NCBI GenBank assembly: GCA_963727895.1
Contig: CAVSHT010000012.1
Span: forward strand, 160,001 to 224,000
DNA: 64,000 bases
Origin: an uncultured Methanosarcinaceae archaeon
GTDB taxonomy: Archaea; Halobacteriota; Methanosarcinia; Methanosarcinales; Methanosarcinaceae
Reading direction: 5' to 3'
In this document: in pieces, positions 1-64,000 of the stretch
How the letters are laid out: every line of letters begins with the position of its first letter
Numbering within the stretch: the first letter of the stretch is position 1
The notes under the pieces: model-generated
Told to the model about the DNA's origin: nothing
Seen by the model: the letters and a program-made list of their open reading frames with translations, nothing else
Databases searched by the model: none
Translations under genes and position numbers: made by a program

Positions 1-2013
<2,013 letters not shown>

Positions 2014-2097
2014 AATCAAGTCCAGGCGAAATCCATTATGCAGCACATCTATACATGACTTCATTTCCTCATCAATTCCGCAATCCCCTTCATATAT

Positions 2098-2226
2098 TGA
2101 GTCTGGCGGCCATAGCGGCAGTGTCACTCCTGTACCCATCCCGAACACAGTAGATAAGCCTGCCCACGTTCCTTACTGTACTGAAGTACGCGAGTCTTCG
2201 GGAACTCTGGATCGCTGCCATTCTCA
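2098..2226 (+). rRNA. rrf: 5S rRNA
   Basis: GGCGGCCATAGC...CCCATCCCGAACAC...CGCTGCC signature, ~85 nt after the 23S end; ends approximate. Confidence 0.96.
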
Positions 2227-3226
2227 CTATATTACTCTATTATTTCTCTATCTTTTCTATGAAAATTTTACTATAGCTAAAAATTACTTCTTTTCAATAT
2301 CGTTTGTTATTTGTACTATTATTTTTTGTTGCATGTTTCTTTTGTGTTTCTTTTGTAGTTGAAATTGTTTATAACTCTCATTCTCAACCAGTTTTTCAAA
2401 CCTTATCCGCTTAAAATTGTTAAATATAATGAAGTCTTTTATTATTTTGGGGAACAGACTCTGACTGATGAAAATAAAATGGATCAAGATATGAGAGTAG
2501 CTTTAGATATAGACTTAGCAAATGGCTTTTGACTAGAGATGAATGTGTTTTCACGGGTGTTTAATAGTTCAAAATCAGGATGATAAGTCCATAAGTGAAC
2601 ATTTAAGTGGAGCAATTAATATTTGGGTAAATATAAAGGAAGAGTTTACAACACAGAAAATTGTTTCTGATATATGTGAGTTTCTTAAAATGAAAATAAA
2701 GACCTTTACTTTCGCTTAATGGAGAAATGTGCTCTAAAAGGCATAAGTATAGGTGAAGGTATATTTGAAGCATTGAGCATGTGTCAATGTGAAGAAGCAA
2801 TAACTAATCCTCAATATGAAAAATCTGATGACATCTCTTATGTATGATTCCTAATGTCTGCATTTTAACTTTACTAAGATTTCAACATAATTTTTTGCAC
2901 TTTATGTATGCTTATTGAGGGCAATCACAGGTTTTTTATATTCTCTACTCTAATCTGCATTCTTACCAATAGTTTGTTCTTTTTTGCTAAAGTTTACCAC
3001 TGAAATTTATACTTTTTTTTTCTTTCTCTCATATACAAAAAAATTAACTCACTGTAACTCTCTCTGGTAAATTCTAATTATTGTTTTATATCTATTTAGG
3101 TGAGATTATATATTCAATTATTAGCTCTTCCATAGTCTAAATTATATATTAGTTCTGAAAACAAGATTCCTTTTTAATATATGTTTATTTACCAGAAAAC
3201 ATCTGTATAATTATAGGGGGTAGTTT

Positions 3227-3853
3227 CTGAATTACATCGAAAGCTATATCGAAACTTGGAAAGATGTTATTCAAAACCCGTCTGATTTTTTCAGAGAAAT
3301 GCCAAAGACGGGAGGGTATGCTGATCCACTTACCTTCACAGCAATAAGCTTCATTATATATGCGCTTTTAACCGCCCTTTTAACTGTGTTTTTTGGACGT
3401 GGAATGTATATTGGCGGTATGTATGGAGGCATGTCTGGAGGCATGTATGGTGGAATGTACAGTAGCGCGAGAAGTTTCGGCTTTCTCGCAATACTTATGA
3501 CTGTAATTATATCACCTATTGCGGGTGTTATTTCTCTCTTTATCGAATCTGCAATTCTTTACGTCCTTTATAAAGTACTTGGAGGAACTGGAAGTTACGA
3601 GGGTACTGTAAGATTCGTTTCTTATGCTACTGCTGTGCTGGTACTTTCCTGGATTCCTATCATTAGTTAGATTGTTGGGATCTATGGAATATATCTCTAT
3701 ATTGTGGGTGGTATGTATGTACATGACATGATCATGGCAAGATCCGCAATAGCTATACTTCTACCAACTTTAGTTGTAATCTTAATTATGGCTATAGTTA
3801 TGGCAGAACTATTTGCTTTATCAGGATTATTTCCGTTCTTAATTTTTCTCTAA
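3227..3853 (+). pseudogene. YIP1-family membrane protein interrupted by an in-frame TAG (3668-3670); apparent CTG start
   Basis: One frame from CTG 3227 (after GGGGG SD) to TAA 3853: YIETWKDVIQNPSDFFREM..GGYADPL..GGTGSYEGTVRFVSYA..WIPIIS*IVGIYGIYLYIVGGMYVH; hydrophobic helices and GGMY repeats. Confidence 0.75.
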
Positions 3854-3998
3854 TGAGTTATCCTTTTATAGGAATAACTCCTTTTATTTTTTGTATCTGA
3901 ATTCCTTATAAATTTACAAAACTATTGCCGCAAACTAAATATTTATATATTAGAACTTACTTTATTTGAATCTACGCGACCGAAGCGTGATCAAGAAT

Positions 3999-4070
3999 GC
4001 CAAGATGGCGGAGCGGCTACGCAATCGCCTGCAGAGCGATTCCATTCCGGTTCGAATCCGGATCTTGGCT
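3999..4070 (+). tRNA. tRNA-Cys (GCA), copy 1
   Basis: 72-nt cloverleaf, acceptor stem GCCAAGA/TCTTGGC, anticodon loop CTGCAGA, T-loop GGTTCGAATCC; no encoded CCA. Confidence 0.97.
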
Positions 4071-4134
4071 TTTTCTTTATATAATTATTAATCAAAAATT
4101 ATATTCTAAGATATTTCAAACAAATTTGCATAAT

Positions 4135-4206
4135 GCCAAGATGGCGGAGCGGCTACGCAATCGCCTGCAGAGCGATTCCATTCCGGTTCGAATCCGGATC
4201 TTGGCT
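4135..4206 (+). tRNA. tRNA-Cys (GCA), copy 2
   Basis: Identical 72-nt copy of 3999-4070. Confidence 0.97.
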
Positions 4207-4375
4207 TTTTTAAAAACTTTTTTGTTTTGTGTTTTTTGTTCTTTGTTCTTTGTGGTATTATCCATAAAGTTATAGAGTTTTTTAATATTTCTACTGTATT
4301 TATTGATTTTTTAATATTCTGATTTTTTCTTTCAGAGCTTTTGGTTTTTTATATTAGAGAATACTAGTTCGGATC

Positions 4376-4990
4376 ATGGACATCGAAGAACTCATGAAGA
4401 GGCTTTTTGAGCTTTATCCTGAAGATGATACCAATGGTTTTAAAGATCCTTTTTTTGTGTTAATTTCTACTGTGATGTCCCACAGAACTCGGGATGATGT
4501 GACCTATCCTGCAGCAAGGAAGCTTTTTGAAATATTTTCAACGCCTGAAGAAATGGTAAAAGCTGATGTTAGTGAAATTGAAAATCTCATAAAAGATGTG
4601 GGTTTTTACAGGGTCAAGGCAGGAAGAATAAAGGAAATTTCCAGAATTCTTCTGGAAAAATACGATGGTAAGGTTCCTGATGATATGGAGGCTCTTCTCG
4701 AATTGCCTGGAGTAGGCAGAAAGACTGCTAACTGTGTTCTTGCCCATGCTTTTCTTAAGGATGCTCTTGCAGTGGATACTCACGTTCACAGGATTTCTAA
4801 CAGGCTTGGTCTGGTAGAGACAAAAATTCCTGAGGAAACTGAAACTGAATTAAAAAAGATCTTTCCCCAGAGATACTGGAGACATATAAATCTCTTGCTT
4901 GTAAAATTAGGGCAAAATATCTGCCGACCTATTTCTCCCAGGTGTGAAATCTGTGCCCTAAATGATATGTGTCCCAAAATACTCTTTTAA
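4376..4990 (+). CDS. nth: Endonuclease III (HhH-GPD, 4Fe-4S)
   Basis: LPGVGRKTA HhH motif, VDTHVHR, C-terminal CRPISPRCEICALNDMC cluster motif. Confidence 0.93.
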   Translation: MDIEELMKRLFELYPEDDTNGFKDPFFVLISTVMSHRTRDDVTYPAARKLFEIFSTPEEMVKADVSEIENLIKDVGFYRVKAGRIKEISRILLEKYDGKVPDDMEALLELPGVGRKTANCVLAHAFLKDALAVDTHVHRISNRLGLVETKIPEETETELKKIFPQRYWRHINLLLVKLGQNICRPISPRCEICALNDMCPKILF

Positions 4991-5234
4991 TAGGAATTTT
5001 TCTGTAGCCTTAAATTCTGAAATCAAATCCATAAATCGAAATTCTCATACCCTATCGAGGCTGGACAAAAACCTGCTAGATATACGAGATTAATTTATAT
5101 ATAAAGCCTGCATTTAGCAGGCAAAAGGGTTATTCGTATCCTTAATTGATGGTAAATTAATTCCAGGTATACGGCTATCTACACCGTTATCAATACTCAG
5201 GATTATATCATTTATCACATTTACGAGGTCAAAT

Positions 5235-5718
5235 ATGTTTCAAATAGGAGAAGCTTTAATGGGGCAAGGTGCAGAACTTGCCCATGTTGATTTGATGATT
5301 GGAGACAAAGGAGGGTCCTGTAGGACAGGCTTTTGCAAACGGTCTTACCCAGCTTTCAGTCGGACATACTCCACTCCTTTCTGTTATTAGGCCTAACCTG
5401 CCACCTAAACCTTCAACTCTTATTATCCCGAAGGTTACAGTAAAGAATATGGAACAGGCATGAAGAATTTTTGGACCTGCTCAGTCCGCTGTTGCAAAGG
5501 CAGTAGCAGATTCAGTTGAAGAAGGCGTAATCTCAAAGGACCAGGTTGAAGATCTTGTCATTGTAGCTAGTGTCTTTATCCATCCTGACGCTCAGGACTA
5601 CAACAAAATCTATAGATACAACTATGGAGCCACAAAACTCGCAATCAAGCGTGCTCTTGAGGGCTTCCCGGACATCAATACAGTTCTTGAAGAAAGCAAC
5701 AAGTCTACTCATGCTATT
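5235..5718 (+). pseudogene. fae: Formaldehyde-activating enzyme (Fae) domain of the Fae-Hps fusion, disrupted
   Basis: ATG 5235 [26 protein letters not shown]; +1 frameshift at ~5313-5315; resumes [32 protein letters not shown] 5461-5463; then RIFGPAQSAVAKAVAD..YRYNYGATK in frame with Hps. Confidence 0.9.
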
Positions 5719-6414
5719 ATGGGATTCAAGGTCACAAGGCTCTGGGATCCACCCTATCTGCAGGTTGCTTTTGACAATCCTAACATTGAATTCGTGCAAT
5801 CTGCTATTTCTCAGATTCCTAAAAGCGATCACGTTATTATCGAAGCAGGTACACCTCTTATCAAACGCTATGGTATGGATGTAATTTCGAAGATCAGAGA
5901 GGTAAGGCCTGATGCTTTCATAGTAGCTGACCTGAAGACTCTGGACACCGGAAACCTTGAAGCAAGAATGGTCGCTGACGCTGCAGGAGACGCTATTGTA
6001 GTTTCTGCCCTTGCTCCTATCAGCACTATTGACAAACTTATTGAGGAAGCTCATAAGACTGGTATCTATGCAGTGATGGATACACTTAATCAGCGCGATC
6101 CAATTGCTGTCTTAAAACAGCTTAAGGTCATGCCTGATGTCATTGAACTCCACCGCGGAATCGATATTGAGTCCACTGAACATGCATGGGGCAATATCAG
6201 CGAGATCAAGAAGATTGCTCCAAAAACTCTTGTTGCTGTTGCAGGTGGCGTCCGTCTTGACAAAGTGCCTGTGGCTCTCAGCCAGGGTGCTGACATTCTT
6301 GTAGTAGGACGTGCAATTACTAACTCAAAAGATGTTAGGGAAGTTGCTGAGCAGTTTATCAACAGCCTTAACAAGCCGGAAATTGACCAGTTCAGGGTCA
6401 TGACTGACTTTTAA
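5719..6414 (+). CDS. hps: 3-hexulose-6-phosphate synthase domain (intact C-terminal half of Fae-Hps)
   Basis: [38 protein letters not shown] motifs; open to TAA. Confidence 0.88.
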
Positions 6415-6565
6415 ACGCAAGTTTAAAAATTTCCCGAAAAACAGTTGTCGAAAATCTATTACTAATTACAAAGAGTAACTCCATAGGTTTTCGGTAAAAA
6501 ATTCTAAAGAGAAAGCGTTGAAATTCACGCTTTCCATTTCTTTTCATTTTTCAAGAGGGGATTTT

Positions 6566-7234
6566 TTGGGTCTACCATTCATTCTGTTGAACTACAAGAC
6601 TTATTTGCAGGGTACAGGCCAGGGAGCAGTGGAAATTGCCAGAGCCTGTAAAACCGTCTCCGAAGAATCAGGTATCGAAATAGCAGTAGCTCCGCAGCTT
6701 TCTGATATTTATAGGGTAGCTTCAGAAGTTGAACTTCCTATCTTTTCACAGCATCTGGATGGCGTAGGAGCAGGAAGTTTTACAGGTCACGTTTTTGGAA
6801 AATCTATAAAAGACGCAGGTGCTGTAGGAACTCTGATAAATCACTCTGAAAGACGAATTACCCTTGCAGAAATTGAAGCGTCGCTGAAAGCTGCAAAAGA
6901 ATTCGGGTTAAGGTCAGTTATCTGCACTAATAATGTCCCAACAACTGCAGCAGCTGCAGCCCTTGATCCAGATTACGTTGCAATCGAACCTCCTGAACTT
7001 ATAGGAAGTGGCATTCCTGTATCAAAAGCTGATCCTGAAGTCGTTAGTGGCTCGGTAGAAGCAGTTTCAAAAATCAATCCCGGCGTTAAAGTTCTCTGCG
7101 GTGCTGGGATCTCAAAAGGGGAAGATCTTAAGGCAGCCCTTGACCTTGGCTCACAAGGCGTGCTTCTAGCATCAGGAATTGTGAAAGCTAAAGACCCAAA
7201 GACTGCACTGGAAGATCTGATCCGTCTGGTTTAA
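6566..7234 (+). CDS. tpiA: Triosephosphate isomerase (archaeal type)
   Basis: LNYKTY, NHSERR, AIEPPELIG, GAGIS, VLLASG; TTG start after GAGGGG. Confidence 0.95.
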   Translation: MGLPFILLNYKTYLQGTGQGAVEIARACKTVSEESGIEIAVAPQLSDIYRVASEVELPIFSQHLDGVGAGSFTGHVFGKSIKDAGAVGTLINHSERRITLAEIEASLKAAKEFGLRSVICTNNVPTTAAAAALDPDYVAIEPPELIGSGIPVSKADPEVVSGSVEAVSKINPGVKVLCGAGISKGEDLKAALDLGSQGVLLASGIVKAKDPKTALEDLIRLV

Positions 7235-7249
7235 GTTTTATTTTTTGCT

Positions 7250-10009
7250 TTAGGCTGCTTTGTTATTTGCTTCTAGGTATTTGGTGAGAGGTTTTAATGC
7301 TCTCTCATCTCCAATTTCTATAAGCAGGAGCACAGAGTTCCCTCTGACATTCTTGTTTTCACTGCTAAGTCCTTTTATAAGAGGTTCCATAGCTTCTCCT
7401 TTCCTATCTATAAGGGCTTTTGAGGCTCTGTTTCTTACTTCTTTGTTATTATCTCCTAAAGCTTTGACGAGAGTTTCGATTGCTTTTTCGTCTTCAATTT
7501 CTTCTAAAGCAGTAACAGCAGAAATCCTAATCTTGGGATTATTATCTCCCAGAGCTTGCTCAAAAATTTCAATTTCTTTTGGATCGTTTATTTTTCCCAG
7601 AGCTTCTAAAGCAGTGCATCTTACTGTTTCATTTCCGTCTGTTGTAGCGTTAGCAAGCGCATTTTCAGCTGTACTACCACTTATATTTCCAAGGGCCCAT
7701 GCTGAAGCGATTCTTACATTTTCATCTTCATCTTGTAGTGCCACAATTAAAGAGTTTACTGCTCCTTTATCTCCTATTGTTCCAAGAGCCAGAACTGCGC
7801 TTTTCCTTACTATTGGATCTTTACTGGACAATGTCTGAGTCAAAGGTTCAACAGCCTTGGGGTTTCCAATTTCTCCCAGAGCAAGGGCTGCACGACTTTT
7901 TACTGAATTATTTTCGTTCAAAGCCGCGATAAGAGGATCTACTGCCTGTTGATTTCCTATCTTTCCAAGAGAAGTTGCACTACACTCTTTCACGCTGTCG
8001 CATTCATCCATTTTCAAAGCAAGTGACAAGGGCCCAACTGCCTTTTCACTTCCAATTTCTCCAAGGGAGTAGGCTGCACAGGCTTTAGTTTCATTTAAAT
8101 CTTTTACAAGTACTTCAATAAGAGGATCTACTGAATTTTTATCTCCTATTTCTCCCAGTGCAAATATAGAACTGATTCTCATATAACTGTTTTCACTTTT
8201 TAGCACGTTCAAAAGCTTCTCCTGTGCGTTTTCATCCTTTGGATCTACTCCGCAAATCTCTTCATATTTATTTATGTTTTGGGGATCAGCTTCTAATGCA
8301 TCGATTAGGAGGGCATCGATTAGGGGGGTCGCTTCTGATTTTTTATTATTTTCAAAAGTTTCTGAAACCTCTTTTCGGAATTTAGCATCTTTTTGGTTTA
8401 CAACTGTCAAAAGAGGTTGATTTCTTTTTTCATTGTTTTTGATTCCTTTAAATTCAGTAGAATTGTTTGTTTTTTCCTTAAACAATTCATTAAGTCCTGA
8501 AACAGCTTTTTTGTCTCCGATTTCAATTAGTGAAAATGTAATGTATTTTCTAGCTGTTTTATTCTTATTTTCAAGGGCCTTTGTCAAAGCTGGAACTGCA
8601 GGTTTTCCTATTTTTGTCAGAGCTAGGGCGCAGTTAAGTCTTAAGTCTTCATTTTTAGCCGAAAGATTTTGAATTAGAGGTTCGATAGCTCTTTTATCCC
8701 CTATCTGTCCAAGAGCCCATGCTGCTGTACAGGATGCATATGTATCGTCATCTGATAGGGTTTCGATAAGAGGTTTAACTGCTGGTTTTCCAATTCCTAC
8801 CAGAATGTCTACAGCATGTGATTTTATATTACTATCTCCATTTTTTAATGCCTGAACAATTGGTTTAGTGTTTCTGTTTCCTGACTCCATAAGAGTCTTT
8901 TCAGTCATATTTCTGACTTCTTCATCAGGATCTTTTAACTGCTTTATTAGAGCTGTTGTTGCTTCTTCATCTCCTACTTCTCCAAGAGCTTTCACAATAG
9001 AACCTCTTACTTCAGGATCATTGTCTGAAAGAGCACTTATCAAAGCTTTTTCTGCTCTTTGATCTCCGATATCTCCTAATTCAACAGCTGCAGTAGCGCG
9101 GATTTCCGGATCTGCATCAGATAAGAGCTGAATCAAGGGTTCTGTTGCTTTTTCTTCTCTGAGTTCTCCAAGAGCTACAATAGCTCTTTTTCTTGTCTCA
9201 TTATCTTCGTCATTCAGCTCCTTAATCAATGGTTTAGTGGCTTTTTCACTCCCTATCCTTCCGAGGGCTTCCACAGCGTTACTTCGAACCTCTCTATCTT
9301 CATCTGAAAGGGCCTTTATTAAAGGCTCTTCTACGTTTTTACCCCCAAGTTTCCCTAATGCTTCTGCAGCACTGGATCTTACATCACTATTATTATCTTC
9401 AAGAGCTTTACATAGAGCCTCAGTAATTTTGTCATTTCCTACAGACCCTGAGAATAATGTTGCCTTCCAATCGTCTTCTTTTGAAGAAGAGCCTACATTT
9501 GCAATTTCGCCAAGAGCCCATGCTGAATTGGAGCGCACTCTCCCGTCTTCATCTGAAAGTGACTGAATTAGTTGTTCTTCTGCCATCTGGCTTCTTGCAT
9601 TACCAAGAGCCAGAGTCGCATTGCTTCTAACATTCGGATCTTCGTCCTTTAAAAGCTCTATTAAAGCTTTTTCTGCTTTTTGCCCACCTATATTTCCAAG
9701 AGCTAAAGCTACTTCACACTTCACTTCCGGTTTTCCCGAATCAATAACATCTATGAGAGGATCTACAGCTTTTTCTCCCATATCTTCCAGAGTAAATCTA
9801 GCCTCTGTTCTGGTGTTTATATCATCGGCACCTAATTTCTGTATCAAAGGTTCTGCAGCTTGTTGTGTTTTCGACTCATTTATATCTAATATAGTTCCAC
9901 TTAAATTTTCGCTGAGGTTTTCTTTTTTGCTTTCGTTGAGCCCTGAAGCAACTCCAATCATTGTCAGTATAAATAGCAGCAGTAAAATTGTAGGTACTGA
10001 ATGATTCAT
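7250..10009 (-). CDS. HEAT/PBS-lyase repeat protein with N-terminal signal peptide (919 aa)
   Basis: Many ~31-aa repeats (VRxxAAxALGxIGDxxAVEPLIxxLxDxD); hydrophobic N-terminus. Confidence 0.9.
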   Translation of the reverse strand: MNHSVPTILLLLFILTMIGVASGLNESKKENLSENLSGTILDINESKTQQAAEPLIQKLGADDINTRTEARFTLEDMGEKAVDPLIDVIDSGKPEVKCEVALALGNIGGQKAEKALIELLKDEDPNVRSNATLALGNARSQMAEEQLIQSLSDEDGRVRSNSAWALGEIANVGSSSKEDDWKATLFSGSVGNDKITEALCKALEDNNSDVRSSAAEALGKLGGKNVEEPLIKALSDEDREVRSNAVEALGRIGSEKATKPLIKELNDEDNETRKRAIVALGELREEKATEPLIQLLSDADPEIRATAAVELGDIGDQRAEKALISALSDNDPEVRGSIVKALGEVGDEEATTALIKQLKDPDEEVRNMTEKTLMESGNRNTKPIVQALKNGDSNIKSHAVDILVGIGKPAVKPLIETLSDDDTYASCTAAWALGQIGDKRAIEPLIQNLSAKNEDLRLNCALALTKIGKPAVPALTKALENKNKTARKYITFSLIEIGDKKAVSGLNELFKEKTNNSTEFKGIKNNEKRNQPLLTVVNQKDAKFRKEVSETFENNKKSEATPLIDALLIDALEADPQNINKYEEICGVDPKDENAQEKLLNVLKSENSYMRISSIFALGEIGDKNSVDPLIEVLVKDLNETKACAAYSLGEIGSEKAVGPLSLALKMDECDSVKECSATSLGKIGNQQAVDPLIAALNENNSVKSRAALALGEIGNPKAVEPLTQTLSSKDPIVRKSAVLALGTIGDKGAVNSLIVALQDEDENVRIASAWALGNISGSTAENALANATTDGNETVRCTALEALGKINDPKEIEIFEQALGDNNPKIRISAVTALEEIEDEKAIETLVKALGDNNKEVRNRASKALIDRKGEAMEPLIKGLSSENKNVRGNSVLLLIEIGDERALKPLTKYLEANNKAA

Positions 10010-10629
10010 ATTTCACACCATTTTTATGAATTCAATCTTGATTTGATTTTGGGATTTAGATTCGCTTCTATGCAGACTCTCTAACTAAGGAATCACTAAT
10101 GTAAATTTGTGTAAAGTAGATTTTTAGAAATGACATCTCAACAGAGGATATGCCTTATTAAAGGCAGACTTGTGTAATAAAAAAACGACGTCATTGATGG
10201 AGTTCTTGAGAAGCTTTAGAATCTATGTAATTTTTATTTATTATCCATTTTCTATTTTATTAATTATAATTTAAAACTCATATGTTAATATAATATGGTA
10301 ATTTACATTATAAAAAATCGTTTTATTAAAAATATACATCATAAATTTATTCTCATGATTTCTATAAATTTTAATATCCATCGAAAATAATTCTTTCAAC
10401 TATCTAATGATAAGGAAATAAAAAATATAATAATATTTGGGTAAGAATCATTACCCTTTTGGCTAACAAATTTTCATGGTAAAAACATAAAAGTATTTTT
10501 CAATATAACTCGTATACATTTAATTTTCTACAACTTCTACCAAAAAGATTTTTCCAATATTAAACTTCAGGAGTAATTTTATATAAAAAAGAATGCGGCT
10601 ATTTTTCAGCCTTTTGTTTTTTCAGCGTC

Positions 10630-12195
10630 TTAATTACTGAAAGTTAGAATAAGAGGTTTAATAGCTCTTTTATCTCCGATTTCAATAAGAATTAAGGCTG
10701 TTTCAGCTTTAATTTTCGAATCCTTCGTTTTCAAATTTTCGATTAATGGGTCAACCGCAGTTTCTCCCATTTCTATAAGGGATTCTCTCGCGCTAACTCC
10801 AAAATCTTTATCTCTCAGTTTTCCCACAAGGATTTTTGCAGTTTCGTTATTTTTGTTTTTGCTAAGGGCTAGAAAAGCTGCATTTCTAACGTTTACATCA
10901 GTGTTATTGTCATTAAAGACCTTTTTGAGAGTTTCTACATTTTTGGAATTTTTTATATTCCCTAGAGCTGCAGCTGCAGCTGTTCTGACCTCAAGTGCCT
11001 CTTCTTTATCGGTCAGTATGCTGGTTAAAATCTCTGTAGCGTCTGTGCTTCCTATTTCTCCAAGAGCAAGGATAGCGCTTTTTCGGACATCAGTGTTTGC
11101 ATTCATGGAATTCTTATTTTGCCCTGCTGAATCTTTTCCGGTTTCCAAAATTTCTATCAGAGGCTTTACTGTTGTCTCGTTTCCTATTTCTCCGAGTGCA
11201 AGAATTGCACTACTTCTTACTCTGATTTTCTGGTCTCTCAATCTATCTATAAGATAAGGTACTGAATTTTCGTCTCCTATCTTTCCCAGCGCGATTGCAG
11301 AGCTACTTCTGACGTATTCACCATCGCCATCTTTCATTTCTTTCTTTAAAGTTTCTACTGCCCTTTCATCTCCAATTTTTCCAAGCGCAATGGCTGCACT
11401 TGCTTTCGCCAGCGGATAATCTCTATTTAGAATTCTAAGTATGGGATCTACTGCATCGTTTTCTCTCATTTCTCCAAGAGCCATCATAGCTGCAACTCTT
11501 GTGCTTCCTTTATTGCTCTTAAGAGCTTCAATAAGTTTTTCAGTCTCACTGCCTGTTTTTTCAGGTCCAAATTCTGAAAGCGCTAGAGGGGTATAGATAC
11601 TTGAATTCTGTATTTCTGATTTAAGAGCTATTTCAAGAGCATTGGTTTCTTTATTGCTGTCTGCCTGAGCTGAGTCCATAGCAATGGAGTCTGCAATGTA
11701 CTTTCTTGTGGCCTCATCCTTTGCTTCTATAGCTTGTAGAATATTTTCTGAGAGCATTCTTTTACTTTCTTCGTCTGTACTTTCATTTGCAGCCTTGTTC
11801 AAAGCTTGAGTTTTTTCAAAGTTCTTGGAAAGGATATTTTCTGCTCTGTCGTCTCCAGTTTCAAGAAGCGCAAGAAGCATGTAGCTATTTGCTTTTTCCG
11901 AACTCGAATTGTTTAACTCAATCTTATTAACGAGGGCGGTAGCTGCAGGTTTTCCAAGTTTCCCTATTTCAGATGCAGTACTTAATCTCGTTTCGTGACT
12001 ACCGACTTCCAGTCGTTTTGTGAGATTTGTGAAATTTATAGCCAGATTTTCATGTGAAACTCCAGTTCGCGTCTGTACGTTTGTTTCATTGCCCTTGACT
12101 TCTACAAACCTATCACTATTTGCAAGAAGTGAAAAAAATATAGAAAGAGTAATTAGGACAAATAAAATAGAGACTCTCCATCTGACTCTGGACAT
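10630..12195 (-). CDS. HEAT/PBS-lyase repeat protein with N-terminal signal peptide or anchor (521 aa)
   Basis: Repeats such as VRSSSAIALGKIGDENSVPYLIDRL; N-terminal RVRWR followed by a hydrophobic stretch. Confidence 0.9.
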   Translation of the reverse strand: MSRVRWRVSILFVLITLSIFFSLLANSDRFVEVKGNETNVQTRTGVSHENLAINFTNLTKRLEVGSHETRLSTASEIGKLGKPAATALVNKIELNNSSSEKANSYMLLALLETGDDRAENILSKNFEKTQALNKAANESTDEESKRMLSENILQAIEAKDEATRKYIADSIAMDSAQADSNKETNALEIALKSEIQNSSIYTPLALSEFGPEKTGSETEKLIEALKSNKGSTRVAAMMALGEMRENDAVDPILRILNRDYPLAKASAAIALGKIGDERAVETLKKEMKDGDGEYVRSSSAIALGKIGDENSVPYLIDRLRDQKIRVRSSAILALGEIGNETTVKPLIEILETGKDSAGQNKNSMNANTDVRKSAILALGEIGSTDATEILTSILTDKEEALEVRTAAAAALGNIKNSKNVETLKKVFNDNNTDVNVRNAAFLALSKNKNNETAKILVGKLRDKDFGVSARESLIEMGETAVDPLIENLKTKDSKIKAETALILIEIGDKRAIKPLILTFSN

Positions 12196-12268
12196 TACAT
12201 TATAATTTTTTTTATTGCTTATATTACTTTCTGTTTTTATTTGTATAGATGTCCCTGAAGAATTATTT

Positions 12269-13708
12269 TTATGTATTCAGTTTCAGGTTTTTCTCTCTTA
12301 TTCTGCATCCAATACCGTAAAGGAGAGATATAACATCGTCTTCGACGGAATTTACATCACAATCTCCAAAAATAGTTATTCTATAAGTAACTCCGAGTTT
12401 TTCTGCTTCTTTTGTTCCTTTTTCATTTTCCACTTCAGTAAACCCTTTATATTCTTCCAGATTAATCCCATTATAGATATCACTTATTTCACAGGATGCA
12501 AGTTGTTTATTAGTGTTTATAACTCTAAGAATAATCGACGGGTCAGCCCCGTTAGGAATAAGGACTGAAATCTCTCTTATAGAATGTTTAAGTTTTTCTT
12601 TTCTCCATTCCAACAATTCGGATTCAGAAAGCAGGCGAAGATTTTCAAGTTTTAGTTTTACAAATTTATTTTTTATATTTGGGGAAGTGCCTTTTGATAC
12701 CAGCTTTTTAAGAACTATCTCGTCTGGACCAACTTTTTCCAGAGTACCAACATGGATTTTTCCGGAATAAAAATGGGAAAACCCACAGTTTTTTCCAACG
12801 GAGTTCAGGATAGTCTCGTATTCAGCTATTCTAGAATTAATCAGTTTGTCCGATTTTCGCAGGGCATGAGTTGTATCACCGTATTTTCGAGCAGCAACTT
12901 TCATTTTTTTTACAAAGCCTTCTTCATCGTGAGTTCTCACAAGTCCTGAAAGCTCTTCACATTCCCTGATAAATGCTTCATGAACATCAAGAACTCCTGG
13001 ATTTTCCATCTGAATAAGGGCATATAGATAGGGATTTTGTCCAAGAATCCTGCCTACAAAGTCCAGCATTATGTCGTAGACAGGACTTACGAATTTTCTG
13101 GATTTTTTTACATCAAAGTCTAATCTGTCAATGGTAGTCCCTATGGTAATATATGTAAAATGGGTAAGTCCCTGCACAACCGAAACAAGCCTATCGTGCT
13201 CAGCTGCAGTAGTAATCTCAACATGGGCTCCCCCTTCCTCAAAAAGTTCTCTTATTACTGGAAACCATTTCTCTGAACGCTCCTTTACAGGGACGAGAAT
13301 AACAGTTTGCCCTCTGATAGTAGGAATTGTTGGACCAAACATTGGATGTGTGCCGATAATTTCTACATCTGAAGGGGCGAATTTTTTCATTGCTTCCACA
13401 GGCTTTACTTTAATAGAAGTAAAGTCCATAAGGAGGCTTCCAGCTTTCATTTTAGGGGCAAATTCCGAAATAGTTTCTTCAGTCACACTAATAGGCACTG
13501 AGACTATCACAATATCGGTTTCAGAAACAGTTTCCTCAATATTTGAGGCAAAAGGAACTCCTAATTTCTTTGCAATCTCAGTTTTTCCTCCTTTTCCCCA
13601 AACTGTAACTTTATAATCTCTTTCTTTGAAAAAACGGGTGAACCACTGTCCCATTTCACCAGTTCCGCCAAGGATCAATACCTTGGTTTTTTCAGGATTT
13701 TCATTCAT
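12269..13708 (-). CDS. tyrA: Prephenate dehydrogenase
   Basis: ILGGTGEMG Rossmann motif, DFTSIK, HPMFGP, EHDRLVSVVQGLTH; last gene of the aro cluster. Confidence 0.92.
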   Translation of the reverse strand: MNENPEKTKVLILGGTGEMGQWFTRFFKERDYKVTVWGKGGKTEIAKKLGVPFASNIEETVSETDIVIVSVPISVTEETISEFAPKMKAGSLLMDFTSIKVKPVEAMKKFAPSDVEIIGTHPMFGPTIPTIRGQTVILVPVKERSEKWFPVIRELFEEGGAHVEITTAAEHDRLVSVVQGLTHFTYITIGTTIDRLDFDVKKSRKFVSPVYDIMLDFVGRILGQNPYLYALIQMENPGVLDVHEAFIRECEELSGLVRTHDEEGFVKKMKVAARKYGDTTHALRKSDKLINSRIAEYETILNSVGKNCGFSHFYSGKIHVGTLEKVGPDEIVLKKLVSKGTSPNIKNKFVKLKLENLRLLSESELLEWRKEKLKHSIREISVLIPNGADPSIILRVINTNKQLASCEISDIYNGINLEEYKGFTEVENEKGTKEAEKLGVTYRITIFGDCDVNSVEDDVISLLYGIGCRIREKNLKLNT

Positions 13709-13740
13709 GGTGACCTGACTTATGGGTTCCAGATTGGCAC

Positions 13741-14583
13741 TCAAGACTGTAAAGCCTCCAGAACCGTTTTTTTCATAAGTTCGACTGGAGGTTCGATTCC
13801 TGTCCAGAGTCTAAATGCTTCAGCTCCCTGATATACAAGCATCAAGACTCCGCTTACAGTCTTTGCGCCTGAGGCTTTTGCTTCTTTTAAAAGTCTGGTT
13901 TCCAGGGGATTATAAACAATATCAAAAACAGTGAGGTTAGAATGGAGCTCTTTTGCAGTGGCAATAGCAGTATCCGTATTCGGGTGCATTCCAAGAGTTG
14001 TGGTATTGATCAAGACGTCGGCATCCTGCAGCAGGTCTTTTAATCCAGAGAGTCCTCTTCCCTCTACTTTTCCAGAAGGGGATGCGGCTGAGATATCTTC
14101 TGCAAGCTCAATTGCTCTGCCTTCAGTTCGGTTTACTATTGTGATTTCAGCGCCATCAGCTGCAAGCTGAAAAGCAATAGCTCTTGCTGCTCCACCCGCT
14201 CCTGCAACCACGATATTAGACCCCTTTATTTCCACTGTAGCATTCTGAAGTGCCTGTTTTGCTCCTAATCCGTCTGTATTGTACCCTTTTATTTCTCCAT
14301 TTTCCTCGAAGACTATAGTGTTTACAGCTCCGATCTTTTCGGCAAGTGGGTCAGGTTTTATGCAGCCAATTTTTAAAGCTGTCTCTTTTAGGGGGACTGT
14401 CAGGTTTACCCCTCCAAATCCCATAGCTTCAGCTCCAAGAATTGCTTTTTCCAGTTTTTCAGGTTTCACCCTGAAAGCGTGATAGACACAATCCATCTCA
14501 AGGGCTGAAAAAGCTGCATTATGCATTGCAGGAGAAAGGGAATGACCTATTGGATCTCCAAATACGCCAAAAATTTGTTTCAT
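13741..14583 (-). CDS. aroE: Shikimate dehydrogenase
   Basis: HSLSPAMHN, NLTVPLKE, GAVNT, NTDG, GAGGAARA, DIVYNP. Confidence 0.96.
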   Translation of the reverse strand: MKQIFGVFGDPIGHSLSPAMHNAAFSALEMDCVYHAFRVKPEKLEKAILGAEAMGFGGVNLTVPLKETALKIGCIKPDPLAEKIGAVNTIVFEENGEIKGYNTDGLGAKQALQNATVEIKGSNIVVAGAGGAARAIAFQLAADGAEITIVNRTEGRAIELAEDISAASPSGKVEGRGLSGLKDLLQDADVLINTTTLGMHPNTDTAIATAKELHSNLTVFDIVYNPLETRLLKEAKASGAKTVSGVLMLVYQGAEAFRLWTGIEPPVELMKKTVLEALQS

Positions 14584-15308
14584 TCAAGCATCTCCATTAT
14601 CTTTTTTACTTCATCTACCTGCAATTGTCCGGGAGCCGCAGAGATTTCACTTTCAACAGCCGCATATGTCAGGACCGAGCCGTAAAAAGGAGCAATCACT
14701 CTTGTATGTTTCCCAAGTTTTCCCATAGCAATAGCACATATAGCTCCTCTAGACTCCCTTGTTTCCAATGCAACTTTTAACAGGTCAAGTACATCTTTCA
14801 TTGATTGGGGCATAACAGCAAGTTTCGTAATATCTGCCCCTGCCAAAAATGCTTCTTCAAAAACAGTTTTCATTTCCTGAAAAGAAGGGGTTTTTGAAAA
14901 ATCATGGGAAGAAACGATTACGGTTTTTCCACACTCTTTTGCTGTTTTTATTACTTTGTCTCTTTCTGTTTTTCCGGCAGAAAGCTCTATATCTACTGCA
15001 TCTGGCCCATTTTTCATGAAAAGGAGATTTATGAGAAGTTCAGTTCTTTCGACCTCTTTTCCTTCCCATTTCCCTCCTTCCTTGCTGGAGCGATTTGTAA
15101 GAATTACCGAAAGTCCGGTTTCGGATTTCACTTTTCGGATTGTCTCTGCCGCGGTTTCCAGATCCCTAATTCCAAGTAAATCCAGCCGGACCTCGAGAAT
15201 ATCAGCTCCCATTTCGGCGGCTTTTCTTGAAGTTTCAAGGGGTTTTTCAAGGATTACTGCAACAACGGCAGCTTTTTTCTCAAGATCAAGCGGGCCAATA
15301 CGAATCAT
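14580..15308 (-). CDS. aroD: 3-dehydroquinate dehydratase type I
   Basis: EVRLD, LTNRSSKEGG, VDIEL, SSHDF, MGKLGKHTR, APGQ; ATG 15308 after GGAG (TTG 15353 is an alternative start). Confidence 0.94.
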   Translation of the reverse strand: MIRIGPLDLEKKAAVVAVILEKPLETSRKAAEMGADILEVRLDLLGIRDLETAAETIRKVKSETGLSVILTNRSSKEGGKWEGKEVERTELLINLLFMKNGPDAVDIELSAGKTERDKVIKTAKECGKTVIVSSHDFSKTPSFQEMKTVFEEAFLAGADITKLAVMPQSMKDVLDLLKVALETRESRGAICAIAMGKLGKHTRVIAPFYGSVLTYAAVESEISAAPGQLQVDEVKKIMEMLE

Positions 15309-15370
15309 TGCTTGCTCCAGGTTTCCTTTTTTGCTAATAGTTACTTTTGACAAGTTATACTTTTGACAAG

Positions 15371-16507
15371 TTACTTTTCTATAATCGTTTCCTCAATCTT
15401 TTTTCCAAAATGCCTTGCTCCCTCTTCCAGACGAACCATAACCTCATCCCCTTTCTTGAGTTTGGCGACTGATATAGGATTTCCATCTTTTCCAACCAGT
15501 TTGATGGTCTCGGCATTTTGCAGGATGGCGCTTAGGGTCCTGTCTCCTACTTTTGCTTCAATAAGCATTAGAGGACGGCTTTCTATCTTGACCCTGCCCA
15601 CAATACCTTCTCTCTGTTTTCCTTTTGAATCTACAATAGTTACCATATCTCCAGTCCTGAGTTCCGATAGGTAACATGTTTTATCTCCTATTTTTATATA
15701 AGAGTGAACTGCACCCGCATTTACTCTGAACGGGCGAGCTGCCACATAAGGGCTGTCATCGGATTCTGAATTTACCAGGAACATCCCACTTGCCTGAGAA
15801 CCTATAAGCATACCTTCTCCTCTTTGCATGAGGTTGCAGGTATCCACACAAACTCGATCTCCCATTCCAAGAGGTTCTACCTGGGTTACAACTGCAGTCT
15901 CAAGCTTGGTATTCTCGTTTTCCAGCTCCCTTGCAGCCTGAATAGTATCTTTTATTTCCTGAGGATTTTCACTGTCAATAAGTACTCCATCTGCTCCTGC
16001 CTCAAGAGTTTTGAAAGCCAATTTAGCTTCCTCTGCACTCTTTACCCCGAAAATTATCTTTACATCATAACGCTGAAGTTCAGCTATCAGGTTTTCTAGA
16101 GGGATAACTTTCCAGTCTGTTCCAGTCACAATCAGGAAATCGCAGACTTTTCCCAATTCGGCTGCGAAATGCTCATAGCGTTTATCCTTTATTACAACAT
16201 ATCCGCCTACAGCTATCCCTTTATCCCTTAGAAGGGTTGCTGCGTTTATGTCAAGAGAACCCGAGGTCTCAAGAGACAGGGGTTTTGTCCCATCGCCTTC
16301 TCCTCTTTTTCCAACGACAATAATCTCAGCTCCTGATTTATTGTCACGACTAAAGGTTGCTACTGGAATATTTCCCAATTCTTTGACTTTTGCGACATCG
16401 CCTGGATTTACAAGTACACAATCGGCTCCTGATTCAAGGCCTGTTGTAATCCTTTCTTTCTGTTGTTCCCATTCGCCTTCATCGGCTTTTATCCACACGC
16501 TTTTCAT
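15371..16507 (-). CDS. aroB': 3-dehydroquinate synthase II
   Basis: DWKVIPLENLIA, GDRVCVDTC, RPFRVNAGAVHSY, LQNAETI. Confidence 0.93.
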   Translation of the reverse strand: MKSVWIKADEGEWEQQKERITTGLESGADCVLVNPGDVAKVKELGNIPVATFSRDNKSGAEIIVVGKRGEGDGTKPLSLETSGSLDINAATLLRDKGIAVGGYVVIKDKRYEHFAAELGKVCDFLIVTGTDWKVIPLENLIAELQRYDVKIIFGVKSAEEAKLAFKTLEAGADGVLIDSENPQEIKDTIQAARELENENTKLETAVVTQVEPLGMGDRVCVDTCNLMQRGEGMLIGSQASGMFLVNSESDDSPYVAARPFRVNAGAVHSYIKIGDKTCYLSELRTGDMVTIVDSKGKQREGIVGRVKIESRPLMLIEAKVGDRTLSAILQNAETIKLVGKDGNPISVAKLKKGDEVMVRLEEGARHFGKKIEETIIEK

Positions 16508-16606
16508 TTTCAAAGGCTTTAACCCCGGTATATTTTTTATTTGAATCAGGCCTATCACTTTTTAACATTTATTCAGGTTCTGGTCTTGCTTTCCAATATC
16601 TATCTC

Positions 16607-17404
16607 TTATTTCAACTGTTCGAGAGCTTCGTCTACAGACCTTCTATGATGTACGATTTCGCAGATAGCCCTGGTTAGTCTTACAGGGTCTTTATGCTGG
16701 AAAACGTTTCTTCCGATTGCAGCACCTCTCGCTCCAGCTTCTATGGCTCCATCAATCATCTCTAAGAGGTCTCTATCTGTTGAGGTTTTAGGCCCTCCTG
16801 CAATAACTACAGGAACAGGGCAGCCTCTAACAACATCTCTGAAGCTGTCAGGATCTCCAGTGTAAACGGTTTTTACTACATCGGCTCCGAGTTCAGCCCC
16901 GATCCTTGCAGCATGTGCTACGTTTACAGGATCATGGGGGTTGGTGATTTTTTTACCTCGGGGGTACATCATAGCAAGAAGAGGCATACCCCATTCTGTA
17001 CAGTCTCTAGAGATTTTTCCGAGTTGTTCCAGCTGGTCAGCTTCGGTTTGAGAACCTATATTAATATGCATTGAAACGGCATCGGCTCCCATTTTTATTA
17101 CTTCTTCTACTGTACAGACCTGCACCTTAGCATTTGGGTCTGGACTCAAGGACGAAGAACCACTAATATGTACTATCAGACCTATGTCATGGCCGTATCC
17201 TCTGTGTCCGTATTTTACCATTCCTTTCTGCATAAGGACAGCGTTTGCTCCTCCTTCGGCGACTTTGTTTACTGTATCTGTGATATTGATAAGCCCAGGA
17301 ATAGGCCCATCTGAAATCCCATGATCCATGGGAATAACGACCATGTTTCTGCTTTCCCGGTTCATCAGTCTTTCTATACGTATCTTTTTACCAATTTCTG
17401 ACAT
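16607..17404 (-). CDS. aroA': 2-amino-3,7-dideoxy-D-threo-hept-6-ulosonate synthase (DhnA-type aldolase)
   Basis: [31 protein letters not shown]; directly upstream of aroB'. Confidence 0.92.
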
Positions 17405-17803
17405 TGTGATCCCCTTAATGTTTTATCGCTCTCAATTGCTATTAATAATATTCACTTAAACTATCATGCTAGTATGTCACATGCTAACACACTCAATCTA
17501 TTTAAAGCTATTCCGCCTGGATATAAGGCAAACTATTCATTCTAATAAAAATGATTATTCTTGAACTTTTCTGTATGAATATGTCCTATACTGCTCATAT
17601 TTGTGGTTCATTATTTGTAGCTTACTCTTGTTCATAAACTATATGAATAAACTAAACTAAACTTAGAAGCTTCTTGATCCCGAAAACAGGCACAGACTCT
17701 AAATTTCTAAATCATACGAGAATTAAAATAGAATAAGATTGGCTAATAAAGTAAACTTGGAGCTTGAGATAAATATAATACTAAAACAGGAACTGAAGTA
17801 ATT

Positions 17804-18373
17804 ATGAAAGAACTGAAAATTCTTGTTGTTAATAACTATGGACAATTTTGCCATCTCATTCATCGGGCTGTTCGGGATCTTGATATGGATACGAAAATAA
17901 TTCCCAACACAACTCCAATTGAAGATGTTCTGGCAGAGGAACCTGATGGACTGATCTTTAGTGGTGGACCGAAAATGGATAGGGCAGGCTTATGTTTTGA
18001 TTATGCCCGAAAAATTGACCTTCCTATTCTTGGAATCTGCCTCGGACATCAGGCAATTGCTCTGGCATACGGGGGTCATGTTCATTCAGGAAAAAAAGGT
18101 GGCTATGCAGAAGTTGAGATAGAGGTTCTCGAAGAAGATGATATTCTGCGGGGACTTGGTCCCAAAACTACTGTCTGGGCTTCACATGCCGATGAAGTTG
18201 TCGTTATGCCTGAGAGCTTCCTTCATCTTGCCAGGTCAGATGTCTGTGAAATTGAAGCAATGCGCCATCCTACAAAACCAATTTACGGTGTTCAGTGGCA
18301 TCCTGAAGTTTCCCATACTGAGAAAGGGGAAGAATTACTTATTAACTTCCTTGGAATTTGCGAGCAATATTAA
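17804..18373 (+). CDS. guaAA: GMP synthase glutamine amidotransferase subunit A
   Basis: [22 protein letters not shown] class I GATase motifs. Confidence 0.93.
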
Positions 18374-18506
18374 TTAGCGTTAATTATCGACGTCAATAAT
18401 GAATTATGTCAATTATGAATATATTGACTTGGAAATATTCTGTAAAGTTGGTAATTGTATAAGAAAAATGAATACTATATAATATAAACAAGAACTTCGG
18501 GATAAA

Positions 18507-19838
18507 TTACATCCCGAGTCTTTTCTTCATCATTTTCTGAACATTGAATTTTCCACCTCTAAAGCCTTTTAGAGCTGTCTGCATAGTTTTGTGATATTTC
18601 AGAAGTTCTCTTACGTCTTCAGGACTGCAGCCTGAACCTCTTGAAATCCTTTTAATCCGGGAACCACCAATTATTTTTGGATCAGTCATCTCTGCTTCTG
18701 TCATGGAGTCCATAATAGTCCTGTAGTTCTTCATCTTGTCACTTGTAGCCTGGAACATTTCATCTGAGAGCTTAACGCCTCCCATTCCGCCCAATCCCAT
18801 TGGCAGCATAGACATAATCTGTTTGAGAGGCCCCATCTTGTTCATGGCTTCAAGCTGTTTATACATATCTTTGAGAGTGAACTTTCCCTGCATCAAAGCT
18901 TCCACATTTACGTCTTCTTCGCTCAGGGTTTCTTCAGCTTTTTCCATCAGGCTTTTGAGGTCTCCCATTCCAAGAAGCCTGGAGATGAATCTATCAACCT
19001 CGAATTTTTCAAAGTCCTCTGAGGTTTCTCCAACACCGATAAAAGCAATAGGGGCTTTTGTTTCGGATACAGCAGAAAGGGCTCCACCTCCTTTTGCGGT
19101 TCCGTCAAGTTTAGTTATAATAACGCCTGTAATTCCCACGGAATTATTAAATGCCTGGGCTTGTTGGCTTGCTTGCTGTCCTATTCCTGCGTCCAGCACC
19201 ATGAACTTGTGATTCGGCTTTGCAACGGCATTAATCCGTTCCATCTCATCTATAAGATCGGCTTCAAGGGCGTGCCGGCCAGCCGTATCAACTATTCTCA
19301 CATCGTATTTTTCCAAGGCTTTGAGACCATTTCTTGTGATTTCAACAGCATCGGGATTATTTTCTTCTCCATAGAAAGCTACATTGAGCTTTTCACAGAG
19401 GGTTTTAAGCTGGTGGTATGCACCCGGACGGAAAGTATCTGCGGCAACAACTCCTGCTTTAAGTCCTTTTCTCTGGAAGTAGCGGGCAAGTTTTGCAGTA
19501 CTTGTGGTTTTTCCGCTACCCTGAAGCCCTACCATCATTATAATCTGGGGTTTGAGCTGGATTTCAGCTCCCTTGCCAATAATTCCCATCAGTTCCTGGT
19601 AAACAATACGAATTACGTGCTCCCTCGGGTTCATACCTGCAGGAGGGTCTTCTTTCATTGCACGCTCTTTGATTTTCTGGGACATCACCATAACAAGTTT
19701 TACATTCACGTCGGCCTGGAGCAGAGCTCGCTGGATATCTTTTACTACTTCATTGACCGTGCGCTCATCAATTCGCCCCGCGCCGATTAACTTTTTGAGC
19801 GCCCCCTGTAAAGAGTCTCCAAGTTTTTCCATTACCAT
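18507..19838 (-). CDS. srp54: Signal recognition particle protein SRP54
   Basis: [26 protein letters not shown], Met-rich C-terminal M domain. Confidence 0.97.
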
Positions 19839-20094
19839 ATGAAAATCATCCTGCTCATTTTTTGAGGATATATGAAAAGATACTCACTCTTTTTTGACAT
19901 TGTGTAAGAGAGTAACCTTCCTTAATAAGCCTTGAGTTTAAGTAGCTTAAAAACGGGCTAAGTAAATGGGTTCTAGGTATAAGTCGATAACCGACTATAA
20001 AAAAGTTGCCTGGTATCAATATCTGAAAAAGTAACATCTGAAATACTCTAAATAATGTTAAAACACAAACAAATCCAGAAAAGAATTTTTACTA

Positions 20095-20169
20095 TAGCGG
20101 GGGATGGATTCGAACCATCGGTCTACGGGTTATGAGCCCGTCGGGATCTCCTGGCTACCCCACCCCGCT
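20095..20169 (-). tRNA. Initiator tRNA-Met (CAT)
   Basis: Reverse complement AGCGGGG...ACGGG-CTCATAA-CCCGT...GGTTCGAATCC...CCCCGCTA; A1-U72 pair and three G-C pairs in the anticodon stem. Confidence 0.95.
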
Positions 20170-20407
20170 ACAGGGTTTTATTTCTCAGGCCACTTTGCCT
20201 GGGATAACAAGCACAACATGCCAACTATTGTTTATATAGTTGTCGGTCGTTGTTCTCTTTTTTGTAATTTTATTGAGAAACATATTGTTTTTCTAACCTA
20301 TTTTTGTAATTATTCCAGTCTCTTCTGATTTTGTTTTCTGTAAGTTATTTTTTGTTTACTGATTTTTTTCGGAAACGTATTTGAAATCTCAAACCATAAA
20401 TCATATT

Positions 20408-20593
20408 ATGACAAGGTGCTTATTCTGTGGAGCTTATTGTGAAGTAAAGTGTGGAGTTTACTGTGAAGGATATCCTGGAATCCAGGGAGAAAAGGAAGAG
20501 GGTAAGGAAATTCTTGTATGCACGCAAATTGGTACATCTTATATCTGCGAAAACTGTCTTAAGGACTTAAAACAGGCTCTTGATTCTGTCTAA
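20408..20593 (+). CDS. Small Cys-rich putative zinc-binding protein (61 aa)
   Basis: CLFC...CENC pairs, 8 Cys in total; coding-like composition within an AT-rich spacer. Confidence 0.65.
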   Translation: MTRCLFCGAYCEVKCGVYCEGYPGIQGEKEEGKEILVCTQIGTSYICENCLKDLKQALDSV

Positions 20594-20706
20594 AGGGTAA
20601 AAACTGAAGAGGTAAAACTGAAACGAATATTATTCAAGGTAAAAAGTTTTCTTCTCCTTTACCCAATGAAGTGTATGACCCGAAAAAGGACAGGTCTAGC
20701 CGGTAT

Positions 20707-21531
20707 TTAGACAACTTCAACCTTAAGTTTGAAAGTATCTTCTTTTCCGGTTACATTTTCCCAGGGCCTTTTATATATTCCTGTTATCTGCTGGTTGCCT
20801 GAATTTACAGCTTTTATCTTCCATTGGTGAGTTCCTGGAACTCCGGTATAACCTTCAGGAGCTTGATCCTGTGTATACTCGTCGTTGAGAATGTGGAGTC
20901 CATGGCTCAAATTGAGTTGCCAGGAATAGCCTGTGGACGGATTTTCTCTGAGTCTAAGGTAAAAAGTTGCTCCATTCTCGAGATTTATTATTGCCCCATT
21001 GTTAGTTTCAGTTAATACTTGCTGTTTCGCTGGTATAGAACTGGTAGATTGCTGAGGTATATTATCAACTGCAAGTTCAAAATATCCTTTTACTCCATTT
21101 ACATTTACAGTATAGTTTCCAGCTTTGAGTCCCTGGACTTCAAGAGGAATATTTTCTGTAAAGTTCTTTATAACCTGTGTACAGACTGCGTCTTTCGGGT
21201 GGTTTGTACTTATATTGATATTAAAGGTATTACCTTCTCTTTCAGTCTTTATTTTATCGATCTCAGTACATCCATCAGGCAAATAACCTTCTGCTATCAC
21301 CTGTACATGTACAGGAAAAGACTCAAGGCTTACAATTTTTATATTCTGCACGTTTGCAGTGCTATATATATAATCTATTCCATTGTTTTCCTCAGTATTG
21401 TTTGTTGTATTTCCTGCCTTGGTTTCGTTCTGTCCTTTGTCAACACAGCCGGAAAGAATAATCACAAAAACCATAAACAGGAATGTCATAATTTTTGTAT
21501 ATTCACAAAACATACTGCTTGTTTTCTTCAT
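20707..21531 (-). CDS. Lipoprotein with C-terminal chagasin-like (I42) protease inhibitor domain
   Basis: Lipobox ILSGC; ENPSTGYSW, GVPG, YKRPWE chagasin loops. Confidence 0.85.
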   Translation of the reverse strand: MKKTSSMFCEYTKIMTFLFMVFVIILSGCVDKGQNETKAGNTTNNTEENNGIDYIYSTANVQNIKIVSLESFPVHVQVIAEGYLPDGCTEIDKIKTEREGNTFNINISTNHPKDAVCTQVIKNFTENIPLEVQGLKAGNYTVNVNGVKGYFELAVDNIPQQSTSSIPAKQQVLTETNNGAIINLENGATFYLRLRENPSTGYSWQLNLSHGLHILNDEYTQDQAPEGYTGVPGTHQWKIKAVNSGNQQITGIYKRPWENVTGKEDTFKLKVEVV

Positions 21532-22197
21532 TTTTCCCTCTTTCTCTCTAATCTATTTCTGAAAAGATGCGCTTATTTTGGATTTATTCTTTGGGTTTTG
21601 TAGAAATGCACTAAAAACAAGTTTCGTTAACTTGAACTAAATATTTGATTCTTTTTTACTGGTTTCATTTCAGTCTTTTGGATCTGATTTTTGATAGTTT
21701 TTCTAGAAAATTATTTTTTGCTTAATCATCTAAAATATTATTTCCTTTATACTAATAAAATATACTCTTTTAACCTAATTGTTTATAATGTTATTATCTC
21801 TTCTCTTATGTTTTTAAAAATATCTATTTTATAATTTCAAAATATTCAAAAGATCTCTTTTTTCACTATTATCAAAAAACATAAGATCTGGCATTTAAGA
21901 AGATACCAAGTTGATTTATTTTAAACAAGTTCTCTTAAATACCATAAAATAAGCTGTTTATAACTCAAAAGATGTTTAGAGTGTACTTTTTCTTGAATGG
22001 TATCAAGGTAGCCTGTAATATCTTCAAAGTTAAGAGAAAAATTAAGCTTAATGAAGATAATTCATATATAAAAATAAGTAAAACTTACAAGAGCATTTTT
22101 TTTATTTTAAACGGCATTAAAGCATCTTCATTGTTTGCAAAAACAGGAATAAGTTGAGCATTTTTTATCTACTATTTTTTCCTAACCAAATCCGCTT

Positions 22198-22974
22198 TTA
22201 TATCTCTTGAGCTTGCTTTCCATAATGCATAATGAGGTCTTCAGTCCATTCCAACGCTGAAGGCTTGAAGCCTATAATTGTCTCCTGGTCAAAAACACCT
22301 TTCGAAGTAAGAAAATCGATAGCCATGAAACGTTCTGTCTTAACAAGCATAGCAATCTTTATCTCATCCTTACAGATAAAAAGCCTCCTTTTATCTCTGT
22401 CAAGATAAAGTTTCAGTTCTTTCTCGAAGTCGGTTTTCAGTCTTTCATAGATTTTTCCTGTTACTATTAGAGTTATCTCAATATCATTATTTTGGTTTGT
22501 TAAGAATATTTTAGAAAACACCGGATGAAATATTGACGAAAAAGATATTATTTTTTTTGAGTTTCTTATGTTTTCCAAAAAAATAGAAGAAGGCTCAAAA
22601 ATATTATCTCTATCTGGTTTAACAAGAAAGCAGGACTTTAAGTCATTAATTCTTTTCAGGAATGCTCTGGGTAGGGCTGTGAGATCACGTTCTTGCCAAT
22701 AATCTTCATTTTTCTCAATGACCTGTAGAATATCAAGCAGAGGTTCCATTTTTTCAACCAAAATTTCCGCAAGAGGAGTTAATCTATATTCTCGATCTTC
22801 CTGATAAACAAGATGTTCATCTTTTAATTTTTTGATTTGAGGAAGCATGCCTGTCGGGTTAACGTTCAGAATATCTACAATTTCCTCTCTCGTTTTACTT
22901 CCGTTTTTGAGCAGGAGCAAAAGGTCTTTTCTCTTTTGGGACATAAATAATAGATCTATCAGGTTTTTGTCCAT
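22198..22974 (-). CDS. Winged-helix transcriptional regulator (Methanosarcina ArsR/DUF1724 type)
   Basis: SQKRKDLLLLL..LPQIKKL..YRLTPLAE wHTH; YWQERDLTALP..FLKRI; ALEW. Confidence 0.85.
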   Translation of the reverse strand: MDKNLIDLLFMSQKRKDLLLLLKNGSKTREEIVDILNVNPTGMLPQIKKLKDEHLVYQEDREYRLTPLAEILVEKMEPLLDILQVIEKNEDYWQERDLTALPRAFLKRINDLKSCFLVKPDRDNIFEPSSIFLENIRNSKKIISFSSIFHPVFSKIFLTNQNNDIEITLIVTGKIYERLKTDFEKELKLYLDRDKRRLFICKDEIKIAMLVKTERFMAIDFLTSKGVFDQETIIGFKPSALEWTEDLIMHYGKQAQEI

Positions 22975-23293
22975 TCATTTCACTTTCCAGATATAGCGTT
23001 TCTGTGAAAGATTTCTTTTCCTTCTATTTTTCAGAAAAGGTTTCTAAACGAACGTCTATTTTATAAAGGGATTCTTTAGGGATTTTTTGAAGTTAGCTTC
23101 AGTTACACTTTATCATATAGTGAGAGCTTTTTATTTCTCTTTTAAGTATTTCTTTTTAATCTCATGCTTTCCTTTTAATTTTTCCTGTATTCCTATAACA
23201 AGATCATAAACTTTAAAGTTTATGATCTCAGTTATATAGCTCAAATATATAAATTGGGAAATGTATGCTCTCTAACTGGCGAGTATCCTGCCA

Positions 23294-24019
23294 ATGTGCG
23301 CGAATTCCATATCGGGAGGACTTTGCATAGAATCATTCAAATGTGTGCTTACAAACTGGGATTATATCTATAACTTGTGCCGAAAAATTTCCACAGAAAT
23401 AAAACGTTCTGGATATGAACCGGACGTAATTATTGCGCTTGCAAGAGGAGGCTGGTTTGCTGGACGAGTTCTCTGTGATTTTCTAGGACTTGATGACCTG
23501 TCCAGTCTGAAAGTCGAGCATTATATCGGAGATACAGCTATTGATACTGGTGAGCCTTATATTCGATACCCTCTCTCGGAAAATGTTATAAAAAGAAAAA
23601 AGGTACTTATTGTAGATGATATCGTTGAAACCGGGGATAGTATGTTAAGTGCTAAATCCTACATTGAAAGCCGTAATCCCTTGGAAGTTAGAACCGCTTC
23701 ATTACAGTACTTTGGAAGTTCGAAAATTGACCCCGATTATGTGGGTGAAAGGCTTGAAGATTGGGCTTGGATTATCTATCCCTGGAACTTTATGGAAGAT
23801 ATGATAAGCATTCTAATCAAATGCATGAGAAAAAACCCTAAAAAGCTCTGGAACCTTGAGGATCTTAAACACAGCCTTTACAAAAACCATGCACTAGACT
23901 CAGTTGTCTTTGAAATTACCCAACCTGGAAGGCTCCCCGAAGTTATGGAGGAAATGGAAAGAGTACACAGGGTCAGTTCCGAGACAATTGATGGGAAAAA
24001 ACACTGGAGGCTTTTATAA
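23294..24019 (+). CDS. Type I phosphoribosyltransferase (start uncertain: ATG 23294 or ATA 23327)
   Basis: IALARGG, VLIVDDIVETGDS PRPP loop, WIIYPW. Confidence 0.88.
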   Translation: MCANSISGGLCIESFKCVLTNWDYIYNLCRKISTEIKRSGYEPDVIIALARGGWFAGRVLCDFLGLDDLSSLKVEHYIGDTAIDTGEPYIRYPLSENVIKRKKVLIVDDIVETGDSMLSAKSYIESRNPLEVRTASLQYFGSSKIDPDYVGERLEDWAWIIYPWNFMEDMISILIKCMRKNPKKLWNLEDLKHSLYKNHALDSVVFEITQPGRLPEVMEEMERVHRVSSETIDGKKHWRLL

Positions 24020-24330
24020 AAACTTTTGTTATATACGTTTTCCCTAAGAGGCCAACAACTTACGCCTCTTACTTAAAAATCGGGTGGGATTACAATCAAC
24101 GAAGTTTACTTTTTCTGGTCGAATCTATCTTTTTCGTAAAAACAGACATTAAGCTAGAAATACAAATATACATATCTACCTAGGGTATCTATTAAAGTAT
24201 CCACAGAGATATCATATTATTACTCTGTATTCCTCACTTGAAATCTCGGTCAGGATACCAAGTTGGTCTAAATCCCGAGTACATATTTTAATTTACAATA
24301 AATTCGTTCATTATTTCTATCGGTGAATTC

Positions 24331-24783
24331 ATGCCCCACAGATGTACCAGATGCGGAACCATTTTTGAAGACGGAGACTCTGTCATCCTAAGCGGCTGCC
24401 CTAACTGCGGCTGGAATAAATTTCTTTATGTAATAAAAGAATCAGAAGGTTCGGAAAATCAGGAAATGCTTGCTCTGGAAGAACAAAAACTGGATTTGGA
24501 GTCTTCTCTGGATGAAGTTGTCAGGAATATTGATGAGGCTCTTGCTTCTGAACAAGATAACATAACGCAGGAACCCGAAGCTGAATGGAAAACGGAAGAA
24601 GAAAGAGTAGAGTCCGTAAGAATCCTTGGACCTGGATCCTATGAACTTAATCTGGACTCCCTTCTTGAAAGAAAAGAGTTAGTTATGGCAATTCGAGAAG
24701 AAGGATCTTATGCCCTGCACTTACCTTCGGTCTTCAGCCAGCAAAAGGAAAACCAAAAAGAAAAGCTAAAAAAGCAAAAGTGA
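24331..24783 (+). CDS. Zn-ribbon protein (DUF2072-like)
   Basis: MPHRCTRCG..GCPNCGWNKF; ESVRILGPGSYELNL. Confidence 0.8.
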   Translation: MPHRCTRCGTIFEDGDSVILSGCPNCGWNKFLYVIKESEGSENQEMLALEEQKLDLESSLDEVVRNIDEALASEQDNITQEPEAEWKTEEERVESVRILGPGSYELNLDSLLERKELVMAIREEGSYALHLPSVFSQQKENQKEKLKKQK

Positions 24784-25094
24784 TTTTTAAATTTTTTGAT
24801 TTTTTCCAGAAATTTCTTGCTTGAATATTTTGGAAAATTCTTTTTGTCGGTCTTTATTAAACAAAGTGTAAACTATACGTTTTTATCTTGGAAATATAAG
24901 CGTTAGATTATTCTATTTTCCTCTAAAACTTTTCTGTATGTCATATGTTTATTTTTTATAAGTTATTAAATAGAGAATAGGGCTAGTTAAATTCTGTAAG
25001 TATTCTACCTGGTTCCTATATTCTCTTCATATCTAATTTTTTTAGTTCTAAATTTGGAATCGGTTTCTTCAGAAACCTTTATATTTTATATATA

Positions 25095-25109
25095 CTAACT
25101 ATAAGTTAC
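25095..25109. promoter_or_regulatory. Candidate heat-shock repressor operator CTAAC-N5-GTTAC
   Basis: One mismatch to the Archaeoglobus HSR1 motif CTAAC-N5-GTTAG; immediately after TATA-like TTTATATA upstream of the regulator-cdc48-hsp20 operon. Confidence 0.6.
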
Positions 25110-25282
25110 TATCTTATGCATACTCCTCACCAGCTAGTCTTCGAGGCAAAGTTTCTGGCAGGTATTTTGTTTTCCTGTCTGAATTTACTCAAGACTACCA
25201 TAATATACTAAGTAAACAAATCACGAAGCTTGGCTTTATCGTTTAAGCTTCTTACAAATTAGATAACTATCAGAGGGGAAAA

Positions 25283-25969
25283 ATGGACCCAGCACAATTA
25301 CTTGATATCTTAGGGAATGAAAATCGCAGGAGGATTATTCAACTTCTTGCAAATCGCCCTTGCTATGTCAGTGAGATTTCTAGCAGGTTAGGAGTAGGGC
25401 CAAAAGCCATAATAAATCACCTAGGTCTACTTGAGCAGGCTGGCCTTATAGAATGCAGTGTGGATGAACAAAGGCGCAAGTACTTCAATATCGCAAACAA
25501 CATGCGACTTGAAGTGTTGGTATCACCTTATACTTATGCAGTGACACTTCACGACACTGCTTTTGAGAGGGAAAAAAACGAAGAATCTCCTGTGCAAAAG
25601 GAGATTCCTGCTAAGGAAGAATCTCAGGAGTTATTTCTTGAGCTGAACAGCAAACTTAAGGAACTCAAGAGTAGGCAAGAGGAACTCGCACAGATGCAGC
25701 AGCATCTCCAGGCTGAGTATACAAAAATTATGGGTCATTGTCTGGATTTACTTGAAGAAGTTGTTAGTAATCCTGTGGAATGTGAGCTCCTTTTTGAGCT
25801 TCTGAAAAATGAAACCACTTTAGCTACTCTATGTTACAACCTGCGCTTGCACCCTAGTATTATTAACACTAATCTGATAAATCTCGCAAATAGGGGGTTT
25901 ATTGAGTATAGCATTAAAAATAACCAATACTACTGGAAAATATGTGAGTCTGGAGTTGAGAATGAATGA
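25283..25969 (+). CDS. ArsR-family heat-shock regulator (HSR1/Phr-like)
   Basis: [43 protein letters not shown]; coiled coil; overlaps the cdc48 start. Confidence 0.85.
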
Positions 25970-28230
25970 CTGAAGAACCAACTTTGAGAGTTGCTGAGGC
26001 TTATCATAAGGACGTGGGCAGGGGAATTGCGCGAATTGATACCCGGCTAATGCAGCAGTTGGGACTTGTAAGCGGGGATATAATTGAGATCTCAGGAAGA
26101 GCGAAGACTTATGCAATTGTCTGGCCAAATTTAGAATGTGACCAGGAAAACCGTATTCGGATCGACGGAAATCTACGAAGCAATGCAAAAGTAGGAATTG
26201 ATGATAAGGTCACAATCAAGAAAGTCCAGGCAAAACACGCTCAGAGAGTCACTCTCGCTCCTTCTCAGCCTGTAAGACTTGTTGGAGGTGCTCACTACAT
26301 TCTGAGGATCATTGAGGGAAGACCTTTGAATAAAGGTCAGCAGATTCGGGTGGAGACTGTCAATAATCCTCTTACCTTCGTGGTTTCGTCTACAAGACCT
26401 ACTGGACCTGTTGTTGTTACTAAGGATACTGAAATTGTCATCAAAGAGAAATCAATTGAGGAGAGTAAGGTTACAGAAGGTATTTCATATGAAGATATCG
26501 GTGGACTGAAGCGGGAAATTCAACTTGTCAGAGAAATGATTGAGCTGCCACTAAGACATCCCGAACTCTTCCAAAAGCTGGGGATTGAGCCTCCTAAAGG
26601 AGTGCTGCTTCATGGGCCACCGGGCACGGGTAAGACGATGATAGCAAAGGCAGTTGCAAGTGAAACTGATGCTAATTTCATTACAATTAGCGGCCCTGAA
26701 ATCGTATCCAAGTATTACGGAGAAAGTGAGCAGAAGCTTCGTGAGATTTTTGAGGAAGCAGAAAAGGATGCACCATCTATCATATTCATAGATGAGATCG
26801 ACTCCATTGCTCCCAAACGTGGTGAAGTCACAGGGGAAATGGAACGCAGGGTAGTTGCTCAGTTGCTTTCCCTCATGGACGGGCTAAAGGCCCGGGGTGA
26901 AGTGGTAGTAATTGCTGCTACAAACCGCCCGAACTCAATAGATGAAGCTCTCCGCCGTGGAGGTAGATTTGACAGGGAAATTGAAATCGGAATTCCTGAT
27001 CGGAACGGAAGAAAGCAGATTCTTCTTATTCACACCAGAGGAATGCCTATTCAGGATGTAAGCCTTAGTGAACTTGCAGATGTAACTCATGGGTTTGTAG
27101 GCGCTGATCTGTCTTCCCTCTGTAAAGAAGCTGCAATGCATGCTCTCAGAAGGATAACTCCCGAAATAGATATCGAAGAAGAAGAAATTCCACAGGAAAT
27201 TCTTGATAAGCTAGTGGTTACCAAAGACGATTTCAAGGAAGCTCTGAAGAATATCGAGCCTTCTGCAATGAGGGAAGTTTATGTTGAGGTTCCACACATA
27301 GGATGGGAGGATATCGGAGGACTTGAAAATGCAAAGCAGGAACTTATTGAAGCTGTAGAGTGGCCTCTTAAGTATCCTGAAATCTTCAGTACTGTCAGTG
27401 TAAAACCTCCTCGAGGAATACTAATGTTTGGGCCTCCAGGTACGGGGAAAACCCTCCTTGCAAAGGCTATTGCCAGTGAAAGCGAAGCTAATTTCATCAG
27501 CATCAAAGGTCCAGAACTTCTTAGCAAGTACGTGGGAGAATCTGAGCGTGCAGTTAGAGAGACATTCAGGAAAGCAAAACAGGCTGCACCAACTGTTGTT
27601 TTCTTTGATGAGATTGATTCAATTGCTCCTCAGAGAAGTTCGGTTTCAGATACGCATGTGTCCGAAAGAGTTGTTAGCCAGATCCTTACTGAACTTGATG
27701 GAGTAGAAGAACTTAAGGATGTTGTCATTGTCGCGGCCACAAATCGGCCTGATATGGTTGATTCTGCCCTTCTGAGGCCTGGCCGTTTTGACAGACTCAT
27801 CTATATCAAACCTCCTGAAAAGATAAGCAGGGAAAAGATCTTTGAGATCCATACAAAAGGAAAACCCCTGACAGAAGACGTGAATATCTCTGAACTTGCT
27901 GATCTGACTGAAGGATATGTGGGTGCAGATATTGAAGGCATTTGTAGGGAAGCTGCGATGCTGGCTTTGAGGGATGTAGTAACTCCAGGAATTAGCAGGA
28001 AAGACATTGAAAAACGGGCAGGAGAAATCAAGATTTCAAAGAAGCACTTTGAACGTGCAATTCGCCGTGTAAAACCTACAACATCTAGGGAAAATCTTGC
28101 GGATTATGAGCAGAGTGCTGAACTCTTTGCCAAATACGCGACTTCGTTTGAAGAAGAAGTTTCTAAAGATGAAGACCCGGAGAAAGAAATTGAATCTAAA
28201 AATGTTCCTGGTTCCTTTCAGGCTCAGTAA
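25966..28230 (+). CDS. cdc48: CDC48/VCP family AAA ATPase
   Basis: N domain plus two AAA modules (GPPGTGKT twice, FIDEID/FFDEID, RFDR). Confidence 0.97.
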
Positions 28231-28246
28231 TCCTGCTTCCTTACAG

Positions 28247-28268
28247 GCCGGGAAAAACCCGGCTTTTT
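28247..28268 (+). terminator. Hairpin plus T-tract after cdc48
   Basis: GCCGGG-AAAAA-CCCGGC followed by TTTTT. Confidence 0.5.
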
Positions 28269-28382
28269 ACCAAAAGTTCTGAAACTGAAAAAAATAATAG
28301 TAACTGATTTATAATGGATTATTTAATTAATATTCATTTGATAACAAATTATGAAAGGATAAATTAATAACGGGGTAATAAT

Positions 28383-28910
28383 ATGGACAGAGATCGAAAA
28401 AAAAGAGGAGATTTTTTTGATGAGGTCTTCGGAATTGATCCTATTGAGGATGTGGACGAAATGTTCGAACGCCTTAGCAGGGCAATGGGTGTGAATGTAG
28501 AAAATATCGGGCGTGATTCTTTCATCTACGGATTTTCCTTTACTCAGAGACCTGGAGAAGAACCTGAAATCCGTGAATTCGGGAATATTCCTATGTTTGA
28601 GCAAACTGAGACTGGTGAAAAGCGTAATCTTGATACACGAAAACCCCTTATTGATGTACTTGAAACCGAAGATACAGTGCATGTGATTGCTGAGATTCCA
28701 GGCAGCGAGAAAGAAAACATTAAATTGAACGCAACTGATTTAATACTTAACATAGAAACAATAGATGGAAATCCAAAATATTCCGAACGTGTGGAACTGC
28801 CAGTAAAGGTGGACCCCCAGAGTGCGAAAGCTACATATAAAAATGGTGTGCTAGAAGTTACCTTTAAGAGGCTGGAATCCAGTTCCCAAACCTCAATAAA
28901 TATTGAGTGA
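28383..28910 (+). CDS. hsp20: Small heat-shock protein Hsp20
   Basis: YGFS..REFGN, PLIDV, AKATYKNGVLEV alpha-crystallin motif. Confidence 0.93.
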   Translation: MDRDRKKRGDFFDEVFGIDPIEDVDEMFERLSRAMGVNVENIGRDSFIYGFSFTQRPGEEPEIREFGNIPMFEQTETGEKRNLDTRKPLIDVLETEDTVHVIAEIPGSEKENIKLNATDLILNIETIDGNPKYSERVELPVKVDPQSAKATYKNGVLEVTFKRLESSSQTSINIE

Positions 28911-28963
28911 CTTTCTGGGAATTGCACTGTAGGTAAACAGCACGTGGAAAAGCAGAGGTAATA

Positions 28964-29461
28964 ATGGTGGGCATAAGAAAAAGAAAGGACTTCTTTGAAG
29001 ATTTTGGATCTGAGCTTTTTGACAACTTGGAAGAAATGATCGAAGCCCTCCTAGAAGATATGGGAGAGTCAGTCCCCTTTGTCTACGGATTTTCTATCAT
29101 TCGTCTACCGGGGGAAGATTCCGAACTCCGAGAGTTTGGAAACGTTTCGGATAATTCTGAGGATGATAATAATTTGGTCACCTCTGAAATAAGAAACCCT
29201 TTTATTGATATCTTTGAAAGCGAAGAATTGGTACACATACTTGTCGAACTCCCGGAGGTTAAAAAAGAAGATCTTCTGCTCCATGCGACTGCTCAAAATC
29301 TAGAAATAAGAGTTCTTGATCTTTCCGATTATTCGCAGGATGTAGAGCTTCCTTCTCGTGTAGATCCTAAGAGTGCAAAAGCCAGCTATAAAAATGGGGT
29401 GCTTGAAGTTACTTTCAAGCGTTGTACTGAAGAAAGACCCGTTAAAATCGAAATTAGTTGA
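28964..29461 (+). CDS. hsp20: Small heat-shock protein Hsp20 (paralog)
   Basis: YGFS..REFGN, AKASYKNGVLEV. Confidence 0.92.
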   Translation: MVGIRKRKDFFEDFGSELFDNLEEMIEALLEDMGESVPFVYGFSIIRLPGEDSELREFGNVSDNSEDDNNLVTSEIRNPFIDIFESEELVHILVELPEVKKEDLLLHATAQNLEIRVLDLSDYSQDVELPSRVDPKSAKASYKNGVLEVTFKRCTEERPVKIEIS

Positions 29462-29611
29462 AGGGCAATGGCTTGCCCGTATGTAAGAACCAGATAGTAT
29501 GCACAGAATTGCCTACTAAAAAAGGGTATGTTGTTAGTGCAAAGTGACGTTACATTTTTTATGCATACTATTTTTATATTCTATTTTATACTCTACAGCA
29601 TTTTTAATTAT

Positions 29612-30162
29612 GGCTTTGATAATTAACTATAGTTATTTATTATGAGAACCTATATTTCTTCATGAACTGCCCCAGATGCAATAGTTCCAATCACAGATGG
29701 ATAAATAAATTTGGTCCGGAGTTAGAGGCTCTAAAAAGCGAAAATGAGATATCTATTGTTGAAATGGATGAAATGCACACTTACATCGGTAACAAAAAAA
29801 ATATTGCTGGATCTGGATTGCTGTTGATAGAGTTGGGAAAAAGTTCATCAACTGCTCTTTTGGCATCAGAGGAACAGAAACTGGAAAACTACTCTGGGAA
29901 AAATTGAAGAAAAAAGACATTGGAGAAGTGATGACAGATCACTGGAGGGCATATGCAGAGTTTCTTCCAGAAAAGATCCATACTCAATCAAAAGCAGAAA
30001 CATTTACAGTTAAGGGATATAACAGCATATTGAGGCATTTTCTAGCAAGATTGAGAAGAAAGACAAAGTGTTATACAAAAAGTCTTGAAATGCTAAAGTA
30101 CTCGGTTATTCTATTGATGAAATACAGAAATAAAGAACTAGATATGTTTAGTTAACAATACC
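29612..30162 (+). mobile_element. IS1-family element with internal deletion
   Basis: Ends GGCTTTGATAATTAA / TTAGTTAACAATACC; 8-bp target duplication TTAATTAT (29604-29611, 30163-30170); MNCPRC..MDEMHTY..(A8 shift)..WIWIAVD..TDHW..RHFLARLRRKTKC; ~190 bp shorter than the 48131 copy. Confidence 0.92.
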
Positions 30163-30530
30163 TTAATTATTTATAATATCTTCCGTTTGTTTTCTGATCT
30201 TGCATAATATTATTTTTTTTACGACTTTGTCTCATTTTATTTTTGCATAGCAACATGATACATTTCTTTTATTTATGGAACTCAATTTCCTGATTTATTA
30301 ATTTAATTTCCGTCAAGAGCAAATTGAAAATTTCCCCACAACATGATATTTTGATGATTCATGAGAAAATAGATATGGACTTCATACAGGCTAAAGAATC
30401 TGAAATTTTATTTAAAAATTTAAATATTTTTATATTGCTTAATATGTTCAAACTATATCAATACAGTCAATAAGCTTATTTTACTGTGAACATTATAGAA
30501 TTATATTAAATAATAAAGAGGAAAAAAGTA

Positions 30531-31643
30531 ATGACTCTTGAACCAGGAATTTTAGCTGGGTTTTTTATAATATTTCTTTCGGTATTGTTCGGTCCTTTTA
30601 AAGTAAGAATTATTGAGGAAAATCTGGAGATATTTCTTTTTGTTTGTGGAGTAGCAGCAATGACCATTTCTGGTTTTGTCAAACTCCCAGGTGCAGAAAC
30701 GGGTTGGAGAATGGAAATAATTAAAGAAGCATTGACTTCTCCGCTGAGTTCTTTACATATTGCTGGTATTCCAATAGGCATATTCCAGATAGTGCTGGTT
30801 GTTGGTTTAATTATCTATAAATGGCACGAACCGATTCATAAAGCAATCCGAAAAATGGCTTCAGTACTTTCCATTAAAGTTATGGCCTTTATCCTTATTG
30901 CTGTCCTTGGTCTGTTTTCCAGTGTAATGTCCGCCATTCTTGCAGCAATCATTCTCGTTGAGATGGTTAATGCACTCCCGATCTCACGAAAATCCAAGAT
31001 AAATCTAACAGTTATTGCATGTTTCTCAATAGGACTTGGCGCTGCTCTTACTCCTCTTGGAGAACCTCTTTCAACAATCGCTATCTCAAAACTCTCAGGT
31101 GGGCCTTATCATGCTGGATTCAACTTTTTAATTAATATGTTGGGTAAATATATAATTCCAGGCATCCTTGTTTATGGTATTGTTGGGATGTTCTTCCTTG
31201 GAAAAATTGAAATGAATTATTCTGATACAAAAGTTGCAGATTATAACGAGACTTTGAAAGATGTCATAATGAGAGCTGTTAAGGTTTATCTGTTTATCAT
31301 GGCTCTCACATTTCTCGGAGATGGTTTCAAACCTATTATCTTCGAATACTTCACACAGATACCTTCTGAAGTACTTTACTGGGTTAACATGGTCTCATCT
31401 ATCCTGGACAACGCTACCCTAGCAGCTGCTGAAATCGGACCTGCTATGAGTGAAATCCAGATAAAAAGTATTCTTATGGGTCTTTTAATTGCAGGTGGAA
31501 TGCTGATTCCAGGAAATATTCCGAACATCATTTCTGCAGGCAAACTGGGTATAACCAGCAAAGAATGGGCAAGACTTGGGGTACCCATGGGACTTGTCTC
31601 AATGGTTATATATTTCGTCATCATCTTTGTGCTTAAAATCTAA
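30531..31643 (+). CDS. DUF1646 family membrane protein (putative cation transporter)
   Basis: IEENLE, CFSIGLGAALTPLGEPLSTI, LDNATLAAAEI, GGMLIPGNIPNII; many TM segments. Confidence 0.85.
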   Translation: MTLEPGILAGFFIIFLSVLFGPFKVRIIEENLEIFLFVCGVAAMTISGFVKLPGAETGWRMEIIKEALTSPLSSLHIAGIPIGIFQIVLVVGLIIYKWHEPIHKAIRKMASVLSIKVMAFILIAVLGLFSSVMSAILAAIILVEMVNALPISRKSKINLTVIACFSIGLGAALTPLGEPLSTIAISKLSGGPYHAGFNFLINMLGKYIIPGILVYGIVGMFFLGKIEMNYSDTKVADYNETLKDVIMRAVKVYLFIMALTFLGDGFKPIIFEYFTQIPSEVLYWVNMVSSILDNATLAAAEIGPAMSEIQIKSILMGLLIAGGMLIPGNIPNIISAGKLGITSKEWARLGVPMGLVSMVIYFVIIFVLKI

Positions 31644-32535
31644 ACTTAAATTTGTCCAATAGCAAACAGGATTTAGTTCCAGGATCTAGTGAGAAAAATG
31701 AGATAAAATCACTTGATTTTGGAACAAATCCATATATGCCTTCAAAACAGAATAAATCGATTACATCTACAGAATTCTCTTCAAACCTCTGGGATAAATC
31801 TCAGGTATTACTTAAAAATTTAAGAATCTAGTGTTGGATAAAATATTACAAAAAGATCTATCCAATTTTTTGAATATACAAAAGTTCTCATATCTTTTAA
31901 TTGGAAGATTCATCATTAAATTTGAAGAATATGCTATTTTTTAATTGAATTTTTGCTGTGCCCTCAATCCATTTGTTAGTGATAGCTCTGGTCAGCATTA
32001 CAATGTTTTTCGTACAATTTTCTCTTGTAGCTGACCAACTATATTTTTAATTTTAATTTTAATTTTCTCGATTTCAATAAGTTCTGCCTAAAAGATATAC
32101 GGAAAATAAAACTAAATATTGGTTCTTCATATTTTTTTAAGTTTTATTCTCTTACTGACTTAATTTAAAATTAAGTTTTTGTGCTTAACAGTAGCTACTT
32201 TATATGAGCATACATGATTGTTCATGACATGCTATGATTTTAATAAAAAACTTTCTTAAATATTTAGCTAAAAATCCTTTTCTACTATTATATCAAAACA
32301 TATTTTATAAAACTAAATAACCAGATGAAACATCCGCTTTTTTTACAAATCTCTGGACGTTAAATTGAATTTAAACGTAATAAATATATTATATAATGAT
32401 ATATTTATTTGGCCAATTAATCGTAAAGTAGGTCCGCTAAATGACTATCAATTCTAGACTTTGTAGTATTTAACCGTAAATTGACTCCAACAGACCTTTT
32501 ACAATCCAGAATTTACCATAGGAGGAAAAAGGTCA

Positions 32536-33648
32536 ATGGCTCTTGATTTAGGAGTTTTAATTGGATTTCTTATAGTATTCCTGGCTGTATTGCTTGGCCC
32601 TTTCAAAATACATGTTATTGAGGAAAACCTGGAAGCATTCCTGTTTGTATGTGGAGTACTTGCAATGACTCTGTCAGGTTTTGCAGTGATTCCTGGCGTA
32701 GAAACCGGATGGAGTATGGAAATAATTAAAGAAGCATTAACTGCACCGTTACATGCTGGGGAAATAGCCGGAATTCCGATCGGAATATTTCAAATAGTGT
32801 TGATTGTCGGCTTGATTATCTATAAATGGCATGCTCCAATCCATAAAGCAATCAGGAAACTGACAGATATGCTTTCAGTCCGAGTTCTGGCTTTCATTCT
32901 CATCGTTGCCCTTGGCTTATCTTCCAGTATAATGTCCGCTATTCTTGCGGCAATTATTCTCGTTGAGGTAGTTAATGCAATGCCTCTCTCACGAAAATCT
33001 AAAATAAATCTCACGATCATCGCATGTTTCTCAATCGGTCTTGGCGCTGCGCTTACCCCTCTTGGAGAACCTCTTTCAACAATCGCCATTTCAAAACTCT
33101 CTGGTGAACCTTACCATGCCGATTTCATGTTCTTGTTTAATATGCTGGGAAAATATATTTTTTCCGGAATCCTTCTATATGGTATTCTTGGAGTTTTCTT
33201 CCTCGGAAAAACAGATATAAAAGAACACGAAATGGAATCAGCAGACTATAACGAAACCATAAAAGACGTCATAATGAGGGCTGTTAAGGTTTACGTGTTT
33301 ATTGCTGCGCTAGTGTTGCTAGGAGAAGGTTTCAAGCCTATAATCTTCGAATACTTTATCCAGGTTCCTTCTGTGGCACTCTACTGGATCAATATGGTTT
33401 CCGCTGTCCTTGACAATGCTACTCTGGCAGCTGCTGAGATCGGGCCTATACTTAGTGAATTTCAGATAAAAAGTGTACTTATGGGGCTTTTAATTTCAGG
33501 AGGGATGCTAATTCCTGGAAATATCCCGAATATTATCTCTGCGAGCAAATTGGATATAACTAGCAAAGAATGGGCAAAGCTTGGATTGCCTCTAGGACTT
33601 GCTTCGATGATCCTTTACTTCCTAGAGCTATTTGTACTCGATATCTGA
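32536..33648 (+). CDS. DUF1646 family membrane protein, tandem paralog
   Basis: Same motifs and same length (370 aa) as 30531-31643; SD GGAGG. Confidence 0.85.
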   Translation: MALDLGVLIGFLIVFLAVLLGPFKIHVIEENLEAFLFVCGVLAMTLSGFAVIPGVETGWSMEIIKEALTAPLHAGEIAGIPIGIFQIVLIVGLIIYKWHAPIHKAIRKLTDMLSVRVLAFILIVALGLSSSIMSAILAAIILVEVVNAMPLSRKSKINLTIIACFSIGLGAALTPLGEPLSTIAISKLSGEPYHADFMFLFNMLGKYIFSGILLYGILGVFFLGKTDIKEHEMESADYNETIKDVIMRAVKVYVFIAALVLLGEGFKPIIFEYFIQVPSVALYWINMVSAVLDNATLAAAEIGPILSEFQIKSVLMGLLISGGMLIPGNIPNIISASKLDITSKEWAKLGLPLGLASMILYFLELFVLDI

Positions 33649-33972
33649 CTTTTAAGTAAGTAACTTAAACCTATTTTTTTATTTTTATTTATTTAATTTT
33701 TTGAAACTTATCATATTGATTCTTTTTACAGCCAGCAAATTCATATTACTTCTTTTTCTAGTTCTAAAACTCCTTATTTGCCTAGTTTTTCCATATATCG
33801 GGAATTCCTTCCTTTTTTTCTCTTCATTTACCTTTCTGCTTTTGATCTATATTTACTTCAGACAAATAAACAAGTTTTTATTTATGTTCAGTTACTTCCT
33901 TCAATCAGGACTACTAATTCTATCTAACGATATTCTATTCCATAATTGATTTATTCAGTCAGGAGGAAAATA

Positions 33973-35259
33973 ATGCGAAGGGACTATATAGACACGGGTT
34001 ATAGCCCAAAAGATACCGATCTAATTTGTGAATTTCATCTCGAACCGTCAGTAGGAGTGAATTTTGAGGATGCTGCAACCCATATGACAGGGGAAAGTTC
34101 TATAGATTCCTGGACTGAAATCTCAACATTAAGTCCCGAACTTGGAGCGAAATTAAAGCCTCACGTCTTTTACGTGGACGAAGCAGCACAGACTGTACGG
34201 GTGGCTTATTCTGAAGAACTTTTTGAACCGGGTTCGGTTCCACAGGTACTCAGTGCGGTTGCAGGAAATATCTTGAGCATGAAAATTGTTGACAACTTAA
34301 GGCTACAGGATATTGCTTTCCCTAAATCGATGTTACGTGAGTTCAAAGGCCCTAAATTCGGGTTGCCAGGTATTAGAAAACTTACAGGTGTGCAGGAAAG
34401 GCCTCTTATAGGAACTATTGTCAAACCAAAGGTTGGTTTGACCTCTGAAAAGCACGCCGAGGTTGCTTATAATTCCTTTATAGGGGGTTGCGATCTTGTC
34501 AAGGATGATGAAAATCTTACGGATCAAGGATTCAACCGCTTTGAAAAAAGAGCTGAACTCACTCTGAAACTTGCAGAAAAGGCAGAATATGAGACCGGAG
34601 AGCGTAAAATGTATCTCTGTAACATTACTGCCCCAACCTGTAAGGAAATGATTCGCCGCATGAATATTCTTAAAGATCTGGGTGCCAGCTATGCGATGAT
34701 CGACATAGTACCTGCAGGCTGGACTGCGCTTCAGACCCTCAGGGAAGAGGTTGAAGATAGTGGTCTTGCACTTCATGCTCATCGCTGTATGCATTCGGCA
34801 TATACTCGAAATCCACGTCATGGGATAAGTATGCTTGTAGTTGCCAAGCTTTGCAGACTAATCGGGCTTGATCAGCTTCATATAGGTACGGTCGTAGGGA
34901 AAATGCACGGAGAAAAACATGAAGTTCTGACTCTTAGGGATGAATGTTTACTCGACAGTGTGCCTGCGGACGAAAGCCAGCACGTACTTGCTCAGGATTG
35001 GGGTAGATTAAATCCTATGTTTCCGGTTGCTTCAGGAGGGCTTGCCCCTACTATGATTCCTGACCTGTACTCTATTTTTGGAAAAGATGTAATTATGCAG
35101 TTTGGTGGTGGAATTCATGCTCATCCTATGGGTACGGCGGCTGGAGCTACTGCTTGCAGGCAGGCATTTGAAGCAACCCTTGAAAGAGTTAGCCTGAAGG
35201 AATATGCGAAAAATCACAGAGAACTTGGAGTTGCGATTGATAAGTGGCTGAAAAAATAA
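33973..35259 (+). CDS. rbcL: Ribulose-1,5-bisphosphate carboxylase, form III
   Basis: GTIVKPKVG, DLVKDDE carbamylation motif, HAHR, VGKMHG loop 6, ASGG, QFGGG; SD AGGAGG. Confidence 0.95.
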   Translation: MRRDYIDTGYSPKDTDLICEFHLEPSVGVNFEDAATHMTGESSIDSWTEISTLSPELGAKLKPHVFYVDEAAQTVRVAYSEELFEPGSVPQVLSAVAGNILSMKIVDNLRLQDIAFPKSMLREFKGPKFGLPGIRKLTGVQERPLIGTIVKPKVGLTSEKHAEVAYNSFIGGCDLVKDDENLTDQGFNRFEKRAELTLKLAEKAEYETGERKMYLCNITAPTCKEMIRRMNILKDLGASYAMIDIVPAGWTALQTLREEVEDSGLALHAHRCMHSAYTRNPRHGISMLVVAKLCRLIGLDQLHIGTVVGKMHGEKHEVLTLRDECLLDSVPADESQHVLAQDWGRLNPMFPVASGGLAPTMIPDLYSIFGKDVIMQFGGGIHAHPMGTAAGATACRQAFEATLERVSLKEYAKNHRELGVAIDKWLKK

Positions 35260-35303
35260 GCTGGAAAAGAGTAACATAAAAAATATAATGGAGTTTACCT
35301 CTT

Positions 35304-36404
35304 GTGCAGGCAGAAGACGGAAATAAAGTAAAAACCCTCGTTTTCCGGGTTTCCAATGAAAATTTTGATTCCGTCCTTAACAGGGCGGCAGAGATTATCA
35401 AGAGTGGCGGAACTGTAGCTTTCCCAACGGAAACTGTCTACGGGCTTGGAGCTGACTGTCTTAATTCCGAGTCAGTATTAAAGATTTTTGAGGCAAAAAA
35501 GCGTCCTCCAGGAAATCCTCTTAGCCTGCTTGTTCATTCAAGGGAAGATGTTGAGAAAGTGGCAAGAAATATTCCAGAAAATGCTTTCAAGCTAATGGAT
35601 TCTTTCTGGCCTGGTCCTCTTACAATTGTCCTTGAAAAAAAAGATATTGTTCCCGACATTACCTCCGGAAAACTGAAATCAATAGGAGTCCGCATGCCTG
35701 ACCATAAAATTCCTCTGGAACTCATACAGAGGGCAGGCACACCTCTTGCTGCTCCCAGTGCTAACCTCTCAGGAAAGCCCAGTCCGAGCTTTGCAGCTCA
35801 TGTCATCTCGGATCTAACAGGCAGGATTGATGTAATTCTTGATGGGGGAGAGGCTGCTATAGGTCTTGAATCAACTGTAATTGATATGACTGTCGATCCG
35901 CCTGATGTGCTAAGGCCCGGAGCCATAAGTATCAAAGAACTTGAAAGCGTTATAGGAAAGGTAAGATCAGGATACAAAACCGAAACCGGGAATGAATCAG
36001 ATCTTTCGGAAAAGAAGGCAGGTCAAAAATACGGGCATTACACGCCTGACACAAAGGTTGTTCTTGTCGAAGGAGAAGGTAAACAGGTTTTGCAGGAGCT
36101 TATTAAATTACTTGAGAGTTACATATCTCAGGGGCTGAAAGTCGGGCTTCTTCTCAGTGAGGAAACCATTAAGGAAATTGAGGTCTTCTTTGCTTTGAAA
36201 AACTTAGAACCATATGAGTGCTTTTTGCTGGGATCCAGGAAAAAACCTGAAATAGCTGCCAAGAAACTTTTTGAAGGTCTAAGAAAGCTTGATAAGAAAG
36301 GGCTGGATGTAATTGTGGCTGATGGATCTTTCAGTCGCTTAGGGCTTGGGGAAGCGTTAATTAACCGGTTGAGGGAAGCTTCTTCCATAAAGATTGCTGT
36401 TTAA
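35304..36404 (+). CDS. sua5: L-threonylcarbamoyladenylate synthase Sua5
   Basis: AFPTETVYGLGA, WPGPLT, RMPDH, APSANLSG, C-terminal SUA5 domain. Confidence 0.94.
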   Translation: MQAEDGNKVKTLVFRVSNENFDSVLNRAAEIIKSGGTVAFPTETVYGLGADCLNSESVLKIFEAKKRPPGNPLSLLVHSREDVEKVARNIPENAFKLMDSFWPGPLTIVLEKKDIVPDITSGKLKSIGVRMPDHKIPLELIQRAGTPLAAPSANLSGKPSPSFAAHVISDLTGRIDVILDGGEAAIGLESTVIDMTVDPPDVLRPGAISIKELESVIGKVRSGYKTETGNESDLSEKKAGQKYGHYTPDTKVVLVEGEGKQVLQELIKLLESYISQGLKVGLLLSEETIKEIEVFFALKNLEPYECFLLGSRKKPEIAAKKLFEGLRKLDKKGLDVIVADGSFSRLGLGEALINRLREASSIKIAV

Positions 36405-36456
36405 GCTCAAATACGTGCAAATTTGAGATTCGTTTATTGTTTGAGAGGGAAGGATT

Positions 36457-36690
36457 TTGAACGCCGAGAAAAAGGAAAATCTAGCAAAAACGCAGGCTTA
36501 TAAAAAAGTGGTAACTCAGAATAAAAAGATAAATAAGATTAACCTTGTAGTGTTGGCTGCAGGTCTGCTTTTAATAATTCTGGGCATGGAAAAGGTAGGA
36601 AGCTATCTTATCTGGGTAGGTATTTTTGTCCTATTTGTAACTACAATTTCAAACATTCTTGCATCAGGTTCTCTTCGCAAGCAGAGATAA
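36457..36690 (+). CDS. Small two-TM hypothetical protein
   Basis: TTG after GAGGGAAGG; two hydrophobic helices; lies between sua5 and polC. Confidence 0.6.
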   Translation: MNAEKKENLAKTQAYKKVVTQNKKINKINLVVLAAGLLLIILGMEKVGSYLIWVGIFVLFVTTISNILASGSLRKQR

Positions 36691-36737
36691 TATTGATTTA
36701 ACATTGATTTTTTTCTTTTTTAAAGGGGCGTTTTCAA

Positions 36738-39700
36738 ATGGGAGAAACAATTGCAAGTAAGGAAATGCACGAATATTTTGACGAACTTGAAACAAGACTC
36801 AAAGCGGCTATAAAGATTGCAAATATAGCTCGAGCTCGTGGAAGCGACCCAAAGCCCGTTGTAGAGATTCCCCTTGCCAAGGATCTTGCTGATAGAGTTG
36901 AGAACCTTATAGGAGTAGAAGGTGTAGCTGCAAAGATCCGGGAACTCGAAGAAAAAATGTCAAGGGAAGAATCTGCTCTAGAAATAGGTCGTCAGGTTGC
37001 AGAAGGAGAAGTAGGGAACTTCCCAACAAAAAAGGATGCAGTTGAAGCTGCGATCCGGGTTTCCATGGCCGTCATTACAGAAGGGGTAGTTGCAGCTCCG
37101 ATTGAAGGAATTAATAAGGTAGAACTGGGAAAGAACGACGATGGTTCAGAGTATATCCGGATTTTTATTCCGGACCCATCCGGAGTGCAGGTGGAACAGC
37201 CCAGGCTCTTTCCGTGCTCGTTGGTGATTACGTAAGGCGTGGGATAGGGATTGACCGATATAAGCCAAGACCTGAGGAAGTAGAGCGTTATGTAGAAGAG
37301 ATCGTTCTTTACAAGAGAGTCGCAAGTTTGCAGTATATGCCTTCGGAAGATGAGATCCGTTTGATAGTCAAGAATTGTCCTGTATGTATTGATGGAGACC
37401 CAACCGAGGAAGCTGAGGTTGAAGGGCACAGAGATCTCGAAAGAATCGGAACAAATCGCATTAGAGGGGGAATGTGCCTTGTGCTTGCCGAAGGGCTTGC
37501 CCTTAAAGCTCCCAAAGTCAAGAAACACGTTAATAAGTTGAATATGGACGGATGGGACTGGCTGGATATTCTCATAGGGGGTGCAAAAACCGGAGGCGAT
37601 GAAGAGGATGATCAGAAGAACAAAATCAAGCCAAAGGATAAGTATATAAGAGATCTGATTGCAGGCAGGCCAGTTTTCTCCCATCCTTCAAGACCAGGAG
37701 GATTCAGACTCCGCTATGGACGTTCCAGAAATACTTCTTTTGCGGCTGCTGGGATCAATCCGTCTACTATGGTTTTGCTTGACGATTTTATCTCTAATGG
37801 AACTCAACTCAAGGTCGAAAGGCCTGGGAAAGCTGCAGCCATGTCTGCTGTCGATTCAATAGAAGGACCAACTGTGCGTCTTTATTCCGGAGATCTTGTC
37901 CGTGTAGACGATATAAAAGAAGCTTATGAGATTCGCTCGCAGGTCGAGGTAATAGTAGATATCGGAGAAATCCTGATCAATTATGGGGATTTTCTGGAAA
38001 ACAATCATCCTCTCATGCCTTCACCTTATGTTTTTGAATGGTGGATTTATGACTATGAAGCAGCTTGCTCTGAGAAAATACCTGAAGAAAAATTAAAAAA
38101 TCCGTCGGCAACTCTGGCTCTTAGGCTTGCGGAGGAATATGATGTACCTCTACATCCGAAGTTTACGTATCTGTGGCACGATATTAATAGAAACGAGTTT
38201 GAGGCTTTAAGGAAATTAGTGATTGAGGACGGGAGTTTTTCGGTTGAAAGTGGAATTCTTAAGCTTCCCATGAAAGTTTGTGTGGATACAGGAATCAAAC
38301 TTATACTTGAAAAACTTCTTGTACTTCACAGGGTAAAAGCTGACACAATCCTAATTGAAAAAGCTCTTCCTTTTATCTCTTGTCTTGGACTTGACTGTAA
38401 TCTTAAAGAAAAGATTAAAATGCCTGATACCGATAATATGGTAAATGCTGCATCTCTTTTAAGTGGGTTTAAAGTTCTTCCAAGGGCTCCTTCGAGGATA
38501 GGGGCTAGGATGGGAAGACCGGAAAAAGCAAACATGCGAAAGATGTCTCCTGCAGCCCAGGTTCTTTTTCCAATAGGTAATGCTGGAGGAATTACGAGGA
38601 ATCTTGTATCTGCTTCAAGTTATTCGGCTTCCATGAATGGACAAATAGGTGAAATTGAAGTGGAGATGGGAATAAGGAAATGCCTTGACTGTGGAAAAGA
38701 AACTTATTTATGGCGTTGTGACTGTGGAGGATATACTTCTCCCAAGCTCTCCTGCCCTCGTTGCAAGATTGAGGTTCAAGGTTCTGAAACTTGTCCCAAA
38801 TGCGGTAAAAAGCTAACTTCTGTTTCAAATGTCAAACTGGATTTTCGTTCCATCTACAAACAGGCCTTTGAAAACGTAGGGGAAAGGGAAAAAATGGACC
38901 TTATCAAAGGTGTAAAAAGGCTTATGAACGGGCAGATGACTCCGGAACCTTTAGAAAAGGGAATCTTGAGGGCAAAACATGGTATTTATATTTTTAAGGA
39001 TGGAACTGTCCGCTATGATATGTCAGATATCCCACTTACACATATCCGGGCTGATGAAATCGGAATAACAGCAGTTAAACTTAGGGAACTCGGTTATGTA
39101 GAAGACGTTTACGGAAATCCTCTTGAAAGAGATGATCAAGTTGTCTGCCTGAAAGTCCAGGATCTTGTGATTTCTTATGATGGTGGAGAGTATATGTTGC
39201 GTACCGCACAATACGTGGATGACCTGCTTGTGAAATATTACGGCGTTGAGCCCTACTACAATGCCAAAACAATCCAGGATCTGGTGGGTGTACTACTCAT
39301 TGGGCTTGCTCCGCACACTTCGGCAGGCGTACTAGGACGTTTAATAGGGTTTACTAAAGCTTCAGTTGGGTATGCTCATCCTTTCTTTCATGCGTCAAAA
39401 CGCAGGAATTGTGACGGAGACGAGGATTGTGTAATGCTTCTCATGGATGGAATCCTTAATTTTTCTAGATCTTATCTTCCAGATAAAAGGGGTGGAAAAA
39501 TGGATGCTCCTCTTGTGCTTACTACTAGAATTGATCCCAAGGAAGTAGACAAGGAAGCGCATAATATAGACGTGTCTGCCAGATATCCTCTGGAGTTCTA
39601 TAAGGCTACCCAGGAAATCAAAAATCCTACAGAGCTTGAAGATATTATGGATCTGGTGAGTAGCCGACTTGGGACACCGGAACAGTATGAGCATTTTATG

Positions 39701-40165
39701 TTTACACATGATACTTCTGATATTGCTGCAGGCCCTCTTAATTCTTCATATAAAACTCTAGGAAGCATGATTGAAAAAATGGAAGCTCAACTTTCACTTG
39801 CCAATAAAATAAGGGCAGTGGATGCTCCAGATGTGGCTGAAAGAGTGCTAAAGTCTCATTTTCTACCTGATCTCATGGGAAATCTCCGTTCTTTTTCAAG
39901 GCAGCGGATGCGCTGTATAAAGTGTGGAGAAAAATTCAGGCGACCTCCTCTTACAGGAGCCTGTCCTAAATGTGGAGGTAATGTAGTGCTGACTGTGCAC
40001 GAAGGAGCTGTCCGCAAATATCTTGAGATTTCAAAGGAAATTGGAGAAAGGTATGGAGTTTCCAGTTATACCCAGCAGAGAATTGAACTTCTGGATAAAG
40101 ATATATGTTCTCTATTCGAAAATCACAAAAGTAAACAAATGGGACTTTCGGAGTTTATGTCTTGA
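36738..40165 (+). CDS. polC: DNA polymerase D large subunit DP2; apparent 1-nt deletion at 37162-37166
   Basis: [12 protein letters not shown]; adding one T restores [35 protein letters not shown] catalytic motif; C-terminal Zn fingers; no intein seen. Confidence 0.95.
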
Positions 40166-40221
40166 TATTCGCGCTGAGAAGTTAATCTCAAATCTTATTT
40201 TGAGTTCTGGTTTAATCTGAT

Positions 40222-41457
40222 TTATTCTACAGGTAGCCCAAGAGAATTAATTTGCTCTATAAGCTCAGTAAAGTTTTCAATTTCCAGTTCCAAAACTTCT
40301 TCTTTTTTCATACCTATTGACATTTCGCCGTCTACGGACAGACTTTCAGGACCTCTACGAACAAGCCTGTCAATGCCGTCTTTTTTAAGTGCTTCTTTAA
40401 CTTCCATATCATGTACAAAGGCTCTTCCAGGGATAAATACAGTCTCATTTACTTCTGAAAGGTCCAACTTCTTGAAATCTTCAATGGTAATGAGGCATCC
40501 AATGTCTTTCTTTAGAGACACGACATTTACAGAACCTCCAAGTGTTTCAAAGATTTCTCTCAGCCTTGGAGCTGCTATCTGACCTGTAATGACAGTTGCT
40601 CTTTTTGTTATTCTTGGGAGTTTTTCCAGGGCTTCTGGATCATTCCGGATAGCAAAAGGAGAACCAATTAAAGGATCTTCGAGCGGGGTTCCTGTAATCC
40701 TCATAGAAGGATGCTTTGCTGCCGAGCTGCGCACTAGCTCAGTAAATTCTTCAACAGTATGTGGAATTACGCTAGGAATGATAGGAGCATTGTTCAGGAT
40801 AAGCCCGTTTTCTTGAAAGTTTGCAAATCGCATCAGGATAGCTCCTTTTGCGCCCATATTTTCTAAGTCACTGAGGGTTCTATCGAGAGTTTCTCCGTCG
40901 TTTACTCCCGAAATGAGCACAATCGCCCCATATACATTACAATGAGCACAGAAGTCATGAAGAACCTGTAACGAAGCTTCAGGTTCCGGGTCTTTCATGT
41001 ACTCAGCTCTTAAAACCGGATCAGTTGCAAAAACTGTATAACTTACCTCTGTGACCCCATGATCTATATAGAAAGAAGCATCATCAAAATTGCTGAACCC
41101 TTTTCCGCTTGTGTATCCTAGATGTATCGGAATTTTGAACTGGGACAAGAATTCGACAAGCATTTTAAGTTCTGGATAACAGCTCAAATCGCCTCCACCA
41201 CTGATGGTGAATTTTTTTACCTCCCCACTTGAGAAATAGAGCTTTCCAGCAGTTTCCTCCAGTACTATTTGGAGCGGTTTGAAACCTGTATATGACTCTT
41301 TTACACTGCGAGTGCAGTAGTCACATCCTTTTTTGAAAGGAAGGCAATACTTACAGCCTAAGGGCTGAATTTCTTTTACTTTTTTAAAATAACAATATCT
41401 GCAAAAACCTCTGCAATCTACCCCTGGATTCCCACCTACGTCGACAGTTACTTCCAT
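40222..41457 (-). CDS. mmp10: Methanogenesis marker protein 10, radical SAM MCR arginine methyltransferase
   Basis: [10 protein letters not shown] radical SAM motif, GCKYC..GCDYC second Cys motif; divergent from mcrB. Confidence 0.93.
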
Positions 41458-41717
41458 ATTAAACTTTCGTATTAATAAGATATTACTAAATCTTTTTGGT
41501 ATGACTCTTAAGTATAAAATTATCTTATTAAAATTATTAATATATTTTTTTACGCATGAGTCAAAAAATTTTTCTATATAATTTCTTTTATTTTCCACAT
41601 CTTTAAGTAATGTTAATGTTCTATTTTTTCGACTGATCTCGTTTTATTGTATAATTCTTAAAAAATAATTCTCATATTAATAAAATATATTTTAAAAAAA
41701 TATATGAATTCATTGAG

Positions 41718-41876
41718 CGAAAAACACAAAAGATTTAAGTACCTTCCAAACGAATGAGATTTCATTGGGAAAGTGGACACTTAAAAACGAAGCGGTACTT
41801 GATTTATGAAGTGCAAAAGCACTTGAATAGGTGACCAGTCCCAAAATGATTTTAATAAATTAAGGAGGAAATTAAA
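41718..41876 (+). promoter_or_regulatory. mcr promoter and structured 5' leader
   Basis: A-rich BRE region, TATA TTTAAGTA (41734-41741), short hairpins AAGTG-GA-CACTT and AAGTGC-AAAA-GCACTT, SD AGGAGG. Confidence 0.75.
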
Positions 41877-43181
41877 GTGTCTGACACAGTAGACATCTAC
41901 GACGACAGAGGAAAACTGCTCGAGAGCAAAGTCGACATTCTGAGCCTTGCTCCAACAAGAAACGCAGCAATTAAAAAGATTATCATGGACACCAAGAGGT
42001 CTGTAGCAGTCAACCTCGCAGGTATTCAGGGTGCACTTGCCAGCGGTAAGATGGGCGGTAAGGGCCGTCAGATCTTAGGCCGTGGGCTCAACTACGATAT
42101 TGTAGGCAATGCTGATGCAATTGCAGAAAAAGTTCAAAAGCTCGTCCAGGTCGAAGAAGGCGACGATACCAACATCATCAAAGTCAAGGGCGGAAAGAGC
42201 CTCTTGATCCAGTCCCCTCAATCTAGGATAATTGCAGGTGCTGACTTCATGTCCGCAACTACAGTTGGTGCAGCAGCAGTCACCCAGACGATTCTGGACA
42301 TGTTCGGAACTGATCCTTATGATGCCCCCATCGTAAAAGCAGCTGTTTGGGGAAGCTACCCACAGACAATGGATCTCATGGGAGGCCAGGTTCAGAGTAT
42401 TCTCAGTATCCCCCAGAACAATGAAGGTCTCGGTTTCTCCCTCAGGAACATTATGGCAAACCACGTTGCAGCAATTGCCAATCGGAATGCTATGAATGCA
42501 TCAGCTCTCTCTTCCATCTACGAACAGGCTGGTATTTACGAGATGGGTGGAGCAGTCGGTATGTTCGAGAGACATCAGCTCCTCGGGCTTGCATATCAGG
42601 GTCTCAATGCCAACAATCTTTTATATGACATTGTGAAAGAAAACGGTAAGCACGGTACCATTGGAACTGTTATCGAATCCGTTGTTCACAGGGCGATTGA
42701 AGCAGGTATTATTTCCGTTGACAAGACCGCTCCTTCTGGATACAAGTTCTATAAGGCAAATGATGTTCCAAAGTGGAATGCTTGTGCAGCAGTCGGTACT
42801 CTTGCAGCTACCCTGGTTAACTGTGGTGCAGGCCGTGCAGCTCAGAACGTTTCCTCAACACTTCTTTACTTCAACGATATCCTTGAAAAGGAGACCGGTC
42901 TCCCAGGATGCGACTACGGTAAAGTAGAAGGTACCGCAGTAGGTTTCTCATTCTTCAGTCACTCCATTTATGGTGGCGGTGGGCCTGGTGTCTTCAACGG
43001 TAACCACGTTGTTACCAGACACTCCAGAGGATTCGCAATTCCCTGCGTATGTGCAGCAGTAGCTCTTGATGCAGGTACCCAGATGTTCACAATCGAATCT
43101 ACCTCAGGTCTGATTGGTGACGTGTTTGGTGGAATTAAGGAATTCCGCGAGCCGATTAAGGCAGTTGCAGGAGCTCTCTAA
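41877..43181 (+). CDS. mcrB: Methyl-coenzyme M reductase beta subunit
   Basis: MSDTVDIYDDRG; FFSHSIYGGGGPG; GTG start. Confidence 0.99.
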   Translation: MSDTVDIYDDRGKLLESKVDILSLAPTRNAAIKKIIMDTKRSVAVNLAGIQGALASGKMGGKGRQILGRGLNYDIVGNADAIAEKVQKLVQVEEGDDTNIIKVKGGKSLLIQSPQSRIIAGADFMSATTVGAAAVTQTILDMFGTDPYDAPIVKAAVWGSYPQTMDLMGGQVQSILSIPQNNEGLGFSLRNIMANHVAAIANRNAMNASALSSIYEQAGIYEMGGAVGMFERHQLLGLAYQGLNANNLLYDIVKENGKHGTIGTVIESVVHRAIEAGIISVDKTAPSGYKFYKANDVPKWNACAAVGTLAATLVNCGAGRAAQNVSSTLLYFNDILEKETGLPGCDYGKVEGTAVGFSFFSHSIYGGGGPGVFNGNHVVTRHSRGFAIPCVCAAVALDAGTQMFTIESTSGLIGDVFGGIKEFREPIKAVAGAL

Positions 43182-43204
43182 ACAATAACTTAAAAGGTCT
43201 AAAG

Positions 43205-43720
43205 ATGTCAGACTCTGCTTCAAATACTGAAGATTCTATTCAAATCGAAATTTTTCCCAGTAGAATCCTGTCCCCTGAAACAGCTCAGAAGCTTATGGCT
43301 GAAATCTACAACGTGGACGGGGTAATCCGTGCTATAGTGCAGGGCAACAGACTACCTGATAAAGTGTCTGCCGGCCCTGGTACCGGAGAAAAAGTAGAAC
43401 ATCCACTGAGAAAGCCTATTCAGATTGGAGATCAGGTTATTGAATTGAAGATCTGTGTGGGTAGGATCAGGGTTGAACTTTCAAACGCCGAAGCTAAAGA
43501 AAAGATCAGGGAAGTATGCGAAAAATTGTTCCCTTTCCCCTTTGAATTTAGGGAAGGACATTTTCTCAAAAAGAAGCCTACTGTTACTGACTATGCTAAA
43601 CTTGGTCCTGAAGCAGATCCTCGGTTACTTGGTATGGTAGATCCTAAAGCCAGTACTGATCAGCTCGTCTTTATTGAGAAACAGGAGAAGAAAGAAGAGA
43701 AAAAGGATAAAGATGAGTGA
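43205..43720 (+). CDS. mcrD: MCR operon protein D
   Basis: IEIFPSRILSPETA, KPTVTDYAKLG; position after mcrB. Confidence 0.96.
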   Translation: MSDSASNTEDSIQIEIFPSRILSPETAQKLMAEIYNVDGVIRAIVQGNRLPDKVSAGPGTGEKVEHPLRKPIQIGDQVIELKICVGRIRVELSNAEAKEKIREVCEKLFPFPFEFREGHFLKKKPTVTDYAKLGPEADPRLLGMVDPKASTDQLVFIEKQEKKEEKKDKDE

Positions 43721-43726
43721 AAAAAT

Positions 43727-44347
43727 ATGATGATAGATCGGGAAACTCAGGTAGTTGACTGCCGATGCGGTGCGGGACTTGGTAGAGGAGGAGGACTTGC
43801 TCAGCGAGGTACTCTCTCAGAGGCTGGCCGTGCTGAGGTTGTAGCTATCGCTATGAGTCCCGGCCAAAGGCATATAACAAAACCGGTGTGTGAAATCACA
43901 TACGGTATGAGGAAAGAGAATATTCAGGTCAGTGTGTTGGTGCTCTATTCTGGCTCCGGAATACCTGAATCCGGTATGAGGACCGGGTCTTTTGTACTGA
44001 GTCCGGTAGAAGTTTCACAGATTGAAATGCACAAACTGGCTGTTATTCACCTAGGAAATATCAAGGACCATGTGATTAGAAAGGCCAGGGAAATACTGAG
44101 TCAGGCTAATATTCCGGCGATTGTAGTTAGCCAGATCCCGGTAGATTTTGAGGATTTTGCAGAAGCAGGGATTAAGACGAGATTAGTGATGCCAAGGGAC
44201 GAAAATATTCGTACAAAAGGAATCGTGATGGATATGGTAAGTGGAGTTACACGTGGTGATTCCTGTCCCAGGGATAAACTAAATTTAGTCGTTAAAAATG
44301 TTAAGACTACATTAGACCAGTTAGAAGATCATCAAGGAGTTGCATGA
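43727..44347 (+). CDS. mcrC: MCR operon protein C
   Basis: VDCRCGAGLGRGGGLAQRGT, HITKPVCEIT. Confidence 0.96.
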   Translation: MMIDRETQVVDCRCGAGLGRGGGLAQRGTLSEAGRAEVVAIAMSPGQRHITKPVCEITYGMRKENIQVSVLVLYSGSGIPESGMRTGSFVLSPVEVSQIEMHKLAVIHLGNIKDHVIRKAREILSQANIPAIVVSQIPVDFEDFAEAGIKTRLVMPRDENIRTKGIVMDMVSGVTRGDSCPRDKLNLVVKNVKTTLDQLEDHQGVA

Positions 44348-44348
44348 G

Positions 44349-45095
44349 ATGAGTTACAAAAGACAATTTTATCCAGGCGCAACATCAGTTGGCGCTAACA
44401 GAAGAAAACACATGTCTGGAAAACTTGAGAAACTCAGGGAAATTTCAGACGAAGACTTAACCGCAGTTCTCGGACATCGCGCTCCAGGAAGCGACTATCC
44501 AAGCACTCACCCACCACTTGCAGAGATGGGAGAGCCTGCATGCTCGACCCGTGAGAATGTTACACCTACACCTGGTGCAGCAGCAGGAGACAGAGTAAGG
44601 TACATTCAGTTCGCTGACTCTATGTACAATGCCCCTGCCACCCCATACTTCAGATCATACTTTGCAGCAATTAACTTCAGAGGTGTAGACCCAGGTACTC
44701 TTTCCGGCCGTCAGATCGTTGAAGCCCGTGAAAGAGACATGGAACAGTGCGCAAAGGTTCAGATGGAAACCGAAATCACTGACCATGCACTCGCAGGTCT
44801 GCGTGGTGCAACTGTGCACGGTCACTCTGTCCGTCTCCAGGAAGACGGTGTGATGTTCGACATGCTCGACAGGAGAAGACTCGAAAACGGTACCATTATA
44901 ATGGACAAGGACCAGGTTGCAATTCCACTCGACAGGAAAGTAGACCTTGGCAAGCCAATGTCCAGTGAAGAAGCTGCAAAGAGAACCACAATTTACCGTG
45001 TGGACAATGTAGCCTTCAGGGGCGACGCAGAAGTCGTCGAATGGGTACACAGGATATTCGATCAGAGAACTAAATTCGGTTTCCAGCCAAAATGA
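44349..45095 (+). CDS. mcrG: Methyl-coenzyme M reductase gamma subunit
   Basis: [32 protein letters not shown]. Confidence 0.99.
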
Positions 45096-45105
45096 GGTGA
45101 CCACA

Positions 45106-46818
45106 ATGGCAGCAGACATTTTCTCAAAATTCAAAAAAGATATGGAAGTCAAGTTCGCACAGGAATTTGGTTCAAACCAGCAGACTGGTGGGGACATCAC
45201 CGGCAAGACTGAAAAATTCCTGAGGTTAGGTCCTGAGCAGGACGCAAGAAAGGTCGAAATGATTAAGGCCGGTAAGGAAATCGCAGAGAAGAGAGGCATT
45301 GCATTCTATAATCCGATGATGCACTCTGGTGCTCCCCTCGGTCAGCGTGCAATTACTCCTTACACTATTTCCGGCACTGACATTGTCGCAGAGCCTGATG
45401 ACCTTCACTATGTGAACAACGCTGCAATGCAGCAGATGTGGGATGACATCAGGAGAACCTGCGTTGTCGGTCTTGACCTCGCTCACGAGACTCTTGAGAA
45501 AAGGTTGGGTAAGGAAGTTACTCCTGAAACCATCAACCACTACCTTGAAGTCCTTAACCATGCAATGCCTGGTGCAGCAGTAGTTCAGGAAATGATGGTC
45601 GAAACTCACCCTGCTCTTGTTGACGACTGTTACGTGAAAATCTTCACAGGTGACGACACACTTGCAGATGAAATTGACAAACAATTCCTTATTGACATCA
45701 ACAAGGAATTCTCAGAAGAGCAGGCAGCTCAGATTAAAGCTTCCATCGGTAAGACAACCTGGCAGGCAATCCACATCCCAACAATTGTCTCCAGAACAAC
45801 AGATGGTGCTCAGACTACAAGGTGGGCAGCTATGCAGATCGGTATGTCTTTCATCTCCGCATACGCAATGTGCGCTGGTGAAGCAGCCGTCGCTGACCTA
45901 TCTTTTGCTGCAAAACACGCAGCTGCTGTTTCCATGGGTGAAATGCTCCCTGCAAGACGTGCACGTGGACCAAACGAGCCTGGTGGACTTTCCTTCGGTC
46001 ACCTCTCAGACATCGTCCAGACAAGTCGCACATCCGAAGACCCAGCAAAAATCGCTCTTGAAGTCGTCGGTGCAGGCTGTATGCTCTACGACCAGATCTG
46101 GCTCGGATCCTATATGTCCGGTGGTGTCGGATTCACACAGTATGCAACAGCTGCATACACCGATGATATCCTCGACAACAACGTGTACTATGACGTTGAC
46201 TACATCAACGACAAGTACAACGGTGCTGCAAATGTTGGCAAGGACAACAAGGTAAAGGCGACCCTCGACGTCGTAAAGGACATTGCAACCGAGTCCACAC
46301 TCTATGGTATCGAGACCTACGAGAAGTTCCCAACTGCTCTTGAAGACCACTTTGGTGGTTCCCAGAGAGCAACCGTGCTCGCAGCCGCAGCCGGTGTTGC
46401 AACTGCCCTCGCAACTGCAAACGCAAACGCTGGTCTTTCTGGCTGGTACCTCTCCATGTACCTGCACAAGGAAGCATGGGGCAGACTCGGATTCTTCGGA
46501 TACGACCTGCAGGACCAGTGTGGTGCTACAAATGTTCTGTCCTACCAGGGCGACGAAGGTCTCCCAGACGAACTCCGTGGTCCAAACTATCCCAACTACG
46601 CAATGAACGTCGGTCACCAGGGTGGATATGCAGGTATCGCTCAGGCAGCCCACTCAGGCCGTGGAGACGCATTCACCGTCAACCCACTCATCAAGGTCTG
46701 CTTCGCTGACGACCTCATGCCGTTCAACTTCGCTGAACCCAGGAGAGAGTTCGGTCGCGGTGCAATGAGAGAGTTCGTTCCTGCTGGTGAGAGATCTCTC
46801 GTCATTCCAGCAAAATAA
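45106..46818 (+). CDS. mcrA: Methyl-coenzyme M reductase alpha subunit
   Basis: [48 protein letters not shown]. Confidence 0.99.
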
Positions 46819-46846
46819 ACTCAATAACAAAAATTTACTAAAACAG

Positions 46847-46881
46847 AGTAGGCCAGAAGGCCTACTTTTTCTCTTTTTTTT
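46847..46881 (+). terminator. mcr operon terminator
   Basis: AGTAGGCC-AGAA-GGCCTACT hairpin followed by T-tracts. Confidence 0.8.
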
Positions 46882-47373
46882 CTACATTGTTTTTTCTCTT
46901 GCTGTTTTTCCGGAAATCTTTATTTTAATTATGAGCTTGCCATTGATTTTTCAGATAGATTTAGCAATTATATGGTATCTTTAAAGGAATGCAGTTTCTT
47001 TCAAAATATTCTCTTGGTGTTCAAATGTTTCCATAGCTTGGATTATAACCTGGATTATAACTTGTGTATGGAACATAACTATACCAACAGTGCAAGCATG
47101 TAGTGTAGCATATCATATTTTACCCCCTATATTTCACTAAACTACGCTAATTAAAATTATCTTTAAACCAAATGGTTAAAACACTGGCATTTCTTTTTTA
47201 ATATAATAAAAAACCATTAATAATGTAATTAAGAAATATCTATTATTAATTAAAATCAGTATTCTCAAACCCAGCTTCCATCTAAAAATATAAAAGCGAA
47301 ATTCAATCATCTTTAATGTCAAAAACAGGATTAAATATTTTCTTAATGATGTCTAAGCTCATATTACTCTACT

Positions 47374-49101
47374 TTAGATAACGATGACTTTTTTGCCTAA
47401 TTTGCTTGCAGCTTCCACAAATTCTGTTGTATCTACATCAGGAAATGCGTCTATAATACAAATATCAAACTTTTCATCCAGTGAATTAGCTAATTTTCTT
47501 ACATCCATGCTATAAACTTCAAATTTGTCCCCAGATGCTATTAATTTTTCTTTACTTTCTGAATGTTTGACTGGAAATCCATTAGCTTCTAAATTAACCA
47601 AAGTAGTTTCTATTGCAGGATTCCATATATCATTAAAAACAACTTTTTGCGCTCCAGCTTTAAGACATGCAATTCCTAACGTTCCAGGACCACATGTACA
47701 ATCAAGAATAGTAGGTCTATCGCAATCTGCCTAAATATTTTTAAGTATTTCTGTTTTGGGTGACTCTACCTTTGGAAATTCTATATGAATTTCATGCTGA
47801 TATTTGTATATACCTAAAGCACCGTAAGGAGTCTGTATAATATCACATCTCAAATCGCAGCCGGCAAGAAGTCCATATACATGAGGATTAAAACCAGAAT
47901 CTTTTATACCCACAATTTTTCTTATATCTCCCTTTAAAACCCCTTTTACTTCCCACACTTTCTGTATAACTATATCAGCACATCTCTTATTCACCTCATT
48001 AGATAATATTACTAACGAATTCTTAGGTAAATAAGGAACAGAATTAGTTGGATAGCCAGGAGTTACAAGAGGAACACATGCATTCCTTAAATTTGCTTTT
48101 TATCTTTTACTCCTTCCTCCATCATTATTTGGCATTGGTAATAAAAAATAGATAAATATGCTTATAACATATATTTCTTCATTAACTGCCCCAGATGCAA
48201 TAGTTCCAGTCACAAAAAGAACGGTATAGTTGGCGGGCGTCAACGCTACAAATGCTCTGATTGTGGCTATAACTATACAGTAGAGCTAAAATCAACTGCT
48301 TTTTCCGCTTCTGTAAAAAGACAAGCTTTACAACTCTATCTTGAAGGATTAGGCTTTCGCTCAATAGGAAGAGTTTTAGGGGTGAGTCATGTTTCTGTCC
48401 AAAAATGGATAAAGAAATTTGGTCAGGAGTTAGAGAACCTAAAAAGTGAAAGTGAGATATCTATTGTTGAAATGGATGAGATGCACACTTACATCGGTAA
48501 CAAAAAAAATATTGCTGGATCTGGATTGCTGTTGATAGAGTTGGGAAAAAGTTCATCAACTGCTCTTTTGGCAGCAGAGGAACGGAAACTGGAAAACTAC
48601 TCTGGGAAAAATTGAAGAAAAAAGAGATTGGAGAAGTGATGACAGATCACTGGAGGGCATATGCAGAGTTTCTTCCTGAAAAGAGTCATACTCAATCCAA
48701 AGCAAAAACGTATACTGTTGAAGGATATAACAGCATATTGAGGCATTTCCTGGCAAGGTTGAGAAGAAAGACAAAGTGTTATAAAAAAAGTCTTGAAATG
48801 CTAAAGTACTCGGTTATTCTATTGATGAAATACAGAAATAAAGAACTAGATATATTTAATTAACAATACCATATATTTTTAGCACATGAGCTATTACAGT
48901 ATCAAGATGTCTCTTACCGCAGTTACAACTGCCAAAATGGTTATCCATTTCATCTAAATTAATCTGTTCTGCTAGAGGAAATAATTTCCTTATTTTTTGT
49001 GGTTTGCAATCGTTGCACGGTTTGTAAAATAATTCAATGTTTCTTAACGCTTCCGAAATAGGCTTTATGCACGCATTTCCACATCTACATTTTATTTCCA
49101 T
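47374..49101 (-). pseudogene. mcmA: Class I SAM-dependent methyltransferase adjacent to mcrA (probable McmA, MCR cysteine methylase), disrupted
   Basis: Reconstructed ~325 codons: MEIKCRCG..CGKRHLD..VLKI | IS1 | MMEEG..(1-nt loss 48097-48101)..LAGCDLRCD..HIEFPK..(TAG 47731-47733)..ILDCTCGPGTLG..FNDIW..IDAFP; gene name from recalled synteny mcrA-mcmA-aroA-thyA. Confidence 0.8.
48131..48870 (+). mobile_element. IS1-family element, full length, transposase start mutated to ATT
   Basis: Ends GGCATTGGTAAT / ATTAACAATACC; 48181 ATT-NCPRC..RQRYKCSDC Zn ribbon, HTH, A8 shift at 48502-48509, DDE domain; target duplication degenerate. Confidence 0.93.
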
Positions 49102-49235
49102 ACTCTTTAATATGGAATTTTATGTAAAAGTACTATGCGATTTTTTTCTATTCTTATATTTTGGCTCAGATTCTTTTTGAAAATAAATGATTTCTGACCG
49201 ATTAGAGACTAATTAAAAAAAATTGTATCTTCGAC

Positions 49236-50528
49236 TTATCCTTCCGAAATATCCTTAATTTTTGCCCTAAGACTGCGCATATCTTTAAAGAACTCTGGAT
49301 AAGAAATCGATACAGATTCTGTTGTGTCAATTGTTGTATTTCCTGCAACCATTCCTGCTATTGAAAGAGCCATAACTATTCTGTGGTCATCCCATCCGTG
49401 CACTGATGCCCCATGAAGTTTTCCACCAGTAATTGTTAAGCTGTCTCTTTCTTCTTTAAGTTTTACTCCAAGCTTTGGAAGTTCAGTAGCAAGGGCTTGC
49501 AGACGGTCTGTTTCTTTATATCGGACATGTTCGGCATTTTCAATCCTGCTCGTTCCTTCAGCAACTGCAGCAAGGACAGCAACGGTCGGGACAAGGTCAG
49601 GGGTTGCTCCGGCATCAAAGGTTATGGCTTTTAATTGTTTTCCACCTCTGACGGTCACATTTCCTGTTACTTTATCCCATGCAATATCTGCCCCCATTTG
49701 TTTAAGGGTTTCAATAATTACCTTATCCCCCTGTTTTGAAGAAAAAATATTTTTGACTGTGATTTCCGAGCCTTTTATCATGGCTGCTGCTGCAAGTAAA
49801 TAGGATGCTGATGAAAAATCACCTGGAACAGTGTAGTCTTTGAGATTATACTTCTGTTTCCCAGGAATTATAAATCTGGTATCATTACTATCCTCTATAT
49901 GAACTTCTGCACCTGCAAGTTCAAGCATTTCTAGAGTTACATCCACGTAAGGCCTTGATTTAAGTTTTCCTTTAATAGAAAGGGTGGTATTGTTTTCGGC
50001 AAGCGGGCAGGTTATTAGAAGGGCTGAGATAAACTGGGAACTGATAGAACCATCAATACTTGCATTCTGTCCCTTAAGTCCCCCTTTGACGACAAGAGGA
50101 GCTCTCTCGTTTCCTCGAGTAGAACAGGCTTTCACTCCTAAATTATTGAGAACATCAAGAAGAGGTCCGTTTGGTCGGGTACGAAGGGAAGAGTCCCCCG
50201 TAAGCACTGTAATCCCATCGGCAAGTGCTGCTATTGCAGTCATGAAGCGAAGAGTTGTTCCTGAATTTGCTGCATCAATCACATCTTCCGGGACATTTGG
50301 TTTTCCATTAACTCCCTGGATAATAAGCTTGTTTTCTTTTATTTCAACTGAGGCTCCAAACATTTCGGAAGCCCGAATTGTGGCAAGAGTATCGGCAGAA
50401 ATCAGAGGATGCCTGACTATTGATTCTTTTGAAAGAGCTGCTAGGGTTATAGCCCTGTGAGTGTAACTTTTTGAAGGTGGGGCAAAGACTTCCCCTTTGA
50501 TTGAGGATTTGTCGATAGAAACACGCAT
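49236..50528 (-). CDS. aroA: 3-phosphoshikimate 1-carboxyvinyltransferase (EPSP synthase)
   Basis: PPSKSYTHR, NSGTTLRF, ISSQFIS, RYKETDR, DDHRIVM. Confidence 0.96.
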   Translation of the reverse strand: MRVSIDKSSIKGEVFAPPSKSYTHRAITLAALSKESIVRHPLISADTLATIRASEMFGASVEIKENKLIIQGVNGKPNVPEDVIDAANSGTTLRFMTAIAALADGITVLTGDSSLRTRPNGPLLDVLNNLGVKACSTRGNERAPLVVKGGLKGQNASIDGSISSQFISALLITCPLAENNTTLSIKGKLKSRPYVDVTLEMLELAGAEVHIEDSNDTRFIIPGKQKYNLKDYTVPGDFSSASYLLAAAAMIKGSEITVKNIFSSKQGDKVIIETLKQMGADIAWDKVTGNVTVRGGKQLKAITFDAGATPDLVPTVAVLAAVAEGTSRIENAEHVRYKETDRLQALATELPKLGVKLKEERDSLTITGGKLHGASVHGWDDHRIVMALSIAGMVAGNTTIDTTESVSISYPEFFKDMRSLRAKIKDISEG

Positions 50529-50660
50529 ATGTACCAGGTCTCGTTTATTTTCTTATTTAGATTATTTCATGGAGTCAGGTGCTTACTTCCAGTTTCTAAA
50601 TAATCATTTTTGGACATTATTTATATTTTCACAAATAGTTATATTTAAACTCACTAACGC

Positions 50661-51314
50661 TCAGTTTATCCCTTTTACGATATTTTCTACCAAATCCCAA
50701 TCATAGTCATAAACGTGTGCTGAGACGCTTATAGTAGTTATCGTTCCTGGTTCAGTACCTACCTTATCGGCTACGTACTCCAGAAGTTTTGAGAGGCCAT
50801 AAAGGTTTGCCGGGTAGGCCCCTCCAAAATCGTGACTTCTGAAAAGAGTGGTGAGGTGTATCTTCCCGTCTCTTATCTTAAAATCGTCGAGCATCATGCA
50901 GGGAACTTCATTGACCTTCGTATCCACAGGAGGAATCCAGGTAATAGCTATTGCTCGTCTAGATGTTGGATTTTCCTGCAGCTTTTCTATCATATACTCT
51001 ATCTGATCCACTTTTCCATTCCAGTTCCGAAGGCGCTGACCGTAGGTGTATTCAAAATCCTGCTTGTTTTCTCCCGAGATAAGCTGTTTTGCATATTCTT
51101 CAAGTCTTTCTTCGTTCCATGCAGTATCTTGTGGTATTCTGTCAGTATAGGGATCTTCAATTACTACCATCAAATCCATTAATTCCTTTATTTTACTTCC
51201 TCTTTCATCTATAATGACCTGCCCATGGTTCCAGATTATATTAAGCCCGCGATACCATGCATCAGATATAGTTTTTGCCTTGACAATCCTACCAATTTCA
51301 AATCTGTTTTCCAT
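50661..51314 (-). CDS. thyA: Thymidylate synthase (archaeal ThyA)
   Basis: YTYGQRL, SRRA, VPC catalytic motif, FRSHD, PAN, SAHVY. Confidence 0.92.
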   Translation of the reverse strand: MENRFEIGRIVKAKTISDAWYRGLNIIWNHGQVIIDERGSKIKELMDLMVVIEDPYTDRIPQDTAWNEERLEEYAKQLISGENKQDFEYTYGQRLRNWNGKVDQIEYMIEKLQENPTSRRAIAITWIPPVDTKVNEVPCMMLDDFKIRDGKIHLTTLFRSHDFGGAYPANLYGLSKLLEYVADKVGTEPGTITTISVSAHVYDYDWDLVENIVKGIN

Positions 51315-51670
51315 TAAGAACTCCTCTAAAATTCACAATAAATTCAGGTAGATTATGGATAGTTAATTTCTCCTTCTTTTTTCATTTACCACTTTGTTTT
51401 ATAAGTTCTTTCTCCCATAAATTATCTTAATATCTTACAGTGTATAATGATAGCATATAACAATCTTAATTTAAAAAAATTCCGGACAAAAGAAGATAGA
51501 TAGAATGGAACAAATAAATAAATTCAATAAAAAGAAAAACGTAAAGATGGACTGTATTTCTATCTAGATCTAGATAGAGTAGCCTATTTTGAAAATCTGA
51601 ATAAAACTTAATGAAAATAAGCATGAAAAAAGGAAAATAATTAAAATAAATAAAGGTTTGAGAAGTATTC

Positions 51671-52531
51671 TCAGAACCTCATTGTTCTAAGGCGCTTTAC
51701 CCTCTCATCGGTTGCTGGATGAGTGCTGAAGAGTGACTGGATTGATCCTCCTTTTAATGGATTGACAATAAACATATGGGCGCTGCTTTCTTTTGCCTGT
51801 ACGTCTGAAACTTTTGGACTATAATGAGAGTTTCCGTACTCGAGTTTTTCAAGGGCATCGGCAAGAGCCCAGGGTTTTCTGGAAATGCTGGCTCCCTCTG
51901 CATCAGCTGCAAACTCTCTGGATCTTGAAATTGCAAGCTGGATCAAAGTTGCAGCGATAGGCGCTAAAATTGTCATCGCAATAAGACCTATTATTCCACC
52001 ATTGTCATCATCTCTACTGCCGCCGAAGCCGCCGAAAATTGCAGCCCACTGTGCCATATTAGCTAGCATTGTGACAACACCTGCAAGGGTTGCAGCTATA
52101 GCACTTATCAGGGTATCTCTGTTCTTTACATGTGCCAGTTCGTGTGCCAGCACACCTTCCATTTCTTCATAAGAGAGCAGTTCAAGTATTCCGGTTGTAG
52201 CAGCCACAGCTGCATGTTCTGGGTTTCTGCCAGTTGCAAAGGCATTAGGCATTGATGACTCTACGATATAGACTTTGGGCTTTGGCAGTCCTGCTCTCAT
52301 GACCAGTCCATCGACAATCCTGTGCAGGTTCGGAGCTTCCGCAGGGGAAACTTCTTTTGCTCTGTACATCTTGAGTACTATTTTGTCGCTGTACCAGTAG
52401 CTCCCAAAATTGAGGATTACTGCAAACAGGAACGCAATAATCATACCGCCCGTACCCCAGTGGCTTCCTATCAAAACTAGTATACCCGTAAGGGCGGCAA
52501 GCAAAACTGTAGTTTTAAGCATGTTCTTCAT
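51671..52531 (-). CDS. htpX: Zinc metalloprotease HtpX
   Basis: PNAFATG, HELAH (HEXXH), [14 protein letters not shown]. Confidence 0.96.
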
Positions 52532-53127
52532 GACTTCTCACGCGACGTCCTCCCAGGCTAATGTCTGGGTTTTCGGTCTTTAATTCTTATTTCTAAACTT
52601 AATTTTATATATTATATAGATTAAAACCAATCTTATATATTCTGAATGCAGATATATATTTTCTCTTCTGAACAACACAGGTTGATACAATTGTGTTATT
52701 TCTCTTTCCCTATTTATTTAATACCAATTTAAAATTCTACTATACGGAAACTTTATTCGCAAATTTGGAAATCTCAGTCCAATAATTATATTTTCTTCTT
52801 TGATCTCCCCCTTATCAAAGCTAAATTTATTTACTAATATCTCTTTTTTGATATATTTACATTTTCCCTCTTTATGTGTAATTTGGTTTGATTTCAAACT
52901 ATTATTCCAACTTCAAGTATATGTATTTATTGAAGAGTTCATCTCAAAATCAGGTTTTTTATCAACTCAATAATAACTTTTAGAACTTTTCGCAGTTATA
53001 ATAACTTGATTGATAGTTCTAAATTCAACACTTTGAGAATCAATTTTGAGTTTTGGGCGAACTCTAAATATATTCTCCTTGGATTAACCTAACAGTATAG
53101 CAGTAAGAAAAAAAGTCAAGAATATAT

Positions 53128-54042
53128 TTACGTTGATCCATCGTCAAAGTAATTCGTGTCAATCTTTTTAACATCATATGATTTTACTTTTGAAACTCCC
53201 ACATCATACTCAATCATTAGTCTTGCAAGCGTTTCTCCATCAATCAACACAATGTTCCCTGTGAAATCGGCATATTCAATAGCTTCTCTTGAAAAAGTAG
53301 AGGTTGTCATAAAGACGCCTTTCTTTGCTTTCTTTCCTATCAGAGCGCCTGCAAATTTCTGGATTTCAGGTCTTGGGACCGTGCCTTCCCAGCGTTTTGC
53401 CTGAATGTAAATTACATCAAGTCCAAGCCTATCTTCCTTTATGATTCCATCGATTCCGCCATCGTGACTTCTACCAACTGCTTTTCCTGCGTCTGCTCTT
53501 GAGCCTCCATATCCCATTTTTGTCAGAATATCAACAACCAATGATTCAAAGAAATTGGCTGAACATTTTTTTACTGCCGAGAGAATTTCTAAAACAAGCT
53601 CATTGTGAAGTTTCTGGTAGGAGAGTTCGAGAGATTCCATTGGATCTAGTTGTTCAGTTTCATTTTGGTCTTTGTCCAGCTCAATAGTTTCGACTTGTTT
53701 TCCTAGGCGAAAATCATTAAATTCTTTATATCATTTCAAAAAATTGACATCAATGCAAGGAGGTTTTTCTTTAAGAACATCCTGTCCTTTCTGGGTAATT
53801 GAAAAATATCCTTTTCTTCCCGAAGTAAGCAAACCAGCTTTTTTCAGGTAAGTACGTGCCCATCCAACTCGGTTATTAAAAACAGCTTGCTGGCCGCTTG
53901 GTAAAAGTTCTCTTTTTTCTTCTTCGCTTAATCTTAACTTTTCTGCAAGATACTCAATAGCATTGCGAATTTTATGTTCTTCTCCATCTCCTGCATATTC
54001 AAGTAAAGGAAGCATTAAAGATTGATAATCTGGAACTGCCAT
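53128..54042 (-). pseudogene. mrr: Mrr-family (type IV) restriction endonuclease split by an in-frame TGA (53731-53733)
   Basis: MAVPDYQSLMLPLL..NRVGWARTYLKKAGL N-domain; FFESLVVDIL..DGGIDG..IQAKRW catalytic domain; same frame across the stop. Confidence 0.88.
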
Positions 54043-55138
54043 TAGATCACTCAAAAAGAGTATTTTTAATAAAAACTCTCTATATCTCTTTTTATAGTTT
54101 TCTATTTTTGCATCTGTTTCTAACTTATAATTCAACTTCATAAGCCTTTTTTTGTGTCTCTTAATCTTTTCACTCCTTATCTTGAGTCTAAAATTTTGAA
54201 TGCCAGTTATACAAAATTTTTGTTTATGTGGGTTGGCTAGGACTTAAAAAATTTTTTCCTATCGGTTGAATATATCTTTTTAAAAATTCAGGACAGATGT
54301 GATCTTTATATTTTGTAATAACCTTTTTGGATTAGCTAATTTTATATGTCAAATAAGTACTTATATTAAAACACGGTAACTACTTTCCGTAGTCTAGTTA
54401 TTAAGTTCTGGACTACAGCAATAGAAAAGGAGATTCAGATCTAAAAGAAGCAACCCAGTAACTTTCTTACAAATCCATGTTATTGAATTTTGTTACAAAA
54501 ATGGCAAGTTTCAATCCCTGCAGAAATGGAAATTATGGAAAGTCTTGAGGTTGTCCAGACAACAAAAACTTAAATCCTCTAAATGAATGAAAAAGAACAT
54601 TTGTCTGGACAGGTTACAGGAAATCTCAGAATCAATTTGTAATAATGTCTCAAAAATATCGATTTACAAAGTTCAAAGCGCTCTATAAATACCTCCTAAA
54701 ACCTAGTAGAGTAATTGTTATAATCAAAAAATTCCAAAAATCCAACAACCTCCAAAACCTCCTAAATATTATAATGTAAAAGCCGGAGAAATTATTAATA
54801 ACGTTGTGTTTCATTCCAGAAGTTATTTCGCTCAAAGTAACCATGGAAGTCAAACCAAGAGACAATATATACAAATTGAATAATTTACTGAGAGTATCCT
54901 ATAGGCCTATTATTCTATGTTCTTTCTTTTCTCATTTTTCACAATTTTTTATTAAAATTTTTTGTATCTAAGAGTTATTGAATAAAGTCAAAGTTTACAT
55001 ATTTGCACGTATTTTATCTGTAGAAACTTTAGTTACTATTTTTGTTTTCACTTGTCTTCACTTGCTTTTGGAATCCAATTAAATTATGTAATGGAGTAAC
55101 TTTATGAAGTAAATATACTTATACTTCTTTAAAGAAGA

Positions 55139-55948
55139 GTGAATGCTATGAAAGCCGCTTGCATACAGATGAATATCTCCCTTTGCTCAAAGAAGGAAAA
55201 CCTTGAGCGCGCCTTGTGTCTCGCAGAAGAGGCGGTTTCGAAAGAAGCTGAACTGCTTGCGTTTCCAGAGGTTTTTTCAACTGGTTTTTGTTATGACCGC
55301 ATAGCTGAGGTGGCTGAAAATGCTTCTGGTCCCACCATCGAATCTTTATGTGATTTTTCAAAGGAACATGGATGTATACTTGCAGGCTCAATGATAGAGA
55401 AGAGAAAAAAGGAAACAATTGACTCGAAAAAGTTATCTCCCCCTCAGTTCAACTTGGGTTTTTGCATCGAATCTGGAAAGATAGCTGGTCTCCATCGAAA
55501 AACTCAGCTTTACGGTCTTGAAAAAGAATATTTTGCACTTGGGGATCATATACACCCTATTCGGCTGCAAAAACATGGACTTTCTATAGGTCTCATGGTC
55601 TGTAATGAACTAAGGTATCCTGAAGTTTCCCGAAAACTTGCTCTTGAAGGAGCAGATCTCTTGGTTTCAGCTTCTGACATGCCTGATTTTTACATATATC
55701 CCTGGCACATTATGTCTCTTTCTCGATCTATTGAAAACCAACTGCCACATATTGCCTGTAACAGAGCAGGAAATGATAAATTCTCAACTTATGCAGGCAA
55801 ATCTTTTATTGCCGATGGATGGGGCCGGCTTCTGGTAGAAGCCGGAAAGGAAGAGTGCGTTCTCATTGGGGAAATCGATCTCGAAAAGGCAAAAGAGATC
55901 AAGCAAACTGGTTCTATTCTCGAAGATCGCAGACCTGAAATTTACTAA
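55139..55948 (+). CDS. Carbon-nitrogen hydrolase (nitrilase superfamily)
   Basis: FPEVF, HRKTQL, VCNELRYPE (E-K-C triad). Confidence 0.88.
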   Translation: MNAMKAACIQMNISLCSKKENLERALCLAEEAVSKEAELLAFPEVFSTGFCYDRIAEVAENASGPTIESLCDFSKEHGCILAGSMIEKRKKETIDSKKLSPPQFNLGFCIESGKIAGLHRKTQLYGLEKEYFALGDHIHPIRLQKHGLSIGLMVCNELRYPEVSRKLALEGADLLVSASDMPDFYIYPWHIMSLSRSIENQLPHIACNRAGNDKFSTYAGKSFIADGWGRLLVEAGKEECVLIGEIDLEKAKEIKQTGSILEDRRPEIY

Positions 55949-56088
55949 TTTTAAATTGAAAATTTATACAAAACTTGGGTAAAGAAACAAATCAAAATCA
56001 GTTAAAATAAGTCCAAGTTATGAAAGAAACTGCATAGTTACAAAAATAAAAAATCAGCTAAAATATAATAAAAAGGAACCCTAATGGG

Positions 56089-57576
56089 TTATCCTTTTAG
56101 TTCTTTAATTATCAGTTCGCGTGCAGTTTTTGCATCTGCTGTGCCCTTCGTCTTTTTCATTACTTGTCCAACAAGGAAGTTCAGAGATTTCTCTGTGCCT
56201 CCAAGATAATCCTGTACTGCAGCCTCATTCTCGGCAATTGTTTCGGCAATTGCTTTAGTTACCAGATCATCTTCGGCTTTGAAAAGATTCTTTTCTTCGA
56301 TAATTTGAGATGCGATCTTTTCTTCCTCGCCATCCAGAATAGTTCTTATGACTTCAACTGCAGCTCTGTCACTGATTTTACCTTCGTCAAAGAGGTTAAC
56401 CAGTTCTACCATATCGGAAATCTTAAAGGAGTTCTCAATTTTCGTGTCTTTTGCATTGATGAAGCCTATTTTGGTTCCGTCATAAGAAGAAATTGCAAGG
56501 TCACGATAATTAGATTCTCCCAAGAAGACGTCAGCCGTCCAGGTAGCTGCAATTTTCGGGTTCACACCTTTTGCACAAACGCCTTCATAGAAGTCAGCAA
56601 GCATAATCTTTGACGTAAGAGACTTTGCATGCATATCTGTAATTCCATACTGCTCTATGAAACGGGTACGTTTTGCATCCGGCAGTTCAGGTAGCGTTTC
56701 CTTAATTTTAGGAATCCAATCGGTAATCCGCATAGGCATAAGGTCAGGTTCACGGAAATAGCGATAATCCTCAGCTTCCTCTTTTGTCCTCATTGAAAGC
56801 GTTACGCATCTGCCTTCATCGTAGTGGCGAGTCTCCTGTAAAATTTTTCCTCCCCTCCTGATTACGTTCTTCTGACGCATAATTTCATAGAGAAGAGCTC
56901 TTTCAACTCCTTTATGCGAGGAAATGTTTTTGACTTCAACACGAGTACCCCAGTGGACTGAAACATTTGCGTCCACACGCATTGCTCCTTCTAGGTTTCC
57001 GTCAAAAACATCCAGATACTCAAGGATATTCCTGAATTTGTCAAGGAATCTTCTTGCTTCTTTGGGGCTGCGCATATCGGGCTCTGTAACAGTCTCAATG
57101 AGAGGCACGCCTGATCTATTATAATCGATAAGGACACCTTTTGACTTCCCTATGCTGCCGATGTGCACAAGTTTTCCGGGATCTTCTTCCATATGAGCTC
57201 TTGTGATCCCCACCATATGTTCTCCATCTTCTCCTTCAATTACGACTTTTCCTTTGCTTACGATTGGGAAATCGTACTGCGTGATCTGGAAACCTTTTGG
57301 AAGATCAGGGTAAAAATAATTCTTTCTGTGGAACTGCGTTTCTTCTGCAATCTCTCCTTCTAGAGCAAGTCCAACTTTAATTGCGGCTTCTACTGTTTTT
57401 TTGTTCAACACCGGAAGTGTTCCAGGAAGGCCCAAACAAATCGGACAGGTATGAGTATTGGGAGCTGAATTGTGATAGTCTGTCGAGCAGCCACAAAACA
57501 TCTTGGTATTAAGTTTGTTAAGCTGAATATGGATTTCAAGCCCAATTCTTACCCCATCAGGATTTTCATAGACCAT
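56089..57576 (-). CDS. gatB: Asp/Glu-tRNA amidotransferase subunit B
   Basis: IGLEIH, RKNYFYPDLPKGFQITQ, DYNRSG, DYRYF. Confidence 0.97.
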   Translation of the reverse strand: MVYENPDGVRIGLEIHIQLNKLNTKMFCGCSTDYHNSAPNTHTCPICLGLPGTLPVLNKKTVEAAIKVGLALEGEIAEETQFHRKNYFYPDLPKGFQITQYDFPIVSKGKVVIEGEDGEHMVGITRAHMEEDPGKLVHIGSIGKSKGVLIDYNRSGVPLIETVTEPDMRSPKEARRFLDKFRNILEYLDVFDGNLEGAMRVDANVSVHWGTRVEVKNISSHKGVERALLYEIMRQKNVIRRGGKILQETRHYDEGRCVTLSMRTKEEAEDYRYFREPDLMPMRITDWIPKIKETLPELPDAKRTRFIEQYGITDMHAKSLTSKIMLADFYEGVCAKGVNPKIAATWTADVFLGESNYRDLAISSYDGTKIGFINAKDTKIENSFKISDMVELVNLFDEGKISDRAAVEVIRTILDGEEEKIASQIIEEKNLFKAEDDLVTKAIAETIAENEAAVQDYLGGTEKSLNFLVGQVMKKTKGTADAKTARELIIKELKG

Positions 57577-59007
57577 TTATGCCACCTCAGGAGGTCTCTT
57601 TGTGTGATAATCAGTATTTTGCTCGAAAGTGTATGCTGCACGCATCACGGCAGTTTCATCAAATGGCTTGCCTATTATCTGAAGTCCTATCGGAAGACCA
57701 TCAGTAAAACCGCAAGGCACGGAAATTGAGGGTACGCCTGCAAGATTTATCGGGCAGGTATTTACATCCGAGAGATAGAGGGTAAGCGGATCTTCGATCT
57801 TTTCTCCTATCTTAAAAGCAGGGTTTGGCATAGTCGGAGCCATAAGCACATCAACTTTTGAGAGAGCATTATCAAAGTCCTGTTTCACAAGGGTTCTGAC
57901 TTTCAGGGCTTTTAAATAATACTTATCATGATACCCTGCTGAAAGAGCATAGGTTCCAAGTAAAATCCTTCTCTTCACTTCTGCCCCAAAACCTTCAGCT
58001 CTTGTCTTTGCAACCATGGCGTGCCAGTTCTCGCCGCTTGCTCTATATCCATAACGTGTTCCATCAAATCTTGCAAGGTTTGAGGATGCTTCACTCATTG
58101 CAATTATATAATAAGAAGCAAGAGCGTATTTTATGTGAGGCATAGAGACTTCTTCCCAGGATGCTCCAAGGTCTTCGTATTTGTGTATGGCATTCCATAC
58201 GGTTTTTTCAACATCTGGATTGATGCCTTCTCCGAAAAACTCTTTCGGAATTCCAATTTTAAGTCCTTTTACATCTTCTACGAGAGCTTTCTGGTATTCG
58301 GTTTTACTATCAATTGAAGTGGAATCTCTGTGGTCGTAATCAGCTATAACATCCATCAGCACTGCAATATCTGTCACATTGTTTGCTAGAGGTCCAATCT
58401 GTTCAAGGGAGTTTGCGTAAGCTACAACCCCGTACCTGGAAACTGCTCCATATGTTGGTTTAAGTCCAACAACTCCGCAGAAAGCTGCAGGGCAGCGTAC
58501 AGACCCCCCTGTATCAGAACCAAGGGAAAAAGGTGCTTCTCCTGCTGCAACGACTGCTGCACTGCCTCCGGAAGATCCACCTGGTACTCTTTCAGGATCC
58601 CAGGGATTTGTAGTTGGTCCAAAATAGCTGGTTTCCGTAGACGAGCCCATTGCAAATTCGTCCATATTGGTTTTTCCAAGAATTATTGCACCTGCATCAA
58701 GGAGTTTTTCGATAACATGTGCATTAAACGGAGGAACATAACCTTCAAGGATCTTTGAACCGCAGCTGTTTTGCATTCCAACTACGGAAATATTGTCCTT
58801 TATAGCAATTGGTACGCCTGCAAGAGGACCATTGTGTCCCTCAGCATCAATCTTTTTTGCCTGCTCAAGGGCTTTTTCAGAGACTTTTATATAACCATTA
58901 ATTTTACTTTTTCTTATAACTTCAAGATATTGAGCTGTTACTTCTTCGGCTGAGCTTTCTTTGATTTTCTCTTTTATCTGTGCAACACTCATCCACTTTG
59001 TCATCAT
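57577..59007 (-). CDS. gatA: Asp/Glu-tRNA amidotransferase subunit A
   Basis: [20 protein letters not shown] amidase signature. Confidence 0.97.
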
Positions 59008-59016
59008 ATATCCTCC

Positions 59017-59298
59017 TCAGCCAATTTTTGGAACCCTGAAGGCTCCATCCTGTTTGTGGTCGGTATTTGCAAGAACAACTTCCTGCGAGAGGCCTTCTTC
59101 TATCTCATCCTCCCTAAACACGTTATAAATCTCAGCCACATGATAAGTGGGAGATACATTTTCGGTAGGCAACTCATCAAGTTGTCCAAAAGACTCCAAA
59201 ACTGAATTAAGTTTTTCCATATATTCGACGGTTTCCTGTTCGCTGATATCAATGCGAGCAAGCCAACCGATGTGTTCTACATCTTCTTTTGTGATCAT
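59017..59298 (-). CDS. gatC: Asp/Glu-tRNA amidotransferase subunit C
   Basis: ITKEDVEHIGWLARI..FREDE..FRVPK; first gene of gatCAB. Confidence 0.93.
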   Translation of the reverse strand: MITKEDVEHIGWLARIDISEQETVEYMEKLNSVLESFGQLDELPTENVSPTYHVAEIYNVFREDEIEEGLSQEVVLANTDHKQDGAFRVPKIG

Positions 59299-59870
59299 GA
59301 AAGTTCCTCAAAAATAGAATAATCCTGAATAAAATACCGTTGGTTGCTGCATAATACAAATAGGTTAATGTGATAAATATATATTCTTCGTATTTTTAAA
59401 AGTCAGGAAAAACAGAAGCAGTTTTCAACATCATTTTTGTATCATAATTGTGGAAATTTGTTTATTAACTTTCAAGTTTGACTTTTTATGTTTTAATATA
59501 TTTTGTGCAATATCATATCAAAAAATTTATATATTTTTAATTTCACTCTTAAAAGATAGTAACTGTGTAAATGTAACACTGAGAACTAGGAGGTGTTTTT
59601 TTAACTAAAATCTATATTCTGGAGTAATTGAGATCGAAATATGGTAATATTATAATTTCTCTTTTTCCAGATTGGGTTGAAGTATGATCTCTGTTAAAGC
59701 ATCTTTAATTCGAACTTTTTATGCTGCATTCAATGAGGATTATTCATACATTAAATAAATGAATATTTCGACAGTCTCTATTATAACTTCAAGTTTTGTT
59801 GGTTATAATATAATTAGTTTTTAAAATCTCTTGAAATGATTTTATCATCCTCATATTCACAAAAATTATC

Positions 59871-60085
59871 GGCTTTGCTAATTAACTATAGTTATTTATT
59901 ATGAGAACCTCTATTTCTGCATGGACTGCCCAAGATGTAAGAGTAACACTCACAATCAGAGCATTTGTAGCGTTGACGACCACCAACTATACCATTCTTT
60001 TTGTGACTGGAACTATTGCATCTTGGGCAGTCCATGCAGAAATAGAGGTTCTCATAATAAATAACTATAGTTAATTAGCAATGCC
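59871..60085. mobile_element. Fold-back mini-element built from two inverted IS1 left ends
   Basis: 67-bp arms (59871-59937, 60019-60085) complementary at 66/67 positions and matching the IS1 left end at 29612; each arm carries an MDCPRC start. Confidence 0.88.
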
Positions 60086-61035
60086 TAATTTTGAGACTTT
60101 TTATTATTTTCTGGTCTTGTATTGATTGCAGTCAATTGCTAGTGAAATTAATGATAAATTTTGGCAATCCCAGAAGATATTAAAAAGTCTCCGAATTTTC
60201 CAATAAAACTCTTTTCTTTTTTTATTAAGATTTCTTTTGAGTCGGATTATACTCTTTTCCAGAGCATCAAATTTCTTTTTGTAATCGGGACTGCAAAAAT
60301 AATAGTTCTTTTTCCAGTAATCCGAAAAATATTCAATATTCTTATATATTATTTTCTTGCAAATAGAATCCGGTGGCATTAAAAACAAACTTCCTTAAAT
60401 TACATAAAAACTCCAGGACATTCCATAAACAGCGTCACTTCCACATGAATTTGATTTTAATCTATGGGTTTAATCTTTAGCTCGTAAGTTAAAAGTTACT
60501 ATTAAAAAATGTTTATTATACAAATAGTCATATATTTATTTCACTTATCATTTTCTTATTGTATTCTATTGTTAAGGATTTTTTAGATCTTACGTGAAAT
60601 AATTATAAAGCTAAATTCACTATCAACTAAGTTCAAAGAGGTTTACACAAAAAGGGAGATAAACAGTAATGGTCTTCTTGATCTCTTTCTTCTTGATCTC
60701 TTAATTCTTATAAGATAATTATTAAACTGATAAATTAAAAATTGATGAATTACTACTCCATTTAAAGTAATTTAGCAAAAGTTATTATACACTTTGAGGA
60801 ATACCTCTTTTAAACTTTTGATAATCAATTCATGTGATATTTTTGTAAATTTGGAAAAGTACTGCTTTTTCAGAATACTCTGATGTTTAAGTGTTGCCTC
60901 TTACTATTAAACATAAAATTTGTCTAACTCACTAATTGTATTTGAATCTCTTAAATAAGTCAGCATTGCTTAGATTAAACTTGCACAATTTATCCTTAAT
61001 TGCCTTATTCACAGGTTTTTAGGAAGGAATTAAAA

Positions 61036-62469
61036 ATGGCTTTGAAACCCAGAATTACAGAATCACCTCAAATTCGTTTGATTGACCTTAAGTCAAAACC
61101 TTTCTTTATTGTAGCTTCCATAGAAGTTGGAAACACTACAACCAAATGTATCCTTACGGCAATCAGTATGGAGACTGGGAGGACTCATATTATAAATAAG
61201 GTCGTACGGATGACAAGAGATGTCCGTCATCCTAAACCAGAAGAAGTCGTATTTGGGAAAACACTGACTGGTGTGGAACTTACTCGTGAGGCTGTTGCAG
61301 AACTGGTAAGTGGCACCCTGATGGAATCAATGGAAAAAGCAAATCTGGATATTAAAACTGATCTGGACTTTGTAGTTCGTTCCACTGGTGTTGTTGCAGG
61401 ATTTGATTCCCCTGAAGAAGTGGGAGAATTTATTAAAGCTTTGGCAGATGGGTGTCTTATGGCTGGAGTTCCCCCAAAGAATATGACGCCTCCAATGTCA
61501 ATTTCAAATATCCCCAAAAAGTTCCAGAAATACAGTAAATTGGAAAAAGTAATTTTTGATGGAGCTGTAGCCGGAGTACTGCCTCCGATCGGTTCAACTG
61601 GTGTTGAGATTGTTGCAAATGAGATGGAAGGAGAACTTGCGACTGCAGGGATTAAGGAAGCAGCCAAACTTACAGATGTTGATTTCAGAAATCCCTGTAT
61701 TTCAATTGACTTCGGAACAACTCTTGATGGTAGAATTACAAACTCAGACTATCCATATGCAAAAACAGTTGGAAATTTCTGCGGCTATGCAGGAGCTATT
61801 CCTGACGCAATTATCCGTGGCTCGAAGATTGTGGACTCAAAAGTAGGAACAGCTCTTGAAGTTTTTGAAAAACAGAAACCGCCTTCCTTCCTTACTTTAA
61901 AAATGAAGGCGAAAGCAATTGAAGGGTACACAAAGCGTATTTGCGAACTTATTATTATAGAAAAAGTTCCAAAGAATCGAACGAGATATGGAAGCGTGCC
62001 TGTAATTCCAGATGCAGCTGAGCAGATAGGTGTAACACTTATAGGTTGCGATGTAGGAATAAACGGCTCTGATATGGGCAAGCTTAGTGCTATAGGCATG
62101 GAAATCTGTAAAACCCACGGACTTCAGATTGTCTACGCAGTTATTGATGAAGTTATGGCAGACGTGGTTTGCAGGCTTATTAAGGTTGCAAAAGAAGAAG
62201 GTCTTATTTTTGAGGATACAACTATAGGGATCACTGGCAGAGCAGGAATTACAGGAAACAAACCGAAACTGATCCTGAAATGCTTGGAAGAACTGAATAT
62301 TGCTCCAAAAATCGACGAAATAGTAGTTTTCGTCGATGACGGACTTGCCAGAGGTGCAGCTGTAATGGCTCGATGCATGAATTCTCTTGGTTCGCCGCAA
62401 AATCCTCTAGGAGGCAGACGCGGTGGAAAATGTATTCTTGCTCAGAGGATAAAATTACAGGAAAAATGA
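61036..62469 (+). CDS. Methanogenesis marker protein 14
   Basis: VASIEVGNTTTK, VVRSTGV, NEMEGELATAGIK, IDFGTTLDG, DDGLARGAAVMARCMNSLG (actin/ASKHA-like ATPase motifs). Confidence 0.85.
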   Translation: MALKPRITESPQIRLIDLKSKPFFIVASIEVGNTTTKCILTAISMETGRTHIINKVVRMTRDVRHPKPEEVVFGKTLTGVELTREAVAELVSGTLMESMEKANLDIKTDLDFVVRSTGVVAGFDSPEEVGEFIKALADGCLMAGVPPKNMTPPMSISNIPKKFQKYSKLEKVIFDGAVAGVLPPIGSTGVEIVANEMEGELATAGIKEAAKLTDVDFRNPCISIDFGTTLDGRITNSDYPYAKTVGNFCGYAGAIPDAIIRGSKIVDSKVGTALEVFEKQKPPSFLTLKMKAKAIEGYTKRICELIIIEKVPKNRTRYGSVPVIPDAAEQIGVTLIGCDVGINGSDMGKLSAIGMEICKTHGLQIVYAVIDEVMADVVCRLIKVAKEEGLIFEDTTIGITGRAGITGNKPKLILKCLEELNIAPKIDEIVVFVDDGLARGAAVMARCMNSLGSPQNPLGGRRGGKCILAQRIKLQEK

Positions 62470-62593
62470 TCTATTAAAAACATTAAAAACAACAGTTTAG
62501 GAAACTATTTAAAAACAGAACCCCCAAAAAATATTCAACATTCAATATAAAGTGGAATTTTAATAAGAGGATTTTAAAATGCAGGAAGAGGAA

Positions 62594-62920
62594 CTAACCT
62601 CCTGCTCCTCCACCACCGGCTTTCTCGAGGTCGAATGCCTGCATTGTTTCTCTCTGTTTTCTAAATCTCTCTTCCAGTTCCTCGGAAGTAAATTCCTCAT
62701 CTTCTTTCTTTTCTTTAGCTTTAATTTCAGTTGGTTCAAGAGTCTCCTCTCTGTACCATAGGTCTGTACTTTCGAGCAGAACCCACACTTTTCCGTGCTC
62801 ATCCTTTTTGATTTCAGTTACGAGACTGATTGTATCACTATTTACGTATTTGACAGTATCTCCTACTTTGATAGGTTTTTTATTTCGCCCTATCGCTGTA
62901 ATTGTTTCGGCATCAGCCAT
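62594..62920 (-). CDS. DUF2098 family protein
   Basis: IKVGDTVKYVNSDT..WVLLESTDLWY, acidic tail ending in GGGGAGG; follows mptA. Confidence 0.7.
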   Translation of the reverse strand: MADAETITAIGRNKKPIKVGDTVKYVNSDTISLVTEIKKDEHGKVWVLLESTDLWYREETLEPTEIKAKEKKEDEEFTSEELEERFRKQRETMQAFDLEKAGGGGAGG

Positions 62921-63125
62921 GCTCTCACCTCGAAGGTTTCCAGAACGCTGGAATTTTAGTCTTATAACTCTCTCTTGTATTTTTACTTCTTACAGTTTTT
63001 GTCCAGGCTCTCTAATAAAGTTTGTGTGGATTATATCTTTTGAGGTCTCTAAGGAAGAGAATTTTTCTCTAGATCCTTATGGTTCAAAAATTTATGAGCT
63101 TTGCATCTATTTGTGCTCTCATTTT

Positions 63126-64000
63126 TTAACAGTGATTAATTTCCGATCTAAGGTCTCCCATCAGTGCAACTCTTTCAGCGTAAGCATTGTGTCTGTGAAT
63201 GCTTTCTTCATTGGTTTGCTTGATGGTAATTACTGCATTATCAGGAAGGTTCTTGAACTCTTTTACTACATTATCTGCCATGGTTCTTACACAATCTTCA
63301 ACAAATTTTGGGTTCTTATGAGCAGTTTCCACAACAACTTTTTCGTCTGAGCGTTTCAATACTTCATATACGCTGGAACTCATAGAATTTTCAATAATTT
63401 TAATAATACTCTCAAGGGAAACATCAAAGTCATGTGCTACCTTTATTGAGATAATGCCCTTTCCACGCTGGTTATGAGTAGCCATAGGAACTTTTTCAAG
63501 GAACTTTATTATTGTGTCCTTATCAACTCCAAGATTAGAAAGTTCAGTTGCAGCTTTATCTCTCATAATCTCTTGAGCACAGGGACAGGCTGTCATTCCT
63601 ACAACTTCAGCACCTATTAGTTTCTTTACATCGAAATAGTCATTATTGCCCTGTCCTCTTACAGCAGAGGCTTCAGCAAAAATATTCACTACTTCCTGAC
63701 ATTTGATCCCGGTGGCAGGGGACGCACGCCTGATCATATATTCGCTTGTCATCCTAACTTCTGCCTGGTTGGCGTATTCATGTCTGCCAAGCAAGTTGTG
63801 TGCGATATCACTGCAAAGCTGCTCAATTTCATATACGGGTGTACTAAGTATTTTTTCCAGAACCTCATCTACAGCTTCAAAGTTCCGTGAGAGATTTGCT
63901 CCCTTTCGATCTGAAGGCAAGTCAACAAAAACATCAAAAGTTGATATCAGTACGATAGGACGTTTGTCTTTTCGCTTGATTTCAACAAGTTTTTTCACAT
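63126..64000 (-). CDS. mptA: GTP cyclohydrolase MptA (FolE2 family), 5' end outside window
   Basis: [42 protein letters not shown]. Confidence 0.93.

Follow-up and report, generated by a model that had tools for sequence, protein, structure and literature searches.

A Methanosarcina mcmA pseudogene split by an IS1-family element beside an intact mcr operon

The mcmA gene next to the mcr operon of the Methanosarcina assembly analysed here is probably a young pseudogene, split by an IS1-family insertion sequence (IS), in an organism whose MCR is predicted to lack S-methylcysteine, which counts among the unusual modified residues of the MCR active site; loss of the gene was likely near-neutral. 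The locus lies in a window of 64,000 nucleotides, positions 160001-224000 of contig C12 of the assembly, the whole stretch of DNA that was analysed and to which all positions refer. An earlier note on this window had proposed a natural McmA knockout, old and caught in progress. The knockout itself is probably right for the assembled haplotype, but it appears young and polymorphic, not old.

Identity and reading frame of the broken gene

Three short open reading frames of the minus strand, which the earlier note had joined into a single methyltransferase gene of about 325 codons, proved to be the remains of one gene of 326 codons. The N-terminal frame (81 aa, 48856..49101) enters the IS and stops there at a TAA (48856-48858), the middle one encodes 87 aa (47731..47994; 122 aa from stop to stop, 47731..48099) and the C-terminal one encodes 75 aa from a TTG (47374..47601). 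Alignment to six orthologs of 326 aa showed that the homologous pieces, all on the minus strand, cover codons 1-76, 77-85, 87-207 and 209-326. Specifically, codons 1-76 (48874..49101) form a Cys-rich N-terminal module with 95% identity to residues 1-76 of the intact homolog P0002, and codons 77-85 (MMEEGVKDK, 48099..48125) continue in the same frame on the far side of the IS. The frame changes at codon 86 within a run of five A (A5, 48097..48101), at which A6 was aligned in 25 of 29 intact orthologs, a longer A run in two and A5 in another codon context in two. Codons 87-207, placed by ortholog alignment (47734..48096), are followed by a TAG at codon 208 (47731..47733), a TTG to TAG change in a codon that specifies Leu in every one of the 29 intact orthologs compared (TTG in 23, TTA in five and CTA in one). 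Finally, codons 209-326 and the stop (47374..47730; the homologous piece of 118 aa without the stop is 47377..47730) contain the class I SAM methyltransferase core with motif I. With 324 readable codons and two breaks the whole 326-codon gene is accounted for, and apart from the TAG and the frame break there is no other stop in the readable codons. A test for one unbroken frame failed at three places: the IS between codons 76 and 77, the frame change at codon 86 and the TAG at codon 208. The locus is thus a pseudogene belonging to the McmA family, and not one of its working members. Reading the TAG as pyrrolysine in an otherwise intact mcmA was rejected in view of the Leu found at this codon in 29/29 orthologs. 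Since the gene is convergent with mcrA and the last on its strand, no polar effect is expected.

The assignment to McmA is well supported by both sequence and position. A protein search with the 241-residue mcmA part (X at the TAG) returned 315 proteins at E <= 0.001 and, among the 120 listed, nearly all had 321-346 aa and the named ones came from Methanosarcina. E values against intact orthologs reached 1e-146, which far exceeds a chance match. The best intact match was P0002, with 91% identity over the 241-residue part and 92.9% over the whole gene. P0045, the M. acetivorans protein AAM07884.1/Q8THH2 (MA4545), showed 80% identity to the same query; passages of Nayak et al. (2020; PMC7058361) identify MA4545 as McmA and place it beside the mcr operon, opposite MA4551. 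The order found in the window, mmp10 (minus strand), mcrBDCGA (plus) and mcmA (minus), matches the layout described there. The features that had first suggested a SAM methyltransferase were also present: the N-terminal piece keeps C5, C7, C11, C29, C32, C59 and C61, invariant in 13 homologs, and the C-terminal piece holds motif I (LDCTCGPGTLG) and matches the Pfam model PrmA over its cut-off (E = 4.7e-7), with Methyltransf_25 (1.1e-5) and MTS just below theirs. A profile that included P0045 matched only the mcmA locus in this genome. Each relative genome gave, as a rule, one McmA match. The gene thus resembles MA4545 in its 326 codons, its place beside mcrA, its Cys-rich N-terminus, its class I SAM motif I and the identity given above, and differs from it in being split by an IS, a TAG and a 1-nt deficit, which make a full-length product impossible.

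The IS1-family element and the sequence quality of the assembly

The inserted element was delimited by copy alignment and Pfam as an IS1-family element of 740 bp on the plus strand (48131..48870), with exactly the ends read earlier from the sequence alone. Its terminal inverted repeats (48131-48155 and 48846-48870) are imperfect, with 18 of 25 positions matching. ORF A (48181..48615, plus strand), which starts with an ATT, encodes a zinc ribbon and an HTH; HTH_23 scored over its cut-off while Zn_ribbon_InsA was weak (19.7 bits vs a cut-off of 26.1). ORF B (48501..48863, plus strand) encodes the DDE domain (PF03400, DDE_Tnp_IS1, E = 2.6e-16, 60.6 bits vs a cut-off of 24.1). The two frames overlap at a slippery run of eight A (48503-48510, plus strand), at which the shift from ORF A to ORF B would be programmed. 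This run is kept in 111 of 161 copies, so the two-frame layout is the normal state of the family, as in IS1. The element shares with the IS1 family the DDE_Tnp_IS1 domain, the N-terminal zinc ribbon and HTH, the two overlapping frames joined at an A run, the short terminal inverted repeats, the 8-bp target duplication and a length of about 0.74 kb. It stands apart in abundance, making up about 4.8% of this genome (177,003 of 3,668,200 bases of IS-homologous DNA, 4.83%). There are 281 blastn matches to the element, and 161 full-length copies had their flanks aligned. A first-look candidate count, which is a rough measure, gave 325 here vs 25-97 in 58 relatives. Related elements in other Methanosarcina genomes show 82-93% identity.

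The insertion is a real transposition: the element is flanked by the two halves of one gene, the empty-site contigs described below skip 748 bases and the family makes an 8-bp target duplication. The duplication is perfect in 56/161 copies and matches at 5/8 positions in the mcmA copy, where the target-site copy on the 3′ (M) side of mcmA (48123..48130) reads CATTATTT on the plus strand, the same as the empty-site sequence, and that on the N side (48871..48878) reads ATATATTT on the plus strand. The three mismatches are the three bases next to the IS end, and their adjacency suggests a single event or local error more than slow decay. When ORFs were judged after closing the insertion site, six of 69 clean-flank copies lay in an ORF of at least 150 codons, compared with 1032 of 2000 random sites (52%); the mcmA copy entered this count because its coordinates had been set wrongly, and would fail a strict criterion because of its frameshift. 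Copies of the element thus avoid genes, so a copy that stays inside a gene points to one that can be lost at little cost.

All three lesions listed in the earlier note lie at the positions it had given, but they differ in reliability. In the same window, the polD DP2 gene, for the large PolD subunit, is split by a 1-nt deficit in a T run (T5 at 37163-37167, against T6 in the relative G052 and TTTTCT in G005) and has an open frame of 1015 aa, whereas 1146-1193 aa are open in all 50 relatives with a full-length match. Conserved genes were sampled from twenty 20-kb stretches of the complete relative G004, which contain 159 ORFs of at least 250 aa, 93 of them with a close ortholog here (>= 75% identity). 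Among these 93, 75 aligned as one piece covering at least 90%, two partly and 16 in several pieces; two of the 16 were tandem paralogs and 14 showed frame changes, mostly single extra bases outside long homopolymers. The only close copy of leuS carried three +1 shifts within about 525 bases. As polD and leuS should both be essential, their frameshifts speak for errors in the sequence. When indel contexts were tallied at the nucleotide level vs G004, gaps in diverged intergenic DNA dominated the counts. Because 14 of 93 conserved genes are frameshifted, the 1-nt loss and the TAG in mcmA are not independently trustworthy: only the IS insertion is robust, while the A-run loss and the TAG are plausible.

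Other genes are damaged as well. In the fpo operon, fpoL has lost 94 codons to a deletion, fpoH carries a nonsense codon, fpoD is truncated and the gene of a further antiporter-like subunit has two shifts, and the amt/nif region contains four damaged genes; the damage at both places looks real. The pylS gene is split in this assembly. It is conceivable, if rather doubtful, that the mcmA knockout is a symptom of genome erosion in a free-living Methanosarcina, in which an IS1 burst (about 5% of the genome) went together with true pseudogenes of fpo (four), amt/nif, pylS and mcmA. If this were true, weakly selected functions such as the fine-tuning of MCR would be shed, and the five or more losses of mcmA across the genus would stem from the same process. 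The idea that mcmA was relaxed through lost methylotrophy was not supported: pylS and fpo are damaged, yet mttB is open in two copies and mtaB in one.

Allele state and age of the insertion

Contigs from the four best public DNA runs (X1-X4, from soil, wetland, soil and a bioreactor) were compared with the locus at 90% likeness; X2 gave no cover at the site. None of the public runs contained as many as half of the sequence words sampled. One contig each in X1, X3 and X4 joins position 48125 directly to 48874 and skips 748 bases, that is, the 740 bp of the element plus the 8 bp of the duplication. The same contigs carry one extra base behind 48096, which restores A6. On the N side, two of 327 letters separate the X3 contig, 573 letters long, from the window (99.4% identity); on the other side there are 10 differences in 209 letters plus the one gap. 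At least three samples therefore contain an IS-free, in-frame allele that comes from a very close relative. Since contigs in three of the four metagenomes carry the empty site together with A6, the knockout looks young and polymorphic rather than old.

The same contigs raise the question of which allele prevails. Conceivably the knockout is a minority or strain-level variant, the assembler having followed the IS haplotype while in most cells of the species, perhaps in the source sample too, mcmA is intact and MCR fully modified. The three empty-site contigs with the frame-restoring base fit such a reading, and the few N-side differences in X3 place the intact allele in a very close relative. 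However, the broken-frame allele also occurs in nature: at 48096, the depth without the extra base, as in the window, amounts to 28.5 of 43.1 units in X1 and to 60 of 76.4 units in X4, a hint that A5 exists in nature and is more than an error of assembly. Moreover, contigs tell presence and not proportions. In these runs the IS reaches tens of times the depth of its flanks, but depths are totals over organisms. We consider a minority variant unlikely, and the insertion allele would be the main one in its population.

An ancient insertion, fixed and followed by decay of the gene, was the view of the earlier note, and we regard it as very unlikely. It had drawn on the lost ATG of the element and the degenerate target duplication. 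Both were seen, but neither dates the insertion. The family consensus at the start of ORF A (48181-48183) is ATG, in 119/161 copies, and ATT is common to 37/161, so the ATT here was most likely inherited from the source copy as a trait of a subfamily, judging from the aligned copies; the three target-site mismatches, as described, are adjacent and at the IS end. A further point for an old event might be that the nearest sibling copy is only 96.1% identical, but this is typical, the family median being 96.5% and 22 of 161 copies having a sibling at 99% or more. Similarly, 33 of the 740 positions of the element depart from the consensus, vs a family median of 37.

The gene remnant speaks for a recent event. 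At columns conserved in at least 95% of orthologs it has eight changes against a mean of 2.96 in intact orthologs, which would favour a long decay, but one intact ortholog reaches 12, the maximum. A set of 54 intact orthologs has 99 invariant columns; the remnant has changed at two of them, and leave-one-out counts for the orthologs average 0.69 with a maximum of four. In a protein relative-rate count, used in place of dN/dS, 14 derived residue changes were assigned to the remnant and nine to its nearest intact sister, a difference that is not significant (binomial p = 0.40). From these counts, the extra divergence of the remnant would be a mild excess at most. The remnant also lacks any further stop in its readable codons, the empty-site allele is nearly identical on the N side and mcmA is intact in G001, which is sister to this genome in the PolD tree; all three speak against an old loss. 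The contig that carries P0002 was not found among the metagenome contigs scanned, where the best locus was 83% identical.

MCR modification and recurrent loss of mcmA in Methanosarcina

The knockout described above lies beside an MCR locus without visible damage. The genes mcrB, mcrD, mcrC, mcrG and mcrA (41877..46818, plus strand) are all open when aligned with relatives, and McrA has only one match in the genome. As the earlier note had read, the target Cys codon of McrA is kept (TGT at 46519-46521) and mmp10/mamA, which encodes the radical SAM arginine methylase (40225..41457, minus strand), is open, with 411/411 residues aligned, no stops and 88% identity to its counterpart in G052. Contig C9 carries open ycaO (a frame of 430 aa) and tfuA (224 aa). 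The search for a paralog proposed in that note was run in two ways on this 84%-complete assembly, and no intact copy was found elsewhere: tblastn of the three mcmA pieces found the locus alone, with the next match at E = 0.065, and a 13-homolog profile matched only the two known places.

The M. acetivorans mutant is the closest guide to what such an MCR would look like. In the passages of Nayak et al. (PMC7058361) on the mcmA deletion, the McrA peptide became 14 Da lighter at Cys472, the methyl group being gone, and the other MCR modifications were kept. By analogy, the MCR of this organism would carry methyl-arginine and thioglycine with Cys475 unmethylated. The two cases are alike in that an MCR without S-methylcysteine but with its other modifications is predicted here and the mutant is viable; they differ in that the mutant is a clean Cas9 deletion with measured phenotypes and the present case is a natural insertion in a barkeri-group relative.

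In Methanosarcina, TAG is read as pyrrolysine, and one in-frame TAG occurs in each of two mttB genes of this genome; in addition, Met77-Met78 stand directly after the IS, so a remnant product could restart at Met77 with the TAG read as pyrrolysine. That the Cys is still methylated, by such a product or by another enzyme, is extremely improbable: the product would be without the 76 N-terminal residues and their seven invariant Cys and could arise only if the frameshift were an error, the pylS gene is split, codon 208 encodes Leu in all 29 orthologs read, the assembly yielded no mcmA paralog and, according to the same passages of PMC7058361, the modification disappears in M. acetivorans when mcmA alone is lost.

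The survey across the genus that the earlier note had suggested shows that this loss is one of several. With P0002 as query, an mcmA match was found in 45 of 59 Methanosarcina genomes, this one included, and 14 had none. Of these 14, mcrA was found in ten, and nine were examined, G055 being left out since its mcrA is split and partial. The nine are good genomes, with completeness values of 99, 98, 99, 99, 99, 90, 92, 80 and 92, and in all of them no McmA was found within 8.5-10.6 kb beside mcrA and the McmA profile matched nothing anywhere (the present genome, G000, served as positive control). In G061 (complete, in one contig), G062 and G042, aroA, a thyA-like gene and htpX, which follow mcmA here, come about 500 bp after mcrA, so that, as read from gene order, mcmA has been cleanly deleted. 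The emptied locus holds an ABC transporter cluster in G054 and a pilin-like ORF in G049, and no IS remnants were seen at the emptied mcmA locus of the other species. All nine genomes keep the Cys, so its conservation is uninformative either way.

In a quick maximum-likelihood tree of PolD (53 rows, one gene, midpoint root, six genomes left out as their PolD was missing or partial), the absence of mcmA needs seven changes, at least five of which are forced by well-supported branches, which gives five or more independent losses; these numbers are approximate. Split mcmA matches also occurred in G019 and G010. Both matches of G010 lie in one open frame of 388 aa, and G019 is probably error-prone because its mcrA is also split. 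A full-text literature search, supplements aside, returned no report of mcmA loss within Methanosarcina or of an IS in mcmA. Passages of PMC7058361 name Methanocaldococcus jannaschii, Methanopyrus kandleri, Methanococcoides burtonii, Methanogenium frigidum and Methanomassiliicoccus as naturally without McmA. As in these methanogens, the modifier is absent here and MCR is retained; unlike them, which are whole lineages without a remnant, the remnant here is nearly complete and the loss falls inside Methanosarcina.

The knockout is less surprising given that mcmA is missing from nine other good genomes of the genus. As reported in parts of PMC7058361, the mcmA deletion mutant of M. acetivorans was viable on all substrates tested, grew 30% slower on DMS and had a 12% lower yield on TMA, and it grew 20% faster than its parent at 42 °C and faster at 29 °C too. 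Loss of mcmA is most likely neutral or nearly so. In the course of events that we propose, an IS1-family element would have transposed into codon 76/77 and severed the Cys-rich N-terminal module from the methyltransferase core, and a TTG to TAG change upstream of motif I, possibly with the 1-nt loss, would have added to the damage. Without another copy but with mcrBDCGA, mmp10 and ycaO-tfuA intact, the outcome would be an MCR with a free Cys475. The gene, which laboratory strains can do without and which the genus has lost repeatedly, may be one of the casualties as the IS expanded on a large scale. As the loss of a modifier that is dispensable, the case is ordinary, and it is one of several in Methanosarcina.

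A single case adds little, as earlier work had already shown mcmA to be dispensable and patchy in its distribution, and sequence quality limits what can be made of the point lesions; more useful leads are the pattern of loss across the genus and the state of this genome. Nevertheless, a natural strain without McmA, together with a near-identical empty-site allele in the environment, would be a natural counterpart to the laboratory deletion, as would the nine mcmA-less Methanosarcina genomes. Taken together, this strain and the nine genomes could be used to test the role of the modification in the temperature or substrate niche.

Expansion of an IS1-family element

One IS1-family element is very largely expanded in the genome assembly under study (G000), where a whole-genome blastn search gave 281 matches and 161 full-length copies with flanks were recovered. 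The element accounts for 4.83% of the genome, its copies share a mean pairwise identity of 93.4%, 22 of them have a sibling at 99% identity or higher, and ORFs are strongly avoided. Fragments also occur elsewhere in the window, at 29697-30173 and 59951-60089. The 81-aa N-terminal fragment (48856-49101) of mcmA, the McrA cysteine S-methyltransferase gene, runs into the inserted element and is publicly recorded as a separate protein, P0121, encoded on a 449,254-base contig. The window further carries tandem 370-aa paralogs (30531-31643 and 32536-33648), about 74% alike as judged from cross-matches, and both are kept in the relatives G052 and G004.

Interrupted genes in the window and across the genome

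The DNA polymerase D large subunit (36738-40165) is read in the window as two frames of 165 and 983 aa, because a T run is one nucleotide short. At the break (37163-37167) the window has T5, versus T6 in G052 and TTTTCT in the relative G005, and each of the 50 relatives that match at full length has a single frame of 1146-1193 aa. The break is either a mistake in the assembly or a split that this essential gene tolerates.

Outside the window, the F420H2 dehydrogenase (fpo) operon (G000:C5:127582-134022) has four genes damaged relative to G004, a complete relative: fpoL lacks 94 codons and has a frame change, another antiporter-like subunit presents two frame changes, fpoH carries a nonsense codon and the alignment of fpoD stops at residue 316 of 374. 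This damage looks like real pseudogenisation. The only close leucyl-tRNA synthetase gene (G000:C11:134115-136970) contains three single-base insertions spread over some 525 bases and then returns to frame, most likely reflecting a local stretch of poor consensus. One extra base, not within any long homopolymer, splits pylS (G000:C12:42192-42909), and two mttB genes (C3:324764-326182 and C9:389506-390924) are open, in-frame TAG included.

mcmA and mcrA among Methanosarcina relatives

In the relative G010, mcmA (G010:C100:168-1295) gave a two-part match inside one open frame of 388 aa. Residues 119 and 144 flank about 150 additional bases that may be an in-frame insertion. In another relative (G057:C20:47906-49618 and 51284-51553), the mcrA match includes one in-frame TAG and is followed about 1.7 kb downstream by two short additional McrA-like fragments.

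Nine further species genomes of Methanosarcina carry mcrA and have mcmA nowhere in the genome: G061 (contig C1, locus L023), G062 (C52, L024), G042 (C74, L025), G049, G050, G054, G064, G067 and G018. Three of these presented a clean mcmA deletion with the neighbouring genes retained. DNA polymerase D is nearly identical in G062, where mcmA is absent, and G066, where it is present, indicating that the presence or absence of mcmA varies among very close relatives.
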